Positions 1 to 64,000 of a stretch of 64,000 bases of DNA are shown piece after piece. The DNA is from Candidatus Omnitrophota bacterium. Lineage in GTDB: Bacteria > Omnitrophota > Gorgyraeia > Gygaellales > Profunditerraquicolaceae. A program made the translations under genes and the position numbers. Location of the stretch: positions 417 through 64,416 of the forward strand of contig JAKPTF010000097.1 of the NCBI GenBank assembly GCA_029571225.1. Reading direction: 5' to 3'. The first letter of the stretch is position 1; the number at the start of each line of letters is the position of its first letter. Under the pieces are notes generated by a model. That model had not been told where the DNA came from, did not search any database, and worked only from the letters and a program-made list of their open reading frames with translations.

Positions 1-2
1 GA

Positions 3-191
3 TGCGGCCGAAGGCCTGAGGTATGCCGCATCGAACGGGTCTGGGTCCCTAATATCGTTTGGAAAGAAAAATTTGTGCCTGAACATAGCGAATTCCGACC
101 GGGCCAGGGGCATATCTGGATAGGCAGCCATTACGAGAAGTATCAGGTTGAAGAGGGGGGGCACTGGGAAGAAGTCCGCACGTGCCGATAA
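3..191 (+). CDS. C-terminal fragment of a gene starting upstream of the window (hypothetical protein)
   Basis: Frame 3 is open from the window edge to TAA at 189-191 (...VPNIVWKEKFVPEHSEFRPGQGHIWIGSHYEKYQVEEGGHWEEVRTCR*). A strong terminator follows. No family recognised. Confidence 0.35.
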   Translation, partial: CGRRPEVCRIERVWVPNIVWKEKFVPEHSEFRPGQGHIWIGSHYEKYQVEEGGHWEEVRTCR

Positions 192-215
192 AGCAATAGA
201 AGAAGATAAAAGTAA

Positions 216-282
216 GAGTGGGGCAGGATTTTGGCAGAGCCGTAAAATCTTAGCCCCGCTCTTTGTTTTTCTTTGTTTTTTT
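216..282 (+). terminator. Intrinsic terminator after the truncated first gene
   Basis: A 9-bp GC-rich stem (gagtggggc/gccccgctc, one G.U) is extended by 8 more bp after a 1-nt bulge (216-261). It is followed by the T-rich run ctttgtttttctttgttttttt (261-282). Confidence 0.7.
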
Positions 283-324
283 ATAATGAGGAGATATAAT
301 ACATAAAATAATAAGAAAAGAACG

Positions 325-834
325 ATGAAACCCAAGATCGTTGTCGTCAATGACCTGATGCAGAAGAATTACCGCTACGAACTGGTCGAACCTGTTGGGA
401 GGAATTTTGACCCTTTGTTTAAGCCTGAACTGACCCCCGCGCAGATGCTGCGCATGGGTATTTTCGGCGGCAGATACATGACGGACTGCCGGAAGGAATT
501 CCCCGCAAGTTGGTTCGCTCACGCCAAACTGTGCAGCCTGCGCCATGATCCTGATCTGAACTATTTCAAGGTGAACGCAAGCCAGCCGCTTTCTGTATGG
601 GTGACGAAGGGATGGATCCATCCCGATGATCCTCGCGGCTGGTTCCAGTGGTACTGCCGCTATTACATGGGCAGGAGGATGCCCGAAGAAGACCGGCGCC
701 AGATCAGGCGCTGGAAGGCCATGGGCAGGCATATCGCGCAGCTCAAGAAATATTGCGCGGGCAGCGGGCCGCACTGCCGGCCCAGGCAGCGCCAGGCACT
801 GCTTCACTGGGCGTACGACAGCAGGAAGATATGA
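325..834 (+). CDS. Conserved hypothetical protein (possibly DUF4385-like; recollection only)
   Basis: 169-aa ORF with distinctive motifs GIFGGRYM, DPRGWFQWYCRYYMGRR and RQIRRW that I recall from a widespread uncharacterised family. The 250-807 minus ORF is its antisense shadow. Confidence 0.65.
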   Translation: MKPKIVVVNDLMQKNYRYELVEPVGRNFDPLFKPELTPAQMLRMGIFGGRYMTDCRKEFPASWFAHAKLCSLRHDPDLNYFKVNASQPLSVWVTKGWIHPDDPRGWFQWYCRYYMGRRMPEEDRRQIRRWKAMGRHIAQLKKYCAGSGPHCRPRQRQALLHWAYDSRKI

Positions 835-911
835 AGAAATTTTGCCTTTGGATTTGTTCCAGGAAGCGGTATAATGCAGGTATTATTAATAAGCTCACAG
901 GGAGGGTAATT

Positions 912-1505
912 ATGAAGACGAACATTACAGTATCAACCGTAGCCGCAGTTATTATCTCCGTATGCTGCGCCCTGAATGCCTGCGCGGCTGATTTTTCCGC
1001 AGATATAGTCAATACGGCTGGCGGAAGAACGACGCAGGGAAAGATCTATATGGCAGGGAATAAGATAAGGATGGAGACGGCAGAAGGGGTCACGATTACC
1101 CGTATGGACAAGAAGGTCGTGTGGATCCTGATGCCCGGGGAAAGGATGTATATGGAGCAGGCCTTCGACCAGTCAAAAGCGCCGCAGACGTCTGAAAGTG
1201 TGACAGGCGAGGTCGAACGCAAGAAGGTCGGCCAGGAAACGATAGAGGGAAAAAAGGCTGACAAATATGAGATCGTGTATATGGCTGATAATAAAAAGGA
1301 GACCATGTACCAGTGGGTCCTCCCAGAGATTAAGATGCCGGTCAAAATGGTCGTGCCCGGCAAAAACGGCTGGTCCATGGAGTATAAGAATCTGAAAATG
1401 GGAAAGCAGCCCGATTCCCTGTTCGAAGTGCCGGCGGGATACGAAAAATTCGCCATGCAGATGCCGTCGATGAAAAATATGTTCAAAAAAGGCTTCGGGC
1501 AATAG
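912..1505 (+). CDS. Periplasmic DUF4412/LolA-like protein
   Basis: ATG at 912 is preceded by GGAGGG. Signal peptide MKTNITVSTVAAVIISVCCALNACA. Motifs GKIYMAGNKIRME, VWILMPGERMYME and LFEVPAGYEKF are typical of DUF4412. The track ORF 648-1505 is an upstream extension. Confidence 0.6.
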   Translation: MKTNITVSTVAAVIISVCCALNACAADFSADIVNTAGGRTTQGKIYMAGNKIRMETAEGVTITRMDKKVVWILMPGERMYMEQAFDQSKAPQTSESVTGEVERKKVGQETIEGKKADKYEIVYMADNKKETMYQWVLPEIKMPVKMVVPGKNGWSMEYKNLKMGKQPDSLFEVPAGYEKFAMQMPSMKNMFKKGFGQ

Positions 1506-1517
1506 GAGGCTCGTTTC

Positions 1518-1874
1518 GTGATAGGAGAAAGAAGGCTTTTTGTACGGTTCGCGATGTCAGGTGCGGTGATCATCCAGGTTGATCCGGCAAAAGCCGTTTC
1601 GATCGAAGGCGAACTGATCGATCTGAGCCTTGACGGCGTAGGCATGTACCTGACAAACCAGCTGGCTGTCGAGTCTAAGGCAAAATTTCTTATCATCAAC
1701 CGTCAACTTAACGTCAATCTCGGCGGTATCGGCAGGGTGGTATATTGCCAGAAGGTTGACACCGATAAGGATTACTACCGTGTCGGCCTTGAATTCATCG
1801 AGGTCGATCGCGCCCAGGTCAAATCAATCCTTTTACAGGTGCGCCAGATCTCGTTGATCAAGGGAGTGAAATAA
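1518..1874 (+). CDS. PilZ domain protein (c-di-GMP receptor type)
   Basis: GTG start. RxxxR motif (RRLFVR) and D/NxSxxG motif (DLSLDG) are in the correct order and spacing for PilZ. Confidence 0.75.
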   Translation: MIGERRLFVRFAMSGAVIIQVDPAKAVSIEGELIDLSLDGVGMYLTNQLAVESKAKFLIINRQLNVNLGGIGRVVYCQKVDTDKDYYRVGLEFIEVDRAQVKSILLQVRQISLIKGVK

Positions 1875-1885
1875 CAACGGTGCTC

Positions 1886-2227
1886 ATGAACAAAGGGCTT
1901 GTGTATTCGACTGACCATGGCTCCATGTGTCCGGACTGCGGCAGGCCTGTGGCCGGATGTTGCTGCGGGGATGTGAACTGGGAAAAAATAGCTCGGACAG
2001 ACGGGACCGTGCGCGTGCGGTATGAAAAGAGCTGCCGCAAAGGCAAGGGTGTTACCGTGATCAGTGGCCTGCCTCTGAATCAGGCCGGCCTCGAAAAGGT
2101 ATCACGGGAGTTCAAAAAAAGATTCGGCGCAGGCGGAACCGTGCACGCGGGCGTGATCGAGGTCCAGGGAGACCGCTGCGATCAGATAACCGGCGAGTTG
2201 AGGAGCCGTGGGTATACGGTAAAATGA
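1886..2227 (+). CDS. yciH: Translation initiation factor SUI1/YciH family
   Basis: LVYSTDHG...VRVRYEKSCRKGKGVTVISGL...FKKRFGAGGTVHAGVIEVQGD matches the YciH/eIF1 layout. ATG 1886 preferred; the track ORF starts at GTG 1880. Confidence 0.85.
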   Translation: MNKGLVYSTDHGSMCPDCGRPVAGCCCGDVNWEKIARTDGTVRVRYEKSCRKGKGVTVISGLPLNQAGLEKVSREFKKRFGAGGTVHAGVIEVQGDRCDQITGELRSRGYTVK

Positions 2228-2766
2228 CCCGGATAGCGCACAGGCAGAGTTTTATTGAGATTCATCGCCTGGTTGTTGCATGCCTGGTGATTTTTTTTGC
2301 CTCGCTAGCCTGCGCCCAGCCGGAGGGCAAGGTAGTCTCGTCTGAAAAAACCGGGTCTCTGGAATTGACCCTGCAGATCAAAGCAAAGAGGCAGGAGCTC
2401 AAGGAGGTAGAAGGCCGAATAAAAGCCCTGCGTAGGGAGCAACGGGCCCAGATGGAATCAGAGCGCGTCAGCCGTAAGGCCCAGTTGCAAACCAGCCTGG
2501 AGACGCTGCGATTGACAGACCCGCAGAAATACGAGCAGGCGGTTGCTGAGAAGTTCAAGCGTGAGAAAGAACGGGAAATGTCCCGCAGGGCACAAGCCGA
2601 CGTGGTTCCTGCCAGGCCGAGGATAACCCATTCCGAATGGCTTGACCAGCTTAAAAGCGAAAATCCTTCTATGTACGATCTTGTTTTGAAGAAGGATATT
2701 CTTGAGGCGGAAATACGGTCGCTGTGCATGATGCGCGACTCCAGGCGGGAACGAAGGCCGGAATGA
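2224..2766 (+). CDS. Secreted/anchored coiled-coil protein, function unknown
   Basis: ATGA overlap with yciH. Hydrophobic N-terminus (LVVACLVIFFASLACA) followed by a K/E/R/Q-rich heptad-like sequence. No family recognised. Confidence 0.5.
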   Translation: MTRIAHRQSFIEIHRLVVACLVIFFASLACAQPEGKVVSSEKTGSLELTLQIKAKRQELKEVEGRIKALRREQRAQMESERVSRKAQLQTSLETLRLTDPQKYEQAVAEKFKREKEREMSRRAQADVVPARPRITHSEWLDQLKSENPSMYDLVLKKDILEAEIRSLCMMRDSRRERRPE

Positions 2767-2770
2767 AAAG

Positions 2771-3391
2771 ATGGGCGGCGGTTATGGAGTGGAAGCGCCT
2801 GAATACGGCCGAGAAGTGACAGCAGCCAGCGATATGATCCGGACGATCTTGAGAGATGCCGATGATTGGTGTAAAGGAAAAAACCGGCTCTACCGTGCAC
2901 CGTTGCTTGCATATTTCGTCTATGTGCTGGCGCGGCATCTTCGGGATCCTCTCTATACGAGCGCGCTAGGCGCTTTAAATCTGGGCATTCATGAGCTCGG
3001 TCACGTTGTTTTCGGCGTTCTGGGCCAGGCCCTGATGATCGCAGGCGGTACGGCCCTTCAACTGGCCGTGCCGGTCATAGCCGTATTCAATTTCTACCGC
3101 CTTCGCGATTATTTCGCTATCGCTTTGTCTTTCGGATGGCTTTCGACGAATTTATTCAACGTTGCCACGTATATGGCCGATGCGCGCAGGCAGGAATTGC
3201 CCCTGGTCGGCATCGGCGGGGAGAGCGTGAACCACGATTGGGAATATATATTTTCGGCGATGAATATCTTGCAATATGATACGGCGATCGCGGCATTCGT
3301 CCGCATGCTTGCGGTTCTGTCCATGCTGTGCTGCTTTGCAGCCGGGGCGTGGCTTTTGTGGCGTATGACGCCTGCGTCAGGTGACGGCTGA
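2771..3391 (+). CDS. Polytopic membrane protein with an HExxH motif (putative membrane metalloprotease-like)
   Basis: 206 aa with several hydrophobic helices. HELGH lies within or next to a helix (LNLGIHELGHVVFG). No family recognised. Confidence 0.5.
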   Translation: MGGGYGVEAPEYGREVTAASDMIRTILRDADDWCKGKNRLYRAPLLAYFVYVLARHLRDPLYTSALGALNLGIHELGHVVFGVLGQALMIAGGTALQLAVPVIAVFNFYRLRDYFAIALSFGWLSTNLFNVATYMADARRQELPLVGIGGESVNHDWEYIFSAMNILQYDTAIAAFVRMLAVLSMLCCFAAGAWLLWRMTPASGDG

Positions 3392-3392
3392 T

Positions 3393-4697
3393 ATGATTTC
3401 CAGAAGGGTTTCCGAAGGCCTGCCTGCGGGGTTCCAGCTTTCTCTGGAGTTTGCCCGAGCGTTCGATCTGATGGAAAATACTGATCAGTGCATCCTTGTT
3501 ACTGGCAAGGCGGGCACAGGCAAATCCACGCTGCTGCAGTTCTTTTTAGAGAACACCGCGAAGCAATGCGTTGTCCTTGCTCCAACCGGCGTTGCAGCCG
3601 TCAACGTGAACGGCCAGACCATTCATTCTTTCTTCGGTTTCCCTCCCAGGTTCATCCATGAAGACTCGATTCGACGCAGGCGAAACCGCAAGATGATCAA
3701 ACGCATCGATACGGTCATCATAGACGAGGTATCCATGGTTAGGGCGGATCTGATGGATGGTATAGATCAGGCCCTTCGCATTAACCGCGACCGGCCGGAC
3801 GAGCCTTTCGGCGGCGCGCAGGTGTTGCTGTTCGGAGACCTTTTCCAGCTGGCGCCGATCGTGGGGCAGGATTTGTCCGGCCTCTATCAGGAACATTACG
3901 CGACGCCTTATTTTTTCAGCGCACACGTTTTCAAGGAAGCCGCTTTTTTGCGGATAGAGCTCACCAGGATCTTCAGGCAGTCAGACGACAGCTTCATCGG
4001 CCTGTTGAACAGGATACGGAACAATCAATGCGACGACGGCGACTTCAGCCTCCTGAACAGCAGGGTCGATAGGTCCATCGGCGACGGCCCGGACCAGTGC
4101 GTCACGCTGACGGCGACCAATTACGACGCGAGGTCTTTGAACCAGAGGCGCCTTGCGAGATTGCCCGGCCGGCTGGTCGAGTATGAGGCGGATATCGCTG
4201 AAGACTTCGACGAGCCGTCATATCCGACCGACCGCATGTTGAGGCTTAAAGCAGGCGCCCAGGTGATGATGCTCAAGAACGACCCGCAGAAACGGTGGGT
4301 AAACGGTTCTATCGGCGTTATCCGGGCGCTTGTCGGCAGCGTTATAAGCGTCGATATCGACGGCAGGATCCGTGAGGTTGAGCCAGTTGAATGGCAGAAG
4401 ATCGTTTATGAATACAATAAAGCGGAGGACCGGATCGAAGAAAAGGTCATCGGGACGTTCACGCAGTATCCGCTCAAGCTCGCCTGGGCGGTTACGATAC
4501 ATAAGAGCCAGGGCCAGACTTTCGATAATGTCGTGATAGACCTGGGCAGGGGAGCGTTTGCCCACGGCCAGGTGTACGTGGCGCTTTCCAGGTGCACGAG
4601 CCTGCAGGGCATAACGCTCAAAAGGCCGGTCACCCCGCGTGATATTGTATTTGATGCCCGTATCCATGAATGCGCCGGCATGATGCCGGCGGGATGA
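3393..4697 (+). CDS. Pif1/RecD-family ATP-dependent DNA helicase
   Basis: Walker A GKAGTGKST, IIDEVSM (Walker B) and the C-terminal AVTIHKSQGQTFD...YVALSRC motif are typical of Pif1/RecD/TraA-like SF1B helicases. An alternative GTG start at 3381 overlaps the upstream gene. Confidence 0.85.
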   Translation: MISRRVSEGLPAGFQLSLEFARAFDLMENTDQCILVTGKAGTGKSTLLQFFLENTAKQCVVLAPTGVAAVNVNGQTIHSFFGFPPRFIHEDSIRRRRNRKMIKRIDTVIIDEVSMVRADLMDGIDQALRINRDRPDEPFGGAQVLLFGDLFQLAPIVGQDLSGLYQEHYATPYFFSAHVFKEAAFLRIELTRIFRQSDDSFIGLLNRIRNNQCDDGDFSLLNSRVDRSIGDGPDQCVTLTATNYDARSLNQRRLARLPGRLVEYEADIAEDFDEPSYPTDRMLRLKAGAQVMMLKNDPQKRWVNGSIGVIRALVGSVISVDIDGRIREVEPVEWQKIVYEYNKAEDRIEEKVIGTFTQYPLKLAWAVTIHKSQGQTFDNVVIDLGRGAFAHGQVYVALSRCTSLQGITLKRPVTPRDIVFDARIHECAGMMPAG

Positions 4698-4732
4698 TGG
4701 GCGGTTTTTTAGACAACGAAGGGAGGATAAGG

Positions 4733-5533
4733 ATGTTAAGGAGTCCTGTGATAGCTCTGATTACGGTGTTGTGCGCAGCTGTCCTGGCGCATGCGTCGGA
4801 CGCGATCGTAGAATTCGAGGGCCGGTATTGGATGCCGGATTTGACAGCAAAGGCGCGCGTGACCGAATCGAACATAATCGGCAGCGATATAAATTTCAAG
4901 TCAGAACTTGGCATCAAGGACGAGGATTTTCCCGAAGGCAGGTTCACCTGGCACGTCAGCCCGAACAGTAAAATCCGCGCGTTCTATACGCAGGCGGAGT
5001 TCAAAGGAGATCAGGTTGTGTCCAGGACGATTACCTTTGACGGAAAGACGTATACCGCAGGTGCGCAGGTCAAGACGGATCTGGATCTGCAGTATTTCGG
5101 CCTCGGATGGGTATGGGAATTCATTGATGTCCTGAACGGCAGGCTCAAGGCAGGCACGATCCTTGAGGCAAAGGGGGTTGCTGGCAAGGCTACACTGGAT
5201 GCGCCCGGGCTCGGGATAAAGGAATCGGCGGATTTTATAGGCGGGTTGCCTACCGTAGGTCTTACACTTGCGATAAACCCGTTCAAAAACAACGCCCCGT
5301 ACGTTTCAAATACCGTCATATCGGACTTAAGCCTGTATGCGGAAGCTGCCGGAATGTCCGCAGGGGAATACGGGTATTTTATCGACGCGGAAGCAGGGAT
5401 TCGCTGGATGCCGGTTAAATATGTCTGCGTCTCAGGAGGTTACCGGGCTGTTTCTTTGAAAGCAGAGGACGACCCTGATTACGCCCGTTTCGAGCTAAAG
5501 GGCCCGTTTGCCGCAGTTGCGATAAGGTTCTAA
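4733..5533 (+). CDS. Outer-membrane beta-barrel protein
   Basis: Signal peptide MLRSPVIALITVLCAAVLAHA, alternating amphipathic strands, and a C-terminal ...AAVAIRF ending in Phe as in OM barrels. The track ORF starts at 4670. Confidence 0.55.
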   Translation: MLRSPVIALITVLCAAVLAHASDAIVEFEGRYWMPDLTAKARVTESNIIGSDINFKSELGIKDEDFPEGRFTWHVSPNSKIRAFYTQAEFKGDQVVSRTITFDGKTYTAGAQVKTDLDLQYFGLGWVWEFIDVLNGRLKAGTILEAKGVAGKATLDAPGLGIKESADFIGGLPTVGLTLAINPFKNNAPYVSNTVISDLSLYAEAAGMSAGEYGYFIDAEAGIRWMPVKYVCVSGGYRAVSLKAEDDPDYARFELKGPFAAVAIRF

Positions 5534-5578
5534 ACACCGTTTGTCCGCAGCGGTGCTGATATTGATGCGAGGATATTC

Positions 5579-6274
5579 GTGAGAGTGAAGCGCATTATCT
5601 GCTTCATGGCGCTGGCCGCGCTGCTGCCCGCTGTTGCCCGGGCCTCAGACACGGACCGCGATGCGTATGCCGGCCGCCTCACCGCGCTTTTAAGAGCCGG
5701 ACAAATGGAATCGGGTGACAGGCAGGCCCGGCTGTTGAACGAGTCCGAACGGGCTTTTGTGAATTTCGCGCAGGAATATCCCGATAGCATATACGCTGAT
5801 GATTCCCTGTTCGTATACAGCCTCATCGAGTTTATGGGAGCTGCGTTGGTTCCTCCGCGCGATATGGATACGGCGCGGCAGATGATCGTGATGATGGACA
5901 GGATGGCCGCGCAATATCCCGGAGGCAGGCTTGAACCGCTGACGTATTCAGTGCTGGAGCGTGAACTCGGCCAAGACGGCTTATCCGGGTCTTTTTACAT
6001 GCCGTACGGCTGCGTCGTCTCCTATATGCGGGCAGTCCTGTGCGGTGCTGAGCGTAATTACATGGAAGCGATCCAGAGGTACAACGAATTGAGGCTTTGC
6101 CTGCGGCCTATCGAGGACGAGAGGATCGCCGCGGAGGTCTATATTCCTTTGTTCCGGGCTTACCTCAAGACCGAGCGAAGCGCTTCTGCGCAGGCCATCG
6201 CGGATGAGGTGTCGCAGCTGTTTCCCGGATCGCGGCTCCAGGCAATATTGCGCAGCGAGAGCGGGCGGGAATAA
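5579..6274 (+). CDS. Secreted helical-repeat protein, function unknown
   Basis: GTG start. Signal peptide MRVKRIICFMALAALLPAVARA. The rest is helix-rich. No family recognised. Confidence 0.5.
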   Translation: MRVKRIICFMALAALLPAVARASDTDRDAYAGRLTALLRAGQMESGDRQARLLNESERAFVNFAQEYPDSIYADDSLFVYSLIEFMGAALVPPRDMDTARQMIVMMDRMAAQYPGGRLEPLTYSVLERELGQDGLSGSFYMPYGCVVSYMRAVLCGAERNYMEAIQRYNELRLCLRPIEDERIAAEVYIPLFRAYLKTERSASAQAIADEVSQLFPGSRLQAILRSESGRE

Positions 6275-6308
6275 CAGAGGCGCCAATATTAAATTTTAAA
6301 AATAGTTG

Positions 6309-6336
6309 TTGACAAAGAATGGATCAATGGTATACT
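6309..6336 (+). promoter_or_regulatory. Sigma70-type promoter of the cold-shock gene
   Basis: TTGACA (6309-6314), 16-nt spacer, TGG-TATACT extended -10 (6328-6336). Confidence 0.7.
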
Positions 6337-6354
6337 TGATTTCAGTAGTGAGTA

Positions 6355-6409
6355 AAGATTAGAAGTCAGTAGCCGAAAAGCTTATGATGTCTAGCCTTTC
6401 GGCTTTTTT
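6355..6409 (+). promoter_or_regulatory. csp 5' leader element: AAGATTAG box plus terminator-like hairpin
   Basis: AAGATTAG at 6355-6362. Hairpin agccgaaaagc/gcctttcggct (6371-6404, one mismatch, 12-nt loop) followed by TTTTTTGTT. It lies between the promoter and the RBS (GAAGGAGG). Confidence 0.55.
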
Positions 6410-6457
6410 GTTGACGGCTTTATTCACTAAAATTCAAGAAGAAGGAGGTAGTGAGCA

Positions 6458-6658
6458 ATGGTTAAGGGAAAAGTAAAGTGGTTCTCGAACGAAAAAGGCT
6501 ACGGTTTTATTACTCCTGAAAACGGTAATGATGTCTTCGTGCATCATAGCGTGATTCAGGGTGAGGGATATAAGACGCTTGCCGAAGGACAGGAAGTTGA
6601 ACTGGAAATAGTTCAGGGTCCGAAGGGCGAACAGGCCTCGAAAGTCGTAAAGCTCTAA
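6458..6658 (+). CDS. cspA: Cold-shock protein (CspA family)
   Basis: 66 aa. RNP1 KGYGFI and RNP2 VFVHHS motifs with a full CSD layout. Confidence 0.95.
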
Positions 6659-6676
6659 TCGCAGCGAGATACACAC

Positions 6677-6709
6677 GGCCCGGCATAGTAATATGCCGGG
6701 CCTTTTTTT
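6677..6709 (+). terminator. Intrinsic terminator of csp
   Basis: Perfect 11-bp stem ggcccggcata/tatgccgggcc, loop gtaa, then T7. Confidence 0.9.
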
Positions 6710-6720
6710 ATGTTTACGGT

Positions 6721-6749
6721 TGATAAAACGAGTGGATAGGTGTAAAATA
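6721..6749 (+). promoter_or_regulatory. Putative promoter of the ktrB operon
   Basis: TTGATA (6721-6726), 17-nt spacer, TAAAAT (6744-6749). Confidence 0.5.
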
Positions 6750-6788
6750 ATAAAAATTATGTCAATACGGGAAAGGTGTTCGTGCTGA

Positions 6789-8483
6789 ATGCTTAATTTT
6801 ATAAAGCGTAAATACGATTATTTCATAGGGTTTACCGCGCTTGTGGCGTTTGCGCTTCTGCTCATCGAGAATTCGGCGTATGTCAGGCCGTACGCGTTCC
6901 TGATAGGAGAGATCAACCTTACGGTAACCCTTATTTTCGTCAGCGACATCCTTCTTCGTTTCTTCGCCGCCCGCGATAAGAAAACGCACCTTTCCCGCAA
7001 CTGGTTGGATCTGATTGTTTTTATTCCGTTCATCCAGCTCATCAGGGGTCTGGAGAATACCGCCGCATTTGTCATCATACGCCAGATTGTCATCATCTTG
7101 ATTCTTTTGTCCCGGATACGCAAATCTACCAGGCTGCTCAATCTGCTCAGCCTCAAACCGGCGCAGATGATGATTGCGACTTTCGCTTTCGCCATCGGCG
7201 TAGGCGCCGTGCTTTTGATGCTGCCTGTCGCTACGAGGACGGGCGTCAGGACATCGTTGACCGACGCGCTGTTCACCGCGACTTCGGCCACGTGCGTCAC
7301 CGGTTTGACCGTTAAGGATACTGCCGTGCATTTCAGCCTGTTCGGCCAGATCGTGATACTTGCACTCATACAGGTCGGGGGTCTGGGTATTATGACGTTT
7401 TCGGTATCCATGGCCCTGATCATGGGCAAGAACATGGACATGAAGCAGCAGGTGGTTATGTCGGATATCCTCGATGAAAGCTCGCTTGCCCGGGTCAAGC
7501 ACATGGTGACGTATATCCTGAAAATGACGCTTTTTTGCGAGGCAGCCGGAGCAGCGTTATTGTTCGCATCGTGGATCGGCAGGACCGGAGGAGTGGTGAA
7601 GACGGCGTATTATTCCGTGTTTCACGCGGTATCAGCATTCTGCAACGCCGGGTTCTCAACTTTCAGCAACAATCTGGTCAGGTTTCATGACGATGTATCC
7701 ACGAATCTTGTCATTTGCGCGCTTATCGTCGTAGGCGGGCTCGGTTTCACGGTTATAAAGGATCTCCACGATAATCTGAATATACGGTTCGATTTTTCGA
7801 TAAGGCGCAAGGTCAAGCTGAAAATGCATACGAAGGTGGCCGTTTTGATGTCCGCAGCTCTCATTATTCTGGGCGCGGCCGCATTCTATCTCCTCGAAAA
7901 GGACGCGCTTTTCGCCGGATACGATCTCAAAGGCCGCGTGTTGTCGTCCCTGTTCCAGTCGGTAACCGCCAGGACAGCGGGGTTCAATACGTGCAGTATA
8001 GCCGGTCTCTCCGGCACATCCTTGCTTGTTATGATGATACTGATGTTTATCGGCGGCTCTCCCGGTTCAACCGCAGGCGGCGTCAAGACGACGACGGTGT
8101 CCGTGCTGTTATCCACGATCATCAGCGAATTTCAGGGTAAGGATAATACCGAGATATTCAGGCGGACGATCTCTCCTGCCCTCATAAAAAAAGCGATGAT
8201 TATCTTTTCGGTGTCCAGCATCCTCGTCGTGGCGTTTGCCGCTGGTTTACTCATGGTGGAGCACAAACAATTCCTGCCTGTTGTTTTTGAATCGGTGAGC
8301 GCCTTCGGCACGGTCGGCCTGTCCGCTGACCTGACCCAGGCGTTGAGCGGCAGAGGCAAGCTTTTGATCACAGTGCTCATGTTCATCGGCAGGCTGGGCC
8401 CGTTGACCGTCGGTTACGCGTTCCTGCGGCGCCACCGCCAGCCGCGGTACGAATACGCCCGGGAGAACCTTGCCATCGGATAA
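6789..8483 (+). CDS. ktrB: KtrB/TrkH-family K+ transporter with an N-terminal ~115-aa four-helix voltage-sensor-like extension
   Basis: The core carries the TrkH/KtrB signature (LFTATSATCVTGL, AFCNAGFS, TARTAGFN, SAFGTVGLS selectivity-filter-like repeats). The N-terminus resembles S1-S4 of the ion_trans family (IFVSDILLRFFAARDKK, NWLDLIVFIPF, IIRQIVIILILLSRIRKSTRLL). Confidence 0.85.
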   Translation: MLNFIKRKYDYFIGFTALVAFALLLIENSAYVRPYAFLIGEINLTVTLIFVSDILLRFFAARDKKTHLSRNWLDLIVFIPFIQLIRGLENTAAFVIIRQIVIILILLSRIRKSTRLLNLLSLKPAQMMIATFAFAIGVGAVLLMLPVATRTGVRTSLTDALFTATSATCVTGLTVKDTAVHFSLFGQIVILALIQVGGLGIMTFSVSMALIMGKNMDMKQQVVMSDILDESSLARVKHMVTYILKMTLFCEAAGAALLFASWIGRTGGVVKTAYYSVFHAVSAFCNAGFSTFSNNLVRFHDDVSTNLVICALIVVGGLGFTVIKDLHDNLNIRFDFSIRRKVKLKMHTKVAVLMSAALIILGAAAFYLLEKDALFAGYDLKGRVLSSLFQSVTARTAGFNTCSIAGLSGTSLLVMMILMFIGGSPGSTAGGVKTTTVSVLLSTIISEFQGKDNTEIFRRTISPALIKKAMIIFSVSSILVVAFAAGLLMVEHKQFLPVVFESVSAFGTVGLSADLTQALSGRGKLLITVLMFIGRLGPLTVGYAFLRRHRQPRYEYARENLAIG

Positions 8484-8504
8484 ACATTTTAACCAGGAGA
8501 AGCC

Positions 8505-9194
8505 ATGCGTCAAGTAGCGGTTATCGGTCTGGGGAAGTTCGGCAGTACCGTCGCGAAGGAGCTGACGGAACGCGGCGCGCATGTGATCGCGGTGGATGAA
8601 AATGCCCAGCGTGTGGAAGAGGTTAAGGAATCCGTGACGTACGCGGTTACGGTGAATTCCGTTGACGAGAACGCCCTGCGGGCAGTCGGCATCCAGAACG
8701 TGGATATTGCTGTGGTTTGCATCGGGGAGGACGTGGAGGCGAATCTGCTGACCACGCTCCTCTTGAAAAAAATAGGCGTCAAGAAGATATGGGCGCGCGC
8801 GATAAGCCCGCTGCAGCAGGAGATCCTCAAGACGATCAAGGTCGATAACATCATCAATCTTGAGGAAGAGATGGGGGATCTGGTCGCCAATAGCCTGATC
8901 TCGCGAAGCATTTCGAAATGCATACCGCTAACGCCGGGCCACAGCATCGCCGAGGTGCCGGTTCCCCGGGCGCTTGTGGGCAGGAACATCAGGTCATTGA
9001 GGCTTCGGGAAAGTTACCGAATCAATGTGGTTGCGGTCAAAAAGAAGAAGCCCAGGATCAATGAGCATGGGGAGCGTATTTTCGAGGAATACATGGAGCA
9101 TGTACCTGAGCCCGGAGCTCCGCTAGAGGAAACAGACGTGTTGATGATAATAGGAAGCGACGCGGATATCGAACGGTTCTCGAACATCTCGTGA
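8505..9194 (+). CDS. ktrA: KtrA/TrkA K+ uptake regulatory subunit (RCK: TrkA-N + TrkA-C)
   Basis: VAVIGLGKFGSTVAKEL Rossmann GxGxxG motif and a C-terminal TrkA-C-like region. It lies directly after ktrB (21-nt gap). Confidence 0.85.
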   Translation: MRQVAVIGLGKFGSTVAKELTERGAHVIAVDENAQRVEEVKESVTYAVTVNSVDENALRAVGIQNVDIAVVCIGEDVEANLLTTLLLKKIGVKKIWARAISPLQQEILKTIKVDNIINLEEEMGDLVANSLISRSISKCIPLTPGHSIAEVPVPRALVGRNIRSLRLRESYRINVVAVKKKKPRINEHGERIFEEYMEHVPEPGAPLEETDVLMIIGSDADIERFSNIS

Positions 9195-9206
9195 AGGAGA
9201 AATAAG

Positions 9207-9902
9207 ATGACCAGGCATACGATAAAGCTCTTATGGCTCTTTGCCGTGCTGTCGTGCGTTGCCGGATATCAGGCGGCGCTGGCCAGGGTCCCCATGCCGG
9301 GCGCCGTTGCTTATCTTTACGGCGTTTTCTTCGCGGCGGGCCTGCTGGCATGGCTGCATTTGACCCTGCGCATATTCACGTTCGGCAGGGACCTGGCGCG
9401 GTTCGCGCGGCGCGTGATCTCCAACGAATACGAAACCGGCGTCAAGGTATCACGGTTGTTTGACGATGAGGTTTCCGTCTTATCACGGCGTATCAACAAA
9501 ATGGCTGAGCAACTGGCTGCGTATGACGGACTGCAACGGGAACGGATATCGGTGGTATCCCGCGCGCTGGACGTCGTATGCCATTCGGTCAAGGATAATA
9601 TCATCATATTCGATATCAAACAGAACGAATTCCGGTTCAATCCCCCTGCCCAGGAGGCATTTGCGGTAGAACAGGAGTCATTCGGGTATAATGCCGTTGC
9701 GATGCGGGCAAACAATGCAGAATTCATCGGGCTTCTGCGGGCTGCGGTCGAAAAGGGCTCTTTCGCCACGAATGCGAGCGTGGACCTGGAGCTTCCCGTC
9801 AGGCAGACCCGCCGCAAGCTTGTTGTGAATATTACGCCGGTCAAAGATAAACATGAGACAGTGGAGTTGTGCCTGATCTTTTTCAAGAGCGCCGGCGCAT
9901 GA
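9207..9902 (+). CDS. Membrane protein with 2 TM helices, a HAMP-like linker and a PAS-like C-terminal domain; no output domain
   Basis: Two hydrophobic helices, then DLARFARRVISNEYETGVKV...DEVSVLSRRINKMAEQL (HAMP pattern), then ~110 aa with a PAS-like pattern (NIIIFD...FRFNPPAQEAF). 12-nt gap after ktrA. Confidence 0.55.
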   Translation: MTRHTIKLLWLFAVLSCVAGYQAALARVPMPGAVAYLYGVFFAAGLLAWLHLTLRIFTFGRDLARFARRVISNEYETGVKVSRLFDDEVSVLSRRINKMAEQLAAYDGLQRERISVVSRALDVVCHSVKDNIIIFDIKQNEFRFNPPAQEAFAVEQESFGYNAVAMRANNAEFIGLLRAAVEKGSFATNASVDLELPVRQTRRKLVVNITPVKDKHETVELCLIFFKSAGA

Positions 9903-10549
9903 GACAAGCTATTTTCGCCGCGTTTTTCTGTCTGGCAATGCCCGCGGCTGCGTGTTGTCATCAGCCGCGTATCTCGTTCGGGCAGAGGCATCCGTTCCTT
10001 CGCCCGGTGGTTATCCGCCAGCCGGAGGTCTCCAGGGCGTATTACGGTATCCTTGAGGGCGAGCCCGATTATTACAGGATAGACAGCGGTTCACCTTACC
10101 AGCTGTACCTGAATATACTTGTTCCTGACCGCAAAGACTCTGTCCTTGACGTTAAAGTAGACGTCGTGACCGGGAATCTGACGCTTCTTTCGCTCAAAGG
10201 CGCTGGGTTCGGGTGGACGCGTTTTTTCGAGCCCTTTGCCCGTGACCGTTATCTCAAAGGCCCTGAGCTTGACTGGCGGCTCAGGCAGGGGACATATTTT
10301 ATCAAAGTTTCCAACAGGGGGAACAGGGGAAGGTACGTGCTGGCTGTCGGCCGCAGAGAGTCGTTCCCCGTCCATGAGGTCGCCAGAATGGCATGGACAT
10401 TGCCGGTTATTAAAAAGCACTTCTTCGGCAAACCAGGGTATTGCGCGTTTTTTTCGCCTGCGGGCTTGATCGTCCTGGGGTATATGACAGTCATCTGTGG
10501 GATTGTGTGGGGCGCTGTCATTGTGATCCGGAGGTATGCATCCAAATGA
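9899..10549 (+). CDS. Exported protein with a C-terminal membrane anchor, function unknown
   Basis: ATGA overlap with the upstream gene. Signal-like N-terminus MRQAIFAAFFCLAMPAAA and a C-terminal TM helix (GLIVLGYMTVICGIVWGAVIVI). No family recognised. Confidence 0.5.
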   Translation: MRQAIFAAFFCLAMPAAACCHQPRISFGQRHPFLRPVVIRQPEVSRAYYGILEGEPDYYRIDSGSPYQLYLNILVPDRKDSVLDVKVDVVTGNLTLLSLKGAGFGWTRFFEPFARDRYLKGPELDWRLRQGTYFIKVSNRGNRGRYVLAVGRRESFPVHEVARMAWTLPVIKKHFFGKPGYCAFFSPAGLIVLGYMTVICGIVWGAVIVIRRYASK

Positions 10550-11769
10550 AACATTCGTTTCTTGCAATACTGATGTGCATGATGAGCGCATGCTGTTTGG
10601 CCGAGGAAACCCGGTCGCAGCCGAAATACGTTATTCTGGCCTGGAGCGGTTCAGGCATGCATTTTTACTCCGAAGATTTCCAGGATGCGGCGATCCTGCC
10701 CCCGAATAATACGCTTATGTGCCAGGTGATCAAAGTCGGGGAGCCTCCGCAAATCGTGAAAAGCGGCGTCATTGTGGAATACCGCTTCAGGGACAATACT
10801 TTTTCTGCGGGCAAGGACAGCAAGCGCGATAAGACCAATTTCTGGAAGTTCGCGCGGAAATTATTCGGCGTAGATGCTGAGGTGAATAAAGGGCTGACCG
10901 GCAAAGGCCTTTCAGGCCTTATGGACGCGGCCGGGGATTATTTTATTGCCCAGGGCATACCTATTACCGAATACCGTGACGGCTCGGTTGCAGATATAGA
11001 CCGGGGCCTATGGGAACGTTATCCGTTTCAGCTGGCTGCCATCGTGGTTAAGGATGAAAAGACCGGCGTTGAACTGGCCCGAACCAGCGTCGTGGCGCCC
11101 GTATCGAGCGAGGTCAATTGCATGCAATGCCACGGGGATGCTGGGGCTGCGACGAAGAAACACGGCATAAAACCGACAGGAAAATATCAGACGAATATCC
11201 TTTCGCTGCACGATAAGCTGAACCCTGATAAGTATCCGGCGCCTTTGATGCACAGCAGGCCGGTATTATGCGCATCCTGCCATGCATCGAACGCGCTCGG
11301 CGCCATGGGCCGCCAGGGCATACCCAGCCTGTCGAACGCCATACACAGAAGGCATCAGGACCTGCCGGAGATGACCCCCGACACAAACGGCTGTTACAAC
11401 TGCCATCCTGGCCCGCGGACGCAATTCCTGCGGGATACGATGTCGGTGAATTATAAACTCAATTGCACGACGTGCCATGGCACGATGTCAACGGTTGCAA
11501 GGAACCTGGAACCGTGGAAGGTGGAGCCGCGATGCGATAACGGCTCATGCCACGGCCAGGGATACGCCCTTGATAAGCCGTTATTCAACCAGTCAAAGTC
11601 TAAAACCGGGATATATTGCGCCGCCTGTCACGACAGCGCGCATGCGATCGCGCCCAGCAGGCAGGAAAGCGATCAAATCAAATTCAAGGACCTTCAGAGT
11701 AGCCCGGGCACTCTGCGCAGCTGCGCTGTCTGCCACGGCAGGGATGTGCAGAAACCCTTCAAACATTGA
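10546..11769 (+). CDS. Periplasmic multihaem c-type cytochrome
   Basis: ATGA overlap with the upstream gene. Signal peptide MKHSFLAILMCMMSACCLA. Six CxxCH motifs (CMQCH, CASCH, CYNCH, CTTCH, CAACH, CAVCH) plus one CDNGSCH lie between 11119 and 11736. The first ~190 aa carry no haem motif. Confidence 0.8.
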   Translation: MKHSFLAILMCMMSACCLAEETRSQPKYVILAWSGSGMHFYSEDFQDAAILPPNNTLMCQVIKVGEPPQIVKSGVIVEYRFRDNTFSAGKDSKRDKTNFWKFARKLFGVDAEVNKGLTGKGLSGLMDAAGDYFIAQGIPITEYRDGSVADIDRGLWERYPFQLAAIVVKDEKTGVELARTSVVAPVSSEVNCMQCHGDAGAATKKHGIKPTGKYQTNILSLHDKLNPDKYPAPLMHSRPVLCASCHASNALGAMGRQGIPSLSNAIHRRHQDLPEMTPDTNGCYNCHPGPRTQFLRDTMSVNYKLNCTTCHGTMSTVARNLEPWKVEPRCDNGSCHGQGYALDKPLFNQSKSKTGIYCAACHDSAHAIAPSRQESDQIKFKDLQSSPGTLRSCAVCHGRDVQKPFKH

Positions 11770-11785
11770 TAAACACGAATACATG

Positions 11786-11813
11786 TTGACAAAACAGGTA
11801 TCGGTGCTATACT
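11786..11813 (+). promoter_or_regulatory. Sigma70-type promoter of the DEAD-box helicase gene
   Basis: TTGACA (11786-11791), 16-nt spacer, TGC-TATACT extended -10 (11805-11813). Nearly the same core as the csp promoter. Confidence 0.7.
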
Positions 11814-11832
11814 TATACCATCTGCAGAGAAG

Positions 11833-11890
11833 AAGATTAGTAATCGTAAAACCGTAAAGGTTAGATAACTAACTTTTACGGTTTTTGTTT
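11833..11890 (+). promoter_or_regulatory. Helicase 5' leader element: AAGATTAG box plus terminator-like hairpin
   Basis: AAGATTAG at 11833-11840. Hairpin aaaccgtaaagg/cttttacggttt (11849-11884, one G.U, 12-nt loop) running into TTTTTGTTTTTT. The RBS AAGGAG follows at 11904-11909. Confidence 0.55.
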
Positions 11891-11916
11891 TTTCACAGAC
11901 CACAAGGAGAACCCAG

Positions 11917-13215
11917 TTGAATACCGCAGGACATCCGCAGCAAGTAACGCCTCAGCCGTCTAGTTTTTACGGCCTTGGCATCGCGCCCAAGATACTTGAG
12001 ATACTAGAGCGCATAAAATTCAAGGTGCCGACGCCGATTCAGCAGAAAGCCATCCCTCCGGCCATACAGGGCAAAGATGTCATCGGCATCGCGCAGACCG
12101 GCACCGGAAAGACCCATGCGTTTGCCATACCCATGGTGCAGCAACTGGCGCAGAAGCAGGGAGTCGGGCTGGTGCTTGCGCCGACACGGGAACTTGCCAT
12201 CCAGATCGAAGAGGCGTTCCGCGCAATTGCCGCGCCGTTCGGCATGAAGACTGCGTGCCTTATCGGAGGGGCGCCAATGTTCGATCAGACTGTTGCCCTG
12301 CGCAGGGGCCCGCGTATCGTCATTGCTACCCCCGGGCGCCTCATAGACCATATGTCGCAATGGAATTTCATGCCCGAAGAGGTTTGCATGCTGGTCCTCG
12401 ACGAAGCTGACCGGATGCTTGACATGGGGTTTGCCCCGCAGATCGACAAAATCCTGAAATTCATCCCGAAGAACAGGCAGACCATGCTTTTCTCCGCGAC
12501 CATGCCGAAAGAAATCATGGAAATGGCATCGAAGAACATGAAATTGCCGGTGTGCGTTGAGATCGCCCCGCAGGGCACTGCGGCCGAGACGGTCACGCAG
12601 GAGCTGTATATCGTCAAACGGGAAGCCAAAGCCAAATTGCTCGGAAAGATACTGGCACAGTATCACGGGCCTATCCTTTTATTTACTCGGACTAAAATCG
12701 GCGCGCGCAAAGTCACCAGGGCTATACAGGCAATGGGGTATAAGGCGGCTGAGATCCATTCCAACCGGTCGCTGACGCAGCGCCGCGAGGCGCTTGAGGG
12801 ATTCAAACGGGGTTTATACCGCGTGCTTGTCGCAACGGACATCGCCTCCCGGGGCATAGACGTCACGGGCATAGAGCTTGTCATTAATTATGATCTTCCG
12901 GAAGACGCGGGCAATTACGTGCATCGTATCGGCCGCACCGGCCGTGCAGGCCTGAAGGGCCGCGCCATATCCATCGCGACCCCTGACCAGAAAACCGACG
13001 TTAGGGATATTGAAAAATTGATCAGGGCATCCCTGCCTGTGATCAAGCATCCGGATTTCCCTGTCGAGCAGTTCTCCGAGCAAGCGGTACAAAATGCCGG
13101 AGGCCACCGAGTGTCACACAGGCCGGGATCGTTCCGCCATCAGGCAAGCAGAAAGCTTGCAAACAGCCATTCCCATCAGCAGGGGCGTTCAAGACCCCAG
13201 ATATATAAAAAATAA
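11917..13215 (+). CDS. DEAD-box ATP-dependent RNA helicase (RhlE/CshA-like)
   Basis: TTG start 7 nt after AAGGAG. Q-motif (FKVPTPIQQKAIP), AQTGTGKT, PTRELA, DEAD (VLDEADRM), SAT, and HRIGRTGRAG. Basic C-terminal tail. Confidence 0.92.
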   Translation: MNTAGHPQQVTPQPSSFYGLGIAPKILEILERIKFKVPTPIQQKAIPPAIQGKDVIGIAQTGTGKTHAFAIPMVQQLAQKQGVGLVLAPTRELAIQIEEAFRAIAAPFGMKTACLIGGAPMFDQTVALRRGPRIVIATPGRLIDHMSQWNFMPEEVCMLVLDEADRMLDMGFAPQIDKILKFIPKNRQTMLFSATMPKEIMEMASKNMKLPVCVEIAPQGTAAETVTQELYIVKREAKAKLLGKILAQYHGPILLFTRTKIGARKVTRAIQAMGYKAAEIHSNRSLTQRREALEGFKRGLYRVLVATDIASRGIDVTGIELVINYDLPEDAGNYVHRIGRTGRAGLKGRAISIATPDQKTDVRDIEKLIRASLPVIKHPDFPVEQFSEQAVQNAGGHRVSHRPGSFRHQASRKLANSHSHQQGRSRPQIYKK

Positions 13216-13236
13216 GGAAGAAGTCTTTTGTCAAAC

Positions 13237-13264
13237 CCGGTCTGCGTAAGACCGGTTTTTTTTT
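13237..13264 (+). terminator. Intrinsic terminator of the helicase gene
   Basis: Stem ccggtct/agaccgg with loop gcgta, followed by T9. Confidence 0.75.
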
Positions 13265-13318
13265 GAGGAACTTTTCTATTACGCATATTGTCCAAGTAAT
13301 AAAGGACATTGAAAATGC

Positions 13319-13347
13319 TTGACATGAAAAGTATGATTTATTATACT
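13319..13347 (+). promoter_or_regulatory. Promoter of the AbrB-like/efflux operon
   Basis: TTGACA (13319-13324), 17-nt spacer, TATACT (13342-13347). Confidence 0.65.
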
Positions 13348-13375
13348 AATTATATAAATTGTATATTTCATGTCA
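13320..13375. promoter_or_regulatory. 10-bp perfect inverted repeat bracketing the promoter core (candidate operator)
   Basis: tgacatgaaa (13320-13329) and tttcatgtca (13366-13375), 36 nt apart. The left arm overlaps the -35 and the right arm abuts the RBS GGGAGG. Confidence 0.45.
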
Positions 13376-13387
13376 GGGAGGTTATTT

Positions 13388-13624
13388 ATGGAGAAAACAT
13401 CGCCTTTACTCAAAGTTTACGGAACCGTGACCGTAGGGGAACGCGGGCAGGTGGTGGTGCCGGCAAAAATACGCAAGATGTACGGTTTGAGCCCAGGGGA
13501 TAAATTGATTGTGCTTGCCAGAGAAGGCGCGCCGATCGGGTTTGTGCCTGTTTCCGCATTCAATGCGTTCATAGAACAGCATGAGCAGTTTATAACTCAG
13601 ATGAAAAAGAATACCGGAGCCTGA
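13388..13624 (+). CDS. AbrB/MazE/SpoVT-family DNA-binding protein
   Basis: VTVGERGQVVVPAKIRKMYGLSPGDKLIV is the swapped-hairpin SpoVT-AbrB motif. ATG at 13388 follows GGGAGG. Confidence 0.75.
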   Translation: MEKTSPLLKVYGTVTVGERGQVVVPAKIRKMYGLSPGDKLIVLAREGAPIGFVPVSAFNAFIEQHEQFITQMKKNTGA

Positions 13625-13629
13625 TTGCA

Positions 13630-14895
13630 ATGAAGCCTGTACGGCTGTATATTCTGGTGCTTGGCATATCCTGTATGGCGGCATGCCGGGCATACTCGCA
13701 GGAGGCCATGACGTGGGATGACTGCGTGAAGGAAGCAGCGCGGAACAATCCCGGGTTGATCTCTGCGATTGAGGCGGTGAAGGCGAGCGAGGCTGCCGGG
13801 AAGGCGACTGCGAGCGGCCAGTATCCTCAAATCGGCGGCCGCGTCAGCGGGACCTTGACGAAATCTACGGGTTCTGCGGCATCCGAGAGCTATGCCGCGT
13901 CGCTGGACGGAAGCCAGCTCGTGTATGACGGAAAAAAGACCGTCAATAACATCAAGGCAGCTCAGGAAAATATTACGGCGTCAAAGCAGAATTTCCGCTA
14001 TACATCAAGCGACGTTCGCAGGTCTTTGCGCAGATCGTTCGTAAACCTTCTTAAGGCTCAGGAGTTGACCCGTATTGCAGAGGAGATATATGAGATCCGC
14101 AGGGGAAGCCTCGAACTGATCACACTGCGATACCAGTCCGGCCTGGAGCACAGGGGGGCTTTGCTGACCGCTGAATCGAACCTGGCGCAGGCGCAATACG
14201 CGGTGAACAGCGCCCGCCGGGATCTTACGGTCGCGCGCAGCGATCTGTGCAAAGAGATGGGCAGGCCCAGAAGCTCGAATATAACGGTCGCCGGAGATTT
14301 CATCGTCCGCGATATCCCTGCCGATGACCTGGATCTGGAGGCAATAGCGGCACGGAATCCGCAGGTATTGAGAGCGGTTGCTCGCAAGAACTCTGCGGAA
14401 TTTGATTTGCGCAGCGCGTACGCCGATTACGCGCCGTCGGTTTCAATTGAGGCGGGCATAGGAAAGACAGGCACGACGTTCCTTCCTCAGAGCACGCAGA
14501 AGAGCGCGGGTTTAACCTTGAGCATGCCCCTGTTGGAGGGAGGACTGCGCCATGCGCAGGTCGCTCAGGCCAGAGCTTCGGTGAACCAGCTTGGGGCAGA
14601 CGAAACAAGCGTGCGGAACACGGCCATCGCCGAACTGGAACAGTATCGCGCAGCTCTTTTTGAAGCGATCGACAACGCGTCCGTGCAGGAAAAAGCCCTG
14701 CGCGCCGCAGAGGAGCGCTCAAGGATAGCAGAGGCGCAATATTCGATCGGGGCCATGGCGTTCGACAGCTGGACGATAATCGAAGATAATCTTGTCAGCG
14801 CAAAAAGGTCCTATTTGAATGCGCGGGCTGCGGCATTGCTCGCCGAAGCGGATTGGGTCAAGGCGAAAGGAGAGACTCTTGAATATGGACAATAA
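13630..14895 (+). CDS. tolC: TolC-family outer-membrane efflux channel
   Basis: Signal peptide. Two repeats of the OEP pattern (A..N..L......V.A.EA....A....YPQI; AR.DL..A...L...). 421 aa. Confidence 0.8.
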   Translation: MKPVRLYILVLGISCMAACRAYSQEAMTWDDCVKEAARNNPGLISAIEAVKASEAAGKATASGQYPQIGGRVSGTLTKSTGSAASESYAASLDGSQLVYDGKKTVNNIKAAQENITASKQNFRYTSSDVRRSLRRSFVNLLKAQELTRIAEEIYEIRRGSLELITLRYQSGLEHRGALLTAESNLAQAQYAVNSARRDLTVARSDLCKEMGRPRSSNITVAGDFIVRDIPADDLDLEAIAARNPQVLRAVARKNSAEFDLRSAYADYAPSVSIEAGIGKTGTTFLPQSTQKSAGLTLSMPLLEGGLRHAQVAQARASVNQLGADETSVRNTAIAELEQYRAALFEAIDNASVQEKALRAAEERSRIAEAQYSIGAMAFDSWTIIEDNLVSAKRSYLNARAAALLAEADWVKAKGETLEYGQ

Positions 14896-15892
14896 GAAAA
14901 CCATCGTTATCATAACGGCACTGGCGGTCATTGGCGCCGGAGCCATTGTGTGGAAAATTGTCCCGAAGCAGGATACGCGGGAAGTGATACGGGAAATATC
15001 CCCTCGCGTGGGTCCCATTGAGGCCATTATTTCATCCACCGGGACCGTTCTGCCCAGGAACCGGCTGGAGATCAAGCCGCCGGTATCAGGCCGCATAGAA
15101 AGCATACTGGTTAAGGAGGGCGATGCGGTCAAGAAAGGGGACACGCTCGGGTGGTTGTCCTCGACGGAACGCGCCGCGCTTCTTGACGCTGCGCAGGGGC
15201 AGGGAGAGGATAAGCTTAAATACTGGCAGGAAGTATATAAGCCGATCGCGCTTGTCGCCCCAATAGACGGGCAGGTCATCGTTGCGACGATACAGCCCGG
15301 CCAGACTGTAACGGCAGCCGACGCCGCGCTTGTTCTTTCGGATATGCTCATCGTGCGGGCGCACGTCGACGAAACGGATATCGGCAAGATCAGCGAAGGT
15401 CAGGAAGCGCGGGTCTTCCTCGATGCGTATCCTGACGAGAAGATCAAGGCAAAGGTCGATCATATCTATTACGAGTCCGAGACGATCAACAATGTCACTA
15501 TATACAAGGTGGACCTCCTGCCGCAGGATATCCCTTCGTTCGTCCGTTCGGGCATGAACGCGACCGTGGATTTTGTGGCGAAGAGAAAAGAAAATGCCGT
15601 GCTTTTGAGCCGGGATGCGGTGTACAGCCAGAACAACGAACATTATGTCCTTGTCAAGAACGGCAGCGGCAGGGAACCCGTCCGGCGCGCTGTTGTGCTC
15701 GGCCTGGAACAGGACAAGAACGTCGAGATAGTTTCCGGCATCGGCCCGGAGGATATCGTGATCGTCAGGTCTAAGAAATACGAACTGCCGGCATCCGTCT
15801 CTGCCGGAAAGAACCCGTTTTTGCCGCAGAGGCCGGCCCGGGCCGCAGGCTCAGGCCAGACCGGGCAAATCCAGGGCGGTTCTTCGCGGTGA
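14885..15892 (+). CDS. macA: MacA/HlyD-family periplasmic adaptor
   Basis: N-terminal TM anchor (IVIITALAVIGAGAIVW). The pattern of a lipoyl-like hairpin, beta-barrel and MP domain (GRIESILVKEGDAVKKGDTL ... VRAHVDETDI) fits. 11-nt overlap with tolC. Confidence 0.8.
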   Translation: MDNKKTIVIITALAVIGAGAIVWKIVPKQDTREVIREISPRVGPIEAIISSTGTVLPRNRLEIKPPVSGRIESILVKEGDAVKKGDTLGWLSSTERAALLDAAQGQGEDKLKYWQEVYKPIALVAPIDGQVIVATIQPGQTVTAADAALVLSDMLIVRAHVDETDIGKISEGQEARVFLDAYPDEKIKAKVDHIYYESETINNVTIYKVDLLPQDIPSFVRSGMNATVDFVAKRKENAVLLSRDAVYSQNNEHYVLVKNGSGREPVRRAVVLGLEQDKNVEIVSGIGPEDIVIVRSKKYELPASVSAGKNPFLPQRPARAAGSGQTGQIQGGSSR

Positions 15893-15911
15893 ACCCGATC
15901 CGGGAAACGTT

Positions 15912-17879
15912 ATGATAGAGATCAAAAACGTCCATAAGACATATATCATGGGAAGTTCACAGGTGAAGGCCCTTGACGGCGTATCCTTGAAGATAGATCC
16001 GGGGGAATTCATCGCGATCATGGGGCCTTCGGGTTCAGGCAAATCCACGCTTATGCACGTGCTGGGCCTCCTTGACCGGCCTGATTCCGGCGAATACCGC
16101 CTCCGGGGCAGGGAAGTCACTACGTTATCCGATGAGGAGCTTGCGGTTGTGCGCAACAGCCTTATCGGTTTTGTATTCCAGCAATTCCACCTGCTGCCGC
16201 GTATGTCCGCGCTGGAGAACGCTGAATTGCCGCTCATCTACGCAGGGAAAAGGCATTTGCGTCTGCGGGCGGAGGAAGAGCTGGCGGCGGTCGGACTCAG
16301 GGATAGGATACTCCATAAGCCTACCGAATTGTCCGGCGGCCAACAGCAGCGCGTGGCCATCGCACGCGCGCTGGTCAACGACCCTGTTATCCTTTTCGCG
16401 GACGAGCCTACCGGAAATCTCGATTCAAAAAGCAAAGATGAGATCATGGGTATCCTTAAAGGGCTCAATGCCAGAGGCAAGACCGTGGTGGTGGTTACCC
16501 ATGAGCATGAGATTGCCGCGCAGGCGTGCCGCGTCATACATATGCGGGACGGCAGGATCGTTTCCGATGAGCGGACGTCCTTGGAAAAGGCCGTCGGCCG
16601 CTGCGGCCCTGGCGGCGAGCGGCATGTCAACGATGTACTTATCGAGCACCGCAGCGCTTCGGGAAAGATAAAATTCATCGATTACGTGCGCCAGGCAATG
16701 TCCGCGATGGTATCGCACAAGATGCGTTCCCTGCTCTCTATACTGGGGATCCTTATCGGCGTTGCGGCGGTTATCGCGATGCTGGCCCTGGGAAGCGGCG
16801 CAAAAGCGTCTATCGGGCAGCAATTAGCGTCTCTTGGATCTAATCTTCTGTGGGTGCATGCGTCTCACGCTCGGTCGCGGGGGGTTTCGGTCCAGGCGAC
16901 GGAGACACGTTTCACTATTAAGGATGTCGATATGATCGCCGGCCTTGCGTCGGTAAAGAGGGTCTATGGATCCGTATCGAGCAGGGGCCAGGTTGTGTTC
17001 GGGAACCGGAATTCCAACACGCAGATCGAAGGGGTCGGCGTAGATTACGCCCCGATGCGCGCATCCGTCCCTGCTGTAGGCAGGTTCTTCACCGAGCAGG
17101 AGCTCCGCAACAAGGAAAAGGTTGCGGTGCTCGGAACGACCGTTGTCAATAACCTGTTCGGCAGCGCGAATCCGGTAGGGGAAAACATCAAGATAAATCT
17201 GATAAACTTTAAAATTATAGGGATACTGCCCATGAAGGGGGGCGGCGGGTTCCGTGACCAGGATGACGTCGTCATCATCCCGCTGACAACGGCCATGTAC
17301 CGGGTCCTCGGTAAACAGTATATCGATTCGATCTATGCTGAGGCGGTCGATACGGGTTCCGTGCAGGCGGCGCAGGAAGAGATAACCGCTGCAATCATAA
17401 AACAGCACCGGTTGACCGGCAAGAACATCGAGGATGCATTCGACATAAGAAACATGTCGGATATCAAAAGTACGCTGGAATCCACCATGCAGACATTATC
17501 GATGCTTCTGGGCTCCATCGCCGCGATTTCGCTTCTGGTCGGTGGCATCGGCATCATGAACATCATGCTCGTCTCCGTGACCGAGCGCACGCGCGAGATC
17601 GGCCTGCGCAAGGCGATTGGCGCCAGTAACAGGGATATCATGGTGCAGTTCCTGATTGAATCGGTGCTCATGTCCTTAATCGGAGGCATAACCGGCATAG
17701 GTATTGGCGCGGGCGCATCCTGGGTTATGTATCTAATGGCCGGGTGGGCAGTCAGAGTGTCTGCCTCATCGGTTTTCCTGGCGACAACATTTTCTCTCGT
17801 CGTCGGCGTCGTTTTCGGTTTGTGGCCGGCGCAAAAAGCCTCACAGCTCAATCCAATCGAAGCCCTCAGGTATGAATGA
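15912..17879 (+). CDS. macB: MacB-type ABC transporter (fused ATPase + FtsX permease)
   Basis: GPSGSGKST, LSGGQQQRVAIARAL and FADEPTGNLD are followed by a 4-TM FtsX-type permease with a large periplasmic loop. 655 aa. Confidence 0.9.
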   Translation: MIEIKNVHKTYIMGSSQVKALDGVSLKIDPGEFIAIMGPSGSGKSTLMHVLGLLDRPDSGEYRLRGREVTTLSDEELAVVRNSLIGFVFQQFHLLPRMSALENAELPLIYAGKRHLRLRAEEELAAVGLRDRILHKPTELSGGQQQRVAIARALVNDPVILFADEPTGNLDSKSKDEIMGILKGLNARGKTVVVVTHEHEIAAQACRVIHMRDGRIVSDERTSLEKAVGRCGPGGERHVNDVLIEHRSASGKIKFIDYVRQAMSAMVSHKMRSLLSILGILIGVAAVIAMLALGSGAKASIGQQLASLGSNLLWVHASHARSRGVSVQATETRFTIKDVDMIAGLASVKRVYGSVSSRGQVVFGNRNSNTQIEGVGVDYAPMRASVPAVGRFFTEQELRNKEKVAVLGTTVVNNLFGSANPVGENIKINLINFKIIGILPMKGGGGFRDQDDVVIIPLTTAMYRVLGKQYIDSIYAEAVDTGSVQAAQEEITAAIIKQHRLTGKNIEDAFDIRNMSDIKSTLESTMQTLSMLLGSIAAISLLVGGIGIMNIMLVSVTERTREIGLRKAIGASNRDIMVQFLIESVLMSLIGGITGIGIGAGASWVMYLMAGWAVRVSASSVFLATTFSLVVGVVFGLWPAQKASQLNPIEALRYE

Positions 17880-17992
17880 TGGGGACTGGTCTTTGAGCGT
17901 TTTTCTTCTCAAATACCTCCGACCGTAGTATAATGAGGTCAAAGGCACGTTCTATCCGGCCAGGATCACCTTCGACAAAAAAAGGGCGCCAG

Positions 17993-18754
17993 ATGAAGAT
18001 ATTGCTCACCAATGACGACGGGATTTATGCCGAAGGAATCCGCGCACTCTATAATGCGCTAACGGACCTCGGTGATATTACCGTCGTCGCTCCGGACACG
18101 GAACGCAGCGCCGTCGGTCATGCGATCACGCTGTCAGATCCTCTGCGCGTAAAAAACGTGAACCGCGGAGGAAAATTTTTCGGCTACGCGGTGACCGGCA
18201 CGCCTGCCGATTGCGTCAAGATCGCAATCCGGGCCATTCTAAGGGACAGGCCGGACATCGTCGTATCAGGTATCAACCTCGGGCCCAACGTCGGTTATAG
18301 TGTCCTTTATTCCGGAACGGTGTCTGGCGCCACCGAAGGCGCCATGCTCGGTATTCCGTCTATCGCCGTGTCCCTGGGGACCTTCGAGGATCCCGATTAC
18401 TCGTACGCTGCCGAATTCGCGAAAAAGGCAGTGCTTCTGGTAGCCGGCAACAATGGATTGCCGAAAGGAACGCTTCTGAACGTTAATGTCCCCGCGGTCG
18501 CCCGAGAACAGATAAAGGGGGTGCGCGTGGTAAAGCAGAGCGCGCGCGCGATAGAGGAACGGTTCGATAAACGCCAGGATCCGCGCAGAAGAACCTATTA
18601 CTGGCTGACCGGGGAGGTCATAGGATCAGACGGGCAGGAAGATGCGGATCTGGAGACTTTGCGCCGCAATTACGTAACCGTCACCCCGATCCATTGCGAT
18701 ATGACCGATTACGGTTTCTTGCAGCTCCTTAAAGAATGGAAATTCGAACTATGA
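17993..18754 (+). CDS. surE: 5'/3'-nucleotidase SurE
   Basis: MKILLTNDDGIYAEGI...SGINLGPN...YSGTVSGA signature. The track ORF starts earlier, at 17933. Confidence 0.9.
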   Translation: MKILLTNDDGIYAEGIRALYNALTDLGDITVVAPDTERSAVGHAITLSDPLRVKNVNRGGKFFGYAVTGTPADCVKIAIRAILRDRPDIVVSGINLGPNVGYSVLYSGTVSGATEGAMLGIPSIAVSLGTFEDPDYSYAAEFAKKAVLLVAGNNGLPKGTLLNVNVPAVAREQIKGVRVVKQSARAIEERFDKRQDPRRRTYYWLTGEVIGSDGQEDADLETLRRNYVTVTPIHCDMTDYGFLQLLKEWKFEL

Positions 18755-19605
18755 TGGGAAAGATCGGCTTTAGCGTCCTGATGTGTCTGGCCTTATTTCT
18801 GGGCGGCTGTACGGTTTCGCACTGGATCGGCAGCGGCCAGTTTGTAGATGAAAAGGGCATTGCGATCCATAGGGCCGAAGACATTGTCATCGCTGTCCCC
18901 AACCAGCGCCTCCCCGATTATGAGATGCTTACGTTCAACCTGAAATGGGTGGGCATTCCGGTGGGCTCTGTCACCTTGACGGTGAACGGCATACGCAACA
19001 TCAACGGCAGGGACGCATACATGCTCGAGGCCCGTTTCAAATCTAACAAGTTCCTTTCCGCGATATACAATATCGATGACCGTTTTGTTTCCTATATGGA
19101 TGTGGAGAAGCTATATTCGTTGCGCCAGGAGGTGTACCGCAATGAGGGTAATTACCGCAAGGAGGCGGTGACGGATTTTGACCAGATAAACCATAAGGCG
19201 TATTTCAAAAACGCGGTTGATAAATCGACGAAAGTCCTGGATATCCCTCCAGGCGTTCAGGACACGGTTAGCGCCTGTTATTATTTTCTTATGTTGCCTT
19301 TGAAGGTGGGGGACCGGATAGATTTTTACGTGTACAACAGCGAGCAGACATATCAGCTTATCGGCGTAGTAGAGGAAAAGCTTTTCATGCGAACCCCCGC
19401 GCTCGGAATCAAAGAGGCGTTCCGCATGCAGCCCTATGTGAAACAGAACGGCAAGCAGGTGGAGAAGGGCACGCTCGTGGCGTATTTCAGCTGTGATAAA
19501 CGCCGCATTCCCCTGATGGGAAAGCTTAAAGGGGTGATCTTCACCGAGGCGGTATTCACGCTCGGCAAAATCATATCGTCGCAAGCTGCCGTCGGAGAGC
19601 GTTGA
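18751..19605 (+). CDS. DUF3108-family lipoprotein
   Basis: ATGA overlap with surE. Lipobox LFLGGC. Motifs AYMLEARFKSNKFLSAIYNIDDRFVSYMD are as in DUF3108. Confidence 0.6.
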   Translation: MMGKIGFSVLMCLALFLGGCTVSHWIGSGQFVDEKGIAIHRAEDIVIAVPNQRLPDYEMLTFNLKWVGIPVGSVTLTVNGIRNINGRDAYMLEARFKSNKFLSAIYNIDDRFVSYMDVEKLYSLRQEVYRNEGNYRKEAVTDFDQINHKAYFKNAVDKSTKVLDIPPGVQDTVSACYYFLMLPLKVGDRIDFYVYNSEQTYQLIGVVEEKLFMRTPALGIKEAFRMQPYVKQNGKQVEKGTLVAYFSCDKRRIPLMGKLKGVIFTEAVFTLGKIISSQAAVGER

Positions 19606-19644
19606 GGCGCACGGACCCGTATCTGTGGGTGATAATCCATGTAA

Positions 19645-20427
19645 ATGCTAAAATTACGCAGGCTTGAGCATATACTGCAGGGCATGGGGCCTGCGCTTGT
19701 CGCATTTTCCGCAGGCGTAGATTCGTCTTTTCTTGCGGCAGCGGCTCGACAGGCGCTTGGCAAGAACGCGGCTGCGGTCACGGTCCTGTCGCCGTTTGTC
19801 CCTTCAAACCTGGCAGAAAGATCTGCGTCGCTGGCCAGGCTGATAGGTATCAATCATTTCTTGTTGCGGCAGGAGCTTCCCCTGCGCTGCTTGCAGAACA
19901 ATCCTGACAGATGCTATTTGTGCAAAAAGACGATATTCTCCCGCATCGCGGCTGCTGCGAAAAAAAAAGGATTCCGTTTTGTAATAGAAGGTTCGAATGT
20001 TGACGACATGATCGACTTTCGTCCGGGCGCACGGGCTCTGCAAGAATTGGGTGTTGCCAGCCCTTTGCAAACGGCCGGATTCTCCAAGGACGACATTCGC
20101 CGCGCGTCCCGCCGCATGGGGTTGCCGACCTGGAATATGGAATCCTCGCCGTGCCTGGCAACGCGGGTGCCGTACGGACAGAAGATTTCGCGCGAGTCAT
20201 TGGAGACGATAGAGCGCGCTGAAACATATCTTCGGAGCCTTGGCGCCAGGTCCGTGCGGGTGCGTTGTCACGCCCGCGCAGCGAGGATAGAGGTTGACCG
20301 GAGAGATATTCCCGTTATGGTTAAGCACAGGCAGGGCATTGTCAGAAGGCTAAAGGCGTTAGGTTTCGCGTATGTCAGCCTTGATCTGGAAGGGTATCGT
20401 TCAGGCGCGATGAATGAGGCAGCCTAA
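19645..20427 (+). CDS. larE: LarE-type PP-loop ATP-dependent sulfur transferase (nickel-pincer cofactor pathway)
   Basis: PP-loop AFSAGVDSS. CYLC plus SPCLATRVPYG give three conserved Cys. ARIEV near the C-terminus. Confidence 0.75.
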   Translation: MLKLRRLEHILQGMGPALVAFSAGVDSSFLAAAARQALGKNAAAVTVLSPFVPSNLAERSASLARLIGINHFLLRQELPLRCLQNNPDRCYLCKKTIFSRIAAAAKKKGFRFVIEGSNVDDMIDFRPGARALQELGVASPLQTAGFSKDDIRRASRRMGLPTWNMESSPCLATRVPYGQKISRESLETIERAETYLRSLGARSVRVRCHARAARIEVDRRDIPVMVKHRQGIVRRLKALGFAYVSLDLEGYRSGAMNEAA

Positions 20428-21182
20428 TGGATAGAGAAAAAATCATAAGGCTTTTGAACAGGGTCAGACAGAAGAAAATTTCGGTTGAGGACGCGTTTTG
20501 CGCATTACGCGAATTCCCGTATGAGGATATCGGTTTTGCCAAGGTTGACCATCTCCGGGCGATGCGCACCGGCATGCCGGAGGTCGTGTTCTGCCAGGGA
20601 AAGACCATCGGTCAAATCGTTTCGATATGCAGGGCTGTGGCGAAAAAAAACAACGCGGTCCTTTTGACCAGGGCCGATGCGGCCGTCTTCAAAGCCGTAA
20701 AACGCGCGTTTCCCTCTGCCGTATATGACAAACTTGCCGGGACGATTGCCATACGCAAAAAGAAAACCGGGCTGCACGGCAAGATCTCGGTTGTCTGCGC
20801 AGGCACAGCTGACATTCCCGTTGCCCAGGAAGCGGCTGTGACCGCGCAGATATTCGGCAACCGGGTCGAGCGGCTGTATGATGTCGGCGTCGCCGGCCTG
20901 CATCGCCTGCTGGATCGTTTTGACCGGATATCGGACAGCTCATGTATAATCGTGTGCGCGGGTATGGACGGAGCACTGCCCTCTGTGATCGGCGGCCTGT
21001 CATCGTGCCCTGTTATTGCGGTGCCGACCTCGATCGGATACGGCGCGAATTTCAAAGGTATCGCGCCTCTTTTGACCATGCTCAACAGCTGCAGCCCGAA
21101 CGTATCTGTCGTGAACGTCAATAACGGTTTCGGGGCAGGATATATAGCGTCGCTTATCAACCGGAAAAATGAGAGATTCTAA
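20427..21182 (+). CDS. larB: LarB (NaAD carboxylase/hydrolase, AIR-carboxylase fold)
   Basis: FAKVDHLRAMRTGMPEVVFCQGKT and the C-terminal PurE-like ISVVCAGTADIPVAQEA...AGMDGALPSV...VIAVPTS. TAATG junction with larE. Confidence 0.8.
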   Translation: MDREKIIRLLNRVRQKKISVEDAFCALREFPYEDIGFAKVDHLRAMRTGMPEVVFCQGKTIGQIVSICRAVAKKNNAVLLTRADAAVFKAVKRAFPSAVYDKLAGTIAIRKKKTGLHGKISVVCAGTADIPVAQEAAVTAQIFGNRVERLYDVGVAGLHRLLDRFDRISDSSCIIVCAGMDGALPSVIGGLSSCPVIAVPTSIGYGANFKGIAPLLTMLNSCSPNVSVVNVNNGFGAGYIASLINRKNERF

Positions 21183-21516
21183 GGTTCAAATCATCCCTTT
21201 CGACGGCGATCAGAGGTATCTGCGGCTGCTCGGCGGCATTCCGCAAACGCGCGGCATGCGGTCGGGGTATGTTGTATTACAGCCGGGGGAATCGGTGGGC
21301 GAACACAGTACGCAGGATAAGGAAGAAGCGGTCATCGTTCTTGAAGGCAGCGTGCAGGTCGTGGCTGACGGTCAGGCCGCCGGCGTTGCCCGGAAGGGCC
21401 AGCTCGTGTATATACCGCCGAGAACCAGCCATGACTTGTCCAATGAGGGGAATGTCGCGGCAAGGTACGTGTACGTGGCCGCGCCGGTGAACGAGCATCA
21501 GTCCGGGGCAACGTAA
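21169..21516 (+). CDS. Cupin-domain protein
   Basis: 115 aa. GESVGEHSTQDKEEAVIVLEG...YIPPRTSHDLSN is the two-motif cupin pattern. 14-nt overlap with larB. Confidence 0.7.
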   Translation: MRDSKVQIIPFDGDQRYLRLLGGIPQTRGMRSGYVVLQPGESVGEHSTQDKEEAVIVLEGSVQVVADGQAAGVARKGQLVYIPPRTSHDLSNEGNVAARYVYVAAPVNEHQSGAT

Positions 21517-21533
21517 AATTTTTTACAAATTTA

Positions 21534-21561
21534 TTGACATCACAGAAGGTTTTAATATAAT
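21534..21561 (+). promoter_or_regulatory. Promoter placed so that the downstream mRNA would be leaderless
   Basis: TTGACA (21534-21539), 16-nt spacer, TATAAT (21556-21561). The ATG of the next gene is at 21568, 7 nt after the -10, and there is no SD. Confidence 0.55.
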
Positions 21562-21567
21562 AAATTC

Positions 21568-22011
21568 ATGCCAAGAGCATTAGTGCTTGAAAATATAGTT
21601 CAGGAGAAACCGGTCAGGCTGAACAAGACCCATAAGACACAGGCATTCGGTTTCGAACTCCTGCTTGATCTTTATAACTGCAAGAAAGGCGCTTGCGACG
21701 ATCTGGCGCTGTGTTACCGGTTCCTCGATGAGTGCGTCACGTACCTCGGCATGGAGAAACAGTCCCCGCCGAGTATTTTTTTTACTGACGCGAGCCGTTT
21801 CCCCGACAAGGCGGGATTGTCCGGTTGGGTGCCGCTTGTCGAGAGCTCAATCGTTATCCATACGCTGAGCGTCAAGGATTATATCTCCATCGACGTGTAT
21901 TGCTGCAGGGAGTTCGATATTGACAAGGCAAAGGATTTCGCCCGCAGGTTCTTCTCCCCGGAGCGCATGGATGCCCAGTATGTCCTGCGCGGCCTGGACT
22001 ACTATAAGTAA
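21568..22011 (+). CDS. speH: S-adenosylmethionine decarboxylase-like proenzyme (pyruvoyl class 1)
   Basis: FGFELLLDLYNC and VESSIVIHT (ES self-cleavage site context), then ISIDVYCC. This is the SpeH/SpeD small-form pattern. Confidence 0.6.
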   Translation: MPRALVLENIVQEKPVRLNKTHKTQAFGFELLLDLYNCKKGACDDLALCYRFLDECVTYLGMEKQSPPSIFFTDASRFPDKAGLSGWVPLVESSIVIHTLSVKDYISIDVYCCREFDIDKAKDFARRFFSPERMDAQYVLRGLDYYK

Positions 22012-22023
22012 GAAATTCCCTTT

Positions 22024-22386
22024 ATGGAAAAAATAGATTGCAACAAGTGTCCGCAGCAAAGCACGTGCTGTCAGACAGGCGTGTGGGTGGACCTCGAAGA
22101 AGCCAAGAGAATACTTACCTCGGGGCATAAGTTCCCGGGTTCTTTTTTTGAATTCGAGAAAGACGACTCTTACCCTTCGGGATTCCGTGTCGGGACCAGC
22201 CTCGGAGACAATCCCTGTACCTTCCTGACCGAAGACGGCCTGTGTTCCATCCATAAGATCAGCTATGACCTGAAGCCGGCGTCATGCAAGGAATTCCCTC
22301 TGGAACATGGCAAACCTGCTCCATACCTTGATGAATTGTGCTATCTGATAACCAAGAAGAATCCTTTGAGGGAAGCCAAGGTTTAA
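22024..22386 (+). CDS. YkgJ-family cysteine-cluster protein
   Basis: CNKCPQQSTCC ... NPCTFLTEDGLCSIH ... PASCKEFP matches the UPF0153/YkgJ Cys pattern. Confidence 0.7.
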   Translation: MEKIDCNKCPQQSTCCQTGVWVDLEEAKRILTSGHKFPGSFFEFEKDDSYPSGFRVGTSLGDNPCTFLTEDGLCSIHKISYDLKPASCKEFPLEHGKPAPYLDELCYLITKKNPLREAKV

Positions 22387-22407
22387 GGCGAGCAACATTT
22401 CAGGAGC

Positions 22408-22911
22408 ATGATCAAGAAAATATTCCCCTTCCTCGTATGGTCCTTTATCTACGCGTCGTGCGCATATGCCCAGATCGGGACTTCCGTCAAGGCATTCAAG
22501 GCGGGTTCGTTTGCGCGCGCCGAGGGTTTTACGCTGCAGGGCTCCTATCTGATCACCGAAGACCCCGCTTTTGAGGGTAAATACGCCTATAATTTCTTCA
22601 CAGAAGATAACCGTTACAGGATTCAGCTCATTGCGGATAAGAAAGGCAATAACATCGTTTTTGAATATCTTATGTATCCGTTCGCGGAAGATCCTGATCT
22701 TGCGATGAAAGACGGCTCGATAGCGATATCCTTTGTCTCTCAGGCTTCGGCACAGGCTGTCACGCCCGATGAATTCGTATCCCTGGTGTCGGAGGCGAAC
22801 AAAGGGGCGCCTAATGTCAGATATACGAAAGTCATCAGGGGCTATACCGTTAGCATGACGCGCCACCGTACAGAGATTTTGACGGGCTGGAGCATAGGGG
22901 TCCGCAGGTAG
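22408..22911 (+). CDS. Secreted protein, function unknown
   Basis: Signal peptide MIKKIFPFLVWSFIYASCAYA. The composition looks coding, whereas the overlapping minus ORF 22282-22866 is Arg-rich and antisense-like. Confidence 0.5.
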   Translation: MIKKIFPFLVWSFIYASCAYAQIGTSVKAFKAGSFARAEGFTLQGSYLITEDPAFEGKYAYNFFTEDNRYRIQLIADKKGNNIVFEYLMYPFAEDPDLAMKDGSIAISFVSQASAQAVTPDEFVSLVSEANKGAPNVRYTKVIRGYTVSMTRHRTEILTGWSIGVRR

Positions 22912-23003
22912 CCATACTTTTTTCGGCTCGGTTTCGCAGGTTCATAGTATGATCTTCGATTCCCTTTGCAGCTACGGGTTGATTGCCCAAAAGAGGGGGC
23001 GTT

Positions 23004-23798
23004 ATGCCGGATCGCCTGAAGATACGAATTGCCGCAGTTGTTCTTGCCGTATGCTTCGCTTCCGCCGCATCGGCCAGGGAGGATCTTGAACTGCGCATGA
23101 TCAGGATAGCCCATGGCGACGGCGCTTCCATCTGCGCTACCGCTCAGGCTGCGTTGAGCCCGGACGGCAGAATATCCTATGACGCCCGGACTTCAACTCT
23201 GGTCGTCGTGGACAGGCCGGGGTATCTTCCCCATATCGAGGAACTCGTGGCATCCCTTGACGTGAAGGTCCCGACGGTCAGGATGGCCGTCCGCCTTACC
23301 GAGGTCACGGACGATTTCCTCAGGGAGGCAGGGATCCATTCGGCGCAGATCATATTCCCCCGAGGTTCGTTTGCCGCGGTGTTGCGGTTGTTGAACGCGG
23401 GCGCCGGCGCGTTCACCAGGTCAGAGATGTCGCTATCGACAGCCAGCGGCAGCCCAGCGCAGCTTCAGGTGAGCAGGGAGGCTCTTTACGGCGTGGCAGC
23501 TGCAGAATACCAGGATGCTTCATTACCCCTCGTCGAGAGGCGCAGCGTAGGAGATTTCCTTGAGGTCCTGCCAACGGCCAATTATGACAATACCGTTACC
23601 GTCAAGATAATGCCACGGCGCTCGAGCGTGCAGGAGGGCGAGACGATATCCGAGAGCACTGTGTTGACGCAGGTGACTCTGCACGGCGGAGATACGCTTG
23701 CGATTGCCGGCATTCGCAAAGAGCAAGACCGGGATCCTTCCGCCTCCTGCCGGCGCACCACCATAATGTTTCTTACCGCCGAAATAATCTATCCATGA
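23004..23798 (+). CDS. Short secretin-like protein (one Secretin_N-type domain + truncated secretin domain)
   Basis: Signal peptide. LRMIRIAHGDG...ISYDARTSTLVVVDRPGYLPHIEELVASLD is an N1-type domain. VRMAVRLTEV... through ...GGDTLAIAGI...IMFLTAEII is a secretin-core pattern, but the PxLGxIPxxGxLF segment is missing. 264 aa. Confidence 0.55.
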   Translation: MPDRLKIRIAAVVLAVCFASAASAREDLELRMIRIAHGDGASICATAQAALSPDGRISYDARTSTLVVVDRPGYLPHIEELVASLDVKVPTVRMAVRLTEVTDDFLREAGIHSAQIIFPRGSFAAVLRLLNAGAGAFTRSEMSLSTASGSPAQLQVSREALYGVAAAEYQDASLPLVERRSVGDFLEVLPTANYDNTVTVKIMPRRSSVQEGETISESTVLTQVTLHGGDTLAIAGIRKEQDRDPSASCRRTTIMFLTAEIIYP

Positions 23799-24343
23799 CA
23801 ACGATTGAGTGTATCCAGGGCGACATAACAAAAGTTCGCGTTGATGCAATTGTGAACGCGGCGAACAGGTCTCTGTCGGGCGGCGGCGGCGTTGACGGCG
23901 CAATTCACCGTGCCGCAGGCCCGAGGCTCCTGGATGAATGCAGGACGCTTGGAGGCTGTGAGACAGGGCAGGCAAAGATAACTGGCGGTTACGGCCTCCC
24001 TGCGAAATTCGTCATCCATACGGTCGGACCGGTATGGTATGGCGGTTCCCATGACGAAGAGAAGCTGCTGGCCGATGCGTACCGCAATTCTCTGGCGCTT
24101 GCCGTTTCACGCGGCCTGAAAAGCATCGCGTTCCCGGCCATATCGGCCGGAGCATACCGGTTTCCGTTCGAAAAGGCGGCCGGGATCGCTTTGTCAACGG
24201 TTAAAAAGTTCATCGAAAGCCATCCGGATTCTCTGGAACGCGTCGTGTTCGTCCTGTTCTCCCGAAGCGATTACGATGTTTACCTGCGCCTGCGCGGCGA
24301 ATTATTCCCCGGATTATCCCCGGACCCTTCCGGCAAAGACTGA
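23795..24343 (+). CDS. ymdB: Macrodomain O-acetyl-ADP-ribose deacetylase (YmdB-like)
   Basis: GDITKVRVDAIVNAAN..L.GGGGVDGAIHRAAG and AFPAISAGAYRFP. ATGA overlap with the upstream gene. Confidence 0.85.
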   Translation: MTTIECIQGDITKVRVDAIVNAANRSLSGGGGVDGAIHRAAGPRLLDECRTLGGCETGQAKITGGYGLPAKFVIHTVGPVWYGGSHDEEKLLADAYRNSLALAVSRGLKSIAFPAISAGAYRFPFEKAAGIALSTVKKFIESHPDSLERVVFVLFSRSDYDVYLRLRGELFPGLSPDPSGKD

Positions 24344-24370
24344 TTGAAATATTCCCCGTTTGGCTGTAAA

Positions 24371-25003
24371 ATGATACCCGATATGGCACTATCAACTGCA
24401 CTTTCCGCAGCGGCTGTGCTGCTGGTCTGGATGGTAATACTTTTCGATCTGTCAGCGCGTCTGCGCAGGATCGGAGAACGGTTGTCTCTTCTGCAGCGGC
24501 AGATACCCGATTCCAGGCGTTTCGGATTATGGGCATACTGCGGCCTGAAGGGCACGCTGTCGGGGATGCCGTTTGTCATGACCGTTACTTCTGGCGGCAA
24601 CAGGTCCCGGCCGAAGATCGTGATTTCCTGCAGGCAGAAAACCCCTTTCAAGCTGATAATCCTTCACAGGGAATCGCAATCCGATTTTTTTACGAGGCTG
24701 GCGCACGTTCCCGTGATGAGTGCGCTGGTCAAGACCAACGACCCTTATTTCGACGAGCGTTTTTCCATCTATTCGCATAATACGACCGATATCGCGGGTT
24801 ACTTCTATAATACGGGCCGCAAAGATGCGGTGCGGGGTATTTTCGAACTGGGGTATAACCTTCTTGAGTTCAAAGGCACTGAGGTTACTGCGCAGAAATA
24901 CGAATATGATACCGAGCGAGATCTTCACCCGGACGCGCTGAAGGCAGTCCTTGGGAAAGTCATCGTTCTTGCAAAGGGATTCCGGAAAGGAGGCGACCGG
25001 TGA
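24371..25003 (+). CDS. Single-pass membrane protein, function unknown
   Basis: N-terminal TM helix (LSTALSAAAVLLVWMVILF). The stop overlaps the next start (GTGA). The start is uncertain: the track begins at TTG 24344. No family recognised. Confidence 0.45.
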   Translation: MIPDMALSTALSAAAVLLVWMVILFDLSARLRRIGERLSLLQRQIPDSRRFGLWAYCGLKGTLSGMPFVMTVTSGGNRSRPKIVISCRQKTPFKLIILHRESQSDFFTRLAHVPVMSALVKTNDPYFDERFSIYSHNTTDIAGYFYNTGRKDAVRGIFELGYNLLEFKGTEVTAQKYEYDTERDLHPDALKAVLGKVIVLAKGFRKGGDR

Positions 25004-25479
25004 GCGGCCCTGCCCATGCGCGATTCATGAGAATTGCGGTTAGGGAAGCGCGCAAGAACCTTGTCTTGCCTGACGGAGGTCCCTTCGGCGCGTGCATCGT
25101 CAGCAAAGGCAAGGTGATTGCCCTGGCGCGCAATACCGTATTAAAAGAGGACGCGACCTGCCATGCGGAGATCAATGCCATACGAAAGGCCTCCAGACGG
25201 CTCGGGACGTTTGATCTTTCAGGATGCCGCATCTATTCGACCACAGAGCCCTGCCCCATGTGTTTCAGCGCGATACACTGGGCACGCATAGAAGAGGTTT
25301 TCTACGGCACCACAATTTCCGATGCCCGCAGGATCGGTTTCAATGAACTGCGCATCAATGCAAGGTTCCTTAAGAAAACGGGCGGCAGCCCTGTAAGGAT
25401 AACATCCGGATTGCTGCGGACGGAATGCAGGGCGTTATTAAACGACTGGCTGAGTATGCCGTCAAGGCGCGTGTATTGA
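25000..25479 (+). CDS. CDA-fold nucleoside/guanine deaminase
   Basis: GGPFGACIV, CHAEINAI (H/C-A-E) and PCPMCFSAI (PCxxC) zinc motifs. Confidence 0.8.
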   Translation: MSGPAHARFMRIAVREARKNLVLPDGGPFGACIVSKGKVIALARNTVLKEDATCHAEINAIRKASRRLGTFDLSGCRIYSTTEPCPMCFSAIHWARIEEVFYGTTISDARRIGFNELRINARFLKKTGGSPVRITSGLLRTECRALLNDWLSMPSRRVY

Positions 25480-25504
25480 AATGTCAATCCGTTACGGAGG
25501 TCGC

Positions 25505-25660
25505 ATGAAAATAGGTCATCTGGATGTGCGGATCTTCAAGATCAAGAACCGCCGGGGATATGCCGCCGTGTGCTGTGATCATCTGACCGAAGGCAGGACA
25601 CAGCAGGAGGCGTATGACCGCATGGTCAAGGCAGTGCGCCGCACGGAACGAAGGAAATAG
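25505..25660 (+). CDS. Small 51-aa protein, weakly HicB/UPF0150-like
   Basis: My own translation; it is below the track's size cut-off. MKIGHLDVRIFKIKNRRGYAAVCCDHLTEGRTQQEAYDRMVKAVRRTERRK. It fills the gap between two coupled genes. The ...GY.A.C.DL.....T..EA...M..AV pattern resembles HicB-type folds. Confidence 0.3.
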   Translation: MKIGHLDVRIFKIKNRRGYAAVCCDHLTEGRTQQEAYDRMVKAVRRTERRK

Positions 25661-25681
25661 CTATGCCACAGGACATGGAGG

Positions 25682-25924
25682 ATGCCGATGCGGATGCTGA
25701 TCGCGTGCATCGCTGTATGTTCGCTCGTAGCGGGCGTCGTATTAATAAAGGCGCCGGCCCGCGCGATCGAGCTTCAGAAGAGATTTTATCTATTGATCAA
25801 CTGGCGCATTGAGCCTGTCGATTACGCCAGGGAAATTCGCAATACCCGCGCCATGGGTATTTTTCTTATCGCGGCCGTGATCGCATCTCTGTTTTACGGC
25901 GCATGGCAGAGGCTGCTGCCGTGA
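25682..25924 (+). CDS. Small two-helix membrane protein
   Basis: 80 aa with two hydrophobic helices. Its stop overlaps the Sir2 start region. Confidence 0.4.
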   Translation: MPMRMLIACIAVCSLVAGVVLIKAPARAIELQKRFYLLINWRIEPVDYAREIRNTRAMGIFLIAAVIASLFYGAWQRLLP

Positions 25925-26721
25925 GCGCCGGGCCAGGATGCGCGGTTGACCCGGAATCGATACGCAGGATCGCCGGATATATGAAGCGGGCCCGCAGCGT
26001 GCTGTTCATAACCGGAGCGGGGATTTCAGCGGATTCGGGGCTTCCGACCTACCGCGGCATCGGCGGCCTTTATAACGATTCTGTGACGGATGAGGGTATC
26101 CCAATTGAGACGGCGCTCGCGGGCAAGACCCTTGCTTCCCATCCGGAGGTGACGTGGAAATATCTGGCCCGGATCGAAGAGCGCTGCCGCAATGCCCGTT
26201 ACAACCGCGCGCATGAGGTGATCGCCCTGGCGCAGGAAAGATTCGAGCGCGTGTGCGTCCTGACCCAGAACATCGACGGTTTCCATCAGGCCGCAGGTTC
26301 ACGCAACGTCATAGATATCCACGGGGATCTGCACGATATATTCTGCCCCGCCTGCGGCTGGAGGGTGAAGGTAAAGGATTATTCAGGGATAAGCGTGCCT
26401 CCCGCGTGCCCGCGCTGCGGCTCGATCGCAAGGCCCGATGTCGTTTTGTTCGGCGAAATGCTTCCTGCCCGTAAATACGACGACCTGGTCCGCCAGCGCC
26501 GCGAAGGGTTTGATCTGTATTTCACAATCGGCACGACGAGCGTGTTCGGGTATATCGCGGAACCCGTCATCGAAGCTAAAGCACTGGGCAGGCCGTCAGT
26601 GGAGATAAATCCCGCCCATACTGCAGTTTCGGACTATGTGGACGTGCGGCTTCGCATGGGGGCGGCAGCTGCTCTTGACGCCATATGGAGCTTATATGAT
26701 GCAGAAATGCCCCGGGACTGA
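25903..26721 (+). CDS. cobB: NAD-dependent protein deacylase (Sir2/CobB)
   Basis: GAGISADSGLPTYRG, QNIDGFH (catalytic His), and Zn ribbon CPACG...CPRCG. An alternative GTG start at 25921 gives a GTGA overlap. Confidence 0.85.
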   Translation: MAEAAAVSAGPGCAVDPESIRRIAGYMKRARSVLFITGAGISADSGLPTYRGIGGLYNDSVTDEGIPIETALAGKTLASHPEVTWKYLARIEERCRNARYNRAHEVIALAQERFERVCVLTQNIDGFHQAAGSRNVIDIHGDLHDIFCPACGWRVKVKDYSGISVPPACPRCGSIARPDVVLFGEMLPARKYDDLVRQRREGFDLYFTIGTTSVFGYIAEPVIEAKALGRPSVEINPAHTAVSDYVDVRLRMGAAAALDAIWSLYDAEMPRD

Positions 26722-26778
26722 TTCCCGGAACTTGAAAGTCGAGATTATCCGTATCAATCCAAAAGAAGGGAAACAGCC

Positions 26779-28860
26779 ATGAGCCCGGCCGGGTATATGG
26801 CATCGGGTTGCAGGATACTCTCCGATCCCCGTATAATCATTGCCTACCTGTGTTATGTCGTCGGCGTTTCTTACGCCGCCGAATATGTATTGCCTGTACA
26901 GATCGCCGCGACTCTTTTGGTCGAGCCGCTTGTGTTCTCTTATATTGCCTCCAGGTTTTTCATAGAGGTTGTTGGCCCTTCTCGGCTGCCTGAGCACCGT
27001 TCAATGCGCTGGCGGCTTTACGGGCCTTTTATGGCGATATTCGCCATGCTGTTTGCCGGAACCGTCGCGTTCCAGGCCGCATATTTCTTTTTTTTCCGAC
27101 GCGACGTCCCCGTATCGATGCCGTTGCTCGCCTGGTACGGTGTGCTTTCGACCATGGTCGTGTTCTGGATGACCGGAGTTTTGTTCTGCCGCGGCAGTGT
27201 ATGGAGAGGGTTGGTTGCGGCTTTCCGGCTGGCTGGGAAATATCCGGCTGCGGCGGCAATGTTTTTTGCCGGATATTTTTTGTTCGAGGTCTTCCATGAG
27301 TCATTCGGTTTCGGCTCCCTGCGAAGCGCTAATCCCGGCGCGTTCGTTATCCTTCACTCGGCGTATGCGTTCTTTGATCTTTACGTAACCAGGGCCGCGG
27401 TAGAGATCGCGGCTTTATCCGGCTTCTTTGCCGACTCTCTTGCTGTGCTCGATGAATATGTTTCGGTGCGGCCGCAGGCAGCCGCAATTGACAACCACCG
27501 CTCGCAGATGAGAAGGGCGAATGTCTGCCTGTTTCTGGGATGCATATCGTTCATTCCCGTCATCCACCTCTTTGCCGCGGTTCTCGGATGGAAGCGCTTC
27601 AGGAACCAGGAATACGGCCGTTTTCGTTCAGTAGTCGGGGCAGCCCTGGGGGTATTCTTTACCGCAATCTATGCCTGCGCCCTTGCAGGCAATCTGCTCT
27701 TTCCTGAAACAAAGTTCAGGGCTCAGGAGCATGTGGCGAGCCTCGAGGTATTTATGCGGGATCCCGCAGTTTCAACACGCGTTAAACAGGCCATCCGACT
27801 CTTACAGTCGAAGAAAGGGGCAAATCCTGCGGTTGTGGCTGCCAGGCTCGAAGAATCCGCAGGCGATCAGAGCCAGGCACGTTATTTTGCCCTGGGCCTG
27901 GCGCACAGCCGGGCGTATCAGCCGAAAGAGGCCCTCGCCGCCTTCAAGAAATGCCTGGAACTTCCGGGCTGGAGCCCGGAGGTATTGTTCCATATCGGCA
28001 GGATTCATCTTTTCCAGACCCATGATTTTTCCGAGGCCCGCAGCAATCTCGTCAGGTTTATGGGTTTGCGTCCTGATGACAGGACAGCAGCGCTGTATAT
28101 TGCCCTCATCGACAACAGGGTCTCTTGGGACAGGAATTGGGCCATCAGCCTTATGTCCGTGATCGCGCTTCTGATCGCCATTACCTGTCATGAATTCGGC
28201 CACAGTTATGCCGCGTATAAATGCGGGGATAGGACGCCGAAAGATGCTGGCCGTTTGTCCCTGAACCCGGCAGTGCATCTGGACCTTTTCGGATCCATTA
28301 TCCTGCCTGCATCGCTGATCCTTACGCGCAGCGGAATCGTAGTCGGGTGGGCAAAGCCTGTTCCGGTCAACCCTGAAAATTTCAGGGACCGGAAACGCGA
28401 TACGGCGCTGGTATCGGCCATGGGATGCTGCACGAACTTCGCGATTGCCTTTGCAGCAACGATCGTGCTTGCCTTTGCCGGTGCGTGCCTGACGGTTCTG
28501 GCACCTGATTTCGTATCGTTTCACTGGCTTTTTCCATCCGGATTCGTATCGGCTGCGGGCGTGCCGTTTGCGCGTTTATGGATTTACGGGGTCATATTCA
28601 CCAGCCTCTTGATAATGGTTAACATAGCCATCGGGGTGTTCAATCTTATTCCGATTCCGCCGCTTGACGGGGCGTGGGTCGTAGAACAAAGGCTGCGGTC
28701 CGCCCTGAAGGGTTATTATGCCGCATATCATCAATTCGCTTTTCTGCTGATCCTGGTTTTACTCTATGCAAATGTCATCGATACCGTGATCGGGTTTATC
28801 GTGAACTCGTATTTTGCATACCTGCAGGCTGTCCTGGCGCCAGCGCTGTACCTGACATGA
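26779..28860 (+). CDS. Large fusion: polytopic N-terminal membrane region + TPR-like segment + C-terminal M50-type (site-2 protease family) domain
   Basis: 693 aa. HEFGH at 28189-28203 is followed by GRLSLNPAVHLDLFGS and NLIPIPPLDG, the pattern of the small stand-alone 'site-2 protease family' proteins. It is preceded by ~330 aa of TM helices and a TPR-like stretch (ARYFALGLAHSRAYQPKEALAAFKKCLEL). Confidence 0.7.
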   Translation: MSPAGYMASGCRILSDPRIIIAYLCYVVGVSYAAEYVLPVQIAATLLVEPLVFSYIASRFFIEVVGPSRLPEHRSMRWRLYGPFMAIFAMLFAGTVAFQAAYFFFFRRDVPVSMPLLAWYGVLSTMVVFWMTGVLFCRGSVWRGLVAAFRLAGKYPAAAAMFFAGYFLFEVFHESFGFGSLRSANPGAFVILHSAYAFFDLYVTRAAVEIAALSGFFADSLAVLDEYVSVRPQAAAIDNHRSQMRRANVCLFLGCISFIPVIHLFAAVLGWKRFRNQEYGRFRSVVGAALGVFFTAIYACALAGNLLFPETKFRAQEHVASLEVFMRDPAVSTRVKQAIRLLQSKKGANPAVVAARLEESAGDQSQARYFALGLAHSRAYQPKEALAAFKKCLELPGWSPEVLFHIGRIHLFQTHDFSEARSNLVRFMGLRPDDRTAALYIALIDNRVSWDRNWAISLMSVIALLIAITCHEFGHSYAAYKCGDRTPKDAGRLSLNPAVHLDLFGSIILPASLILTRSGIVVGWAKPVPVNPENFRDRKRDTALVSAMGCCTNFAIAFAATIVLAFAGACLTVLAPDFVSFHWLFPSGFVSAAGVPFARLWIYGVIFTSLLIMVNIAIGVFNLIPIPPLDGAWVVEQRLRSALKGYYAAYHQFAFLLILVLLYANVIDTVIGFIVNSYFAYLQAVLAPALYLT

Positions 28861-28876
28861 GTAAGAAGGAGGGGTA

Positions 28877-29824
28877 ATGGCTATATGTTCAAGAAGGAAA
28901 TTCCTTAAAATTGTTGCTGCCGGCATCGGGTCTGCGGCGGCCTTGAGATTTTTTTCCCGCGCGGGTATCGCGCAGGCAGTCAGATCGTCGAACGGTCGGA
29001 AGCGGCGCACTATAACGGCAGATCATGATCTCGTCGCGGTTAAAGGTTCCGACCCGGCTGCGATGACGCGCGCGGCTGTTAAGGCTCTGGGAGGGATGGC
29101 GAAGTTCGTCCCCCGGGGAAGCACTGTCGTCGTCAAGCCGAACATCGGCTGGGACCGAAGTCCTGAGACCGGGGCAAACACGAATCCGGATGTCGTCGCG
29201 GCCCTTGTCGAGATGTGTTATGAAGCCGGGGCAAAGAGGGTCAATGTGTTCGACAATACCTGCAACACGGCGCAGCGATGTTATGAGACAAGCGGCATCA
29301 GGCGCCTGGCGGAAAGTAAAGGCGCGCGGGTGTACCATACCGACGCCTGGAATTTCGTCAGGGCGCAGTTCCCCTATGAAAGCCCGATGGAAGGGTGGCC
29401 CGTGTTCCGTGACGCGATCGAATGCGATACGTTCATAAACGTGCCGGTCCTGAAGCATCATGGCCTGACCGGGTTGACTCTGGGCATGAAGAACCTTATG
29501 GGCGTTTGCGGCGGATCGCGCGGGCAGATCCATTTCAACATAGGCCGGAAGCTGGTCGATATGGCTGATTTCATCAAGCCGGAACTTACCGTGATAGACG
29601 GATTCAGGTATCTTGCGCGCAACGGCCCAACAGGCGGCAATTTAGCTGACGTGCTGGCCCTGGGCACCGTCATCGCTTCGCCCGATATAACGCTGGCTGA
29701 TGTGTACGCTGCGCGTCTTGTCGGCAGGGATCCTAATTCCATCCCTTATATCGCCAATGCGATCGAGCGCGGCCTTGGTAGTCCGTATTACGCGGGCAAA
29801 GACGTCGTGGAACTGTCGGTATGA
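28877..29824 (+). CDS. DUF362-family protein with a twin-arginine (Tat) signal peptide
   Basis: MAICSRRKFLKIVAAGIGSAAALRFFSRAGIAQA is a Tat signal. VVVKPNIGW...NTNPDVV...LKHH...MKNLMG is the DUF362 pattern (COG2006-like). Confidence 0.8.
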   Translation: MAICSRRKFLKIVAAGIGSAAALRFFSRAGIAQAVRSSNGRKRRTITADHDLVAVKGSDPAAMTRAAVKALGGMAKFVPRGSTVVVKPNIGWDRSPETGANTNPDVVAALVEMCYEAGAKRVNVFDNTCNTAQRCYETSGIRRLAESKGARVYHTDAWNFVRAQFPYESPMEGWPVFRDAIECDTFINVPVLKHHGLTGLTLGMKNLMGVCGGSRGQIHFNIGRKLVDMADFIKPELTVIDGFRYLARNGPTGGNLADVLALGTVIASPDITLADVYAARLVGRDPNSIPYIANAIERGLGSPYYAGKDVVELSV

Positions 29825-29834
29825 CCCTGTAAAA

Positions 29835-31367
29835 ATGAAAAAACTCGTTGTTGCTAAAAGGGCGTCGCAGGCTGTTTTCTTATCGATGTTCGTCTATATA
29901 CTCTGGTCCACGACCTATCCGCTTACCGGGCCAGTTTCTCCGCAGCTATTGTTCAAGGCGGACCCGCTTCTTGTGCTGGCAACGGCGGTCAGCGAACGCG
30001 CGGCAGTGCCGGGTATAGCGTGGGCGCTGGCGATGTGCTTCCTGACGCTTGTAGCCGGGAGGTTTTTTTGCGGGTGGATGTGCCCGCTGGGTTCGCTCAT
30101 AGATATGGCAGGGGCAGAGAAGAAGGACAGGCCGTTATCCGACAAACGGAACCGCCGTCTGCGCAGGGTAAAATACTGGCTTCTTGCCTGCATTCTTGCG
30201 GCTGCCGGAGCAGGGATCCAGCTCGCATGGCTGTTCGATCCTGTAGTAATATTCGGACGTTTCGTTTCCCTGAACCTTATACCGGCGATTACGTTCGCTT
30301 TTGACGCCGCGTTTTCTTCGTTGATCCGAGGCTTCCATCTTTACGGCCCGGTTTATGACCTGTATCGTTACCTCAAGACAACAATCCTGGGGGTCCAGGT
30401 GCGGTATGTCGCCCACGCGGCTGCCGTGTTCGCGTATATACTTTCCATCGTCATTGCCGCTGACCTGTTGAAACGGTCATGGTGCAGGATCTGCTGTCCG
30501 CTCGGAGCGCTGTACGGCCTGATCGGGCGGTTTACTTTGCTTGAGCGCTCGGTCGATAGATGCTCGCACTGCGGAAATTGCTCTTCTTCCTGCCGCATGG
30601 GCGCAATCACAAAAGACGCCGGTTATGTCAAATCCGAATGCATCCTGTGCATGGATTGCGTCTATGATTGTCCTTCGAAGGGGACACGGTTCGGGTTCCC
30701 TTTAGGTCCTGAAGCCGGGGAGATCGGCGGAAGCTCCGTAAACCGCAGGCAATTCCTGGCGCTGGGACTTTTGTCTCTGCCGTCTTTACTTGGTTTCAGG
30801 GTCGCCTATCCTGGCAGGCCCGGTTCACAAAGAAGGCGAGTGATCAGGCCGCCCGCAGCGCTTGAGGAAGAGGAATTCCTTAACCGGTGCGTGCGGTGCG
30901 GCAATTGCATGAAGGTTTGCGTCACCAACGGCCTTCAGCCCGCGTTTCTGGAATCTGGTATCGGAGGCATCTGGACTCCGCATCTGGTCCCCGAAATCGG
31001 GTATTGCGAATACCATTGCACTCTTTGCGGCAGCGTATGCCCCACAGGCGCCATCCCGCGCCTTACAGAAGAGCAGAAGCTCAAGACAAGGCTCGGGATC
31101 GCCCGGATCGACCGATCCCTGTGCCTGCCGTGGATAAAAAAACAGGAATGCCTTGTTTGCGAGGAGCATTGTCCGATTGCCAGCAAGGCGATACAATTGC
31201 GCCCGACCACGGTAAACGGCAAGGCGTTATTGCGGCCGTATATCAATGAGCGGCTGTGCATAGGCTGCGGCATATGCCAGACAAAATGCCCTGTGCGCCC
31301 TGATAGGGCAATTAAAATATATCCCGTGCGTGTGACGCGCGGCATAAAAAAAAGGCAAAAGCCATGA
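29835..31367 (+). CDS. Membrane polyferredoxin: NapH-like (2x Cx3CP, 2 Fe-S motifs) fused through an RR-containing helix to a NapG-like 4-cluster ferredoxin
   Basis: CGWMCPLGS and CRICCPLGA lie in the TM region. Cys motifs: CSHCGNCSSSC, CILCMDCVYDCP | NRRQFLALGLLSL | CVRCGNCMKVC, CTLCGSVCP, CLVCEEHCP, CIGCGICQTKCP. The track ORF starts at 29700. Confidence 0.8.
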   Translation: MKKLVVAKRASQAVFLSMFVYILWSTTYPLTGPVSPQLLFKADPLLVLATAVSERAAVPGIAWALAMCFLTLVAGRFFCGWMCPLGSLIDMAGAEKKDRPLSDKRNRRLRRVKYWLLACILAAAGAGIQLAWLFDPVVIFGRFVSLNLIPAITFAFDAAFSSLIRGFHLYGPVYDLYRYLKTTILGVQVRYVAHAAAVFAYILSIVIAADLLKRSWCRICCPLGALYGLIGRFTLLERSVDRCSHCGNCSSSCRMGAITKDAGYVKSECILCMDCVYDCPSKGTRFGFPLGPEAGEIGGSSVNRRQFLALGLLSLPSLLGFRVAYPGRPGSQRRRVIRPPAALEEEEFLNRCVRCGNCMKVCVTNGLQPAFLESGIGGIWTPHLVPEIGYCEYHCTLCGSVCPTGAIPRLTEEQKLKTRLGIARIDRSLCLPWIKKQECLVCEEHCPIASKAIQLRPTTVNGKALLRPYINERLCIGCGICQTKCPVRPDRAIKIYPVRVTRGIKKRQKP

Positions 31368-32437
31368 AGAACTGTGTTTTCTTTGCGCCGGTATCAGGCG
31401 AGGAAGCGGAGCCGGCGGTGCGCGCCAGGCTGGATGAGTTGATACGCCGTAGCGGCTGCAATTCCGTGATAAGCTCCGGAGACAGAGTCGTGCTTAAACT
31501 TCATTTCGGGGAACAGGGCAATAAGGGTTTTGTGCGGCCGTCGTATGTATCAGCGATTGCGCAGGCGGCGGCGCGCGCGGGCGGAGAACCGGTCGTTTCC
31601 GACACCAATACCCTGTACCGCGGCAGGCGTATGAATTCAACGGATCATTTGAAGCTTGCGTATGAGCATGGTTTTACGCCTGACGCGCTCAAGGCGCAGG
31701 TCGTAGTTCCCGATGACACCAGGCCGGAGAATGTCCGCGCCATAGAAGCCAACGGCGAGTACGTGAAGACCGCCAAGATTGCGGCGATATATGCCGGGGC
31801 GGACGCCTTGATCGGAATAACTCATTTCAAGGGCCATCTTATGACAGGTTTCGGCGGCGCGGTGAAGAATATCGGAATGGGATGCGCGACCCGGGAGGGC
31901 AAGCTTTTTCAGCATTCGGATCTCTCGCCGATCGTGGTTATAAAAAAGTGTACCGGCTGCAAGGCATGCGTGTCCGTGTGCCCAGCCGGGGCCATTACCA
32001 TGAAGAACGGCATGGCGGCGGTGGATACGGCAAGATGCATCGGCTGCGCTAGCTGTATCCCCGCATGCAAATTCAGGGCCATCGATCTTGACTGGGAGGG
32101 AGGCGGCATGTCCATCCAGGAAAAGATGGCAGAATACGCCATGGCTGTTTTGGGCAATAAAAAAGGCAAGGCCTTTTTCTTTAATTTTCTTATAAAGATT
32201 ACAAAGGAATGCGATTGCCTGGCGAAAGACGATCCCCGCATCGTGCCGGATATCGGCATCCTTGCGTCGGAGGATCCGGTTGCCGTGGACCAGGCAAGCC
32301 TGGACCTGGTAATTGCCAGAGCAGGCGAGGATATCTTAAGGAAGCTCCATCCTCATCGCGACGGCACCAGGCAGCTGGCGCACGCTGCAAAGATAGGCAT
32401 GGGAAGCAGGGAATACCTGCTGGAGACGATCAACTGA
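31364..32437 (+). CDS. Cytoplasmic DUF362-family protein with an inserted 2x[4Fe-4S] ferredoxin domain
   Basis: ATGA overlap with the upstream gene. VLKLHFGE...THFKGH...GGAVKNIGMG with CTGCKACVSVCP and CIGCASCIPAC (COG2768-like). No signal peptide. Confidence 0.8.
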   Translation: MKNCVFFAPVSGEEAEPAVRARLDELIRRSGCNSVISSGDRVVLKLHFGEQGNKGFVRPSYVSAIAQAAARAGGEPVVSDTNTLYRGRRMNSTDHLKLAYEHGFTPDALKAQVVVPDDTRPENVRAIEANGEYVKTAKIAAIYAGADALIGITHFKGHLMTGFGGAVKNIGMGCATREGKLFQHSDLSPIVVIKKCTGCKACVSVCPAGAITMKNGMAAVDTARCIGCASCIPACKFRAIDLDWEGGGMSIQEKMAEYAMAVLGNKKGKAFFFNFLIKITKECDCLAKDDPRIVPDIGILASEDPVAVDQASLDLVIARAGEDILRKLHPHRDGTRQLAHAAKIGMGSREYLLETIN

Positions 32438-32453
32438 CAGTGAAGGAGGCAGG

Positions 32454-33683
32454 ATGAAGAACGTATTGAGCGTCATACTCGGCGGGGGCAGGGGGACGCG
32501 CCTGTACCCTTTAACCAAATACCGCGCAAAGCCGGCTGTGCCTCTCGCCGGGAAATACAGGCTTATCGACATTCCAATAAGCAATTGCCTGAACTCCGGC
32601 CTGCAGAAGATATTCGTTTTGACCCAGTTCAATTCGGTATCCCTGAACCGGCACATTTTCCGCGCGTATAAATTCGATACATTCTCTCAGGGTTACGTCG
32701 AGATCCTCGCCGCGGAGCAGAGTATGGAGCACGGGGACTGGTTCCAGGGGTCTGCCGACGCCGTGCGGAAATGCCTGCGCCATTTCTCGGATCCGCGCAT
32801 CGAATATATCCTGATCCTTTCCGGAGACCAGCTGTATAAGATGAATTTCATCTCGATGCTTAATTTTCATTTCGAGAAACGCTCGGATATCACTATCGCA
32901 TGCAATCCGGTTGAGCCCGAAGAGACGCGCGATCTGGGGATCATGGGAATCGATAAGACACGCCGCATCAGGCGTTTTATCGAGAAGCCCGGCCATAAGA
33001 AAGAGATCGCCGGGATGGAGATTGAGTCCGAAGGCAGAAAAAAATACCTCGCGTCCATGGGGATCTACATCTTCAAGAAGGAGGTCCTGACAGAGTTGCT
33101 GACCTCCAGCAACAAAGCGGATTTCGGCAAAGAGGTCATCCCCGACGCGCTCGCCCAACGCCGCGCCTTTGCCTATGTGCACACAGGATACTGGAAGGAC
33201 ATTGGATCTATCACTTCGTTCTACGAAGAGAACATGGCCTTTACCCGGGCGAGGCCGCCCATAGACCTGTTTGATGAGAAATGGCCGTTCTTCACCAGGC
33301 CCAGGTATCTGCCTCTTTCAAAGATCAGCGATGCCGTGATCAAGGATTCGGATATCGCCGAAGGCACGGTCATCGCCTCGGCCGAGGTCCGCCGTTCGAT
33401 CATCGGCCTGCGCAGCAGGATCGGCGGAGGGTCGCGTATCGAGGATTCGATCATCATGGGCAACGATTATTATGACAACAGCCGTCAGGCCCCAACTCTG
33501 GGCATAGGAAAAAACTGCCACATACGCAAGGCCATCATAGACAAGAACGTGCGCATGGGGGACAATGTGAGGATTATAAACCGCGACAGGCTCGTTGATT
33601 TCGAAAATGAGTTTTGCGTGATCCGCAACGGGATCGTCATCATCCCTAAGGCCGCGGTCATACCGTCGGGAACGGTGATCTGA
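32454..33683 (+). CDS. glgC: Glucose-1-phosphate adenylyltransferase
   Basis: ILGGGRGTRLYPLTKYRAKPAVPLAGKYRLIDIPISNCLNSG and a C-terminal left-handed beta-helix repeat region. Confidence 0.9.
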   Translation: MKNVLSVILGGGRGTRLYPLTKYRAKPAVPLAGKYRLIDIPISNCLNSGLQKIFVLTQFNSVSLNRHIFRAYKFDTFSQGYVEILAAEQSMEHGDWFQGSADAVRKCLRHFSDPRIEYILILSGDQLYKMNFISMLNFHFEKRSDITIACNPVEPEETRDLGIMGIDKTRRIRRFIEKPGHKKEIAGMEIESEGRKKYLASMGIYIFKKEVLTELLTSSNKADFGKEVIPDALAQRRAFAYVHTGYWKDIGSITSFYEENMAFTRARPPIDLFDEKWPFFTRPRYLPLSKISDAVIKDSDIAEGTVIASAEVRRSIIGLRSRIGGGSRIEDSIIMGNDYYDNSRQAPTLGIGKNCHIRKAIIDKNVRMGDNVRIINRDRLVDFENEFCVIRNGIVIIPKAAVIPSGTVI

Positions 33684-33691
33684 AAATATGC

Positions 33692-33720
33692 TTGCTATGG
33701 AGCGTAAAATTTCATATAAT
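33692..33720 (+). promoter_or_regulatory. Putative promoter of the glucan phosphorylase gene
   Basis: TTGCTA (33692-33697), 17-nt spacer, TATAAT (33715-33720). Confidence 0.5.
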
Positions 33721-33752
33721 ACTGTGCCACAGACAACAAAAGGGGTTGGCGC

Positions 33753-35762
33753 ATGCCTGGCAAGCAATTATTAACGGAATTCCTCTCGCTTGTACAGATC
33801 GACGGATTCGAGGACGTATTCATCAACGATATCGTCCACGACAAGTTTTTCGGCCTGCCTTTGGAACCCATCATCGCGGCGGAAAAACGCCTGCGCGATC
33901 CCGCCAGCCGTTCCATTGCGTATTTTTCCATGGAATACGGCCTTGCCACGAGCTTCTATAATAAATTCTCCGCGACAAAGCCCCTGCATTATAATAACAA
34001 GATACAGGAGACGGAGGTCTTTTCGAACTTCCGGCTCGCCGATTATTTCTTCACCCTTAAGACGGATTCTATCATAGACCTTCCTATATATAGCGGCGGG
34101 CTGGGTGTCCTCGCGGGGGACACGGTCAAGACCATGGCGGATTATAAGCTCCCTGTCGTGGCGATCGGCATGCTCTGGAACACCGGTTATTTCAGGCAGA
34201 AATTCTGGTTCAAATACGGCCAGATGCCCGAAGCGATGCACTGGGACCTGTATTCGTATCCCGGTCTGATCCCCCTCAAGAACAAGGTCAAGATATCTCT
34301 GAAGGACGAGGAGATATACCTTCGTTTATGGAAATATTACGTCTACAGCTACCGGCACGACGCAGTCGTGCCTTTGATCCTTCTGGATTCCAACGCCAAT
34401 GAGAACATCGAGAAGAACAGGCGGCTTACCGATCAGCTTTACCGCAGCGACAACAACTGGATCAAGATCATGCAGCGGGTCATCCTGGGCATGGGCGGAG
34501 TAGCTGCCCTTAAGGAGCTGGGCTATCAGATCGACCTGTTCCATCTTAATGAAGGCCATGCGGTCTTCGCGTTCGTTGAAAAAGCCCGCGGCCTTCCTGC
34601 CGAGGGTGTCAGGGACCTTAAAAGGCATTTCGTTTACACCTGCCATACTCCCGTTGACGCGGGCCATGACCGTTTTCCGTCGGACGAATTGAACCGTATA
34701 TTGAAACGGGAGGATTTCGAGATCACCGATACGTTCGGCAGGGATAAAGGCGGTGTCATCAATCTCACCCTGCTGTCCATGAACATTGCTTCGTGCATTA
34801 ACGCCGTTTCGCATAATCATCAGAAGGTCATGCATATCCAGTTTCCAAAATACAAAGAACAGATCAAATACGTGACAAACGGCGTGCATTCCCATACCTG
34901 GATGTCTGACCGTTTCAAGGGAGTTTTTGAAAAATTTGCAAAAGAATTCGGGGACGTCAGGGCAAATCCTATGGCGCTCTCAAGGGCGCGGGACCTGCGA
35001 GCGAACAGGGACTTCCGTCAGGCGGTCTGGGATGCCCATCAGGCGAACAAACAGGACCTGTGCGACCTGCTGGGGAAATGGAAGCTTGACAAGGACGCCT
35101 TCACGATCTGCTGGGCCCGGCGCGTCGCCGCATATAAACGGCCGAGCCTGATCCTGCAGGATGTCAAAGCGCTTGTTGAGATCGGGAAAAAATTCGGCCA
35201 GGTCCAGATAATATTCGCCGGAAAAGCGCATCCGAACGATAACCTCGGGTTTACCTTCATCAACGAGATGCTCGACCGCGTCGACGAGCTGACCGATGTA
35301 TATGATTATCTGCGGTTCATAATGCTGGAGAATTACGAGATCTCGACTGCCAAAATGCTTGTCTCGGGCGTGGACGTGTGGCTGAACAACCCTTTGCCGC
35401 CTTTCGAGGCGTCGGGCACCAGCGGCATGAAGGCGATTATGAACGCGGTGGTCCAGGTTTCGACGATCGACGGCTGGATTGCCGAGGCGACCGAAATGGA
35501 TATCGGGCGGCTGTTCGGGTATGTCAACGAAGAGGGGACGATCGGCAACGAGCACGATCTGCACATGCGCGAGGATTCGGTCATGCTCTACAAGGCCCTT
35601 GAAGAGATGGTCTCATTGTATTATCAGTCCAACAGGAATGGGGTTATGGACGTATCCTCCGCCTGGATAGACCTCATGATCAACTGCCTGGCCGCGTCAG
35701 CCCGATTCAATACGTATCGCATGCTCGATCAGTATAAATCACTTGTCTGGAACATCCCATAG
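33753..35762 (+). CDS. glgP: Alpha-glucan phosphorylase (GT35, short 'alpha-glucan family' type)
   Basis: YFSMEYGL, GGLGVLAGD and EASGTSGMK (PLP-Lys motif). 669 aa. Confidence 0.85.
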   Translation: MPGKQLLTEFLSLVQIDGFEDVFINDIVHDKFFGLPLEPIIAAEKRLRDPASRSIAYFSMEYGLATSFYNKFSATKPLHYNNKIQETEVFSNFRLADYFFTLKTDSIIDLPIYSGGLGVLAGDTVKTMADYKLPVVAIGMLWNTGYFRQKFWFKYGQMPEAMHWDLYSYPGLIPLKNKVKISLKDEEIYLRLWKYYVYSYRHDAVVPLILLDSNANENIEKNRRLTDQLYRSDNNWIKIMQRVILGMGGVAALKELGYQIDLFHLNEGHAVFAFVEKARGLPAEGVRDLKRHFVYTCHTPVDAGHDRFPSDELNRILKREDFEITDTFGRDKGGVINLTLLSMNIASCINAVSHNHQKVMHIQFPKYKEQIKYVTNGVHSHTWMSDRFKGVFEKFAKEFGDVRANPMALSRARDLRANRDFRQAVWDAHQANKQDLCDLLGKWKLDKDAFTICWARRVAAYKRPSLILQDVKALVEIGKKFGQVQIIFAGKAHPNDNLGFTFINEMLDRVDELTDVYDYLRFIMLENYEISTAKMLVSGVDVWLNNPLPPFEASGTSGMKAIMNAVVQVSTIDGWIAEATEMDIGRLFGYVNEEGTIGNEHDLHMREDSVMLYKALEEMVSLYYQSNRNGVMDVSSAWIDLMINCLAASARFNTYRMLDQYKSLVWNIP

Positions 35763-35763
35763 T

Positions 35764-36513
35764 ATGCGGTTTCCCCCAGCCATCCTTGCCGTCCTGCCGA
35801 TTATTGCGTGTTCCTGCGCGCGTGCGCCCGTAATCCCGAGCACACCGTATTCCACAGGCCCGGCTTATTCGGGGCCGTCAGCCCCGGCCATGCGCCAGGA
35901 CATGTATCATGTCGTGGGCCCTTCCGAAACGCTCTGGCGCATCAGCAAAATGTACGACGTGAAGATCGAAGACATCATGCGCGCCAACGGCCTCTCTAGC
36001 AGAGAAGTCCTTGCCCGCGGACAGCGCCTTCTGATACCCCGCGCGGCTCCCTTGCGGCCGGTTATAGCACTTTATCCTTCGTCAAAATGGAAGTATATCA
36101 TAATCCATCACAGCGCGACCGACGAAGGCACCGCCAATTCGCTGTTCGATCTGCACAACCGGCGCGGGTTCGACGGCCTCGGATATGATTTCATTATCGA
36201 TAACGGGACCGGCGGGAAACAAGACGGCCAGATCGAGGTGTCCGGGCGCTGGGTAAAACAGATAGACGGGGCGCATTGCCGGGCCGCGGGCATGAACCAT
36301 CAGGGCATAGGCATCTGTTTGGTGGGCAATTTCAGCAGGGAGCGGGTGTCCCAGAAACAAATGGATTCGCTGGTCTATCTGGTAGATCTTCTGCGCAAGT
36401 ATTACAGTGTGCCCAGAAGCCGTATTCTCGGCCACGGCCAGGTGCCGGGCGCAGCGACCGAGTGCCCGGGGCTGAAGTTTCCCTGGGACGAATTCTGGTC
36501 TAAATTGAAATAA
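35764..36513 (+). CDS. LysM-domain N-acetylmuramoyl-L-alanine amidase (Amidase_2/AmpD-like) lipoprotein
   Basis: Lipobox IIACSC. LysM YHVVGPSETLWRISKMYDVKIEDIMRANGL. Amidase_2 IIIHHSAT...GYDFIIDNG...HCRAAGMNHQGIGICLVGNF. Confidence 0.8.
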   Translation: MRFPPAILAVLPIIACSCARAPVIPSTPYSTGPAYSGPSAPAMRQDMYHVVGPSETLWRISKMYDVKIEDIMRANGLSSREVLARGQRLLIPRAAPLRPVIALYPSSKWKYIIIHHSATDEGTANSLFDLHNRRGFDGLGYDFIIDNGTGGKQDGQIEVSGRWVKQIDGAHCRAAGMNHQGIGICLVGNFSRERVSQKQMDSLVYLVDLLRKYYSVPRSRILGHGQVPGAATECPGLKFPWDEFWSKLK

Positions 36514-36534
36514 CGGAGGGAGTCTTTTTATTCT

Positions 36535-36563
36535 TTGAACTTTGACTGAAAGTGTGATATACT
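36535..36563 (+). promoter_or_regulatory. Putative promoter of the signalling operon
   Basis: TTGAAC (36535-36540), 17-nt spacer, TGA-TATACT extended -10 (36555-36563). It is flanked by the short inverted repeat ctttgaa...ttcaaag. Confidence 0.5.
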
Positions 36564-36640
36564 TTTTTCAAAGTGCGGCTTTACGACAGGAGTGAAAGGT
36601 GGCTCCGGACAAACATACGCATACAGCCCGCAGAATGGTA

Positions 36641-36664
36641 CCCAGGATATCCTCCTGGGTTTTT
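36641..36664 (+). promoter_or_regulatory. Terminator-like hairpin in the leader of the signalling operon
   Basis: Perfect 7-bp stem cccagga/tcctggg, 5-nt loop, then TTTTT. It ends 17 nt before ATG 36682. Confidence 0.45.
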
Positions 36665-36681
36665 CTATTGTTGGGGGAAAT

Positions 36682-37440
36682 ATGCCCGATAAGATATTGA
36701 TCGTCGATGATGATGCGGAATTCCGGTCAGAGCTGCGGTCGGCGCTTGATTGTTATCAGGTGGTAGAGGCATCCAGCGGCAAAGACGCCATGCATCTTCT
36801 GCGCAAGCCCAATGACATAGACGTGGTGCTTCTTGACGTTATGATGCCCGGTTTAAGCGGGACCGAGGTCCTACGGGAAATAAAGCGTTTGTCTCCCGAC
36901 CTGTCTATCGTCATGCTGACCGGCTACAGCTCAAAGGATGTAGCCGTGGAATCTTTGAAGGGCCACGCGGACGAATATATCGAAAAACCCCCGGATATCG
37001 ATAAGACCAAGGAGATCATCGATCGCCTGCTACAGAAGAAGCGGGGCGGCCCTGATGCGTGCGCTTACAGCCGCGAGGACAAGATCGAGCAGGTCAAGAG
37101 GTTCGTCGAACGCAACTACCAGAAAAAGGTGACGCTGAAGGACGCGGCGCAAGCGGTGTTTTTAAGCCCCAAATATCTCAGCAGGATTTTCAAGGAACAA
37201 ACGCGTATGGGGTTCAACGACTATAAACTTCGATTCGTTTTGATCCGCGCCAAAGAATTGCTCTCCAGGACCGGATTTACCATAAACCAGATATCCGACC
37301 AGATGGGGTATCAGAACGCCGAATCGTTCATACGGATCTTCGAGAAACTTACTGGCATGACCCCTACCGGATACCGCAAGCAATGCAGGCTTCGCAGACA
37401 AAAAATCCGCAATAACTCCTCGAAACGAAAGATAAGGTGA
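36682..37440 (+). CDS. Response regulator, REC + AraC-type HTH
   Basis: ILIVDDD, VLLDVMMPG, MLTG and IEKP form a canonical receiver. The C-terminus has an AraC HTH (ISDQMGYQNAESFIRIFEKLTGMTPTGYR). Confidence 0.85.
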   Translation: MPDKILIVDDDAEFRSELRSALDCYQVVEASSGKDAMHLLRKPNDIDVVLLDVMMPGLSGTEVLREIKRLSPDLSIVMLTGYSSKDVAVESLKGHADEYIEKPPDIDKTKEIIDRLLQKKRGGPDACAYSREDKIEQVKRFVERNYQKKVTLKDAAQAVFLSPKYLSRIFKEQTRMGFNDYKLRFVLIRAKELLSRTGFTINQISDQMGYQNAESFIRIFEKLTGMTPTGYRKQCRLRRQKIRNNSSKRKIR

Positions 37441-40199
37441 ACAGGGCTCAAAAAAAGGGGGCGGATGGGATGCGCGACCCAAAGGCAAAATGGTTCTCTG
37501 ACCGCGGCAATCCGAAGCGCCGGAGTTCCGCGCGCCTTCAGGCCGAGATGATTGATGAACTCAAGGCCCTCCTTGACGTCGATCGCGATATTATCATCAT
37601 CCGCGACATGGAGGGCCGTATTGTTTTCTGGAACCGCGGGGCGCAGGATGTCTTCGGCTGGGAAAAGGATTACGCTGTCGGCAGGCTCTACAGCGAGCTG
37701 GAGGGCATCAGGTATCCATGTCCGGCAGAGGAGATCATGCGCTGTCTTGACAGAGAGGGCAGATGGGAGGGAGAGATTACGTATGCCCCCGAGGGCCGCG
37801 ATCCGGTGTATCTTGAAAGCAGGTTGTGCGTGCAGAAGGATGATGCGGGGGTCCCGATCGGTATCATGGAGGTCCATAACAATATTTCAGACCGCAGGAA
37901 GGCTGAAAGACTCCTGCGAGCAAGCGAAGCGCACTACCGTTTGCTAACCGATAATATATCGGATATCGTGGGTATCATCGACCGGAATATGCATTTCACC
38001 TTTGTCGGCAGCAATGCAAGCCGTCTGGTAGGTTTTACCGCGGATGAGGTGATGCGCAGGGACGTTTCGGGCATGTTGACCCCTGAATCGTTCGAGCACG
38101 CCCGTAAGATTATTGCCCATCAATTCGAGATAGACGGTAGGCCTGGCCAGGATCCTGACAGGAGTTTCCTGATCGAGGTAGAGATTCTGACAAAAAACGG
38201 TGAGGCCAGGCTTTTCGAGCTGAAGGTAAACTTCATCCGCGACGAAGCGGGTGCCCCTGCGAGCCTCCTGGGCATCGGCCGCGATATAACGGCCCACAAG
38301 GCGTTAGAAAGGAAGCTTAAGGAAAACGAGAACCTATACCACTCTTTTTTGAAAAACTTTCCGGGCATTGCGTATCGCGGCCTGATAGACGGATCTGTCC
38401 TGTTCTTTGAAGGCCGGGTTGAGGAGATTACGGGGTATCGCGGCGATGATTTTTCCGCATCCAGGGTCCGCTGGAAGGACCTTATATTCCCGGAAGACCT
38501 GCCGGGAATACGGCAGTCGTGGGACCGGATCCACGAAGAGGCAGGTTGTTCCCTTGAGCGCGAATACCGCATTATTCGCAAGGACCGCCAGGTCAGATGG
38601 GTCCGTGAGCATATCCAGAACAGATCCGATGATTCCGGCAAGCCGGCCTTTGTGGAAGGCGTTATCCAGGATATAACCGATCTTAAGAAATCATATGAAG
38701 AACAGCTGTGGCTGGCGTCTTTCCCTGAACTGGACCCCCATCCGGTCGTAGAAGCCGATATCGCCGGAAATGTGTATTATATGTCCCCTGCCGCACTTGC
38801 CCTTTTCCCTGACCTTGCGGCCAAAGGCCTCAAACACGGCTATCTGTCGGGAGCCGGATGGATTCTTGACCGGATCAAGACCGAGAAACGTGAGCCCTTC
38901 ACGCGCGAGGTCGAGGTAAACGGCCTCTGGTACTTGCAGAAGATTTTTGCCGTAGAGAATGGCACGCGGTTGAGAATATACGGATCGGATATAAGCGAAA
39001 GCAAGCTGATAACCCAGCGCCTGCGCGCGGTCAATCAACAACTGATGGATATCATAGACTTCCTGCCTGACGCGACGTTCGTCGTCGACCGGCACAGGCG
39101 CATCATCGCCTGGAACAGGGCGCTGGAAGAGATGACCGGCGCGAAAAAAGAGGAGATGGTTGGCAGGGGGGACTACGCATACGCGGTCCCGTTTTACGGC
39201 AAGGCTCGGCCGATTGCGCTCGATCTGCTCTTTGAACCCGATAAAGAGACAGAATCCCTATATACGTATGTAAAAAGAAAAGATACCCGCCTTGTAGCCG
39301 AAGTTTTCTTGCCCAGGCTCAATCACGGCAAGGGTCTTTTTGTATGGGTTAATGTCGCGCCTTTCTACGACGAGAAAGGCGCGCTCATAGGCGCTATCGA
39401 ATCCATCCGCGATATCACGGAGCATAAAGAGGCGGAGGCGATCCTGCGCCAGGACCGCCAGGCGTTCGAGCAGCTGGTAAAGAGCAAGACCGAGGAGCTG
39501 CTGCGTGTGCAGAAGGAACTGGCGGATTCCAGGCATCTCTCCGAGATCGGCGCGCTGGCGGCGACCATCGCGCATGAACTGCGCAATCCCCTGGCTGCGA
39601 TCAGGACAGCAGCCTACAACATCCGGCGGAAATCCGCAGACAGCAGGCTTGCGAGCCATCTGGACAATATAGACAAAAAGATCATAGAAAGCGATCAGAT
39701 CATTAATAATCTTCTGTCATATTCCCGCATCAAGACGCCCAGGCTCGAGGCGGTCAGGATCCGTATGATTCTGGAGGAGTGTCTGAAGGCAGCCGCTGAC
39801 CGTTTTGCCAAGTATAAGGTTAAGGTACGGCTGAAATGTGCCTGCGGGAAAGATGATATGATCCTCGCCGATCCTTTACATATGAGGGAGTTGTTCAATA
39901 ATATCCTCAACAACGCATATGAGGCGCTTGAAAACAAGAAAGGTATCATCACGATCACGGCCGATTATGAGCCCAGGAGCGTTTTTACGGTTTCTTTCAC
40001 GGATAACGGGGCCGGCATAAGCCCCGACATCCTGGAAAAAATATCGCGGCCTTTCTTTACGACAAAATCAAAAGGCACGGGGTTGGGCCTGGCCGTATGC
40101 CATCAGCTGCTTGCTTTGCATAACGGCAGCATGCAGATCAAGAGCGCGATAGGAAAGGGAACAACCGTGACCGTTACCCTGCCCGTAGGTATCCAATGA
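37437..40199 (+). CDS. Cytoplasmic sensor histidine kinase with about five PAS-like domains
   Basis: GTGA overlap with the upstream gene. Repeated PAS patterns. H-box IAHELRNPLAAI, N-box NNILNNAYEA, G1 DNGAGI, G2 GTGLGLAV. 920 aa with no TM helix. Confidence 0.85.
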   Translation: MNRAQKKGADGMRDPKAKWFSDRGNPKRRSSARLQAEMIDELKALLDVDRDIIIIRDMEGRIVFWNRGAQDVFGWEKDYAVGRLYSELEGIRYPCPAEEIMRCLDREGRWEGEITYAPEGRDPVYLESRLCVQKDDAGVPIGIMEVHNNISDRRKAERLLRASEAHYRLLTDNISDIVGIIDRNMHFTFVGSNASRLVGFTADEVMRRDVSGMLTPESFEHARKIIAHQFEIDGRPGQDPDRSFLIEVEILTKNGEARLFELKVNFIRDEAGAPASLLGIGRDITAHKALERKLKENENLYHSFLKNFPGIAYRGLIDGSVLFFEGRVEEITGYRGDDFSASRVRWKDLIFPEDLPGIRQSWDRIHEEAGCSLEREYRIIRKDRQVRWVREHIQNRSDDSGKPAFVEGVIQDITDLKKSYEEQLWLASFPELDPHPVVEADIAGNVYYMSPAALALFPDLAAKGLKHGYLSGAGWILDRIKTEKREPFTREVEVNGLWYLQKIFAVENGTRLRIYGSDISESKLITQRLRAVNQQLMDIIDFLPDATFVVDRHRRIIAWNRALEEMTGAKKEEMVGRGDYAYAVPFYGKARPIALDLLFEPDKETESLYTYVKRKDTRLVAEVFLPRLNHGKGLFVWVNVAPFYDEKGALIGAIESIRDITEHKEAEAILRQDRQAFEQLVKSKTEELLRVQKELADSRHLSEIGALAATIAHELRNPLAAIRTAAYNIRRKSADSRLASHLDNIDKKIIESDQIINNLLSYSRIKTPRLEAVRIRMILEECLKAAADRFAKYKVKVRLKCACGKDDMILADPLHMRELFNNILNNAYEALENKKGIITITADYEPRSVFTVSFTDNGAGISPDILEKISRPFFTTKSKGTGLGLAVCHQLLALHNGSMQIKSAIGKGTTVTVTLPVGIQ

Positions 40200-40594
40200 A
40201 AAAGCCCAGGATATTGCTCGTAGATGATGATGAAGAGATCTGCGAAGAGATCGGAGGACTTCTTAAAGATTCAGGATTCAAAATCATGATCGCACATGAA
40301 GGCAGCGCCGCCGTCAGGCTGCTCGAAGGCAATAGCTTTGATCTATTGATCCTTGATCTGAAAGTGCCCGGGATGTCAGGTATCGAGATACTCCGGCATG
40401 TCAGGGGCAGGCGCCTGCCCGTCAAGGTCCTGATTGTGACCGGTAAACCGTTGAAAGACATGTATGAACAGGACGAATCTCCGCTACCCGAAGATCCAGA
40501 GCAGGATGAACTGTTCCAGTTAGCCGACGGCTTTGTCGGAAAACCGTTTGAAATTGAGGTTCTGCTTGCCCGCATCAAAACGCTCACCTTATAA
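40196..40594 (+). CDS. Single-domain response regulator (REC only)
   Basis: ATGA overlap with the upstream gene. ILLVDDD, LLILDLKVPG, IVTG and GKPF, with an acidic insertion before the last strand. Confidence 0.85.
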   Translation: MKKPRILLVDDDEEICEEIGGLLKDSGFKIMIAHEGSAAVRLLEGNSFDLLILDLKVPGMSGIEILRHVRGRRLPVKVLIVTGKPLKDMYEQDESPLPEDPEQDELFQLADGFVGKPFEIEVLLARIKTLTL

Positions 40595-40721
40595 AGGCAA
40601 CCCGGGTAGAAAAAAGTCAGAAAAAAGGTGAAACCTGCCATAGACAACCCTCAGTATGTAATTTAATATATGTAAGTCGGAGTTATATATCTTTTTAAAA
40701 TTAGAGCGAAAGGATTGCCAA

Positions 40722-41111
40722 ATGGCCCAAAAAAGCATCCTTATAGTTGATGACGATCCGGAGTTCCTCCAGGAAATGCAGGAAACGCTGCGGCTCAGCG
40801 GGTATAAGGTGGATTCCCTGGACAGGGCAAATTCCGTTGTGGACCACGCGGCAAAAAATCCTCCAGACCTTATTCTGCTGGACTTGAAAATGTCCGGCAT
40901 GACCGGGTTTGAAGTTATCAAAGGCCTGCGGGGATCTCCCCGGACCGCTCAAATACCGATCATTGCGATGTCCGGGTATTTCAGTGAGCAGAAGGATTGC
41001 ACATTATTCGATTTTTTCCAGATAAAGCAATGCCTCCAGAAACCGTTTCATCCGCTTGATGTGATATCCCATATCGAAAGCACGCTTAAAGATGCCGACA
41101 TCTCTATCTGA
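40722..41111 (+). CDS. Single-domain response regulator (REC only)
   Basis: ILIVDDD, LILLDLKMSG, AMSG and QKPF. Paralogue of the gene at 42239-42616. Confidence 0.85.
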   Translation: MAQKSILIVDDDPEFLQEMQETLRLSGYKVDSLDRANSVVDHAAKNPPDLILLDLKMSGMTGFEVIKGLRGSPRTAQIPIIAMSGYFSEQKDCTLFDFFQIKQCLQKPFHPLDVISHIESTLKDADISI

Positions 41112-42222
41112 ACCGCCACCCTGTGCGTATCATGCATGCGCCCCGCAGGAGAGACAGCGTATTAATGAGCTCACCAGGAGCTTTGTAAAAGGGTCCCTGA
41201 GGATCCTGATGAGGGCCCTCGGTTCCGGGGCAGGGGCACTTTTCCTTTTCGATCCTGAAGCGCGTTCGCTTGTCCTTGAATCTTTCCTCGGAAGTTTGCC
41301 GGATAGCGCTGTGAGGTATTCCTGGCCGGGTAGAAGGCCGTGTTTGTCGATCCCGCTTCTTGCCGGAGGGTATTTGTTCGGCCTGGTGAAAATCGGAACC
41401 CGGCAGGACGGCGCAAGATTCTCGGCCCAGGACCTGCGGTATGCCAGCACGCTGTGCGGATATATCTGCAGAATAGTAGAGGACCAGTTACGCTTCAGTC
41501 TCCAGCGCGGCGAGCTCGATAGAGCCCGTTGCGAAAAGATGGCGCTTGAAAAATATGCTTCGGTCGGCAGCCTCGCTGCGGGTATCGTGGGCCAGATCAA
41601 CAGCCCCCTTGACGCCGCGCTTCGTTACACCGGCCTTGTGCGCCCGCATCTCGACTTTGACGGTCGCGGCTCCGAATATCTGTCCCTGGTGCGCGCCGGC
41701 CTTGAACATATTTCTGATATTACCGCATCGCTATCCGGCCTGTACGCTTTGCCTGGTGACCCTGCGGTTACCCTGGACGTCGTTGATATTCATGGCCTGA
41801 TCGATGAGGCGGTTTCGGTGTTCCGCAGTCAGCGCCGGCATCAGGTGAGGATCAACGTCTGTCACGGCGGGCCGCTGCTGGTCCGCGCTGACAGGGCGCT
41901 GCGCCATGTTTTCACCAATATCATCAAAAATGCCTTTGAGGCGATGCCCGGCGGCGGCGAACTGAACATCAGCTCCGAGATCAAACAGGCAGGGCTGCAG
42001 ATCGTGTTTCATGATACGGGATGCGGCATAACGAGCCATGATCAAAAGAGGCTTTTTGAGCCTTTTTTCACGACAAAACCGGAAAAAGCCGGCAACGGGA
42101 TCGGCCTTTCGTTCTGCAAGGATATCATAGAGCGCTACGGCGGGCGTATCGTCGTAAAAAGTGCTCCTGGTGAGGGAAGCACGTTTACCGTTCTGTTTCC
42201 CAGGTCTGTGCTTGTACAGTAG
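41092..42222 (+). CDS. GAF-like + histidine-kinase-like protein lacking the phospho-accepting His (pseudo-kinase with an intact ATP-binding domain)
   Basis: The H-box position reads LAAGIVGQINSPL instead of ..AHEI.NPL (Gly codon at 41590-41592). The N-box (NIIKNAFEAM), G1 (HDTGCGI), F (FEPFFTTK) and G2 (GNGIGLS) are intact. The start is uncertain (41092 or downstream). Confidence 0.7.
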   Translation: MPTSLSEPPPCAYHACAPQERQRINELTRSFVKGSLRILMRALGSGAGALFLFDPEARSLVLESFLGSLPDSAVRYSWPGRRPCLSIPLLAGGYLFGLVKIGTRQDGARFSAQDLRYASTLCGYICRIVEDQLRFSLQRGELDRARCEKMALEKYASVGSLAAGIVGQINSPLDAALRYTGLVRPHLDFDGRGSEYLSLVRAGLEHISDITASLSGLYALPGDPAVTLDVVDIHGLIDEAVSVFRSQRRHQVRINVCHGGPLLVRADRALRHVFTNIIKNAFEAMPGGGELNISSEIKQAGLQIVFHDTGCGITSHDQKRLFEPFFTTKPEKAGNGIGLSFCKDIIERYGGRIVVKSAPGEGSTFTVLFPRSVLVQ

Positions 42223-42238
42223 GAAAGGGGCGTGTGAG

Positions 42239-42616
42239 GTGGCGAAGGGGCGTATTTTGATAGTTGACGACGATAAAGAATTCAGGGAAGAGCTTCGGGA
42301 AACGCTGGACCTGTCAGGTTATGAGGTGATCGAAGTCGAGGATGCCCGGGTGGTGCAGGATACAGCAAGCCACACGAGCCCGGATGTGATCGTCCTTGAC
42401 CTGAAAATGGACGATATGAACGGTTTTGAGGTGGCCGAAGAACTTAAGCGTTTCACCTCGACCGTGAGCATCCCTGTCATCGCTATGACAGGATATTTCA
42501 GAGAGGACGAGCATGCCCCGCTCATGAACATCTGCGGAATCACCAAGTGCATCAAAAAGCCCTTCAATCCGCTTGACGTCATCGCCGCAATCGAAGCGGC
42601 GATGCACGGCGTCTAA
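42239..42616 (+). CDS. Single-domain response regulator (REC only)
   Basis: GTG start after AGGAAAGGGG. ILIVDDD, VIVLDLKMDD, AMTG and KKPF. The track ORF starts at 42161. Confidence 0.8.
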   Translation: MAKGRILIVDDDKEFREELRETLDLSGYEVIEVEDARVVQDTASHTSPDVIVLDLKMDDMNGFEVAEELKRFTSTVSIPVIAMTGYFREDEHAPLMNICGITKCIKKPFNPLDVIAAIEAAMHGV

Positions 42617-42627
42617 TCTGATTTCTA

Positions 42628-42656
42628 TTGCCTAAAAAATCCCCCCGCGATATAAT
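42628..42656 (+). promoter_or_regulatory. Putative internal promoter for the GGDEF gene
   Basis: TTGCCT (42628-42633), 17-nt spacer, TATAAT (42651-42656). Confidence 0.45.
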
Positions 42657-42682
42657 ATTCGAATATAACCCGAGGAGGTTCC

Positions 42683-43585
42683 ATGGACCGTGAGAAGATC
42701 ATTGTGGTTCGGGCAGGCCCGTATGTATCCAAGACGATGAACGAGAGCTTGAAGGATTACGATATATATAATCTGGAGTCGCTCGATAAGGCCCAGGAAC
42801 TTTACAAAAGCGGCAATTTTCATACCATCGTGACCGAATTGGACCCGAAAGAGGGCAATGCGGTCGAAATGGTCACCAAACTGCAGGCGAATGATTCCGA
42901 CGTCCCGATCATCGTGGTAACCACGCACGATTCTGTCCCTGTCGCCGTAGAGGCTATGAAGGCTGGTGCGTATGACTATATCACGACGCCTTTCAATCTT
43001 GACGAGCTGAAGCTTGTGGTACAGCATGCGCTGGAGCGAAAAAAGCTGAAAGAGGAGGTTAAGGAAAAACGTCATTTCCAGGAAATGGCTATTACGGACG
43101 GCCTGACCATGATATACAACCGCGCGTATTTCGACGAATTGCTCCGCAGGGAAGAGGACCGAGCTCGCCGGTATCCGCAAAAATTCTCTCTTCTCATGAT
43201 GGATCTGGACGATTTCAAGAAATACAACGATTCATACGGCCATACCGCCGGGGATTTAATCTTGAAGCATGTCGCACAGCTTTTTCAGAGGACGATCCGC
43301 ACCTCGGATTTTGTGGCGCGGTACGGAGGGGAGGAATTCGTTATCATCACGCCGCATACGGATAAGATCCATGCGTCGGTCCTGGCGTCTAGGCTTCTCT
43401 CAATGGTGAACAGGTCCGTGATTCAGGTCAATGAGAAAACACAGCTGTCGGTATCCATTTCTATCGGCCTGGCCACGTTCGGGGACGACGCCACGACCAG
43501 GGACGTATTGGTCCAGAGCGCTGACAAGGCGCTGTACCAGGCCAAGCAGCTGGGGAAGAACCGGGTTTGCCTTTTTGGGACATGA
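42683..43585 (+). CDS. Diguanylate cyclase: degenerate receiver domain + GGDEF (GGEEF, with RxxD I-site)
   Basis: GGEEF at 43325-43339 with RTSD five residues upstream. The receiver fold lacks the N-terminal acidic pair (IIVVRAG) and the conserved Lys (YITTPF). Confidence 0.85.
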   Translation: MDREKIIVVRAGPYVSKTMNESLKDYDIYNLESLDKAQELYKSGNFHTIVTELDPKEGNAVEMVTKLQANDSDVPIIVVTTHDSVPVAVEAMKAGAYDYITTPFNLDELKLVVQHALERKKLKEEVKEKRHFQEMAITDGLTMIYNRAYFDELLRREEDRARRYPQKFSLLMMDLDDFKKYNDSYGHTAGDLILKHVAQLFQRTIRTSDFVARYGGEEFVIITPHTDKIHASVLASRLLSMVNRSVIQVNEKTQLSVSISIGLATFGDDATTRDVLVQSADKALYQAKQLGKNRVCLFGT

Positions 43586-43598
43586 ATATCCGCCACCG

Positions 43599-44426
43599 AT
43601 GACCGCCGCCAGCTTTGCGAGCATGAGCTACCGGCAGTGGGATGGGGCAGGAGAGAATGCCGTGCTTCTACTTGTCCACGGCCTCGGCGGGCATACGGGC
43701 AGGTGGGAGCCTCTGGCCGTGTTTTGTGCGCAGCGGGGCATCTCTTCCTACGCGCTTGCCCTGAGGGGTTTTGGTGACGCCCCAGGGATCCCGGGGCACA
43801 TCGATTCGTTCGGCACATACCTCTCGGATATAGAAGCCCTCGCCGGCGTCATCCGTGACCGGCATCCGCATCACAAAATATACCTTCTGGGCGAAAGCCT
43901 GGGCGGCCTCATCTGCTTTCTTGCCGCCGCCCGTATTCCCGGCCTTTGTTCCGGACTGATCTGCCTGTCGCCTGCGTTCAAGAGCACGCTTAAGATCGGC
44001 TCTGCGGCGCGCGCGGGCATCCTGTTCTCCGCTTTTTTCTCGCCGGAGCGCCAGTTTACCATGCCGTTTTCTTTGACATGCTGCAGCCGTGATGAATCGC
44101 TCGTGGAACGTTTTGAAAAAGACACCCGCGAGCACCGGTTTGCTTCCGCGCGGCTGCTTTTCGAGACGAGGCTTGGCCAGGCGACTGCGCGGCGCCTGAG
44201 GGGCAAAATAACCGTGCCTGTTCTCTTTCTGGTGAGCGGCCGCGATACGATGGTCAGTACAGAGGAGAGCGTCAGGATTTTCAAAGCGTTGAACGTGAAA
44301 GACAAAACCATAAACGTTTACCCGGACATGTATCATGCGCTTTCGATCGATCTGGGCAGGGAAAAAGTTTTTGAGGATATCATCGGGTGGGTTAATGCCC
44401 ATTCATTAAAGGGGGCCGAGGCATGA
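43599..44426 (+). CDS. Alpha/beta hydrolase (lysophospholipase/monoacylglycerol-lipase-like)
   Basis: LLVHGLGGHTGRW, nucleophile elbow GESLGG, and a C-terminal ...MYHAL (His). The track ORF starts at 43431. Confidence 0.7.
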   Translation: MTAASFASMSYRQWDGAGENAVLLLVHGLGGHTGRWEPLAVFCAQRGISSYALALRGFGDAPGIPGHIDSFGTYLSDIEALAGVIRDRHPHHKIYLLGESLGGLICFLAAARIPGLCSGLICLSPAFKSTLKIGSAARAGILFSAFFSPERQFTMPFSLTCCSRDESLVERFEKDTREHRFASARLLFETRLGQATARRLRGKITVPVLFLVSGRDTMVSTEESVRIFKALNVKDKTINVYPDMYHALSIDLGREKVFEDIIGWVNAHSLKGAEA

Positions 44427-45922
44427 AATATATACTGGCGATTGACCAGGGTACGACCGGCAGCCGGGCCGTCGCATATGACGCCCGGGGCCGCTGTGTG
44501 GCCAGCTCCTACGAGGAGTTCAGGCAGTATTTCCCTGCGCCTGGCTGGGTGGAACATGATCCGCAGGAGATCTGGCGCAGCGTCAAGAATTCGGTAGTTG
44601 CTGTGCTGAAGAAAATCCCTTCGTCATCCATCGCGGCCATAGGCATAACCAATCAGCGTGAGACCACGGTAATATGGGACCGAGATACCGGCACCCCTGT
44701 ATACCGCGCAATCGTATGGCAATGCCGCAGGACAGCAGGCAGGTGCAGGGCGCTGCGGGCACGCGCGGGCATGAGCGAATGGTTCCGCGCCAGGACCGGC
44801 CTTCCGATAGACGCATATTTCTCTGCCACGAAGATCGAGTGGATATTAAAGAACGTTCCTGGTGCCAGCAAGAAAGCGGCCGCGGGAAGGCTGTGCTTCG
44901 GCACGACGGACAGCTGGGTATTATGGAAGCTTACCGGCGGCAGGGTTCACGCCACAGATTACACGAATGCGTCCCGCACCATGCTTTTTAATATAGCCGG
45001 TCTGGAGTGGGACAGGGATATCCTCAAGAAATTCTCGGTACCATTAGGTATGCTGCGGTCTGTCAAACGTTCATCGGGCGTGTTCGGACACACGGCCGGT
45101 TCAGGGCCACTTCCCCCTGGCATTCCCATATCGGGTATAGCAGGCGATCAGCAGGCGGCGTTGTTCGGCCAGGCATGCTTTGAACCGGGATCCGTGAAGA
45201 ACACATACGGCACCGGCGCATTTCTGCTCTTGAACACGGGGGCCAGGCGCATCATGTCGGGATACGGCCTGATAACCACGCTCGCGTGCGGCGCTGACGG
45301 CGGCCCGGTGTATGCCCTGGAAGGGCCGATATTCATCGCCGGGGCAGCGGTCCAATGGTTCCGCGACGGGCTTAAGGTCATACGCGCGGCAGCCGATTCC
45401 GAAAAGATCGCCTATTCCGTAAAAGATACGGCAGGCGTGTATTTCGTTCCGGCGCTGGTCGGCATGGGAGCGCCGTACTGGGACCCTGACTGCAGGGGTA
45501 CGATAACGGGCATTACGCGGGGCACTACCGCGGCGCATATCGTGCGCGCCGGCCTTGAGGCAATGTGTTTTCAAACCCGTGACGTTCTTGATGCGATGCG
45601 CCGGGATTCAGGCCTCAAAATCGATCAATTAAAGGTCGACGGAGGCGCTGCGAAGAACGATTTCATTCTCCAGTTTCAGGCTGATATCACCGGATTGCGG
45701 GTCATCCGGCCGGTCGTGGTCGAAAGCACTTCGCTGGGCGCGGCGTATCTGGCAGGGCTCGCTGTGCGTTTCTGGAAAGGGACCGGCGAGATTTCCGCGT
45801 GCTGGCGCAGGGATAAAGTTTTCATCCCGCGCATGGCAGCCTCCAGAGCCAGGTCCTTATATTCCGGATGGCGCAAGGCAGTCAGCATGACCTTATCCGG
45901 GCAAAGAAAGGATCTCTTGTGA
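44423..45922 (+). CDS. glpK: Glycerol kinase
   Basis: YILAIDQGTTGSRA, GITNQRETT, GDQQAALFGQ and VDGGAAKND. ATGA overlap with the upstream gene. Confidence 0.92.
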   Translation: MKYILAIDQGTTGSRAVAYDARGRCVASSYEEFRQYFPAPGWVEHDPQEIWRSVKNSVVAVLKKIPSSSIAAIGITNQRETTVIWDRDTGTPVYRAIVWQCRRTAGRCRALRARAGMSEWFRARTGLPIDAYFSATKIEWILKNVPGASKKAAAGRLCFGTTDSWVLWKLTGGRVHATDYTNASRTMLFNIAGLEWDRDILKKFSVPLGMLRSVKRSSGVFGHTAGSGPLPPGIPISGIAGDQQAALFGQACFEPGSVKNTYGTGAFLLLNTGARRIMSGYGLITTLACGADGGPVYALEGPIFIAGAAVQWFRDGLKVIRAAADSEKIAYSVKDTAGVYFVPALVGMGAPYWDPDCRGTITGITRGTTAAHIVRAGLEAMCFQTRDVLDAMRRDSGLKIDQLKVDGGAAKNDFILQFQADITGLRVIRPVVVESTSLGAAYLAGLAVRFWKGTGEISACWRRDKVFIPRMAASRARSLYSGWRKAVSMTLSGQRKDLL

Positions 45923-47373
45923 GATCGTGCGACGCGCTTATCATCGGCGGAGGGGTCACCGGCACCGCAATCGCCAGAGAACTTTCGCAGTATCGCCTGA
46001 AGGTAATTTTGTGCGAAAAGGAAGAAGAGCTTGCGTTCGGCGTATCAAAATCGAACAGCGGTATCATCCATCCGGGCACGCAGAACGTCCCGGGGTCTTT
46101 GAAAGGCAGGCTGTGCGTCGAAGGTAATGCCCTGACGAAAGCGATCGCGCGCGAGCTGGATGTCGATTTCAAACAGGTCGGCGAATTGATCGTGGCGTTC
46201 TCGCAGTCCGAAGTCGGGCGCCTTATCCGGATAAAAGAGGATGCGCAGCGTCTAGGCGTTAAGGGCCTCCGCATGGTCGATAATGCGTGGTTGAGGGATC
46301 ACGAGCCGAATCTGAATCCCGATATACCCGCGGCGCTTTTTGCACCTAGCGCAGGCATCATCAGCCCGTACCGCTGGGTTTACGCCCTTGCCCTTAACGC
46401 ACAGCAGAACGGCGTCGAGATAATGACCCGCACTCGTGTGGCTGCTATCGAACGGCTTTCAGGAGCGGGCCGCGGCGGAATGTTTTTGCGCGTCATGACC
46501 ACATCGGCAGAATATGACGCGCGGTTCGTCATTAATTGCGCCGGATTGCACGCGGACGCGGTTGCGCGCATGGCGGGGATCGACGACTTTTCCATAAGGC
46601 CGCGCAAAGGCGAGGAATTCATTCTGGATAAGAAACGCGAGCATCTGACGAATCATCTGATTTTCCCGCTGCCGACCCCGGTATCGAAAGGCGTGCTCAT
46701 GATAAAGACCTCTGACGGTAATCCTATGATCGGGCCGTCAGCTTTAGATACAGAGGATAAAGACGACCTTTCAACGACCGAGGGAGGCCTGCGCACGGTG
46801 CTGGCTGATGCTCGCAGGCTCGTGCCTTCGGTCAGCGAGCGGGATATTATAGCTTATTTTGCCGGGTTGAGGCCCGTGGCAGGAGATGATTTCATCATAC
46901 GCCACGAGGATCGCGCTTCTGGAATGGTCACGGTCGCCGGCATACAGTCGCCGGGGCTGACGTGCGCGCCGGCCATAGCAAAGCTGGTCAGCCGGCTGCT
47001 CAAGGAGCACGGCCTGGACCTGCGCAGGAAAATATTCTTTCGACGCCATCGCCGCGCGATGAACCATCTGTTCTCGATACCGCTTTCCAGGACTGCCCGT
47101 CTTGTGCGCCTGGACCCCTCGTACGGCGATATCGTGTGCAGATGCGAGATGGTATCTGCCCGGGAGATATCGGACGCGATCGCAGAGGGCGCTACCACGA
47201 TGGACGGGATCAAGTTCAGGACGCGAGCGCAGGCAGGCAGGTGCCACGGTAGCTTCTGTACGTGCCGATTGATGAAAATCCTCGCGGATGAGACCGGCAG
47301 GAAGGTCATTGAGGTTACAAAGCGCGGCGAGTGTTCAGAGATCGTGTTAAAGGACAGGGGAGATGATCAATAA
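45919..47373 (+). CDS. FAD-dependent glycerol-3-phosphate dehydrogenase-like oxidoreductase with a BFD-type [2Fe-2S] domain
   Basis: GTGA overlap with the upstream gene. DALIIGGGVTGTAIAREL dinucleotide fold. C-terminal CRCEMVSAREISDAI...CHGSFC. Confidence 0.8.
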   Translation: MRSCDALIIGGGVTGTAIARELSQYRLKVILCEKEEELAFGVSKSNSGIIHPGTQNVPGSLKGRLCVEGNALTKAIARELDVDFKQVGELIVAFSQSEVGRLIRIKEDAQRLGVKGLRMVDNAWLRDHEPNLNPDIPAALFAPSAGIISPYRWVYALALNAQQNGVEIMTRTRVAAIERLSGAGRGGMFLRVMTTSAEYDARFVINCAGLHADAVARMAGIDDFSIRPRKGEEFILDKKREHLTNHLIFPLPTPVSKGVLMIKTSDGNPMIGPSALDTEDKDDLSTTEGGLRTVLADARRLVPSVSERDIIAYFAGLRPVAGDDFIIRHEDRASGMVTVAGIQSPGLTCAPAIAKLVSRLLKEHGLDLRRKIFFRRHRRAMNHLFSIPLSRTARLVRLDPSYGDIVCRCEMVSAREISDAIAEGATTMDGIKFRTRAQAGRCHGSFCTCRLMKILADETGRKVIEVTKRGECSEIVLKDRGDDQ

Positions 47374-48340
47374 GGACCTGGTAATCGTCGGCGGGGGGCC
47401 TGCCGGCATGGCAGCGGCATTGAGTGCCCGCGATGCGGGCGTGCGCGATATCCTGCTTCTTGAACGCGACCAATATCTGGGCGGAATACTCAACCAGTGC
47501 ATCCACACTGGATTCGGCATATATCATTTCAAGGAGCTTTTGACCGGGTGCGAATACGCCGGAAGGTTCATTTCCCTGGTTGAACGGTCGCGAGAGATAG
47601 ACGTAAGCCTCAAGTCCTTCGTCGTCAGGCTGACCAATGACCGCGTTTTGACCTTTTTGAAACCCGGCAAGATGGAGACCGTTCGGGCAAAGGCCCTTAT
47701 CATGGCAACGGGATGCCGCGAGCGGACGAGGGAGATGATACACATCCCGGGGACGCGTCCGGCGGGCGTCTTCTCCGCGGGGCTAGCGCAGAAGCTGATC
47801 AATATCGAGGGCCTTTTGCCCGGCAAGGAAGTTGTTATTGTCGGCTCCGGAGATATCGGGCTTATCATGGCGCGCAGGTTTACCCTCGAAGGCGCGCGCG
47901 TCAAGGCCGTTATAGAGATCCAGAAGCAGAGCCGCGGGTTGATGCGCAACGTGGTCCAGTGCGTGCATGATTTCGATATCCCGCTGTATTTCAGCCACCG
48001 CATATCCCGCATCAGCGGCCGTGACAGGGTCGAGAAGGTCGAGGCGGTCCGCGTTGACGAACAGGGAAATGACGTGGACGGTTCGCGCTTCGAAATACTC
48101 TGTGACACGATACTGGTTTCCGTGGGATTGATCCCGGAGAACGAGCTTATAGAGATGGCAGGCGCAAAGATTGACAGCGCGACCAACGCCCCTCTCTCAA
48201 AGGAGCTAAACACTACGTCGATCCCGGGCGTGTTCGCGTGCGGTAATTGTTACCGCGTGTATGATCTTGTAGATTCGGTGACCAGAGACGCGCAGGTTTG
48301 CGGCCGCATGGCTGCGGAGTTCCTGGCAGGGGCGCGATGA
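47363..48340 (+). CDS. Pyridine-nucleotide-disulfide-type FAD oxidoreductase (second subunit of the G3P dehydrogenase-like set)
   Basis: LVIVGGGPAGMAAAL and a second GxGxxG (VVIVGSGDIGL). 11-nt overlap with the upstream gene. Confidence 0.7.
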   Translation: MINKDLVIVGGGPAGMAAALSARDAGVRDILLLERDQYLGGILNQCIHTGFGIYHFKELLTGCEYAGRFISLVERSREIDVSLKSFVVRLTNDRVLTFLKPGKMETVRAKALIMATGCRERTREMIHIPGTRPAGVFSAGLAQKLINIEGLLPGKEVVIVGSGDIGLIMARRFTLEGARVKAVIEIQKQSRGLMRNVVQCVHDFDIPLYFSHRISRISGRDRVEKVEAVRVDEQGNDVDGSRFEILCDTILVSVGLIPENELIEMAGAKIDSATNAPLSKELNTTSIPGVFACGNCYRVYDLVDSVTRDAQVCGRMAAEFLAGAR

Positions 48341-48699
48341 AGAAAGAAATGATCTGCATAGAATGCCCGAAAGGGTGCAGGATGGAAGTGTATTACGGGG
48401 ACGGGAAAACCGTAGAAGTCAACGGCAACATGTGCCCGAGGGGCAGAGAATACGCCGCCTCCGAGATTGAAGATCCGAGGCGCATATTGACCTCGTCGGT
48501 CCTGTGCGAAGGGCTGGACCTGCGCATGCTGCCTGTCAGGACAGATAAGCCTATTCCTAAGCAGGCGCTTTTGCAGGCAATGGAGCGGATCAGAAAGATC
48601 AGGGTCAAGGAACCAGTGCGAGCGGGAGATGTAATCGCGCAGGACTTTTTCGGCGCGAACCTTATCGCCACACGCAGTGCTACCAGGGAGAACGTATGA
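48337..48699 (+). CDS. DUF1667-domain protein
   Basis: ATGA overlap with the upstream gene. ICIECPKGCRMEV...GNMCPRGREYA...EDPRRILTSSV is the DUF1667 pattern that accompanies this oxidoreductase pair. Confidence 0.75.
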   Translation: MKKEMICIECPKGCRMEVYYGDGKTVEVNGNMCPRGREYAASEIEDPRRILTSSVLCEGLDLRMLPVRTDKPIPKQALLQAMERIRKIRVKEPVRAGDVIAQDFFGANLIATRSATRENV

Positions 48700-49907
48700 A
48701 TGCTCGAAGATCGGCTATTCATCTTATTTTGCTGTTTGGGCTAGTGAGCCTGTTCGGCGATATCATCTATGAGGGCGCGCGCAGCGTCAACGGCCCGTAT
48801 TTGAAGACGCTCGGCGCAAATGCCGCCGTGGTCGGCTTGATCGCAGGTATCGGCGAATTTTTGGGATACGCTATTCGCCTGGCGACGGGTTATTTTGCCG
48901 ACCGGACCAGAGGTTACTGGGTTTTCACGTTTCTGGGATACGGCATGCTTATCAGCGTTCCGCTGCTTGCGTTGACAGGCACATGGCAACTGGTCGCTTT
49001 ATTGATCGTGTGCGAGCGCATAGGCAAAGCGGTCAGGGCTCCGGCGAAAGACACGATCGTATCGCAGGCGAGCAAACAGGTCGGGACCGGCTTCGGATTC
49101 GGATTGCAGGAGGCGATGGATCAGATTGGCGCGACCGCAGGACCGTTGATCTTTTCAATCCTCTTTTTGAGTCTGGGAAAAGGCTACAGAAACGTAGCGG
49201 ATTATCAATACGGCTACAGCCTGCTCTGGCTTCCCTTCGTACTGCTCATGGTTTGCGTGGTGCTGGCGTATATCCGCGTGCCTGATCCCGCAGTCCTGGA
49301 GATTCCGGCCGCGGGCAAACAGGAGCAGGATAAGCTCTCAAAAGTATTCTGGATATATACCTTGTTCAGCTTTGTCGCGACTGCGGGATTTGCGAATTTC
49401 GTTCTTATCGCCTACCATCTCAAGGACAAGCACATTCTTTCCGATGCGCAGATACCGCTCTTTTACGCGGTCGCGATGGCCGTTGACGGCGTAGTGGCGC
49501 TCTTAATCGGAAGGATGTACGATGTTCTCAAGAAAAAGCGCCGGAACGACAGGGCCGGCCTGTCCACGCTCGTGCTGATACCGGCGTGCTCCATTCTTGT
49601 CCCGGTGTTCGGTTTCTCCTTCAATCCCGCGCTTGCCGTAGCGGGCATCCTGTTGTGGGGAGTAGTTATGGGTATTCACGAAACGATCATGAAATCAGCC
49701 ATAGCGGACCTGACGCCTTTGAAGAAGAGGGGCACCGGTTACGGTATCTTCAACACGAGCTACGGCCTTGCCGTGTTCGCCGGCAGTGCATTGATGGGGA
49801 TATTTTATGATATTTCCATAACGCTTGTGATCTGGTTCGCCGTTGCCGTGCAGGCCGCATCGGTGCCGCTGTTCATCGCCCTGCGGAGAAGCATACGGGA
49901 AACATAA
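48696..49907 (+). CDS. MFS transporter
   Basis: ATGA overlap with the upstream gene. About 12 hydrophobic helices and 403 aa. GYFADRT-type loop between TM2 and TM3. Confidence 0.75.
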   Translation: MNARRSAIHLILLFGLVSLFGDIIYEGARSVNGPYLKTLGANAAVVGLIAGIGEFLGYAIRLATGYFADRTRGYWVFTFLGYGMLISVPLLALTGTWQLVALLIVCERIGKAVRAPAKDTIVSQASKQVGTGFGFGLQEAMDQIGATAGPLIFSILFLSLGKGYRNVADYQYGYSLLWLPFVLLMVCVVLAYIRVPDPAVLEIPAAGKQEQDKLSKVFWIYTLFSFVATAGFANFVLIAYHLKDKHILSDAQIPLFYAVAMAVDGVVALLIGRMYDVLKKKRRNDRAGLSTLVLIPACSILVPVFGFSFNPALAVAGILLWGVVMGIHETIMKSAIADLTPLKKRGTGYGIFNTSYGLAVFAGSALMGIFYDISITLVIWFAVAVQAASVPLFIALRRSIRET

Positions 49908-49923
49908 TACATGAGGAGGGTGT

Positions 49924-50886
49924 ATGGCCCGCATTTTTGACGATATCACTCAGACGACCGGGAATACCCCGCTGGTGAAGCTGAACCGCATCACCGAGGG
50001 AGCGTACGCGTCCGTGCTGGTCAAGATGGAGTCGTTCAATCCGCTTGCAAGCGTGAAGGACCGCGTGGGCGTCGCGTTGATCGAAGACGCCCGCAGGAGA
50101 GGCGTCCTGCAGCCGGGTTCGGTCATCGTAGAGCCGACGAGCGGCAATACGGGAATCGCGCTGGCGTTTGCCGCTGCGGCAAAAGGATACCGTTTGATTT
50201 TGACCATGCCTGATACCATGTCGATCGAGCGGCGTCAGCTGCTTGCGGCATTCGGGGCTGAGATCGTCCTGACCCCTGGAAGCGAGGGCATGAACGGGGC
50301 CATCAAGAGCGCGCAGTCTCTGGCGTCATCGATTCCGAACGCGGTCATGCTGAAGCAGTTCGAGAATCCCGCAAATCCCGGGATACACAGGGACACGACG
50401 GCGCGGGAGATATGGAATGATTCGGGCGGAAGGATCGATGTTCTCGTAGCCGGAGTAGGCACAGGCGGCACGATCACCGGCACGGGCGAAGCGCTCAAGA
50501 AAAAAAAGAGGGGCTTGAAGGTCATCGCGGTCGAACCCGAAACTTGCCCTGTCCTGTCAGGGGGCAAACCAGGCCCTCATCGGATCCAGGGCATCGGCGC
50601 CGGCTTCATCCCGGCGGTTCTAAACAGAGATATCATAGACGAAGTTATCAGGGTCAAAGACAGCGACGCGGGAGAAACGAGCCGCAGGCTTGCCAGGCTC
50701 GAGGGGATTCTCGCAGGAATCTCGGGCGGAGCCGCGGTATGGGCAGGGCTTCAGGTCGCCTGCAGGCCGCAGAACAAGGGGAAAACGGTCGTCGTTATCC
50801 TTCCTGACAGCGGTGAACGGTATCTTTCGACGTGGCTTTTCAAAGATGCGCCGGACACAGGTTTGTCCGGGACCGGCCAACGGTAA
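49924..50886 (+). CDS. cysK: Cysteine synthase A (O-acetylserine sulfhydrylase)
   Basis: GNTPLVKLNRI, ESFNPLASVKDR (PLP Lys), TSGNTGIALA and GVGTGGTITG. Confidence 0.9.
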   Translation: MARIFDDITQTTGNTPLVKLNRITEGAYASVLVKMESFNPLASVKDRVGVALIEDARRRGVLQPGSVIVEPTSGNTGIALAFAAAAKGYRLILTMPDTMSIERRQLLAAFGAEIVLTPGSEGMNGAIKSAQSLASSIPNAVMLKQFENPANPGIHRDTTAREIWNDSGGRIDVLVAGVGTGGTITGTGEALKKKKRGLKVIAVEPETCPVLSGGKPGPHRIQGIGAGFIPAVLNRDIIDEVIRVKDSDAGETSRRLARLEGILAGISGGAAVWAGLQVACRPQNKGKTVVVILPDSGERYLSTWLFKDAPDTGLSGTGQR

Positions 50887-50898
50887 GGGAGATTTTCT

Positions 50899-51726
50899 AT
50901 GGCAGCACAGAAGATCCAGGCATACGACATTCTCTGCAGGATGAGGCAGGTCAAACCGGTCGTCCATCATATGACCAACTGGGTTACGATCTACGATTGC
51001 GCCCACATCGTCAAGGTCTTTGGTGGATCTCCCGTCATGGCTCATGCGCCGGAGGAAGCGGCGGAAATGACGCTGATCGCCGCAAGCCTGGTGCTTAACA
51101 TCGGGACGCTCACGACCGGAATGGTCGAGGCCATGAAGATTTCTGCTCGGACCGCCAACGAAAAAGGGACTCCGGTGCTCCTTGACGCGTGCGGCGCAGG
51201 CGCGACATCGTTCCGCGACCGCAAGAGCTTTGAATTACTGCAGGCTGCGCATATCGATATACTCAAAGGGAACGCCTCTGAGATCGCTCGGCTTTGCGGC
51301 GAAGCTATCAGGACCAAGGGAGTCGATGCGTCAAAGGTTTTCAAGGACATGAAGATGCTTGCCGGACAGTTTGCCTGCCGCTATAAATGCGTCGTGGTGG
51401 TAACCGGGCCGGAAGATATAGTAACAGACGGTTCAAACGGGTACCTGGTGAAGAACGGCCACCCGATGATGGCGGATATCGTTGGTACCGGATGTATGGC
51501 CGCGTCCGTTATCGGCGCCTTTGCCGCAGTCGAAAAGGACCTGCTCAGGGCTGCCGCTGCCGGACTTTCGTGTTTCGGCATCGCCGCTCAGATAGCGGCT
51601 AAGTCAGCCAGGGGCCCGGGCACCTTCAAGGAAAAACTTTTCGACAGCGCATACAATCTGAATAAGAAGACGGTATGCCGTTTGCAGAGGATAGATCCTC
51701 TGAAGCTGAAAAAGGCGGGCCGGTGA
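50899..51726 (+). CDS. thiM: Hydroxyethylthiazole kinase
   Basis: VHHMTNWVTIYDCAHIVKVFGGSPVMA, LVLNIGTL, ILKGNASEI and GTGCM. Confidence 0.85.
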   Translation: MAAQKIQAYDILCRMRQVKPVVHHMTNWVTIYDCAHIVKVFGGSPVMAHAPEEAAEMTLIAASLVLNIGTLTTGMVEAMKISARTANEKGTPVLLDACGAGATSFRDRKSFELLQAAHIDILKGNASEIARLCGEAIRTKGVDASKVFKDMKMLAGQFACRYKCVVVVTGPEDIVTDGSNGYLVKNGHPMMADIVGTGCMAASVIGAFAAVEKDLLRAAAAGLSCFGIAAQIAAKSARGPGTFKEKLFDSAYNLNKKTVCRLQRIDPLKLKKAGR

Positions 51727-52718
51727 CGCAGAAAGACATTGTCCGATATCTGCTGGAACACGATCGCTCTGTTGTAACCAGCCTGTTTGCCCGGGCTGAC
51801 AGGGTGCGTAGCAGATTTGTTGGCTCCGGTGTTCATCTGCGCGGCCTCATCGAGTTCTCTAACTACTGTTGTCAGGACTGCCTTTATTGCGGATTGCGCC
51901 GGTCTAACCGCAGGGTCAAACGGTATCGCATGTTGTATGCGCAGATATTCGACGTGTGCAGGCAGGCTAAGGCCCTGGGGATTAAAACGATTGTCCTGCA
52001 ATCCGGTGAGGACCGCAGGTACAGGGTGCGCGACCTGTGCGGCCTGGTTACGGACATAAAAAAACTCGGCCTTGCCGTCACGCTTTCGATCGGCGAACTG
52101 TCTTATGCCCAATACCGTCAACTGCGCCTGGCAGGCGCTGACAGGTATCTTTTGAGATTCGAGACGTCTGACCCGAAGCTTTACGCGTCTCTGCGGCCTG
52201 GCCGGACGCTGGCACAGAGGCTTCGGTGCCTTTCGTGGCTTCATAAGCTTGGATATGAAACAGGTTCAGGCATGATGACCGGCCTGCCGGGCCAGACAGC
52301 CGGCAGTATTGCCGACGATATATGCCTGTTCGGAAAACTGGATTTAGATATGATCGGCATTGGGCCGTTTATCCCGCATCCGCACACGCCGCTTGCGAAG
52401 GCGCGGCCCGGGTCCCTGGAGCTTGTGCTTAAGGCAATAGCATTGACGCGCATCATGACGAGTGATACGAATATCCCTGCGACAACGGCTGCAGGCACCA
52501 TTGACCCTCGCGGCAGGGAAAAGGCATTGCGATGCGGTGCCAATGTGCTCATGCCGAATATGACCCCGCCGCCATACCGGAGGTTGTATGAGATATATCC
52601 TGATAAGGTCTGTATCAACGAAGGCGAATTCTCGCGCGGCGCGTATCTTGCCCGTATGATTCGCAGGATCGGCCGCACGATATCATCAGACTACGGATAT
52701 CGCAAAGGAGACAGATGA
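51723..52718 (+). CDS. hydE: HydE-like radical SAM enzyme (HydE/PylB/BioB clade)
   Basis: SNYCCQDCLYCGLRRSN (Cx3Cx2C), RFETSD, MMTGLPGQT, DMIGIGPFIPHPHTPL and NIPATTA...GANVLMPNMTPPPYRRLYEIYP. GTG 51723 gives a GTGA overlap; the track's ATG 51675 would overlap thiM by 52 nt. Confidence 0.7.
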   Translation: MTQKDIVRYLLEHDRSVVTSLFARADRVRSRFVGSGVHLRGLIEFSNYCCQDCLYCGLRRSNRRVKRYRMLYAQIFDVCRQAKALGIKTIVLQSGEDRRYRVRDLCGLVTDIKKLGLAVTLSIGELSYAQYRQLRLAGADRYLLRFETSDPKLYASLRPGRTLAQRLRCLSWLHKLGYETGSGMMTGLPGQTAGSIADDICLFGKLDLDMIGIGPFIPHPHTPLAKARPGSLELVLKAIALTRIMTSDTNIPATTAAGTIDPRGREKALRCGANVLMPNMTPPPYRRLYEIYPDKVCINEGEFSRGAYLARMIRRIGRTISSDYGYRKGDR

Positions 52719-53788
52719 AGCATAAGGTCCTGGTTGCCATGTCAGGCGGCCTCGATTCTTCGGTTGCGGCGTATCTCCTGGCCAGCAAAGGGTATGACGT
52801 TTCAGGGGTCACGATGTGCCTGGGGTTCGGTCGGCGCGGCTCGCAAAAAGAACGCCGGGCAGGCTCGGTCGACATCGAGGATGCCCGCAGGGTTTGCCGC
52901 ATGCTCGGCATCAAACATCATATCGTGGACCTGGGCGATATGTTCGAACGCAGGGTTATCAATTACTTTGCCGCCGAATATGCAGCTGGCAGGACGCCGA
53001 ATCCATGCGTCCAGTGCAACCGGCATCTCAAGTTTGGTGCGCTCGTAAAGCTATCGGTCAGAATGGGGTTTGACTTTCTTGCAACGGGACATTATGCGGC
53101 CATCGGGTCATATAAAGGGCAAATAGTGATCAGGAAGCCCCGTGATTTGCGAAAGGACCAGACATATTTTCTTTACGGCATACCCCAGGACGCATTGCCC
53201 AGGATCATGTTCCCTCTGGGATGCCTGACCAGGGACCAGGCGGGAAGGATCGCTTCTGCAGCCGGCCTTTCCGTAGCTGAAAAACCTCAGAGCCAGGATA
53301 TCTGTTTTGTCCCGGACGGGGATTACGCGAGTTTTCTTTTGCTGCGGGGGCATGATGCCTCTCCCGGCGATATCGTGGATGAGGACGGCCGCGTGATCGG
53401 CCGGCATCCGGGCACCATTCATTATACAATCGGGCAGCGTTCCGGACTGGGCATAAGCTCTGCTTATCCTCTTTATGTTCGCGCGATCGACGCGGCTCAT
53501 AACAGGCTCGTCGTGTGCGCCAGGCAGGGGCTGCGCGCGGACGGGCTGGTAGCCTGTAAAGTGAATTTACACGTCAAAGATTTTCCGCGCCGCGCCATGG
53601 TCAAGATCCGCTACGGACATGCCGCGGTGGCCGCGCAGGTTACGCTGCGCAAGGGAAGATTGCGCGTCATGTTCGCTTCGCCCCAGGAATCCGTGACGCC
53701 GGGACAGTCGGCCGTTTTGTACGACCGCGATGCGCTTTTAGGGGGCGGGCTCATAGAACGCGTGATACGGAGGGGACATGGGAGATGA
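52715..53788 (+). CDS. mnmA: tRNA 2-thiouridine(34) synthase
   Basis: ATGA overlap with the upstream gene. VLVAMSGGLDSSVAAYLL PP-loop, NPCVQCN, ATGHYA and KDQTYFL. Confidence 0.9.
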   Translation: MKHKVLVAMSGGLDSSVAAYLLASKGYDVSGVTMCLGFGRRGSQKERRAGSVDIEDARRVCRMLGIKHHIVDLGDMFERRVINYFAAEYAAGRTPNPCVQCNRHLKFGALVKLSVRMGFDFLATGHYAAIGSYKGQIVIRKPRDLRKDQTYFLYGIPQDALPRIMFPLGCLTRDQAGRIASAAGLSVAEKPQSQDICFVPDGDYASFLLLRGHDASPGDIVDEDGRVIGRHPGTIHYTIGQRSGLGISSAYPLYVRAIDAAHNRLVVCARQGLRADGLVACKVNLHVKDFPRRAMVKIRYGHAAVAAQVTLRKGRLRVMFASPQESVTPGQSAVLYDRDALLGGGLIERVIRRGHGR

Positions 53789-54797
53789 TGCCAGGATCTG
53801 CTCGCGATGCGTGCTGCCGCATTCGCCGCCGCATATCGTTCTGGACGATTCCGGCGTGTGCAGTATCTGCCGTGAACATGAAAAAAAATCCGGTGCAAAA
53901 CAAACGCCGTTGCTTGAGACCGATTTTATTAATATATTAAACCGCCATAAGGGCAGAGGTTCATACGACTGTCTTGTCATGTGTTCGGGCGGCAAGGACT
54001 CAACGGCGGCGCTGTATTATATGAAAAGAAGGTACCGGCGCCGGGTCCTTGCCTTTACCTTCGACCACGGCTTCGAGACCGAAGAGGCGGTGTCGAACGT
54101 CCGCAACGCGGTCGAGATACTCGGCGTGGACCATCTTTATTTCAGGTCGGACCATATGAAAGAGATGTTCGCTGACATCGTAAGGTCAGGCTCGAATGCG
54201 GTGCTGTGCCATGTATGCTCGATCTGGTATATGCAGGTCACCTTCGATATCGCCCGGCGGTACGATATTCCGGTCATCATCGCGGGGTGGACCAGGGGCC
54301 AGGCCGCCAGCCGCGACGCATCAGCCGGGTACTCCTATAACGGCCGCCAGCCTGAGTTCGCGGCCATGGCCGCGGCGACGCGGGCGTTCCTCGACGATTA
54401 CGCACGGAGAAATTCCCGGTATCGGGATTTTCCGCGCAGCATGGACGAGGCCGTGGCGCGCGCTTCGAAAAGACACCGGTGCCTGGTTCTGTCCCCGCAC
54501 TGGTTCCTGCCCGTGGACAGCGATTCGTATACGGCGCTCCTGGAAAAGGAGCTGCGATGGAAAATGCCTTCAGAAAGTTATCCGGCGCGTTCGACCAACT
54601 GCATGCTGAATTTTCTGTCGGTCCATAATTCGATGAAACATTTCGGTTATACCCATTACCATGTGGAGATGAGCAAGATGATCAGGGAAGGGGTTCTTTC
54701 CCGGGAAGAGGCGCTTGACCTGTTGAAGGTCGGATTTGAAGAAAAGGTCCTGGACAGCGTGAGGCAGCGGCTTGGTTGCGGCCTCAGCGCGACGTGA
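53778..54797 (+). CDS. PP-loop ATPase with N-terminal Cys4 ribbon (N-acetyl-sugar amidotransferase WbuX/PseA-like)
   Basis: CSRCVLP...GVCSICREHE followed by CLVMCSGGKDST (PP-loop SGGxDS). 11-nt overlap with mnmA. Confidence 0.5.
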   Translation: MGDDARICSRCVLPHSPPHIVLDDSGVCSICREHEKKSGAKQTPLLETDFINILNRHKGRGSYDCLVMCSGGKDSTAALYYMKRRYRRRVLAFTFDHGFETEEAVSNVRNAVEILGVDHLYFRSDHMKEMFADIVRSGSNAVLCHVCSIWYMQVTFDIARRYDIPVIIAGWTRGQAASRDASAGYSYNGRQPEFAAMAAATRAFLDDYARRNSRYRDFPRSMDEAVARASKRHRCLVLSPHWFLPVDSDSYTALLEKELRWKMPSESYPARSTNCMLNFLSVHNSMKHFGYTHYHVEMSKMIREGVLSREEALDLLKVGFEEKVLDSVRQRLGCGLSAT

Positions 54798-54822
54798 CCC
54801 GGCGGATAAAAAAGGAGGAGTC

Positions 54823-55383
54823 ATGATAGGATGGATTATTCTGGCGTTACTTGTCGCTGCGGGGCTGTGGCTCGCGGGCGCGTACAACCACCTGGTCGCG
54901 CTCAAGAACGAGGTCCTGAACGGCTGGAAGCAGATCGACGTGCAATTGAAGCGCCGCTATGACCTGATCCCGAACCTGGTCGAGACGGTCAAAGGCATTA
55001 TGAAATTCGAACAGGACACCTTTACCAGGGTAATCGAGGCCCGTAACAAGGCGGTATCCGTGCAGGGTATCGCGGACAAGGCGGTCCAGGAGAATATACT
55101 CTCAGGCGCCCTTCGCCAGCTTTTCGCGCTTGTCGAGAACTATCCGCAGCTGAAATCCAACGAGAACGTGGCCAGGCTTCAGGAGGAGCTCGTATCTACG
55201 GAGAACCGCATAGGTTTCGCTCGGCAGTTCTATAACGACATCGCCACAAAATTCAACATCGCGATCCAGAGTTTCCCGTCGAACCTGATAGCCGGCATGT
55301 TCAATTTCAAGACTGCCGAACTATTCGAAGTCTCCGACGAGGCGCAGAAACAGGCGCCGAAGGTGGACCTGAACCTGAAATGA
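54823..55383 (+). CDS. lemA: LemA-family protein
   Basis: N-terminal TM helix, then YNHLVALKNEV...W.QIDVQLKRRYDLIPNLVETVK...ENYPQLKSNENV...E..I..AR..YN. Confidence 0.85.
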   Translation: MIGWIILALLVAAGLWLAGAYNHLVALKNEVLNGWKQIDVQLKRRYDLIPNLVETVKGIMKFEQDTFTRVIEARNKAVSVQGIADKAVQENILSGALRQLFALVENYPQLKSNENVARLQEELVSTENRIGFARQFYNDIATKFNIAIQSFPSNLIAGMFNFKTAELFEVSDEAQKQAPKVDLNLK

Positions 55384-56309
55384 ACATATACGAGCAGATC
55401 GCGCATAACAGGCGCATGACGTGGCTGGTAGTTTCCCTGTTCGTGATCTTTTTTTTGTTCATCGGAGCGATGTTCGATATGCTTTATACCGGCATTCCGT
55501 TCTTCTCAGTGATCGCGCTTTTGACCGCGGGCTTCTCGAGCTTTATGTCCTACCGCTACGGCGATAAAATGGTCCTGGCGTCGTGCGGGGCGCATCCGCT
55601 CGACCTTGATGACCCTGCCCAGCGCCAATGGCAGAATGTGGTCGAAGAGATGTCAATCGCCGCGGGGCTGCCCGTGCCAGCGACCTTCATCATAGACGAG
55701 GAAGACCCCAATGCCTTTGCGACCGGACGGGGTCCTGGGCATTCTTCGATCGCGGTGACGCGAGGCCTGCTCGCCCGCCTTAACCGCGAAGAACAGCAGG
55801 CCGTCGCAGGGCATGAGATGTCCCATATCATGAACTACGATATCAGGCTGATGCTCATCATATCATCCCTGGTCGGCGCAGTCGCCCTGATCTCGGACTG
55901 GGCGAACCGGTCGCTCTTCAGATCCCGCAGAAGGTCGTCGTCGGGCTCAGATTCCTCATACAGCATCATTATTCTGGCAATATGGCTGATCACCGCGGTT
56001 CTTGCGCCGTTTGTCTCCAGGGTCCTGGCGATGCTTGTGTCACGCGCGCGCGAATATCTCGCGGACGCCTCGGGCGCCCGGATCACCAGGAATCCGCTCG
56101 CACTGGCGAGCGCTCTGGAGAAGATCGAAATGGCCGTCAAACCCACTACAAGCGGGAACCACGGCCACGCGCATTTATGGATTGTTGATCCAAGAGGCAG
56201 CAACATGGGCATGCGCCAGGGCAGGGTTGCCGACCTGTTCGCGACTCATCCTCCCATTGAGTTGCGCATCGCCGCGTTGAAGAAGATGGCGTATGAACCG
56301 TCAGGTTAA
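55380..56309 (+). CDS. htpX: M48 zinc metalloprotease HtpX homologue
   Basis: ATGA overlap with lemA. HEMSHIMNYD (HExxH), EYLADASGA and THPPIELRI. Confidence 0.85.
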   Translation: MNIYEQIAHNRRMTWLVVSLFVIFFLFIGAMFDMLYTGIPFFSVIALLTAGFSSFMSYRYGDKMVLASCGAHPLDLDDPAQRQWQNVVEEMSIAAGLPVPATFIIDEEDPNAFATGRGPGHSSIAVTRGLLARLNREEQQAVAGHEMSHIMNYDIRLMLIISSLVGAVALISDWANRSLFRSRRRSSSGSDSSYSIIILAIWLITAVLAPFVSRVLAMLVSRAREYLADASGARITRNPLALASALEKIEMAVKPTTSGNHGHAHLWIVDPRGSNMGMRQGRVADLFATHPPIELRIAALKKMAYEPSG

Positions 56310-56314
56310 TCTCC

Positions 56315-56343
56315 TTGATAGCAGATGTGTTTTGCGGTAAAAT
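56315..56343 (+). promoter_or_regulatory. Putative promoter
   Basis: TTGATA (56315-56320), 17-nt spacer, TAAAAT (56338-56343). Confidence 0.45.
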
Positions 56344-56388
56344 ACGGCTGATGACACAAATAATATCCCCTTTGCAAGGAGGTCTTCG

Positions 56389-56760
56389 ATGGCTGGCAGG
56401 AAAATTCTGGTGGTGGATGATGAAGTCGACGTCCGCGACATCCTGAGCAAAAAACTGACCGAGAGCGGCTATGACGTCAAAGTCCTGTCCGCGGGCAAGG
56501 ATGTCCTCCAACATTGCAGGGTGAGCCCCCCGGATCTTCTCCTTCTGGATATCGTACTCAACGACACGGACGGATATTCTGTCGCCGAAGAACTGCGCAG
56601 GGATAAATCAATACCCAAAGTCCCCATTATCTTCATGACAGGCCAGGACCTCGATGTCCCCGAAATGGCAAGGAACAGCGCGCGCTTCGGCGTGTGCGAT
56701 TTTATCACCAAGCCGTGCGCCTTCGCTGACGTGCTGGAGAAGATCCGTCTCTTCATATGA
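56389..56760 (+). CDS. Single-domain response regulator (REC only)
   Basis: ILVVDDE, LLLLDIVLND, FMTG and TKPC. Confidence 0.85.
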   Translation: MAGRKILVVDDEVDVRDILSKKLTESGYDVKVLSAGKDVLQHCRVSPPDLLLLDIVLNDTDGYSVAEELRRDKSIPKVPIIFMTGQDLDVPEMARNSARFGVCDFITKPCAFADVLEKIRLFI

Positions 56761-57371
56761 GCAAAAAAGACAAGAAGATCGTCCTTATCGCACAGTGCCT
56801 GGTCAATCCGTACTGCCGCGTTCATATCCTCGGCCAGAATTTCCCTTTATCGAAAAAGCTCATGGATTATCTGCTCGACCATAAGGTCGGCGTCATCCAG
56901 TATTCCTGCCCGGAAACGACCGCGATGGGGCTCATGCGCAATCCGCAGGGCAGGCAGCAGTATGACAATATATTCTTTCGCAGCCATTGCAAGGAATTGC
57001 TTAAAACCCCGATGCTCATGGTACGCGAGTTCATCAAGAACGGATACCGGCTATGCTGTTTTATCGGCCTGGAAAACAGTCCTACCTGCGGCATCCACTG
57101 GGGCAGGCATAAGGTCAACAGGTATCAGACAGAGTCGCCGAATCCGGTCGAGAATCCCGGGCCGGATGATCCTGTGCTCATGGGCATCATGGCCGAGATC
57201 ATAAAGGAGGAACTCGGGGCGGACGCAGGAAAAGTGCCTTTTCTTGAATTCCCCGCGCTTGAACCTGACACGTCCGAGCGCGTCGAGCGGTTCTGGCAGG
57301 AATTGGCAAAACTGGTCCAGCCTCCGTTGCCAGCGGCTGATTCGTCTGCGACCGGAAGCATGCCCTCATGA
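56757..57371 (+). CDS. DUF523/TudS-related predicted Fe-S protein
   Basis: ATGA overlap with the REC gene. AQCLVNPYCR, QYSCPETTAMGL and NSPTCG resemble the three-Cys DUF523 (2-thiouracil desulfurase-related) layout. Assignment is tentative. Confidence 0.45.
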   Translation: MSKKDKKIVLIAQCLVNPYCRVHILGQNFPLSKKLMDYLLDHKVGVIQYSCPETTAMGLMRNPQGRQQYDNIFFRSHCKELLKTPMLMVREFIKNGYRLCCFIGLENSPTCGIHWGRHKVNRYQTESPNPVENPGPDDPVLMGIMAEIIKEELGADAGKVPFLEFPALEPDTSERVERFWQELAKLVQPPLPAADSSATGSMPS

Positions 57372-58258
57372 AACGCGTTACATCATGCATGATCCTGTGC
57401 GCGGCGCTTCTGTGCAACTGCCGGTGTCTTGCGCTTGATTGGAAGGCATTGCATGAGCAGGCTGACCGCACTGACCTGCGCACTGCGTTGATGCGCGTTG
57501 ACAAAGACCCACGTTCCGTCCCTGACCTGTACCTGCTTGGATTGGTGTATCTTGAAACGTATCAGCCCGACAAGGCGGGGGAGGTTTTCGGCCGGCTTCT
57601 GTCAGTGGACCCACAGTCCGTAGAAGGTATCTGGGGCAAGGCTGAAGTCATGCGCAGGGATCACCGGTATGACCAGGCTGAAGACCTGCTGGTAGGGATT
57701 ATCGAGATAGACCCGGATTTCTGTCCCGCATACCTGTCTCTTGCTTATATTCGGTTTGCCCAGGCACGGTTCGAGGATTCAGCCAACTATGCACTGACGG
57801 TCGTGCGCAAAAATTCCCGTGACGTCGATACGAGCACGTATGCGCGGGCGCACCTGATTTATGCCGGCGCCAAAGGGATGATCTCTTACTTCGGCGGCCC
57901 CATGTCGCATTTTATCAACGGCATAATCGTTATGCCGACTCTTAGGGAGGCGCAGGAGATGAAACCTGATAGCCCGGAGGTCCTGTTTGGTTTCGGCTGC
58001 TATTATCTGCTTGCCCCGCGGGGCATGGGCAAGAACATCCGCCTGGCCCAATATTATCTCGAGCGGCTCGTGGAAGACGAGCCGTTGTTTCCTGACGGAT
58101 TTGCGCGGCTGGCCCAGGTGTATAAGATCCAGGGCGATCAGAAGCGGTATGAGCAGATGCTCAATACCGCGCTTGAGCTTGACCCCCGTTGCGAACTGGC
58201 CCTTGATATAAAAAACGGTTGGTGCAGATTCATTTGTCCCGAGAAGAAAATGCGTTGA
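57368..58258 (+). CDS. Secreted TPR-repeat protein
   Basis: ATGA overlap with the upstream gene. Signal-like N-terminus and several 34-aa TPR-like repeats (YLLGLVYLETYQPDKAGEVFGRLLSVDP etc.). Confidence 0.6.
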   Translation: MKRVTSCMILCAALLCNCRCLALDWKALHEQADRTDLRTALMRVDKDPRSVPDLYLLGLVYLETYQPDKAGEVFGRLLSVDPQSVEGIWGKAEVMRRDHRYDQAEDLLVGIIEIDPDFCPAYLSLAYIRFAQARFEDSANYALTVVRKNSRDVDTSTYARAHLIYAGAKGMISYFGGPMSHFINGIIVMPTLREAQEMKPDSPEVLFGFGCYYLLAPRGMGKNIRLAQYYLERLVEDEPLFPDGFARLAQVYKIQGDQKRYEQMLNTALELDPRCELALDIKNGWCRFICPEKKMR

Positions 58259-58267
58259 AAGGAGCGT

Positions 58268-58885
58268 ATGAAAAGGTTATGTATATGGGGATATGCGCTT
58301 ATATTCATGTTATTTCAGGCGGCGACGGCATGGGCGACGAATCCCGGCAATAAACTGGTTCGGGGTATTATCAATATACCCACGAGCCTCATAGAGATCC
58401 CTCACGCGTATTCCCGTTCGAAAGAAGTCCTGTCCGATTTCAGCAGGAAGCATCCTGAGGAGTTCCTGACGCCGACGGTCAATACCCCGTATCAGTATTT
58501 GGTCAGGGCTCCGCTTACGGGCATCACGAAAATGGTGTGCCGGCTGCTTGCAGGCTGTTACGATATCGTGACATTCCCGTTTTCGATGCCTAGGTATTAT
58601 GCGCCCCTTTATGAGCCGGAGTTCGTGTTTGACACCATGCCCTACGCGTTCAAGATCTACGAGCAGGGCCTTGTATACATGAACCGCGGCCGGTACCGCG
58701 CCGCCGCAGCCCGGTTCAGTGAGGCCATCAAGGTCGATCCTGCCAACGGCCAGGCTTTCTATCAGCGAGGCAGGGCCTATGGCCTTATTGACAGGTACCG
58801 CGAATCGGTGGATGACCTGAACACGGCGGATTCTCTCGGGTATCATCCGGAACTCGAGCATATCGCGTCCCCGGACGACGATTGA
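58268..58885 (+). CDS. TIGR04073-like ('exosortase-system-associated') domain fused to a C-terminal TPR
   Basis: Signal peptide. KLVRGIINIPTSLIEIP and GITKMVCRLLAGCYDIVTFPFSMP...YEPEFVF recall TIGR04073. Then AARFSEAIKVDPANGQAFYQRGRAY (TPR). Confidence 0.5.
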   Translation: MKRLCIWGYALIFMLFQAATAWATNPGNKLVRGIINIPTSLIEIPHAYSRSKEVLSDFSRKHPEEFLTPTVNTPYQYLVRAPLTGITKMVCRLLAGCYDIVTFPFSMPRYYAPLYEPEFVFDTMPYAFKIYEQGLVYMNRGRYRAAAARFSEAIKVDPANGQAFYQRGRAYGLIDRYRESVDDLNTADSLGYHPELEHIASPDDD

Positions 58886-58908
58886 ATTGTCTTCGATGAG
58901 TATTAGAT

Positions 58909-59091
58909 ATGTCTGAACATATTTGCCCCCATTGCAAAAAGCCCATATACGACGATGAGGCGCTTCTGTGCCTGTACTGCGGAGAGAGCCTCGGGCGCCC
59001 CAAATATTTCCTGAAACCCAGGATCGTATTCATTTTTATCGTGATCGTTTTGCTTTTGAGCTTTCTTGCCCTGGCAATCAGGACGTTCTAA
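58909..59091 (+). CDS. Small zinc-ribbon protein with a C-terminal TM helix
   Basis: CPHCKKPI...CLYCG followed by [19 protein letters not shown]. 60 aa. Confidence 0.45.
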
Positions 59092-59102
59092 AGGAGGATG
59101 TT

Positions 59103-61481
59103 ATGGCCGCAAAGCCTTTATCGGCAGACGAACTTCGAAGGATGGACGCGTACTGGCGGGCCGCGAATTATCTTTCAGTGGGCCAGATTTACCTGCTCGA
59201 CAACCCTCTGTTAAAGGAGCCGCTTTCGCTCAAGCATATCAAACCGCGCCTCCTCGGCCACTGGGGCACGACCCCGGGACTGAATTTCATTTACGTGCAC
59301 ATGAACCGCGCAATCAGAAAATTCGACCTCAACGCTATTTATATCACAGGGCCGGGCCACGGCGGGCCGGCTCTTGTGGCCAATACGTACCTGGAAGGCA
59401 CCTACAGCGAATATTACCCGGATGTTTCGCAGGACGAAGAGGGCATGCGCAAATTATTCAAGCAATTCTCGTTTCCGGGCGGCGTGCCGAGCCATGTTGG
59501 CGCAGAAACCCCGGGGTCCATCCATGAAGGGGGTGAACTGGGATATTCGGTCGCGCACGCGTTCGGCGCGGCATTCGACAACCCGGACCTGTTCGTCGTT
59601 TGTGTAGTAGGGGACGGAGAGGCTGAAACCGGGCCGCTTGCCACAGCGTGGCATTCGAATAAATTCCTGAATCCTGCCAGGGACGGCGCAGTCCTGCCCA
59701 TCCTGCATCTGAACGGCTACAAGATCGCCAATCCGACTGTGCTGGCGCGCATAGACAAGGCCGAGCTCAAGAGCCTGTTAGCAGGGTACGGGTATGAACC
59801 GTATTTTGTCGAAGGTTCCGATCCTAAGGCCATGCATCAGCTTATGGCAAAAACGATGGATTCTGTCATTTCGCGCATAAAGGGCATACAGAAACGTGCA
59901 CGAACCGCGCGATCAAAACGTGTAGCTCGTCCGGTATGGCCGATGATCGTCCTGAATACTCCCAAGGGCTGGACCGGGCCGAAAAGCATCGACGGCCTCA
60001 AGACAGAGGGATACTGGAGGTCGCATCAGGTCCCGTTTTCAGAAATGGCAGAGAAGCCGGGGCATATCGCAGCGCTTGAGCGCTGGATGAAGAGTTACCG
60101 TCCGGAGGAATTGTTCGACAAAAAAGGCAGGTTATTGCCTGAACTGGCTTCGCTTGCGCCCAGGGGTAGGCGACGCATGGGCGACAATCCCAACGCCAAC
60201 GGAGGAGAACTTTTGCGCGATTTGAAAATGCCGGATTTCCGCAAATACGCCGTGCGAGTCGATGCGCCTGGCGTAGCTGAGTCGGAACCGACGCGCGTCA
60301 TGGGGTATTTCCTTCGCGATATCATGAAGGCCAATTTGAAGTCCCGGAATTTCCGGGTTTTCGGCCCGGACGAGACGACGTCGAACCGCCTGGGTGCTAT
60401 ACTCGAAGCCACGGACCGGACATGGCTGGCAAAAATCCTTCCCGAAGACGACCGTCTTGCACCTGACGGCCGGGTCATGGAGATATTGAGCGAACACACC
60501 TGCCAGGGATGGCTGGAGGGGTATCTTCTGACAGGCAGGCACGGGCTGTTCTCCTGCTACGAGGCGTTCATCCATATCGTCGATTCCATGTTCAACCAGC
60601 ACGCGAAATGGCTAAAGATTTCGCGCAACATACCCTGGCGCAGGCCCATCGCGTCGCTCAACTATCTTTTGACCTCGCATGTCTGGCGGCAGGACCATAA
60701 CGGTTCCTCCCACCAGGACCCGGGCTTTATCGACCACGTCGTAAACAAGAAGGCCCAGATCATCAGGGTATATCTTCCGCCTGATACGAATACGCTGTTA
60801 TCGGTCACGGACCATTGCCTGCGGTCCAGGCACTATGTGAACGTGATTATTGCCGGAAAACACTCCGGCTTGCAATACCTCGATATCGATGCCGCGGTCC
60901 GGCATTGCACCAAAGGCATCGGGATATGGGACTGGGCATCTAACGACCGCACCGGCAGCCCGGATGTTGTCATGGCCTGCGCAGGCGACGTCCCGACTTT
61001 GGAAACTCTTGCCGCGGTGGATATACTGCGGCAGCGATTTCCAGAACTGAAGGTGCGCGTTGTGAACGTCGTAGATCTTATGACACTCCAGCCGCAGAGC
61101 GAGCATCCGCACGGCCTGTCCGACAGGGATTTCGACAGCCTCTTCACCACTGATAAGCCGATCATCTTTGCGTTCCACGGATACCCCTGGCTAATCCACC
61201 GGCTCATATACCGCCGGACCAATCACCGGAACCTTCACGTGCGAGGCTACAAAGAGGAAGGCACGACTACTACCCCGTTCGACATGGCGGTCATGAACGA
61301 GATCGATCGTTTCAATCTCGTTGACGACGTTATCGACCGCGTTGAAAAACTCCATGCCACAGCGGGCCGAGTCAAGGAATGGCTTCACGACAAGCTGGTA
61401 GAGCATAAACAGTATATCTCGGTCCACGGCGAAGACATGCCCGAGATCCGGAACTGGAAATGGCCTTATGGCGTGAACTGA
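59103..61481 (+). CDS. xfp: Xylulose-5-P/fructose-6-P phosphoketolase
   Basis: [37 protein letters not shown] and GDGEAETGP. 792 aa. The track ORF 58968 is an upstream extension. Confidence 0.92.
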
Positions 61482-61596
61482 CGGCATGAAAAGATATACG
61501 TCCAGTGAAACCCGGCATTCATAAGGCTATCCCAGATAACGGCCGTTTCAGCCTGCAGCACGCTTCCTCAATCCCATTTCATTTTCTTTCCGGGCG

Positions 61597-61605
61597 TGGT
61601 ATAAT
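61597..61605 (+). promoter_or_regulatory. Extended -10 element (TGG-TATAAT)
   Basis: TGGTATAAT lies 31 nt upstream of ATG 61636. The -35 is weak. Confidence 0.4.
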
Positions 61606-61635
61606 AACATCGCATTACTAATGCGGAGGTTATGC

Positions 61636-62211
61636 ATGAAAGTTCTGGCTTTCAACGGGAGCGGCCGCAAAGACGGCAATACGGCCATACTGATAAGGCG
61701 CGTTTTTGCGGAACTGGAAAAAGAAGGTATATCGACTGAGTTGATCCAGCTTGCCGGGCTGAACATCCAGGGCTGTGCGGCCTGTTATCGATGCGTTGCA
61801 GCCAAAAACAGGCAATGCGCGGTTAGAGATGACGCTGTCAACGGATTTATTGCCAGGATGGCCGAAGCCGACGGCATCATCCTTGGTTCACCGACTTATT
61901 TCGCCGACTGTACGGCCTCGATGAAGGCGCTTATCGACCGCGCCGGATTCGTATCACGGGCAAACGGCCAGATGTTCAGGCGAAAGGTCGGAGCCGCGGT
62001 TGTGTCAGTCAGGCGCGCCGGCGCGATCCACGCCTTCGACACGATCAACCATTTCTTCACGATCAACGAGATGATTGTCGTAGGCTCGTCATACTGGAAC
62101 GTAGGCATCGGCCGAAATGCCGGGGATGTAGAAAAAGACGATGAGGGCGTGATGACTATGGCGCGGCTGGGGGAAAACATGGCATGGCTTTTGAAAAGGG
62201 TGGCGGGATGA
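61636..62211 (+). CDS. NADPH-dependent FMN reductase / iron-sulfur flavoprotein-like
   Basis: MKVLAFNGSGRKDGNT, CAACYRC and IILGSPTYF. The RBS GGAGG is 6 nt upstream. Confidence 0.8.
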   Translation: MKVLAFNGSGRKDGNTAILIRRVFAELEKEGISTELIQLAGLNIQGCAACYRCVAAKNRQCAVRDDAVNGFIARMAEADGIILGSPTYFADCTASMKALIDRAGFVSRANGQMFRRKVGAAVVSVRRAGAIHAFDTINHFFTINEMIVVGSSYWNVGIGRNAGDVEKDDEGVMTMARLGENMAWLLKRVAG

Positions 62212-62882
62212 GATGCGGCCGGTTTCTGTCAGCGCTGCTTGTTGTCGGCATTGCCGCTGCGGCCTTTTTTTTTCTGGCATACCGCTTTTTTTCCCAGGAC
62301 AGGATGCTGCGCGCGGTCATCGATCGTTTATCAGCGGATACGCGGATTGCCGATATCGTGGTAACGTCAGTCCGGACCGATGCGGCGACCAATAAGACCT
62401 GGACGACCATCAAATTTCTGGAATATGACACGCGGCTCAAGCCTCTTGCCGCAAAGTATTTCACGTTCTCGGGCAATATCATTCAGTTCCAGTCGCTGGT
62501 TATCAGGTTTGACGACGCATACGTCAAGGCGGGCCATCCGTTAAAGGGCAAAAGCGCGTATATTTTTCTCAAGGCGTTTGTCCTTGACGGCTCGAAAACG
62601 GAATCTTTTGATATCAACAATAAGCACGAAGTGCCGACCGGCTATGAGGTGGAAGGTGTATCTAAAGAGTTCCAGCGAAGGCTCTGGCGGCAGTTCTGGG
62701 ATTATGCCCTTGACCCCGCCACGGCCGGCCGCATGGGCATCAAGAACGCGCAACTCGAGGCGCCCGGCACGAAGTTCATCCCCGGCAAGCTGTATTCTTT
62801 GAAGATCGAGCACGACGGCGGCATGCGCATAGATGTTCAGGACCTGCCGCTTATCCTCAAAGGGGAAAGGGCGGTATTTTGA
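62208..62882 (+). CDS. N-terminally anchored protein, function unknown
   Basis: ATGA overlap with the upstream gene. TM helix LSALLVVGIAAAAFFFLAY. No family recognised. Confidence 0.5.
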   Translation: MRCGRFLSALLVVGIAAAAFFFLAYRFFSQDRMLRAVIDRLSADTRIADIVVTSVRTDAATNKTWTTIKFLEYDTRLKPLAAKYFTFSGNIIQFQSLVIRFDDAYVKAGHPLKGKSAYIFLKAFVLDGSKTESFDINNKHEVPTGYEVEGVSKEFQRRLWRQFWDYALDPATAGRMGIKNAQLEAPGTKFIPGKLYSLKIEHDGGMRIDVQDLPLILKGERAVF

Positions 62883-62905
62883 CACCACGGATAAAGGAGC
62901 GTTAT

Positions 62906-63640
62906 ATGAGAGGTATATTCCAGTATGCGGCAAGCGCGGTTTTATTCGCGTTCGCGGCAGGATGCGCGTCAATGTCACAGCCGACCGCCAGGGTTGATAT
63001 TGACGCGGGAACTACGCCGCTTCCGCCGTATTCGGGGCCCAAGGCCCGCATCGCCATTGCTGAATTCGAGATCAAAGCGGCGAAGGCTCATCGGTCCATC
63101 GGCACCGGGCTGCGGGAGATGCTGATCACCTCTCTGGTGAACAGCAATCGTTTTAGCGTGATGGAGCGCCAGGCATTGCAGGCGGCAATGCAGGAACAGG
63201 AGCTTGCTGCGTCGGGCGCGGCATCGCCGGGCGGGGTGAAGCGCGGAGCCATAAAGACGGCTGATCTAATTGTGACGGCGGCGGTGACGGAGTTTGAACC
63301 GAGATCCGTGGGTGGCGGCAGCGCGGTCGGCGCAGGCGGCAGTATCGGTTCGGTCATCCTCGGCGGTATTATCGCCGGTTCCATGAACAAGGCGCATATG
63401 GCCCTTGATATTCGCGTAATCGACGCGTCGACTTCCGAGATACTTTCAGCCACGCGCGTCCAGGGCAAGGCTTCGGATTTTGCCGGCGGCTTCGGCGTAG
63501 CGATATTCGGCGAAGGCGCGCTAGGTACGGGTTTGAGCGGCTACGCGAAGACGCCTATGGAGAAGGCCATACGCGTGTGCATCATTGAGGCGGTAAAATA
63601 CATCGCGCAGACGGTGCCGGCGAATTATTTTAAATATTAA
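62906..63640 (+). CDS. CsgG-family (curli-type secretion channel-like) lipoprotein
   Basis: Lipobox FAAGC. ARIAIAEFEIK..., GTGLREMLITSLVNSNRFSVMERQAL and DLIVTAAVTEFEP match the CsgG/COG1462 pattern. The RBS AAAGGAG is upstream. Confidence 0.7.
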   Translation: MRGIFQYAASAVLFAFAAGCASMSQPTARVDIDAGTTPLPPYSGPKARIAIAEFEIKAAKAHRSIGTGLREMLITSLVNSNRFSVMERQALQAAMQEQELAASGAASPGGVKRGAIKTADLIVTAAVTEFEPRSVGGGSAVGAGGSIGSVILGGIIAGSMNKAHMALDIRVIDASTSEILSATRVQGKASDFAGGFGVAIFGEGALGTGLSGYAKTPMEKAIRVCIIEAVKYIAQTVPANYFKY

Positions 63641-63651
63641 GGGAGGGGGGC

Positions 63652-64000
63652 ATGAAGGTCCTTCGAGTCATCGGGATCTCTTTATTCGCGCTGGTCATTG
63701 TTTTGACCGCGGCGGTCGTCATTATAATCAAGACGTTCGATGTCAACAGATACAAGCCGCAGATCACCGCCCAGGCAAAAGCTGCGTTGGGCCGCGATTT
63801 CGACTTTGACCGGGCTAGGCTCGATATCTCCTTTACCCGGGGTATAAGCGTGAAGGTTTCGAACCTGGTGATTGGCGACGACCGTGGTTTCCAGGAGGGG
63901 GATTTCCTGAGGGTCAAGGAGATCTCCGTCAGTATGGACGTGCTGGGGTATCTGCTGCGGAAAAAGATCAACGTCCACGGGATCGTAATCGATACGCCCC
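63652..64000 (+). CDS. AsmA-family protein, N-terminal part (runs off the window)
   Basis: My own translation: MKVLRVIGISLFALVIVLTAAVVIIIKTFDVNRYKPQITAQAKAALGRDFDFDRARLDISFTRGISVKVSNLVIGDD... This is a typical AsmA N-terminus. The RBS GGGAGGGGGG is upstream. Confidence 0.6.
   Translation, partial: MKVLRVIGISLFALVIVLTAAVVIIIKTFDVNRYKPQITAQAKAALGRDFDFDRARLDISFTRGISVKVSNLVIGDDRGFQEGDFLRVKEISVSMDVLGYLLRKKINVHGIVIDTP

Follow-up and report, generated by a model that had tools for sequence, protein, structure and literature searches.

The window analyzed here is a 64-kb stretch of DNA from an uncultured Candidatus Omnitrophota bacterium, and the leaders studied lie upstream of two of its genes, a csp gene (leader at 6309-6457) and a gene encoding a DEAD-box RNA helicase (leader at 11786-11916). 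The initial annotation had read the csp leader as a promoter followed by a box 19 nt past the −10 element, a hairpin, a U-run, an RBS, and the ATG start codon, and had described the same layout in front of the second gene. All of these elements were found where they had been placed, including the promoter, Box 1, hairpin, U-run, and RBS that precede the helicase gene (Table 1). In a promoter scan of the window, the csp promoter scored 11 of 12 consensus matches, with the TG present. The arms of the csp hairpin, which we refer to as T, are 11 nt each and make 10 pairs with a single A.C mismatch, while the corresponding hairpin of the helicase leader folds at −21.3 kcal/mol with a z score of −3.65. 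The window promoter scan detected no promoter-like site between T and the start codon, which means that the downstream genes can be expressed by read-through only.

Table 1. Positions of the features of the csp and helicase leaders and of the genes that follow them
Feature	Position	Strand	Details
csp promoter	6309..6336	+	−35 TTGACA 6309-6314, 16-nt spacer, TG 6328-6329, −10 TATACT 6331-6336
S1, 5' strand of outer stem P1, UAGUGAGUAAAG	6346..6357	+	Partner is S2, 6418-6429
Box 1 AAGATTAG, 5' strand of the antiterminator core	6355..6362	+	Pairs with 6390-6398; begins 19 nt past the −10
Spacer segment GUCA, antiterminator extension	6365..6368	+	Pairs with UGAU 6385-6388
Terminator-like hairpin T, csp	6371..6404	+	Arms 6371-6381/6394-6404, 12-nt loop 6382-6393
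csp conserved 3' box CTAGCCTTT	6391..6399	+	Inside hairpin T
csp U-run TTTTTTGTT	6404..6412	+	Directly 3' of the hairpin; putative termination site
S2 CUUUAUUCACUA, anti-RBS strand	6418..6429	+	Partner is S1 (open form) or S1' (locked form)
csp ribosome-binding region	6444..6460	+	SD GGAGG 6444-6448, S1' UAGUGAG 6449-6455, AUG 6458-6460
csp gene, 66 aa, CSD domain	6458..6658	+	PF00313, E = 1.1e-27
Helicase promoter	11786..11813	+	TTGACA 11786-11791, 16-nt spacer, TG 11805-11806, TATACT 11808-11813
Box 1 of the helicase leader, AAGATTAG	11833..11840	+	In the nascent RNA, 11832-11845 pairs with 11864-11876
Helicase terminator hairpin, with U-run to 11893	11848..11893	+	17 bp, 11848-11864/11869-11885, loop AUAA
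Helicase 3' box CTAACTTTT	11869..11877	+	Inside the terminator hairpin
DEAD-box RNA helicase gene, 432 aa, TTG start	11917..13215	+	SD AAGGAG 11904-11909; PF00270 E = 2.5e-50, PF00271 E = 1.7e-27

Box 1 taken by itself is not a significant signal. The window holds three matches to the 8-mer where 1.44 would be expected, one of which, at 16840 on the minus strand, lies inside a gene. It is the architecture that counts, and a covariance model found exactly two copies of it in the 64 kb, with scores of 61 and 52 bits (both sequences formed part of the model training). The other TGnTATACTT promoters of the window, at 36091 and 36555, share nothing with the leader.

The csp protein has an exact match in contigs of an anaerobic-digester genome bin, in which the leaders are essentially identical to those of the window. 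Strain-level csp loci (L001-L007) were set aside as uninformative, since seven of the eight aligned leaders were identical and the remaining one differed by 1 base. In a species-level genome collection, the relatives of the helicase came almost entirely from Candidatus Omnitrophota. From these, 23 related loci were recovered through helicase protein homology only, without use of the leader pattern, and 11 of them carried the module upstream of the helicase gene or of a nearby csp gene, giving 13 copies. All 13 helicase-derived leaders have a −10 element, a stem of the form RCCGnAAAGG with a loop ending in CTAA or CTAG and then CCTTTnCGGY, and a run of at least five Ts that lies no more than 2 nt from the stem. 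Box 1 reads AAGATTAG in 11 of them, with GAGATTAG and AAGTTTAG occurring once each, and the 3' box reads CTAACCTTT in nine and CTAGCCTTT in four. In one close relative (L038, 1712-1774), T is present in the helicase leader but Box 1 is degenerate.

An exact-pattern scan of metagenomes yielded at least 120 loci with the module, a set that is selected for both boxes because the pattern fixed them. Among the matches listed, a csp gene, a small ORF, or a helicase gene lay within 450 nt downstream in 132 of 146 instances; the remaining instances were mostly cut by contig ends. The downstream genes fall into a few types: csp genes of two paralogue types, an ORF of ~50 codons for a Cys/His protein followed by the helicase gene, and the helicase gene alone. 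A few leaders precede a FabK-like gene or a gene for a B12-binding radical-SAM protein, itself then followed by the small ORF and the helicase gene. The small Cys/His ORF, for which a homologue search returned 16 proteins, is the first gene of the helicase operon in most lineages. It is missing from the lineage of the window, where the leader has nonetheless been kept. Box 1 was AAGATTAG in 137 of the 146 instances among the matches listed, and the spacing between the two boxes ranged from 23 to 39 nt. Of 136 leaders among the matches listed, 132 had a sigma-70-type promoter that ended 0 to 28 nt before Box 1 (6 to 28 nt in all but one), and in 22 instances, again among the matches listed, Box 1 started 6 nt past the −10 element, that is, at about +1.

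Judged from these sequences, the module is neither a product of chance nor private to this genome. The proposal that box and hairpin make up a conserved leader module common to csp and the helicase gene was borne out. There were no Rfam matches at the gathering level anywhere in the window, and permissive Rfam searches of both leaders returned sub-threshold noise only, with no aptamer match to an element that is only ~60 nt long. The motif was absent from Rfam and from the literature found, and the element is an RNA family absent from Rfam. Its distribution defines an Omnitrophota cold-shock regulon made up of csp paralogues, the small Cys/His protein, the helicase, and sometimes the FabK-like and radical-SAM genes.

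Two parts of T, the invariant CUAA in the 3' portion of its loop and the CCUU at the top of its 3' arm, are complementary to Box 1 and the adjoining spacer. In the csp leader, the resulting antiterminator helix (AT) consists of AAAG 6354-6357 paired with CUUU 6396-6399, UUAGA 6359-6363 paired with UCUAG 6390-6394, and GUCA 6365-6368 paired with UGAU 6385-6388. AT is an interrupted, A+U-rich helix that holds the 5' arm of T in its apical loop, so that AT and T are mutually exclusive. When 14 csp leaders were aligned without structural input, RNAalifold predicted AT and not T. Folding the leader in search of alternative structures had been suggested as a check on the annotation, and it revealed this conserved antiterminator fold.

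Covariation was assessed by pair counts in a model-based alignment of 99 distinct sequences. T covaries strongly: pairing was present in 91.9% of its cells, and none of 500 shuffles came up to its covariation score, which was 0.233 as opposed to 0.174 for shuffled data. One T pair occurred as UA 30 times, CG 27, UG 18, and GC 4, and the closing pair occurred as GU 42 times, GC 41, and AU 15. For AT, 86.4% of cells were paired overall (99% in the core and 64 to 73% in the extension), and the covariation score was 0.125, against 0.104 for shuffled data, which 2 of 500 shuffles reached. The core contributes little covariation because it is almost invariant, partly having been fixed by the scan pattern. 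The extension covaries modestly: each of its five pairs shows double changes, and slid controls score no higher than 0.073; the extension is absent from one subfamily, that of the GCCGCCAAGG type. In leaders that had not been selected by pattern, the variants CTAGCC, CTGACC, and GAGATTAG keep AT pairing through G.U wobbles, and the conserved mismatch position of AT is itself variable, changing from A to T or being deleted. In one leader (L112), the 3' arm has changed from CCUUU to GCUCU, and both of its partners have followed, Box 1 from AAG to GGG and the 5' arm from AAAGG to AGAGG.

Two competing foldings of the same segments were considered. In most leaders, Box 1 and the spacer can form a small hairpin with each other (AAGAUU:AAUCUU; 81% paired), but the invariance of Box 1 leaves no room for covariation in it. 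Where the spacer has changed from AUCUU to AACUU, the loop has changed with it (AAGAC to AAGUU) and Box 1 has not, and this hairpin was therefore discarded as the cause of spacer conservation. Generic duplex energies for spacer and loop did not differ significantly between own and cross pairs (P = 0.06), and for that reason position-specific pair counts were used. Pairing of Box 1 with the loop of a still-closed T, which would make a pseudoknot, was rejected as the main form on geometric grounds, since the extension helix takes up the whole loop, with the 5' arm in a 12- to 13-nt apical loop, which would be sterically incompatible with a 10-bp T stem. That both boxes are so strongly conserved in sequence suggests that something more than pairing constrains them, such as a protein partner.

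Folding energies differ markedly between the two helices. The mean energy of T is −14.7 kcal/mol at 37°C, and that of AT is −5.8 kcal/mol at 37°C and −13.8 kcal/mol at 10°C. In the nascent prefix, before the lower 3' arm has been made, AT was the minimum-energy structure in 58% of instances at 37°C and in 72% at 10°C (94% for csp-type leaders); once the 3' arm was complete, T won in 99% of instances. According to these predictions, AT is the first structure to fold in the nascent RNA and T is the thermodynamic sink. The barrier between AT and T was estimated with findpath at ~9 kcal/mol at 37°C and 13 to 15 kcal/mol at 15 to 5°C, order-of-magnitude values that ignore pseudoknotted paths and the polymerase and depend on an arbitrary prefactor. 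By this crude direct-path estimate, the range covers the seconds timescale of a paused polymerase. In the csp leader of the window, AT and T are nearly isoenergetic (−15.6 and −14.1, respectively), and this copy may, on the folding model, be leaky or read through constitutively as a result. In addition, the Box 1:spacer hairpin would be the first to form and could oppose AT, so that the sign of the temperature response does not follow from folding alone.

The csp leader also contains a second switch. The outer stem P1 (6346-6357 with 6418-6429) covaries at two pairs, which occur as UA, CG, and UG and as AU, GC, and GU. The stretch between the SD and the AUG contains S1' (UAGUGAG, 6449-6455), which nearly repeats S1 and can replace it as the partner of 6423-6429. 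The locked form, in which S2 pairs with S1' and the U-run region pairs with codons 2 to 6, is the minimum-energy fold of 6343-6480, and equilibrium folding gave this form at 37°C and 10°C alike; known csp thermoswitches are kinetic or protein-assisted. The S2:S1' helix was 89.3% paired, with two pairs double-changed and a score of 0.232 against 0.170. In several relatives, the locked form is a hairpin of ~24 bp, and in some it is weak, for which reason we rejected it as a universal feature and regard it as strong in a subset of csp leaders only. The csp leader, and it alone, has an anti-RBS segment with two exclusive folds, a feature of csp 5' UTR thermoswitches. This layer is lacking from the helicase and small-ORF leaders, which makes Box 1, T, and AT a shared and separable unit, and the RBS of the window's helicase gene was unpaired in every predicted fold. 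For the csp leader, the prediction is that Box 1, T, and AT sit within an anti-RBS switch like those of known csp thermoswitches. This switch, the pairing of the box with the hairpin loop and 3' arm, and the wide distribution of the module in the Omnitrophota all go beyond what the initial annotation had described.

The leaders contain a G+C-based stem with a direct U-run between promoter and RBS, as is expected of an intrinsic-terminator attenuator, together with a conserved alternative helix that captures part of the terminator 3' arm and for which covariation is modest, coming from the extension and a few variants. Given this conserved alternative structure, the attenuator put forward in the initial annotation is the best-supported reading. 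In our judgment, the balance tips somewhat toward the element being a conditional transcription attenuator of ~60 nt, located at the 5' ends of the cold-shock mRNAs of an RNA-chaperone regulon in the Omnitrophota, and the shared leader probably works as an on/off switch for the cold-shock genes. Going by the anatomy, termination would be expected at the U-run.

From the arrangement of these parts, we infer the direction of the switch and its signal, as follows. Transcription would start at the strong extended −10 promoter, placing Box 1 (AAGAUUAG) within the first 10 to 20 nt, and T, a 10- to 17-bp hairpin with a G+C-rich base and a U-run, would follow with the anatomy of an intrinsic terminator upstream of the sole RBS. 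AT would form once CUAACCUU had left the polymerase, ahead of the remaining 3' arm. T would be far more stable once complete, and the outcome would depend on how fast AT resolves to T while the polymerase is on the U-run. In the warm, or with Csp or helicase plentiful, resolution would be fast and transcription would stop; in the cold, or with chaperone capacity short, AT would persist and the genes would be transcribed. The candidate inputs, which would not exclude one another, are a cold-slowed resolution of AT and the action of Csp or helicase in resolving AT or melting T. In csp leaders, there would be an extra layer, the RBS being free when 6418-6429 pairs with the 5' end and locked when it pairs with the SD-AUG spacer.

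More specifically, and only tentatively, the element could be a natural intrinsic terminator that senses cold directly by means of a weak, A+U-rich, mismatch-tuned AT nucleated on the loop of T, with AT outlasting the stay of the polymerase on the U-run only in the cold or only when Csp or helicase capacity is insufficient. If so, the leader would gauge the refolding of cellular RNA and turn on the RNA-chaperone regulon to match. To our knowledge, from a literature survey that was not exhaustive, the only temperature-responsive terminators described to date are synthetic.

A protein might instead set the balance, a possibility that we take seriously while placing it well short of an even chance. 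Csp or another RNA-binding protein, such as the helicase or the co-encoded small Cys/His protein, would recognize Box 1, the CUAACCUUU box, or the U-run, shift the equilibrium between T and AT, and so autoregulate, temperature acting indirectly. Such recognition would fit with the conservation of both boxes as sequence, beyond what pairing demands, and with a regulon made of RNA chaperones. CspA of S. aureus binds a UUUGUUU motif (PMC8034633), which the U-run UUUUUUGUU resembles. The point made in the initial annotation, that Csp proteins can act as transcription antiterminators, agrees with the finding that E. coli Csp proteins bind transcripts and lower intrinsic termination (PMC9765468). 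However, cold-shock domains show little sequence specificity and favor U-rich RNA, unlike the purine-rich Box 1, and the small ORF is missing from the lineage of the window even though the leader is kept there. Regulation by a protein is, moreover, compatible with the refolding attenuator, and the two are not exclusive. We consider it rather unlikely that the hairpin is unused as a terminator and that T and AT are alternative conformations through which the mRNA 5' end controls translation or stability, in the way of the csp thermoswitches of E. coli, Listeria, and S. aureus. The covarying open/locked anti-RBS switch of csp leaders and the pairing of the U-run region with codons 2 to 6 in the locked form of many of them point in this direction, and the experimentally characterized csp thermoswitches all act on translation (PMC8034633, PMC8079631). 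Yet the helicase and small-ORF leaders have Box 1, T, and AT without the anti-RBS module, the helicase RBS of the window is not sequestered in any predicted fold, and the G+C-based stem of 10 to 17 bp followed by 5 to 8 Us, present in 13 of 13 helicase-derived leaders, is a canonical intrinsic-terminator signal.

The remaining explanations assign the conserved parts to something other than a leader RNA switch. By analogy with CIRCE/HrcA, AAGATTAG and CTAACCTT could be the halves of an imperfect inverted repeat bound as DNA by a dimeric cold-shock repressor, and in its favor the repeat has sequence-conserved half-sites and, in a stress regulon, lies past the promoter and ahead of the start codon. 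We nonetheless regard this as very improbable, given that fixed spacing and symmetric half-sites of the CIRCE kind are not what we found: the half-sites are 23 to 39 nt apart and differ at the same position in a conserved manner (A in one, G in the other), their substitutions are of the G.U-tolerant RNA type, and the sequence between them covaries as RNA helices. There is likewise little chance that promoter, 5' seed (Box 1), and terminator specify a trans-acting RNA of ~60 nt, present in several copies per genome and with distant targets carrying CUAAUCUU sites, read-through into csp and helicase genes being incidental. A conserved 5'-terminal sequence joined to an intrinsic terminator is typical of small RNAs with their seed at the 5' end, and Box 1 at about +1, as in the 22 instances noted above among the matches listed, would agree with it. 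Against this, the same few genes always follow the element directly and in the same orientation, the RBS lies ~20 to 60 nt away in most leaders, with no other promoter there in the window scan, and Box 1 has a conserved partner inside the same leader. Finally, the hairpin could serve to end the transcripts of the upstream genes, 5579-6274 for the csp leader and 10441-11769 for its helicase twin, both of which are on the same strand and without another terminator. A conserved promoter and Box 1 separate the upstream stop codon from the hairpin, and the module travels with csp and the helicase, its promoter preceding Box 1 in 132 of 136 leaders among the matches listed, which reduces this explanation almost to nothing.

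What is understood of cold-shock regulation comes from a few cultured bacteria, in which it operates mainly through mRNA stability and RNA thermoswitches that act on translation. Here, an uncultured phylum appears to place Csp and DEAD-box helicase genes under a single 60-nt module without a ligand pocket. Should the module prove responsive to temperature or chaperone capacity, it would represent natural thermosensing at the level of transcription termination and would also provide a compact part for synthetic biology.

The attenuator reading can be set against several known systems. In E. coli, a short 5'-proximal cold box is common to the csp genes and the DEAD-box helicase gene csdA/deaD; it is the 11-nt UGACGUACAGA near the 5' end of the leader. 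The short 5'-proximal box AAGATTAG shared by the csp and helicase leaders has the same layout, which is an analogy and not homology: no match to the E. coli cold box consensus, with up to two mismatches allowed, occurs in 6309-6457 or 11786-11916. A further resemblance is to the E. coli cspA 5' UTR (RF01766), the long leader of a major cold-shock mRNA, in which alternative folds decide expression and on which CspA feeds back. The RF01766 thermoregulator model, however, gave 19.4 bits (E = 0.0056) against a gathering threshold of 78, with a match that spanned the leader into the coding sequence. The cspA leader also differs in having no intrinsic terminator with U-run, its thermosensor acting on translation and stability.

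Also comparable in layout are the cspB/cspC thermoswitches of S. aureus and the cspA thermoswitch of Listeria, in which an anti-RBS segment (here, 6418-6429) takes either a 5' partner or a partner in the RBS region (PMC8034633, PMC8079631). As in those leaders, a U-rich stretch (here, UUUUUUGUU) lies inside the open-form hairpin and the leader is ~115 nt long, and the csp U-run TTTTTTGTT resembles the S. aureus Csp-binding motif UUUGUUU (PMC8034633). There is no sequence similarity to these thermoswitches, though, and the Omnitrophota csp leader adds the Box 1/terminator/antiterminator module, which also stands alone before helicase operons. Csp proteins raise read-through of intrinsic terminators in E. 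coli (PMC9765468), and the 5' regions of E. coli cspB and cspG are subject to premature, Rho-dependent termination (PMC7815308). The events in the E. coli csp leaders are Rho-dependent, and the terminators targeted by Csp are those of other genes (PMC9765468, PMC7815308), whereas the Omnitrophota csp and helicase leaders themselves have a putative dedicated intrinsic terminator with its own antiterminator.

With the trp and pyr leaders, the T-box, and transcriptional riboswitches, the module would have in common an intrinsic terminator close to the promoter, an upstream complement able to sequester the 3' arm of that terminator, and a decision taken during transcription. Unlike these classical attenuators, it has only ~45 nt from Box 1 to the hairpin base, too little for an aptamer, and no Rfam match, no leader peptide was apparent from a non-systematic look, and its input would likely be physical (temperature) or general chaperone activity, not a metabolite, a tRNA, or a ribosome. 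Both csp leaders with alternative folds and terminator/antiterminator attenuators are already known kinds of regulation. What is new is the motif itself, its sharing by csp and helicase operons across a candidate phylum, and the apparent use of a ligand-free antiterminator with an intrinsic terminator for cold-shock genes.

In most Omnitrophota relatives, the leader is followed by a conserved ORF of ~50 amino acids, with the DEAD-box helicase gene downstream of it. Its consensus, MKKVKTSxKGRKCKFPHCKHILSIYNHExYCHVHL, is rich in Cys and His; it belongs to no Pfam family, giving only a weak match to zf-TAZ. A homologue search found just 16 homologues, and those from annotated sources were Omnitrophota/Omnitrophica, with one labelled only "bacterium." A possible role for this small Cys/His protein is to bind zinc and act as a partner of either the helicase or the leader. 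The ORF does not occur in the window, nor in three loci of the window's relatives (L008, L038, and L094).

Other genes can also intervene. In some genomes a nitronate-monooxygenase/FabK-like gene lies behind the leader, and in others this position is taken by a small CxxC ORF, a B12-binding radical-SAM gene, or both. In both arrangements the small Cys/His ORF comes next, followed by the helicase where the contig reaches far enough, which suggests that the cold-shock operon is wider than the small ORF and the helicase gene.

Coordinates of the features compared
Feature	Location	Strand
Small Cys/His ORF	L012:2181-2330; L011:7834-7986; L018:579-731; about 100 other loci	
Extra genes behind leader	L091:6531-6870, L145, L053:~2849, L127:~3299; L116:1447-2872, L139:900-3329, L103:~1885	
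Tandem ~50-nt repeats	L008:7875-8000	
Tandem ~50-nt repeats	L094, about 2527-2740	minus
Helicase leader with degenerate Box 1	L038:1712-1774	minus
CxxCH ORF	window 10441-11769	
Terminator after csp	window 6677-6709	
Anti-RBS switch elements	window 6346-6357, 6418-6429, 6449-6455, 6461-6474	

In the window's closest relatives (L008 and L094), the leader terminator is separated from the helicase start by a ~50-nt unit, GGTGGCGCAATACC...GCGCCAGCC...GGAGGGCACAT, present in two or three tandem copies; the window carries no such units. The helicase leader of L038, a close relative, has a degenerate Box 1 (GAGATGCTAAT) but still has its terminator hairpin and its U-run. In this natural variant, termination would be expected to be constitutive if the antiterminator model holds. 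Immediately 5' of the window's helicase leader, an ORF with at least six CxxCH motifs (CMQCH, CASCH, CYNCH, CTTCH, CAACH, and CAVCH) encodes what looks like a multiheme c-type cytochrome.

The csp stop codon is followed by a strong intrinsic terminator (an 11-bp stem with 8 G-C pairs, then T7), and csp is therefore predicted to be monocistronic, separate from the downstream TrkH/TrkA genes. A third type of csp, starting GTGAGTACA, occurs in some contigs (L058 and L067). It has no Box 1/terminator module, and the conserved leader in front of it is a different one, …TCTCACGTCTCTCAGG…CGAGAGGCAGATT…. The proposed regulon does not take in all csp paralogues.

The window's csp leader is also predicted to house an anti-RBS switch. 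The SD-AUG spacer nearly duplicates the leader's 5' end, and the segment at 6418-6429 has either of these as its predicted alternative pairing partner; codons 2 to 6 of csp are a possible partner of the U-run region. The resulting open/locked logic would be like that of the csp thermoswitches of Staphylococcus aureus and Listeria.

Follow-up and report, generated by a model that had tools for sequence, protein, structure and literature searches.

The five genes that follow csp in the window (the whole 64-kb stretch of DNA analysed, from a Candidatus Omnitrophota MAG) are best read as a composite operon, in which two evolutionarily separable modules appear to be placed under one promoter. We assign this reading a probability of roughly 60%; relatives carry the last two genes (ANCH and CYT) without the first three (ktrB, ktrA, and a HAMP-PAS gene, hereafter the trio), and the trio without ANCH and CYT. 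Module A would be a Ktr-type K+ uptake system composed of a KtrB with a voltage-sensor-like domain, the RCK subunit KtrA, and the HAMP-PAS protein as regulator, and Module B would be a pair resident at the csp-DEAD locus, with a periplasmic electron-transfer role of its own.

Gene arrangement and transcription signals

On the + strand, the csp terminator is followed by a promoter-like site and then by ktrB, ktrA, the HAMP-PAS gene, ANCH, and CYT, with successive gaps of 21, 12, -4, and -4 nt (Table 1). Both negative gaps are ATGA overlaps, formed by the ANCH start (ATG at 9899) with the HAMP-PAS stop and by the CYT start (ATG at 10546) with the end of ANCH; an alternative GTG start of ANCH at 9869 would give an overlap of 34 nt. 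Reading of the ORFs reproduced the genes, coordinates, order, and junctions of the first-pass annotation of this DNA.

Table 1. Features of the csp-DEAD locus, with positions counted from the first nucleotide of the window
Feature	Coordinates	Strand	Length or score
csp	6458-6658		
Intrinsic terminator of csp, 11-bp stem with 8 GC pairs, U-run	6677-6702	+	-23.9 kcal/mol, z -5.9
Sigma-70-like promoter, TTGATA-17-TAAAAT	6720-6748	+	10/12 matches
ktrB/trkH-family gene, predicted K+-translocating subunit, voltage-sensor-like extension and TrkH core	6789-8483	+	564 aa
Predicted N-terminal voltage-sensor-like S1-S4 domain of KtrB, residues 9-136	6813-7196	+	Pfam Ion_trans
ktrA, predicted RCK (TrkA_N + TrkA_C) gating subunit	8505-9194	+	229 aa
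Gene of predicted 2TM-HAMP-PAS protein without output domain	9207-9902	+	231 aa
ANCH, predicted exported protein, PPC-like beta-sandwich and C-terminal TM anchor	9899-10549	+	216 aa
CYT, predicted exported multihaem c-type cytochrome	10546-11769	+	407 aa
Promoter-like site of DEAD-box helicase gene, TTGACA-16-TATACT with TG	11786-11813	+	11/12
17-bp hairpin and U-run inside helicase leader	11848-11885	+	-20.6 kcal/mol, z -5.7

The csp terminator is strong, so that the cluster should be isolated from transcription upstream, and it is kept in three related loci (L002, L168, and L088). The promoter-like site previously noted behind it is present, one base away from the position first given. Its -35 and -10 elements are common, in alignments, to the window, to L002 and L168, where ktrB comes next, and to L088, where ANCH comes next; between the window and L088, similarity fades a few bases past the -10 element. 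The sole + strand terminator-like match between 8483 and 11769 is a weak hairpin within the CYT gene (10639-10656, z -1.5, with 16 of 200 shuffles folding equally well), and the earlier statement that this stretch holds no hairpin terminator survives, none being convincing. Two more weak matches lie inside ktrB, and the total number of terminator-like matches is that expected from shuffles (11 vs. 8.3 +/- 3.5). The first strong terminator past the CYT gene is the hairpin in the helicase leader, which, like the promoter-like site of the helicase gene, is kept in L088.

An RBS (AGGAG) precedes ktrA, and the RBS of ANCH is weak, which together with the overlap of the ANCH start and the HAMP-PAS stop suggests translational coupling. 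With a common strand, one promoter, no internal terminator, and short or overlapping junctions, co-transcription of the five genes in this genome, as the first-pass annotation had proposed, is plausible in silico.

Encoded proteins

KtrB matches the Pfam family TrkH (E = 1.6e-62) and TIGR00933 (336.9 bits vs. a cut-off of 331.15), and its translation shows the P-loop glycine motifs VTGL, NAGF, TAGF, and TVGL. KtrA matches TrkA_N (3.9e-27) and TrkA_C (2.2e-9) in Pfam, with GLGKFG at residues 8-13 as the GxGxxG motif. By these sequence features, ktrB and ktrA are assigned to the Ktr/Trk K+ uptake systems, transport itself being predicted. The N-terminus of KtrB matches model positions 4-136 of Pfam Ion_trans (E = 2.6e-5), the score of 24.0 bits lying below the gathering score of 25; a precomputed match to PF00520 exists for 3 among the 120 KtrB homologues listed. 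A profile of 11 KtrB homologues matches the S1-S4 regions of NaChBac (E = 1.1e-5 and 2.3e-4), the "Ion transport protein" 4dxw (1.4e-3), and 1ors, a potassium-channel chain of 132 aa (3.5e-3). Of the acidic residues, E27 and D53 are fully or almost fully conserved, and most homologues have Asp at position 74. The S4 gating charges, i.e., a basic residue at every third position, are absent from KtrB: only R98 is conserved within S4, and the other basic residues bunch at its cytoplasmic end (S108-R109-x-R-K/R). The N-terminus is described here as a predicted voltage-sensor-like S1-S4 domain.

The HAMP-PAS protein has no Pfam match above threshold, and Pfam HAMP gives no match at E <= 10. It does align to the HAMP-PAS stretch of the NCBIfam models AtoS, NblS, PnpS, and WalK (E between 2e-6 and 3e-3), with residues 61-105 aligned to HAMP in the models of NblS and WalK. 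Invariant DE..(x7)..IN.M..QL in these proteins is what we take to be the HAMP AS2 signature, which reads DEVSVLSRRINKMAEQL in the window protein. In the AF2 model, residues 58-104 form two helices with a break between them, with pLDDT below 50; overall confidence is low (pLDDT 53.8), with 55-76 for the PAS part, whose secondary structure is beta-beta-alpha...alpha-beta-beta-beta. A Foldseek search with this model returned 226 PDB matches at E <= 0.001, and of the 50 listed, 47 are PAS or LOV domains (target TM-scores 0.6-0.7); a WalK model ranks first. The C-terminal part is assigned to the PAS fold on this basis, although Pfam PAS matches just two of the nine members, and weakly (best E 0.0021). 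Only ~7 residues join the two TM helices on the periplasmic side, so that there is no periplasmic sensor domain. All nine homologues (226-243 aa) end at most a few residues past the last strand of PAS and share 28 invariant columns, the DE...IN motif of HAMP AS2 included. HisKA and HATPase_c gave no match in any of the nine, so that neither a kinase nor a DHp domain is present, and a sensor histidine kinase was rejected as the identity of this protein.

The AF2 model of ANCH (pLDDT 89.4) resembles the ColG collagen-binding domains in Foldseek (E = 1.2e-5, TM-score ~0.7 on target). Its family is widespread and mostly stands alone; about 160 distant ANCH loci were free of Ktr genes and of ORFs with at least three CxxCH motifs. 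CYT contains six CxxCH motifs and one CxxxxCH, begins with a hydrophobic N-terminus (MKHSFLAILMCMMSACC), and is predicted, from this N-terminus and the haem motifs, to be an exported multihaem c-type cytochrome. No other ORF in the window has a CxxCH motif. Pfam MtrC/MtrF II/IV scores 48.5 bits (cut-off 30), and Cytochrome_C7 is also above its cut-off. The family comprises 1079 cluster representatives at E <= 1e-3, many among those listed being much longer. As in MtrC/OmcA-type cytochromes, the C-terminal 160 residues match the pentahaem unit of MtrC/MtrF domain II/IV, but CYT has just seven haem motifs, a different, non-haem N-terminal domain of ~180 aa, and a TIGR03507 score of 25.5 bits vs. 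a cut-off of 209. Neither MtrA nor MtrB partners were found near CYT.

Separation of the two gene sets and competing explanations

Nine trio loci, picked by KtrB similarity, were sampled, and in each of them the HAMP-PAS gene lies directly 3' of ktrA. These loci represent at least five neighbourhoods, including one in an Elusimicrobiota MAG, with KtrB identities of 54-92%, gaps between ktrA and the HAMP-PAS gene of 12, 12, 13, 13, 9, 7, and 3 nt, and one overlap of 26 nt. Identity to the window proteins drops in parallel for the three trio proteins (91, 74, 72, 71, 63, 55, and 54% for KtrB; 93, 69, 57, 47, 41, 34, and 38% for the HAMP-PAS protein), which is consistent with co-inheritance; the HAMP-PAS HMM gives the proteins of L174 and L175 scores of 214-222 bits. 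The link of KtrAB with this protein, drawn in the first-pass annotation from one locus, is therefore real and far more general than that annotation knew. The fate of the five-gene set, on whose retention in relatives the same annotation had made its proposal depend, is different: in several relatives the adjacency is absent.

At L088 and on the contigs of P0016 and P0012, csp with the same terminator and promoter is followed by ANCH-CYT and DEAD, the ktr and HAMP-PAS genes being absent from the csp-DEAD locus of all three relatives. Conversely, neither an ANCH homologue nor any ORF with two or more CxxCH motifs was found within 5-7 kb of the trio in L170, L172, L174, and L175, i.e., in neighbourhoods of MacAB-OEP and Macro (L170/171), HipBA (L172/173), MscS (L174, Elusimicrobiota), and a nitroreductase with OEP-MFP-MacB (L175/176). 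L168 has the trio and CYT, separated by 16 nt, and lacks ANCH. The five-gene order is kept in L002, L003, and L160 and extends to at least four diverged relatives, with identities of the HAMP-PAS protein as low as 54%. The complete set of five is seen solely at the csp-DEAD locus, and two-gene, four-gene, and trio-only variants exist besides it. Presence of the trio is not monophyletic, as the CYT of the five-gene locus L003 is 82% identical to that of the two-gene locus L088 and 73% to that of the window. One conserved functional cluster of five genes was rejected on the separate occurrence of trio and ANCH-CYT.

The first-pass annotation had proposed that K+ uptake may be coupled to the periplasmic redox state. 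All five proteins would then form one pathway, in which periplasmic redox, reported by CYT and ANCH, reaches KtrAB through the HAMP-PAS protein, as the tight packing under one promoter, the order kept in three loci, and the CYT gene still adjoining the trio in L168 might suggest; the C-terminal TM helix of ANCH could in principle touch the TM hairpin of the HAMP-PAS protein. We consider such a pathway very unlikely, given that three relatives have ANCH-CYT but no trio at this locus, behind the same promoter, that in four further neighbourhoods the trio has neither ANCH nor CYT beside it, and that ANCH is dispensable in L168. Moreover, with its HAMP and PAS parts cytoplasmic and its periplasmic loop this short, the HAMP-PAS protein is not built for reading the periplasm, and the redox coupling is left unsupported. 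Separate transcription, with an ANCH-CYT promoter inside the 3' end of the HAMP-PAS gene and the five genes adjacent without forming one transcript, would agree with the autonomy of ANCH-CYT in relatives and with two weak + strand promoter-like sites (9/12) at 10090-10119 and 10269-10298. It is nevertheless quite improbable: between 7775 and 10090 there is no + strand promoter-like site and hence none upstream of ANCH, the ATGA overlap and weak RBS suggest translational coupling, and the ancestral promoter of the pair appears to be the one now upstream of ktrB.

Two further alternatives concern the HAMP-PAS protein. It might be a signalling adaptor that steers the expression of ktr or other genes via an unlinked kinase or partner, without gating directly; its closest sequence matches are HAMP-PAS segments of kinases, its best fold match is WalK, and genes for response regulators are found in L003, L170, and L172, a few genes further downstream. 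We find this role unlikely, because the kinase or DHp domain is missing from all homologues and the response-regulator neighbours vary by locus, whereas ktrB and ktrA alone are constant, at very short gaps, a pattern typical of subunits made in fixed proportion. That the gene is a decaying, functionless remnant of a truncated histidine kinase, as the missing output domain and Pfam match could be taken to mean, is extremely improbable: it is intact and of constant length in nine loci, down to 34% identity and with its invariant residues, and no remnant would be retained across phyla.

Under the composite-operon reading, judged from gene linkage, the HAMP-PAS protein probably serves this Ktr variant as a regulatory subunit of its own. 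A cue in the cytoplasm or associated with the membrane would be sensed by the PAS domain, and HAMP and the TM hairpin would relay it by direct contact to KtrB, plausibly at the voltage-sensor-like domain, or to the KtrA ring, adding a gating input beyond nucleotide binding to KtrA. The modules would share a transcript here only because the trio sits between ANCH-CYT and its promoter. Co-expression may bring some selective benefit, since the five-gene order recurs in diverged relatives and CYT remains beside the trio in the ANCH-less L168.

Comparison with known systems

As a tentative and rather doubtful proposal, voltage-sensor-like KtrB, KtrA, and the TM-HAMP-PAS protein might constitute a new class of K+ uptake gate with three inputs that is not confined to one phylum, the trio being seen in Omnitrophota and Elusimicrobiota. 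The S1-S4-like domain would respond to membrane state, the RCK ring to nucleotides, and the PAS domain to a cue such as redox or energy state, and the gate would be a bacterial counterpart, in logic, to the EAG/hERG design of voltage-sensor, PAS, and nucleotide-binding domains. The KCNH (EAG/hERG) channels serve here as a working analogy, as they have the parts predicted for the trio: a voltage-sensor-type domain, a K+ pore, PAS, and a gating domain of nucleotide-binding type in the cytoplasm. PAS domains of EAG channels rank high among the Foldseek matches of the HAMP-PAS protein, as expected of any PAS domain. In contrast to KCNH, the KtrB pore is a four-fold MPM, unrelated in architecture to a 6TM tetramer, and the PAS domain sits on a separate polypeptide with HAMP, so the likeness is one of parts and implies neither common descent nor voltage gating.

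NADH, ATP/ADP, c-di-AMP, divalent cations, and Na+ are known to act on KtrA or KtrB (PMC11078986). Like KtrAB of Bacillus subtilis and Vibrio alginolyticus, the system described here combines a KtrB/TrkH pore with four P-loop glycines and an adjoining KtrA of ~225 aa with TrkA_N and TrkA_C; unlike the classic two-gene system, it has a KtrB longer by ~110-120 aa, with the predicted N-terminal S1-S4-like domain, and a third gene that is always attached. In the searchable literature, we found no description of a ktrB-ktrA-HAMP-PAS trio with voltage-sensor-like KtrB, and no three-component Ktr system besides KtrABE of Synechocystis, where, by the citing accounts (PMC11078986, PMC3916417), a third protein is required with KtrA and KtrB (Zulkifli et al., 2010, PMC2944510); this KtrE is also named DgdA in PMC3916417. 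The likeness lies in the third component beside KtrA and KtrB; KtrE is of another type than the TM-HAMP-PAS protein, and the comparison implies no homology. DgdA is a lipid-synthesis (glycosyltransferase-type) protein.

The HAMP-PAS protein itself is built like the kinases WalK, NblS, AtoS, and PnpS and the Aer-type PAS/HAMP receptors, where a TM hairpin or TM2 leads into HAMP (predicted for the window protein) and then into PAS in the cytoplasm, and the alignments to the NCBIfam kinase models land exactly on this TM-HAMP-PAS segment. Unlike them, it ends right past PAS, and without DHp/HisKA, HATPase, or MCP signalling domains it can be neither kinase nor chemoreceptor; also unlike them, its gene belongs to a transporter gene set.

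Organization of the five-gene cluster

The five genes located between a cold-shock protein gene (csp) and a DEAD-box helicase gene (DEAD) are ktrB, ktrA, the gene of a protein designated here as HAMP-PAS, and the genes of an exported, C-terminally anchored protein (ANCH) and an exported multihaem c-type cytochrome (CYT). The gene junctions were checked by direct reading of the sequence, and the cluster anatomy described in the first-pass annotation (ORF coordinates, junctions, promoter-like site, and terminators) was borne out. A weak hairpin within CYT is the only terminator-like match between 8483 and 11769 and does not rise above shuffled sequence; two more weak matches lie in the interior of ktrB, and no promoter-like sites were found on the + strand from 7775 to 10090. 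Downstream of CYT, no strong hairpin with a U-run appears until 11848-11885, which is past the promoter-like site of DEAD, the next gene. Co-transcription of the five genes can reasonably be predicted in silico. A riboswitch (e.g., for c-di-AMP) was sought upstream of ktrB, and Rfam returned zero RNA families at the gathering score across the whole window (1-64000). The ktrB leader in the window is only ~40 nt long and carries a GGAAAGG ribosome-binding site. In L168, a related locus from an Omnitrophica MAG, the ktrB mRNA may be leaderless, since the ATG stands only ~7 nt past the conserved -10 box (6985-7003).

Features of the five-gene cluster and its flanks in the window
Feature	Position	Strand	Details
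csp	6458-6658	+	
csp terminator	6677-6702	+	-23.9 kcal/mol, z -5.9
Promoter-like site	6720-6748	+	TTGATA-17-TAAAAT, 10/12 matches
ktrB	6789-8483	+	564 aa
ktrA	8505-9194	+	gap to ktrB 21 nt
HAMP-PAS gene	9207-9902	+	231 aa; gap to ktrA 12 nt
ANCH	9899-10549	+	216 aa; ATGA overlap with HAMP-PAS gene
CYT	10546-11769	+	407 aa; ATGA overlap with ANCH
Weak hairpin	10639-10656		z -1.5
DEAD promoter-like site	11786-11813		
DEAD leader hairpin with U-run	11848-11885		17 bp, -20.6 kcal/mol, z -5.7
MazE/AbrB-like gene	13370-13624		small; 3' of helicase gene
OEP-MFP-MacB-type efflux operon	13630 onward		

The strong hairpin lies inside the leader of the DEAD gene, and both this hairpin and the DEAD promoter-like site are kept in the related locus L088 (2140-2236). 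The hairpin may act both as a terminator for the operon before it and as an attenuator of the helicase transcript, and the position of csp on the other flank suggests cold-dependent read-through. The MazE/AbrB-like gene and the efflux operon follow the helicase gene likewise in L002 and L168; an efflux set of the same type also adjoins the ktr genes in L170 and L175, though these loci differ.

Gene order at the csp-DEAD locus and at other ktrB loci

In the comparative test, the neighbourhoods of HAMP-PAS, ANCH, and KtrB homologues were examined. We interpret the cluster, with a probability of about 0.8, as a composite operon of two modules, namely the trio ktrB-ktrA-HAMP/PAS (Module A) and the pair ANCH-CYT (Module B). 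The five-gene arrangement recurs in L002 (91-96% identity), L003 (HAMP-PAS, 57%), and L160 (54%, a fragment), all at one common chromosomal locus. L003 was considered as a locus with different flanks; this was ruled out by tblastn, which found the start of the DEAD gene downstream, and L003 is therefore the same csp-DEAD locus with one extra response-regulator gene. Three relatives (L088 and the contigs carrying the ANCH homologues P0016 and P0012) have the two-gene form, with ANCH-CYT alone between csp and DEAD. The upstream PIF1-helicase genes are common to L002 and the P0016 and P0012 contigs, and the downstream MazE/OEP genes are also present in the P0016 contig. Module B resides as a pair at the csp-DEAD locus and persists without Module A. 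L088 has a csp terminator, a -35 box, and a -10 box homologous to those 5' of ktrB in the window, the similarity of the two sequences fading a few bases past the -10 box; since in L088 these elements precede ANCH, the trio sits between a pre-existing promoter and ANCH. A four-gene form, csp-ktrB-ktrA-HAMP/PAS-CYT-DEAD, in which ANCH is absent (16-nt gap), was found in L168. The ANCH tree and the CYT identities (82% between L003 and L088, 73% between L003 and the window) put the five-gene L003 nearer to L088, which has two genes; whether the trio is present here has therefore changed at least two times. Nothing in the base composition points to a recent transfer of these three genes (GC content of 0.538, vs. 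0.547 for ANCH-CYT and 0.548 for the window).

The sample comprises nine trio loci, all picked by KtrB similarity. KtrB homologues with 71, 63, 55, and 54% identity occupy four unrelated neighbourhoods. The trio follows hipBA in L172/173, lies between OEP-MFP-MacB and a Macro-domain gene in L170/171, follows the gene of an MscS-type channel in L174 (Elusimicrobiota MAG), and follows a nitroreductase gene in L175/176. In all four, ktrA is followed within 9 nt or by overlap by the gene of a 227-243-aa protein without a Pfam match, and tblastn and HMM searches identified these proteins in L172, L170, L174, and L175 as HAMP-PAS homologues (47, 41, 34, and 38% identity, respectively, with HMM scores of 214-222 bits for the latter two). 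The flanking sequence retrieved for these four trios (5-7 kb per side) contains neither an ANCH homologue nor an ORF with two or more CxxCH motifs. The MscS-type mechanosensitive channel gene of L174 (4085-5020) runs 20 nt into the start of ktrB, which places the trio there in an osmotic-homeostasis context.

From the five-gene order behind one promoter, the first-pass annotation had proposed that K+ uptake is coupled to the periplasmic redox state. The survey of ktrAB neighbourhoods does not uphold this coupling, as the adjacency is absent in relatives that carry either ANCH-CYT without the trio or the trio without ANCH and CYT. The comparative evidence shows the K+/cytochrome adjacency to be an apparent accident of gene order. 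Such a coupling, if true, would have been new physiology, and its rejection avoids a misleading annotation. The linkage of the ktr genes to the HAMP-PAS gene is strongly confirmed: the three genes occur together in nine of the nine loci sampled, and their products diverge in step.

Proteins of the two modules

The identities of KtrB and KtrA are clear from matches to domain and family profiles. Residues 9-136 of KtrB (6813-7196 in the window) match positions 4-136 of Pfam Ion_trans (E 2.6e-5; 24.0 bits, just below the gathering score of 25), and a profile of 11 KtrB homologues matches S1-S4 of NaChBac, 'Ion transport protein' 4dxw, and the potassium-channel chain 1ors (E 1.1e-5 to 3.5e-3). Acidic residues of this N-terminal extension include the invariant E27 (S1) and the nearly invariant D53 (S2), and most homologues have Asp at position 74 (S3). 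R98 is the single conserved arginine of S4, in which the usual every-third-residue pattern is absent. As judged from sequence, the domain is voltage-sensor-like and not demonstrably a voltage sensor. Among the 120 best matches to KtrB, virtually every one is of this long form (553-590 aa, query coverage 93-100%); by source name they belong to several phyla, mostly of uncultured bacteria, including Omnitrophota, Elusimicrobiota, Margulisbacteria, Planctomycetota, Kiritimatiellia, Lentisphaeria, and Verrucomicrobiota.

The HAMP-PAS protein had no Pfam match and no usable result in a PDB sequence search, and several lines point to its predicted architecture. Four sensor-kinase models align with it over their HAMP-PAS stretch, and its homologues share an invariant DE...IN.M..QL motif, which we take to be typical of the HAMP helix AS2. 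An AF2 model, built from a 5-sequence alignment with a low pLDDT (53.8), served solely for fold-class matching; the first-ranking Foldseek match is a WalK model, and the matches at E <= 0.001 number 226; among the 50 listed, 47 are PAS or LOV domains. The protein ends directly after the PAS fold and thus is not a kinase, and the loop joining its two N-terminal transmembrane helices has ~7 residues, leaving it without a dedicated domain for periplasmic sensing. We lean slightly toward the view that it acts as a dedicated regulatory subunit of a KtrB/KtrA variant with an S1-S4-like domain. Gating of the transporter by this protein, if it occurs, would constitute a new regulatory input to a main bacterial K+ uptake system and provide a simple system for studying kinase-independent action of PAS/HAMP modules on a channel.

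For ANCH and the N-terminal half of CYT, sequence searches against Pfam and PDB gave nothing usable. A protein identical to ANCH is recorded from a Candidatus Omnitrophota MAG. In ANCH, whose AF2 model is of high confidence (pLDDT 89.4), a signal peptide is combined with a beta-sandwich of the PPC-like (collagen-binding-domain-like) type (Foldseek E 1.2e-5) and a C-terminal transmembrane helix. The family is widespread, with 201 matches in species-representative genomes and 465 in metagenome contigs, mostly from Patescibacteria and DPANN archaea, and 158 of the fetched loci have neither a Ktr gene nor a multihaem ORF nearby. This large, uncharacterised family (loci L004-L167) is usually encoded by a lone gene; in most members the mature N-terminus has the form AHQPRI, and some contain an additional YgaP-like (PF11127) C-terminal membrane domain. 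A copper 'histidine brace' of the YcnI/CopC type at the mature N-terminal His (AxA/HQPRI, cleavage at the slash) was considered and set aside, because His is replaced by Gln in P0024-P0026 and the fold matches PPC/collagen-binding domains, not cupredoxins. CYT carries six CxxCH motifs and one CxxxxCH motif, with a match to the MtrC/MtrF pentahaem unit in the C-terminal part. Its whole-length family is large (1079 cluster representatives at E <= 1e-3), many listed members being much longer. CYT is the sole ORF of at least 80 aa with a CxxCH motif in the whole window.

Comparison with known Ktr systems

Full-text literature searches with incomplete coverage found no relevant paper on either the fusion of a voltage sensor to KtrB/TrkH or a partnership of Ktr with HAMP/PAS. 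Because of this coverage, the novelty of the trio is provisional, as is that of the voltage-sensor-like KtrB. Classic KtrAB is regulated via KtrA/KtrB by NADH, ATP/ADP, c-di-AMP, divalent cations, and Na+ (PMC11078986). It is encoded by two genes, in contrast to the three-gene trio described here. The KtrE component of Synechocystis KtrABE is DgdA (PMC3916417, citing PMC2944510). KtrABE was the only three-component Ktr system found in the searchable literature, itself incompletely covered. DgdA is a lipid-synthesis enzyme unrelated to HAMP/PAS proteins.

What the first reader, a model, noticed from the sequence alone, without database searches (positions are those of the whole stretch)
6789..7150. 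Voltage-sensor-like four-helix module fused to the N-terminus of KtrB
Seen in sequence: the first ~115 aa, ahead of the first KtrB pore repeat, form four hydrophobic segments whose patterns match S1-S4 of the ion_trans family. These are YFIGFTALVAFALLLIE; LTVTLIFVSDILLRFFAARDKK; SRNWLDLIVFIPF; and FVIIRQIVIILILLSRIRKSTRLLNLL. The S4-like helix keeps only a few of the usual every-third-residue basic residues. Established knowledge: KtrB/TrkH proteins are built from four M-P-M repeats, and TrkH adds an unrelated two-helix D0. To my knowledge, VSD modules are known on channels, phosphatases and Hv1, not on Ktr/Trk transporters. Inference: this is a degenerate VSD that may gate or anchor the transporter.
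Basis: partly seen in the sequence, partly recalled or inferred. Interest (0 to 1): 0.55.

Follow-up and report, generated by a model that had tools for sequence, protein, structure and literature searches.

The report
Charge-poor voltage-sensor domain fused to KtrB
A bacterial potassium-uptake channel subunit (KtrB) carries at its front end a true relative of the voltage-sensor domain of nerve-type ion channels, stripped of most of its charges; this fusion is conserved across several phyla, always sits in a three-gene cassette, and I found no paper describing it.

Summary
ORF 6789..8483 (+, 564 aa) from a Candidatus Omnitrophota MAG is a KtrB. Residues ~116-550 match B. subtilis KtrB (38% identity, TM-score 0.93). 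Residues ~9-112 are homologous to the S1-S4 voltage-sensor domain (VSD) of 6TM channels:
- Pfam Ion_trans hits 39 of 46 family N-termini.
- A family profile finds NaChBac at 2e-6.
- hhalign against prokaryotic 6TM K+ channels gives 99.4% probability, E 2e-21.
- The AlphaFold model's top 50 PDB matches are all S1-S4 domains of 6TM cation channels.

The S2 Phe/Asp/Arg and S3 Trp-x-Asp signature is kept. The S4 core is not: one basic residue (R98, at the R2 position) in 102 of 135 fusions, and none in 27. The basic run R109/R111/K112/R115 coincides with KtrB's own N-terminal polybasic activation segment.

The fusion is a conserved family (more than 120 clusters; Omnitrophota, PVC phyla, Elusimicrobiota, Margulisiibacteriota). 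In every locus long enough to judge it is followed by ktrA and a kinase-less 2TM-HAMP-PAS gene.

The most likely role is a membrane-embedded regulatory or anchoring module acting on the S4-M1 linker. Strong voltage sensing is unlikely. No paper on this fusion was found. I rate it a new variant of a known kind.

The parts
6720..6748 (+). Promoter-like site (TTGATA-17-TAAAAT) upstream of the cassette. It lies just after the cspA terminator at 6677-6702.
   Evidence: 10 of 12 consensus matches. This is a consensus match only.
6770..6776 (+). Ribosome-binding-site-like GGAAAGG, 12 nt before the ATG at 6789.
   Evidence: Read directly from the sequence.
6789..8483 (+). Whole ORF, 564 aa: the VSD-KtrB fusion protein. 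NCBI record HQJ15013.1 names it 'TrkH family potassium uptake protein'.
6792..6869 (+). S1 helix (aa 2-27). It carries the conserved outer Glu E27 (93% of 116 aligned sequences).
   Evidence: AF2 helices; conservation. E27 aligns with the S1 Glu of the channel consensus.
6876..6968 (+). S2 helix (aa 30-60). It carries N43, F50, D53 and R57, the charge-transfer-centre pattern N/D-x6-F-x2-D/E-x3-R.
   Evidence: In one search these align residue for residue with the D, F, E and R of NaChBac and NavRh S2.
7002..7046 (+). S3 helix (aa 72-86). It carries the W72-x-D74 motif and P80.
   Evidence: 'NWLDL' aligns with NaChBac 'NWFDF'.
7062..7124 (+). S4 helix (aa 92-112). R98 sits at the R2 position. 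Q99 is nearly invariant. The R1, R3 and R4 positions (95, 101, 104) are hydrophobic. S108 and R109 lie at the inner end.
7125..7157 (+). S4-M1 linker (aa 113-123), a short basic amphipathic helix ending in the invariant L-K-P-A-Q. It corresponds to the N-terminal juxtamembrane segment of ordinary KtrB.
   Evidence: pLDDT here is about 52 in the full-length model.
7158..8480 (+). KtrB core (aa 124-564). It has four M-P-M repeats with invariant filter glycines G172, G288, G398 and G510. It also has the intramembrane gate loop GGSPGSTAGGVKTTT (aa 422-436), R535 in D4M2, and a C-terminal Gly564.
8505..9194 (+). ktrA: RCK subunit of 229 aa (TrkA_N + TrkA_C), 21 nt after the VSD-ktrB stop.
   Evidence: It lies directly downstream of the fusion gene in every related locus that extends that far.
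9207..9902 (+). Third cassette gene, 231 aa: two TM helices, a HAMP-like linker and a PAS-like domain, with no kinase or other output domain. NCBI annotates it as a hypothetical protein.

Best explanation
The gene encodes a complete KtrB K+ pore subunit whose N-terminus has been replaced by a voltage-sensor-domain homologue, S1-S4. That domain most closely resembles the sensors of prokaryotic 6TM K+ channels.

Shown:
- The homology itself.
- The fold prediction.
- Retention of the S1 Glu, the S2 Asn/Phe/Asp/Arg pattern and the S3 Trp-x-Asp.
- Loss of all S4 gating-charge positions except the R2 equivalent (R98).
- A seamless join: the inner end of S4 runs into KtrB's own polybasic juxtamembrane segment and then into D1M1.
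- Conservation of a three-gene cassette: VSD-ktrB, ktrA and a 2TM-HAMP-PAS gene.

Inferred mechanism:
- The S1-S4 bundle is a peripheral, membrane-embedded regulatory and anchoring module.
- It works as an S4-S5-linker-like lever. It holds the polybasic N-terminal activation segment of KtrB at the inner membrane surface. In Vibrio KtrAB that segment must bind the membrane for ATP-dependent opening (PMC12059179).
- The bundle thereby biases gating of the intramembrane loop, which the KtrA ring controls.
- Its input is more likely a membrane-delimited signal than a large gating-charge movement. Candidates are contact with the TM hairpin of the co-encoded HAMP-PAS protein, or lipids.
- At most about one charge per subunit (R98) could respond to voltage.
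For: VSD homology:
- Pfam Ion_trans hits.
- PDB sequence profile hits to NaChBac, NavRh and KvAP.
- 354 hits at E<=1e-3 in the 1.84-billion-protein library. Of the top 150, 33 are TrkH fusions or fragments of them. Of the other 117, those 200 aa or longer have an Arg-rich S4 on inspection, and 10 of 10 sampled are Ion_trans channels by Pfam; the shorter ones were not checked.
- hhalign 99.4% probability, E 2e-21.
- AF2 N-terminal model: pLDDT 80, four long helices. Foldseek top 50 are all S1-S4 domains of 6TM channels (Kv, Nav, KCNQ, TRPV, CatSper), TMq up to 0.69.

KtrB identity:
-.
- All gate and filter residues are invariant.

S4 depletion:
-.

The join:
- B. subtilis KtrB residue 8 aligns to query residue 116.
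- The basic tail at aa 108-116 carries 4 Arg/Lys in 96 of 135 members.
- The role of this cluster in V. alginolyticus KtrB is from PMC12059179.

Purifying selection on the module:
- Median 44% identity for aa 9-120 against 53% for the KtrB core, across 115 homologues.

Synteny:
- The fusion gene, ktrA and the third gene lie in that order in all 11 loci reached through the fusion protein that extend far enough downstream (L001-L011; L001/L002 and L003/L004 each carry the same fusion protein, found on two contigs).
- In 6 of 6 loci found starting from the third gene, ktrA lies directly upstream. All 3 of those with enough upstream sequence have the fusion gene; some may repeat earlier loci.
- The third protein matches the HAMP-PAS part of the sensor kinases AtoS, NblS and PnpS in 9 of 10 members, best 2e-8, and Pfam PAS in 5 of 10.
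Against: - No functional data exist.
- In the full-length model, pLDDT for S4 and the linker is only 52-69.
- The countercharges of a working charge-transfer centre (E27, N43, F50, D53, R57, D74) are kept at 55-98% (R57 at 55%, the rest at 81-98%). This would fit a sensor that still moves.
- Co-occurrence with the HAMP-PAS gene shows linkage, not physical contact with the S1-S4 bundle.
- The covariation analysis was too noisy to support any contact.
Confidence: 0.45

Rival explanations
1. The module is a working, low-valence voltage sensor. R98 moves between the outer site (E27/N43) and the inner site (D53/D74) across F50. This pulls the S4-M1 linker, so that K+ uptake through KtrAB opens only at suitable membrane potentials. 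The system would follow BK-channel logic (VSD + K+ pore + RCK ring) on a Ktr scaffold.
For: - The full set of charge-transfer-centre residues is conserved: E27 93%, N43 98%, F50 95%, D53 81%, D74 85%.
- They sit in register with the NaChBac and NavRh residues.
- R98 lies exactly at the R2 position and is kept in 78% of the 116 aligned sequences.
- When R98 is lost, position 83 at the top of S3 becomes Arg or Lys in 8 of the 28 fusions lacking Arg98, and in none of those that keep it.
- The nearest non-fusion relatives are voltage-gated-type 6TM K+ channels, some with RCK domains.
- There is a weak NCBIfam hit to a hyperpolarisation-activated K+ channel family, E 0.011.
- From general biophysics, one charge gives an e-fold change per ~25 mV, which is physiologically useful.
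Against: - 27 of 135 fusions have no basic residue in the S4 core (W, S, C or T at position 98), yet keep everything else.
- No member has a periodic multi-Arg S4.
- There is one sensor per four-repeat pore, not four.
- The C-terminal basic residues belong to the KtrB juxtamembrane segment.
Confidence: 0.2
2. The module is an inert structural domain. It would be a peripheral TM bundle that aids folding, membrane insertion, dimer packing or stability, in the way TrkH's extra D0 helices are usually viewed, with no signalling role.
For: - S4 occupies the same position as TrkH D0 helix 2, the TM helix just before D1M1. In hhalign, query residue 100 onwards aligns with E. coli TrkH residue 47 onwards.
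- S4 is charge-depleted.
- Charge-poor S1-S4 domains occur in many channels that are not voltage-gated (general knowledge).
- The TOK1 precedent shows that N-terminal four-helix add-ons to tandem-pore K+ channels need not be sensors (PMC13323377).
Against: - Buried polar and charged residues typical of a functional VSD interior are strongly conserved. A mere scaffold would not be expected to need them.
- The linker motif L-K-P-A-Q is invariant.
- The fusion is strictly linked to a dedicated sensor-type gene.
- The VSD shows no homology to D0: hhalign probability 0.3%.
Confidence: 0.25
3. The extension is an artefact: either the true start codon lies downstream near residue 115-128, or two genes were joined by mis-assembly.
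For: - Two in-frame Met codons lie at aa 127-128.
- A weak promoter-like match lies inside the S4 coding region, 7069-7096, 9 of 12 matches.
Against: - The same full-length architecture appears in more than 120 clusters from independent assemblies and several phyla, with 98-100% query coverage in most.
- The N-terminal domain is under protein-level conservation.
- The reading frame is uninterrupted.
- The terminator, promoter-like site and ribosome-binding site lie just upstream of 6789.
- No Shine-Dalgarno-like sequence precedes M127.
- An M127 start would remove KtrB's N-terminal segment altogether.
Confidence: 0.01

Closest known systems
KtrAB K+ uptake channel (B. subtilis and V. alginolyticus KtrB/KtrA)
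   Same: - aa 116-550 align with B. subtilis KtrB at E 2e-81; Foldseek gives 38% identity, TMt 0.93.
- Four M-P-M repeats with filter glycines, the intramembrane gate loop, the D4M2 Arg and the C-terminal Gly are all present.
- An adjacent KtrA of 229 aa carries TrkA_N and TrkA_C.
- A polybasic segment precedes D1M1.
   Different: - Ordinary KtrB starts with a short disordered cytoplasmic N-terminus. Here that segment is covalently continued upstream into a four-helix VSD homologue.
- The cassette carries an extra 2TM-HAMP-PAS gene.
Voltage-sensor domains of prokaryotic 6TM channels (NaChBac, NavAb, NavRh, KvAP; metagenomic 6TM K+ channels, some with RCK domains)
   Same: - Sequence and profile homology over S1-S4.
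- The same S2 N/D-x6-F-x2-D/E-x3-R pattern and the same S3 W-x-D motif.
- The same N-in topology.
- A similar predicted fold.
   Different: - The S4 core has 0-1 basic residues instead of 4 or more.
- The domain is attached to a four-repeat SKT-type pore, one sensor per pore, rather than to a single S5-P-S6 unit that tetramerises.
BK/Slo1 and prokaryotic 6TM-RCK K+ channels (working logic only)
   Same: An S1-S4 sensor domain, a K+ pore and a cytoplasmic RCK ring occur in one machine. Two of the nearest non-fusion relatives of the N-terminal domain (P0230, P0252) are such 6TM-RCK channels.
   Different: - The pore comes from a different family (KtrB/SKT, with an intramembrane-loop gate).
- The RCK ring is a separate subunit.
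- The sensor is charge-depleted.
TrkH D0 (the two extra N-terminal TM helices)
   Same: Extra TM helices sit ahead of D1M1 in an SKT protein. S4 is positionally equivalent to D0 helix 2.
   Different: - No detectable homology: hhalign probability 0.3%, E 0.19 over 16 columns.
- Two helices rather than four.
Fungal TOK1 (8TM/2P K+ channel with an N-terminal S1-S4)
   Same: Four N-terminal TM helices lacking S4 arginines precede covalently concatenated K+ pore repeats.
   Different: TOK1's S1-S4 proved to be a tetraspanin-like 'TALC' domain, not a VSD fold (PMC13323377). Here there is direct sequence homology to VSDs, which TOK1 lacks.
VSDs on non-channel effectors (Ci-VSP phosphatase) and the Hv1 proton channel. 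From general knowledge.
   Same: They illustrate that the VSD is a portable module that can be joined to different effectors.
   Different: Those sensors keep several S4 arginines and are proven voltage sensors. The effector here is an SKT transporter or channel, and voltage sensing is unproven.

Membership tests
KtrB / SKT superfamily (Pfam TrkH PF02386) | Profile match above the curated threshold | tested here: met
   Pfam TrkH: 212 bits against a cutoff of 27. TIGR00933: 336.9 bits against a cutoff of 331.15.
KtrB / SKT superfamily (Pfam TrkH PF02386) | Four M-P-M repeats, each with a selectivity-filter glycine | tested here: met
   G172, G288, G398 and G510 are invariant across the 78 aligned sequences (the query plus 77 homologues). 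The fold matches KtrB at TMt 0.93.
KtrB / SKT superfamily (Pfam TrkH PF02386) | Intramembrane gate loop in D3M2, the conserved D4M2 arginine and the C-terminal glycine | tested here: met
   GGSPGSTAGGVKTTT at aa 422-436, with G422, T428, G430, G431 and K433 invariant. R535 is invariant. G564 is kept in 90% or more. The roles of these residues are from PMC12059179.
KtrB / SKT superfamily (Pfam TrkH PF02386) | A KtrA-type RCK partner | tested here: met
   ORF 8505-9194 has TrkA_N (3.9e-27) and TrkA_C (2.2e-9). It is syntenic in all loci that extend that far.
Voltage-sensor domain (S1-S4 of Pfam Ion_trans PF00520) | Sequence-profile homology to S1-S4 | tested here: met
   25.9 bits against a cutoff of 25 for this protein. 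39 of 46 relatives hit at E<0.01. hhalign gives 99.4% probability.
Voltage-sensor domain (S1-S4 of Pfam Ion_trans PF00520) | Four-helix antiparallel TM bundle with the VSD fold | tested here: met
Voltage-sensor domain (S1-S4 of Pfam Ion_trans PF00520) | Charge-transfer centre: S2 aromatic plus acidic residue, and S3 acidic residue | tested here: met
   F50, D53 and D74 (plus N43 and R57) are conserved, and they align to the F, E, D (and D, R) of NaChBac and NavRh.
Voltage-sensor domain (S1-S4 of Pfam Ion_trans PF00520) | S4 with a periodic series (three or more) of Arg/Lys at every third position | tested here: not met
   Only R98, at the R2 position. Positions 95, 101 and 104 are hydrophobic. 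102 of 135 fusions have one core basic residue, and 27 have none.
Voltage-sensor domain (S1-S4 of Pfam Ion_trans PF00520) | Voltage-driven S4 movement (gating charge) | not testable with these tools
   Needs electrophysiology or voltage-clamp fluorimetry.
TrkH-type D0 extension | Homology of the N-terminal extension to TrkH D0 | tested here: not met
   hhalign of the family N-terminal profile against E. coli TrkH aa 1-130: probability 0.3%, E 0.19.
HAMP-PAS sensor module (third gene, 9207-9902) | Profile match to the HAMP and PAS regions of sensor kinases, without a kinase domain | tested here: inconclusive
   - NCBIfam AtoS, NblS and PnpS match the HAMP-PAS regions in 9 of 10 members, best 2e-8. 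All scores are far below the whole-protein cutoffs, as expected for a fragment.
- Pfam PAS models hit 5 of 10 members, best 1.1e-5, but not the window copy.
- No Pfam HAMP hit.
- The PDB profile search was not significant.
- At 231 aa the protein has no room for a kinase domain.

The most novel reading that the evidence does not exclude
This is a membrane-potential-gated K+ uptake system. It would be the first case of a voltage-sensor domain coupled to a pore of the Trk/Ktr/HKT superfamily. It would integrate three inputs: voltage through a minimal one-arginine S4, nucleotides and cations through the KtrA RCK ring, and a cytoplasmic signal through a dedicated kinase-less HAMP-PAS partner. It would also offer a natural minimal system for asking how few S4 charges suffice for electromechanical coupling.
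Probability: 0.2. Interest if true: 0.85.

Novelty: new variant of a known kind. Interest (0 to 1): 0.6.

Why it matters
Voltage-sensor domains have been characterised on tetrameric cation channels, on Hv1 and on voltage-sensing phosphatases (general knowledge). Each new effector coupling has changed how the field thinks about the modularity of this domain.

Here a true VSD homologue is joined to D1 of a KtrB pore. That recreates a 6TM unit followed by three 2TM repeats, and the whole is regulated by an RCK ring.

If the module modulates gating, there are three consequences:
- It would extend VSD coupling to the SKT superfamily.
- It would bear on the newly proposed role of KtrB's N-terminus in activation.
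- It would give a natural series of S4 variants (R, W, S or C at the single charge position) for dissecting minimal voltage or lipid sensing.

The strictly linked HAMP-PAS gene points to an unrecognised third component of some Ktr systems in Omnitrophota, PVC bacteria and related uncultured phyla.

If the module is inert, the case is still a useful documented example of VSD exaptation.

Tried and rejected
1. A word-indexed homologue search with the N-terminal 140 aa alone found a single fragment. The full-length search was needed.
2. The search for related loci with the 46-sequence N-terminal alignment failed because no stretch was conserved enough. A narrower alignment found only 8 genome loci, so the taxonomic census is incomplete.
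I could not test R98/R109 salt bridges or how the bundle packs on KtrB.
5. Mutual-information covariation across 135 N-termini was noisy and gave no convincing S4 contacts. The exception was a weak 83/98 charge swap.
6. Homology between the extension and TrkH D0 was tested and rejected.
7. A downstream start codon or a mis-assembly was considered and rejected.
8. A PDB sequence-profile search for the third protein gave only non-significant HAMP and PAS hints. NCBIfam and Pfam per-member scans were more informative.
9. Six completed literature searches found no description of a VSD fused to Ktr/Trk; a seventh failed on a malformed term. The library lacks most subscription-journal papers, so absence is not proof.
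10. The long antisense ORFs over the same region (6762-7502 and 6818-7504, minus strand) were judged unlikely to be genes, because the protein-level conservation is all on the plus strand. They were not searched for homologues.
Full report
**What is there**

The finding lies at the 5' end of ORF 6789..8483 (+), 564 aa.
- Pfam places TrkH at aa 130-554 (E 1.6e-62), and TIGR00933 matches above its cutoff.
- B. subtilis KtrB aligns from its residue 8 to query residue 116, at E 2e-81.
- A full-length AlphaFold model (pLDDT 81.8, pTM 0.85) superposes on KtrB structures at TMt 0.93 and 38% identity.
- No PDB entry covers the first ~115 residues together with the pore.
- All KtrB hallmarks are invariant in 78 aligned sequences (the query plus 77 relatives). 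These are the four filter glycines, the D3M2 intramembrane loop, the D4M2 arginine and the C-terminal glycine.
- The next gene (8505..9194) is a standard KtrA with TrkA_N and TrkA_C.
- NCBI records the protein as 'TrkH family potassium uptake protein' from a Candidatus Omnitrophota MAG.

**Checking the observation**

Sequence evidence for a voltage-sensor relationship:
- aa 1-130 on their own hit Pfam Ion_trans at E 6.6e-6, just above the gathering score. The match covers profile positions 4-119, which is S1-S4.
- Among 46 homologous N-termini, 39 hit Ion_trans at E<0.01, best 4.6e-8.
- A profile of these N-termini finds NaChBac (2e-6), NavRh (1.7e-3) and KvAP (0.016) among PDB sequences.
- Against 1.84 billion representative proteins the profile gives 354 hits at E<=1e-3.
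- Of the best 150, 33 are TrkH fusions or fragments of them.
- Of the other 117, those 200 aa or longer have arginine-rich S4 segments on inspection. Ten of ten that I sampled are Ion_trans plus Ion_trans_2 K+ channels, two of them with RCK domains. The shorter ones were not checked.
- Profile-profile comparison of the fusion N-termini with those channels gives 99.4% probability, E 2.1e-21, over 108 columns. The channel set was chosen by the same profile, so this figure is partly circular. The Pfam and PDB hits are independent of it.

Structural evidence:
- An AlphaFold model of aa 1-130 (pLDDT 80) has four long helices at 2-27, 30-60, 72-86 and 92-112.
- Its 50 best Foldseek matches in the PDB are all S1-S4 domains of Kv, Nav, KCNQ, TRPV or CatSper channels.
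- TMq reaches 0.69 and probability reaches 1.0, although E-values are weak (0.045 at best).

Start codon:
- 114 of 115 full-length homologues cover the domain.
- A strong terminator, a promoter-like site and a ribosome-binding-site-like box lie immediately upstream.

The TOK1 case shows that a four-helix add-on can be wrongly called a VSD from topology alone (PMC13323377). Here the call rests on sequence homology, not on topology.

**Anatomy of the module**

- In the alignments to NaChBac and NavRh, N43, F50, D53 and R57 of S2 fall on the D, F, E and R of the bacterial sodium-channel sensors. 'NWLDL' of S3 falls on 'NWFDF'.
- These residues, together with E27 of S1, are conserved at 55-98% across 116 aligned sequences. 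R57 is the lowest at 55%; the others are at 81-98%.
- S4 is different. R98 aligns with the second arginine (R2). The R1, R3 and R4 positions (95, 101, 104) are hydrophobic.
- Over 135 fusions, the S4 core (aa 92-107) has one basic residue in 102, none in 27 (W, S, C or T at position 98) and two or three in 6. No member has a periodic arginine ladder.
- Q99, S108 and R109 are nearly invariant.
- The stretch aa 108-116 carries four basic residues in 96 of 135 members. It lies exactly where the N-terminus of ordinary KtrB aligns.
- In V. alginolyticus KtrB, the corresponding cluster (K16/R17/K19/K21) pulls a disordered N-terminus onto the membrane. Neutralising all four residues halves Vmax, and the N-terminal IDR as a whole is needed for ATP-dependent opening (PMC12059179).
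- The join is therefore seamless. The inner end of S4 is KtrB's activation segment, followed by the invariant L-K-P-A-Q and then D1M1.
- The topology is consistent. The positive-inside pattern puts the N-terminus and the S4 end in the cytoplasm, as in VSDs and as KtrB requires (sequence; hydropathy).

**How widespread it is**

- The full-length search returned at least 120 clusters at 47-92% identity. Most show 98-100% query coverage and lengths near 560 aa.
- The source names include Omnitrophota, Elusimicrobiota, Margulisiibacteriota, Planctomycetota, Kiritimatiellia, Lentisphaeria and Verrucomicrobiota.
- Three of the clusters carry precomputed PF00520+PF02386. The architecture can therefore be seen in databases, but it is annotated simply as TrkH.
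- The module is under purifying selection: median identity to the query is 44% for aa 9-120 against 53% for the pore.

**A third component**

- In all 11 loci reached through the fusion protein that extend far enough downstream (L001-L011), the fusion gene is followed by ktrA and then by a ~230 aa gene. L001/L002 and L003/L004 each carry the same fusion protein, found on two contigs. In the window this third gene is 9207..9902.
- Searching from that third gene gave six metagenome loci. All six have ktrA directly upstream. All three with enough upstream sequence have the VSD-KtrB gene. Some of these may duplicate earlier loci.
- The protein has two N-terminal TM helices.
- It matches the HAMP-PAS portion of the sensor kinases AtoS, NblS, PnpS and WalK. 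Nine of 10 members hit AtoS, NblS and PnpS (best 2e-8), and 5 of 10 hit WalK.
- Pfam PAS models hit 5 of 10 members.
- It has no kinase domain or other output domain.
- NCBI calls it hypothetical.

**Mechanism**

What is shown: the module is a VSD homologue with an intact interior but a nearly uncharged S4. It is fused through KtrB's own activation segment, in a fixed cassette with an RCK subunit and a sensor-type membrane protein.

What I infer: the bundle acts as a membrane-embedded regulatory anchor.
- It fixes the polybasic linker at the inner leaflet.
- Small rearrangements of the bundle shift that linker, much like an S4-S5 linker, and so bias the KtrA-controlled gate.
- Those rearrangements could come from the partner's TM hairpin, from lipids, or weakly from voltage acting on R98.
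- I give this 0.45.

Rivals:
- A genuine low-valence voltage sensor remains possible (0.2). The conserved charge-transfer centre favours it. So does the appearance of Arg or Lys at position 83 in 8 of the 28 fusions lacking Arg98. Against it, a fifth of the family has no S4 core charge.
- An inert structural role like that of TrkH D0 is the other serious rival (0.25). S4 is positionally equivalent to D0 helix 2. However, there is no homology to D0, and the conserved polar interior and the dedicated partner gene argue for more than scaffolding.
- An annotation or assembly artefact is excluded for practical purposes.

**Comparison with known systems, and novelty**

- The protein is a member of the KtrB/SKT family; all tested features are met.
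- Its N-terminus is a member of the VSD homology family, but it fails the defining S4 charge-ladder criterion. I therefore call it a charge-depleted VSD homologue, not a demonstrated voltage sensor.
- It resembles BK or 6TM-RCK channels in overall logic, and TOK1 in layout. It differs from each as listed under Closest known systems.
- Six completed literature searches found no description of a VSD on a Ktr or Trk protein; a seventh failed on a malformed term. The library is incomplete, so this is absence of evidence.
- I rate it a new variant of a known kind, interest 0.6. It is a real, conserved and apparently undescribed architecture with a testable link to a current question, namely how KtrB's N-terminus gates the channel. 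Its function is not established, and its S4 is too degenerate to expect classic voltage gating.

Noticed in passing
window 9207-9902 (+); also L001 6371-7105, L003 6389-7099, L005-L011, L014-L019: A conserved ~230 aa gene always lies directly after ktrA in VSD-ktrB cassettes. It has two TM helices and a HAMP-PAS-like region resembling the sensor part of the histidine kinases AtoS, NblS, PnpS and WalK, but no kinase domain. NCBI annotates it as hypothetical. It may be a third subunit or a regulator of this Ktr variant.
   Followed up: partly
window 6458-6658 (+) and 6677-6702: A cold-shock protein gene (CspA-like by inspection, 66 aa) with a strong intrinsic terminator lies directly upstream of the cassette. 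The same protein (98% identical) sits upstream of the cassette in the related Omnitrophota locus L005.
   Followed up: no
window 10441-11769 (+): A 442 aa ORF with at least six CxxCH haem-binding motifs (CMQCH, CASCH, CYNCH, CTTCH, CAACH, CAVCH in the translation). It is probably a multihaem c-type cytochrome.
   Followed up: no
window 9869-10549 (+): A 226 aa ORF overlaps the end of the third cassette gene. It has hydrophobic N- and C-terminal segments. It is not conserved downstream of the cassette in other loci: L001 has an OEP efflux gene there, and L003 has folB.
   Followed up: partly
P0165 (609 aa) and P0219 (607 aa), distant family members: These two fusions carry an insertion of roughly 15-25 residues within or after S3 of the VSD-like domain. 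Both lack Arg at the R98 position.
   Followed up: no
P0246 (363 aa) and P0153 (468 aa), non-fusion hits of the N-terminal profile: In each, Pfam reports two separate stretches matching Ion_trans, and the N-terminal profile also matches twice. P0153 additionally has two Ion_trans_2 stretches. They may be tandem-sensor or tandem-6TM channel proteins.
   Followed up: no
window 7069-7096 (+): A promoter-like match (TTGTCA-16-CATCAT with an upstream TG, 9 of 12) lies inside the S4 coding region, upstream of the in-frame Met127/Met128. No ribosome-binding site precedes those codons. This is probably chance: 7 sites were found in the region against 2.9 expected.
   Followed up: partly
window 6762-7502 (-) and 6818-7504 (-): Two long antisense ORFs (246 and 228 aa) overlap the VSD-coding region. 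I judged them unlikely to be genes, because the protein-level conservation is on the plus strand. They were not searched for homologues.
   Followed up: no
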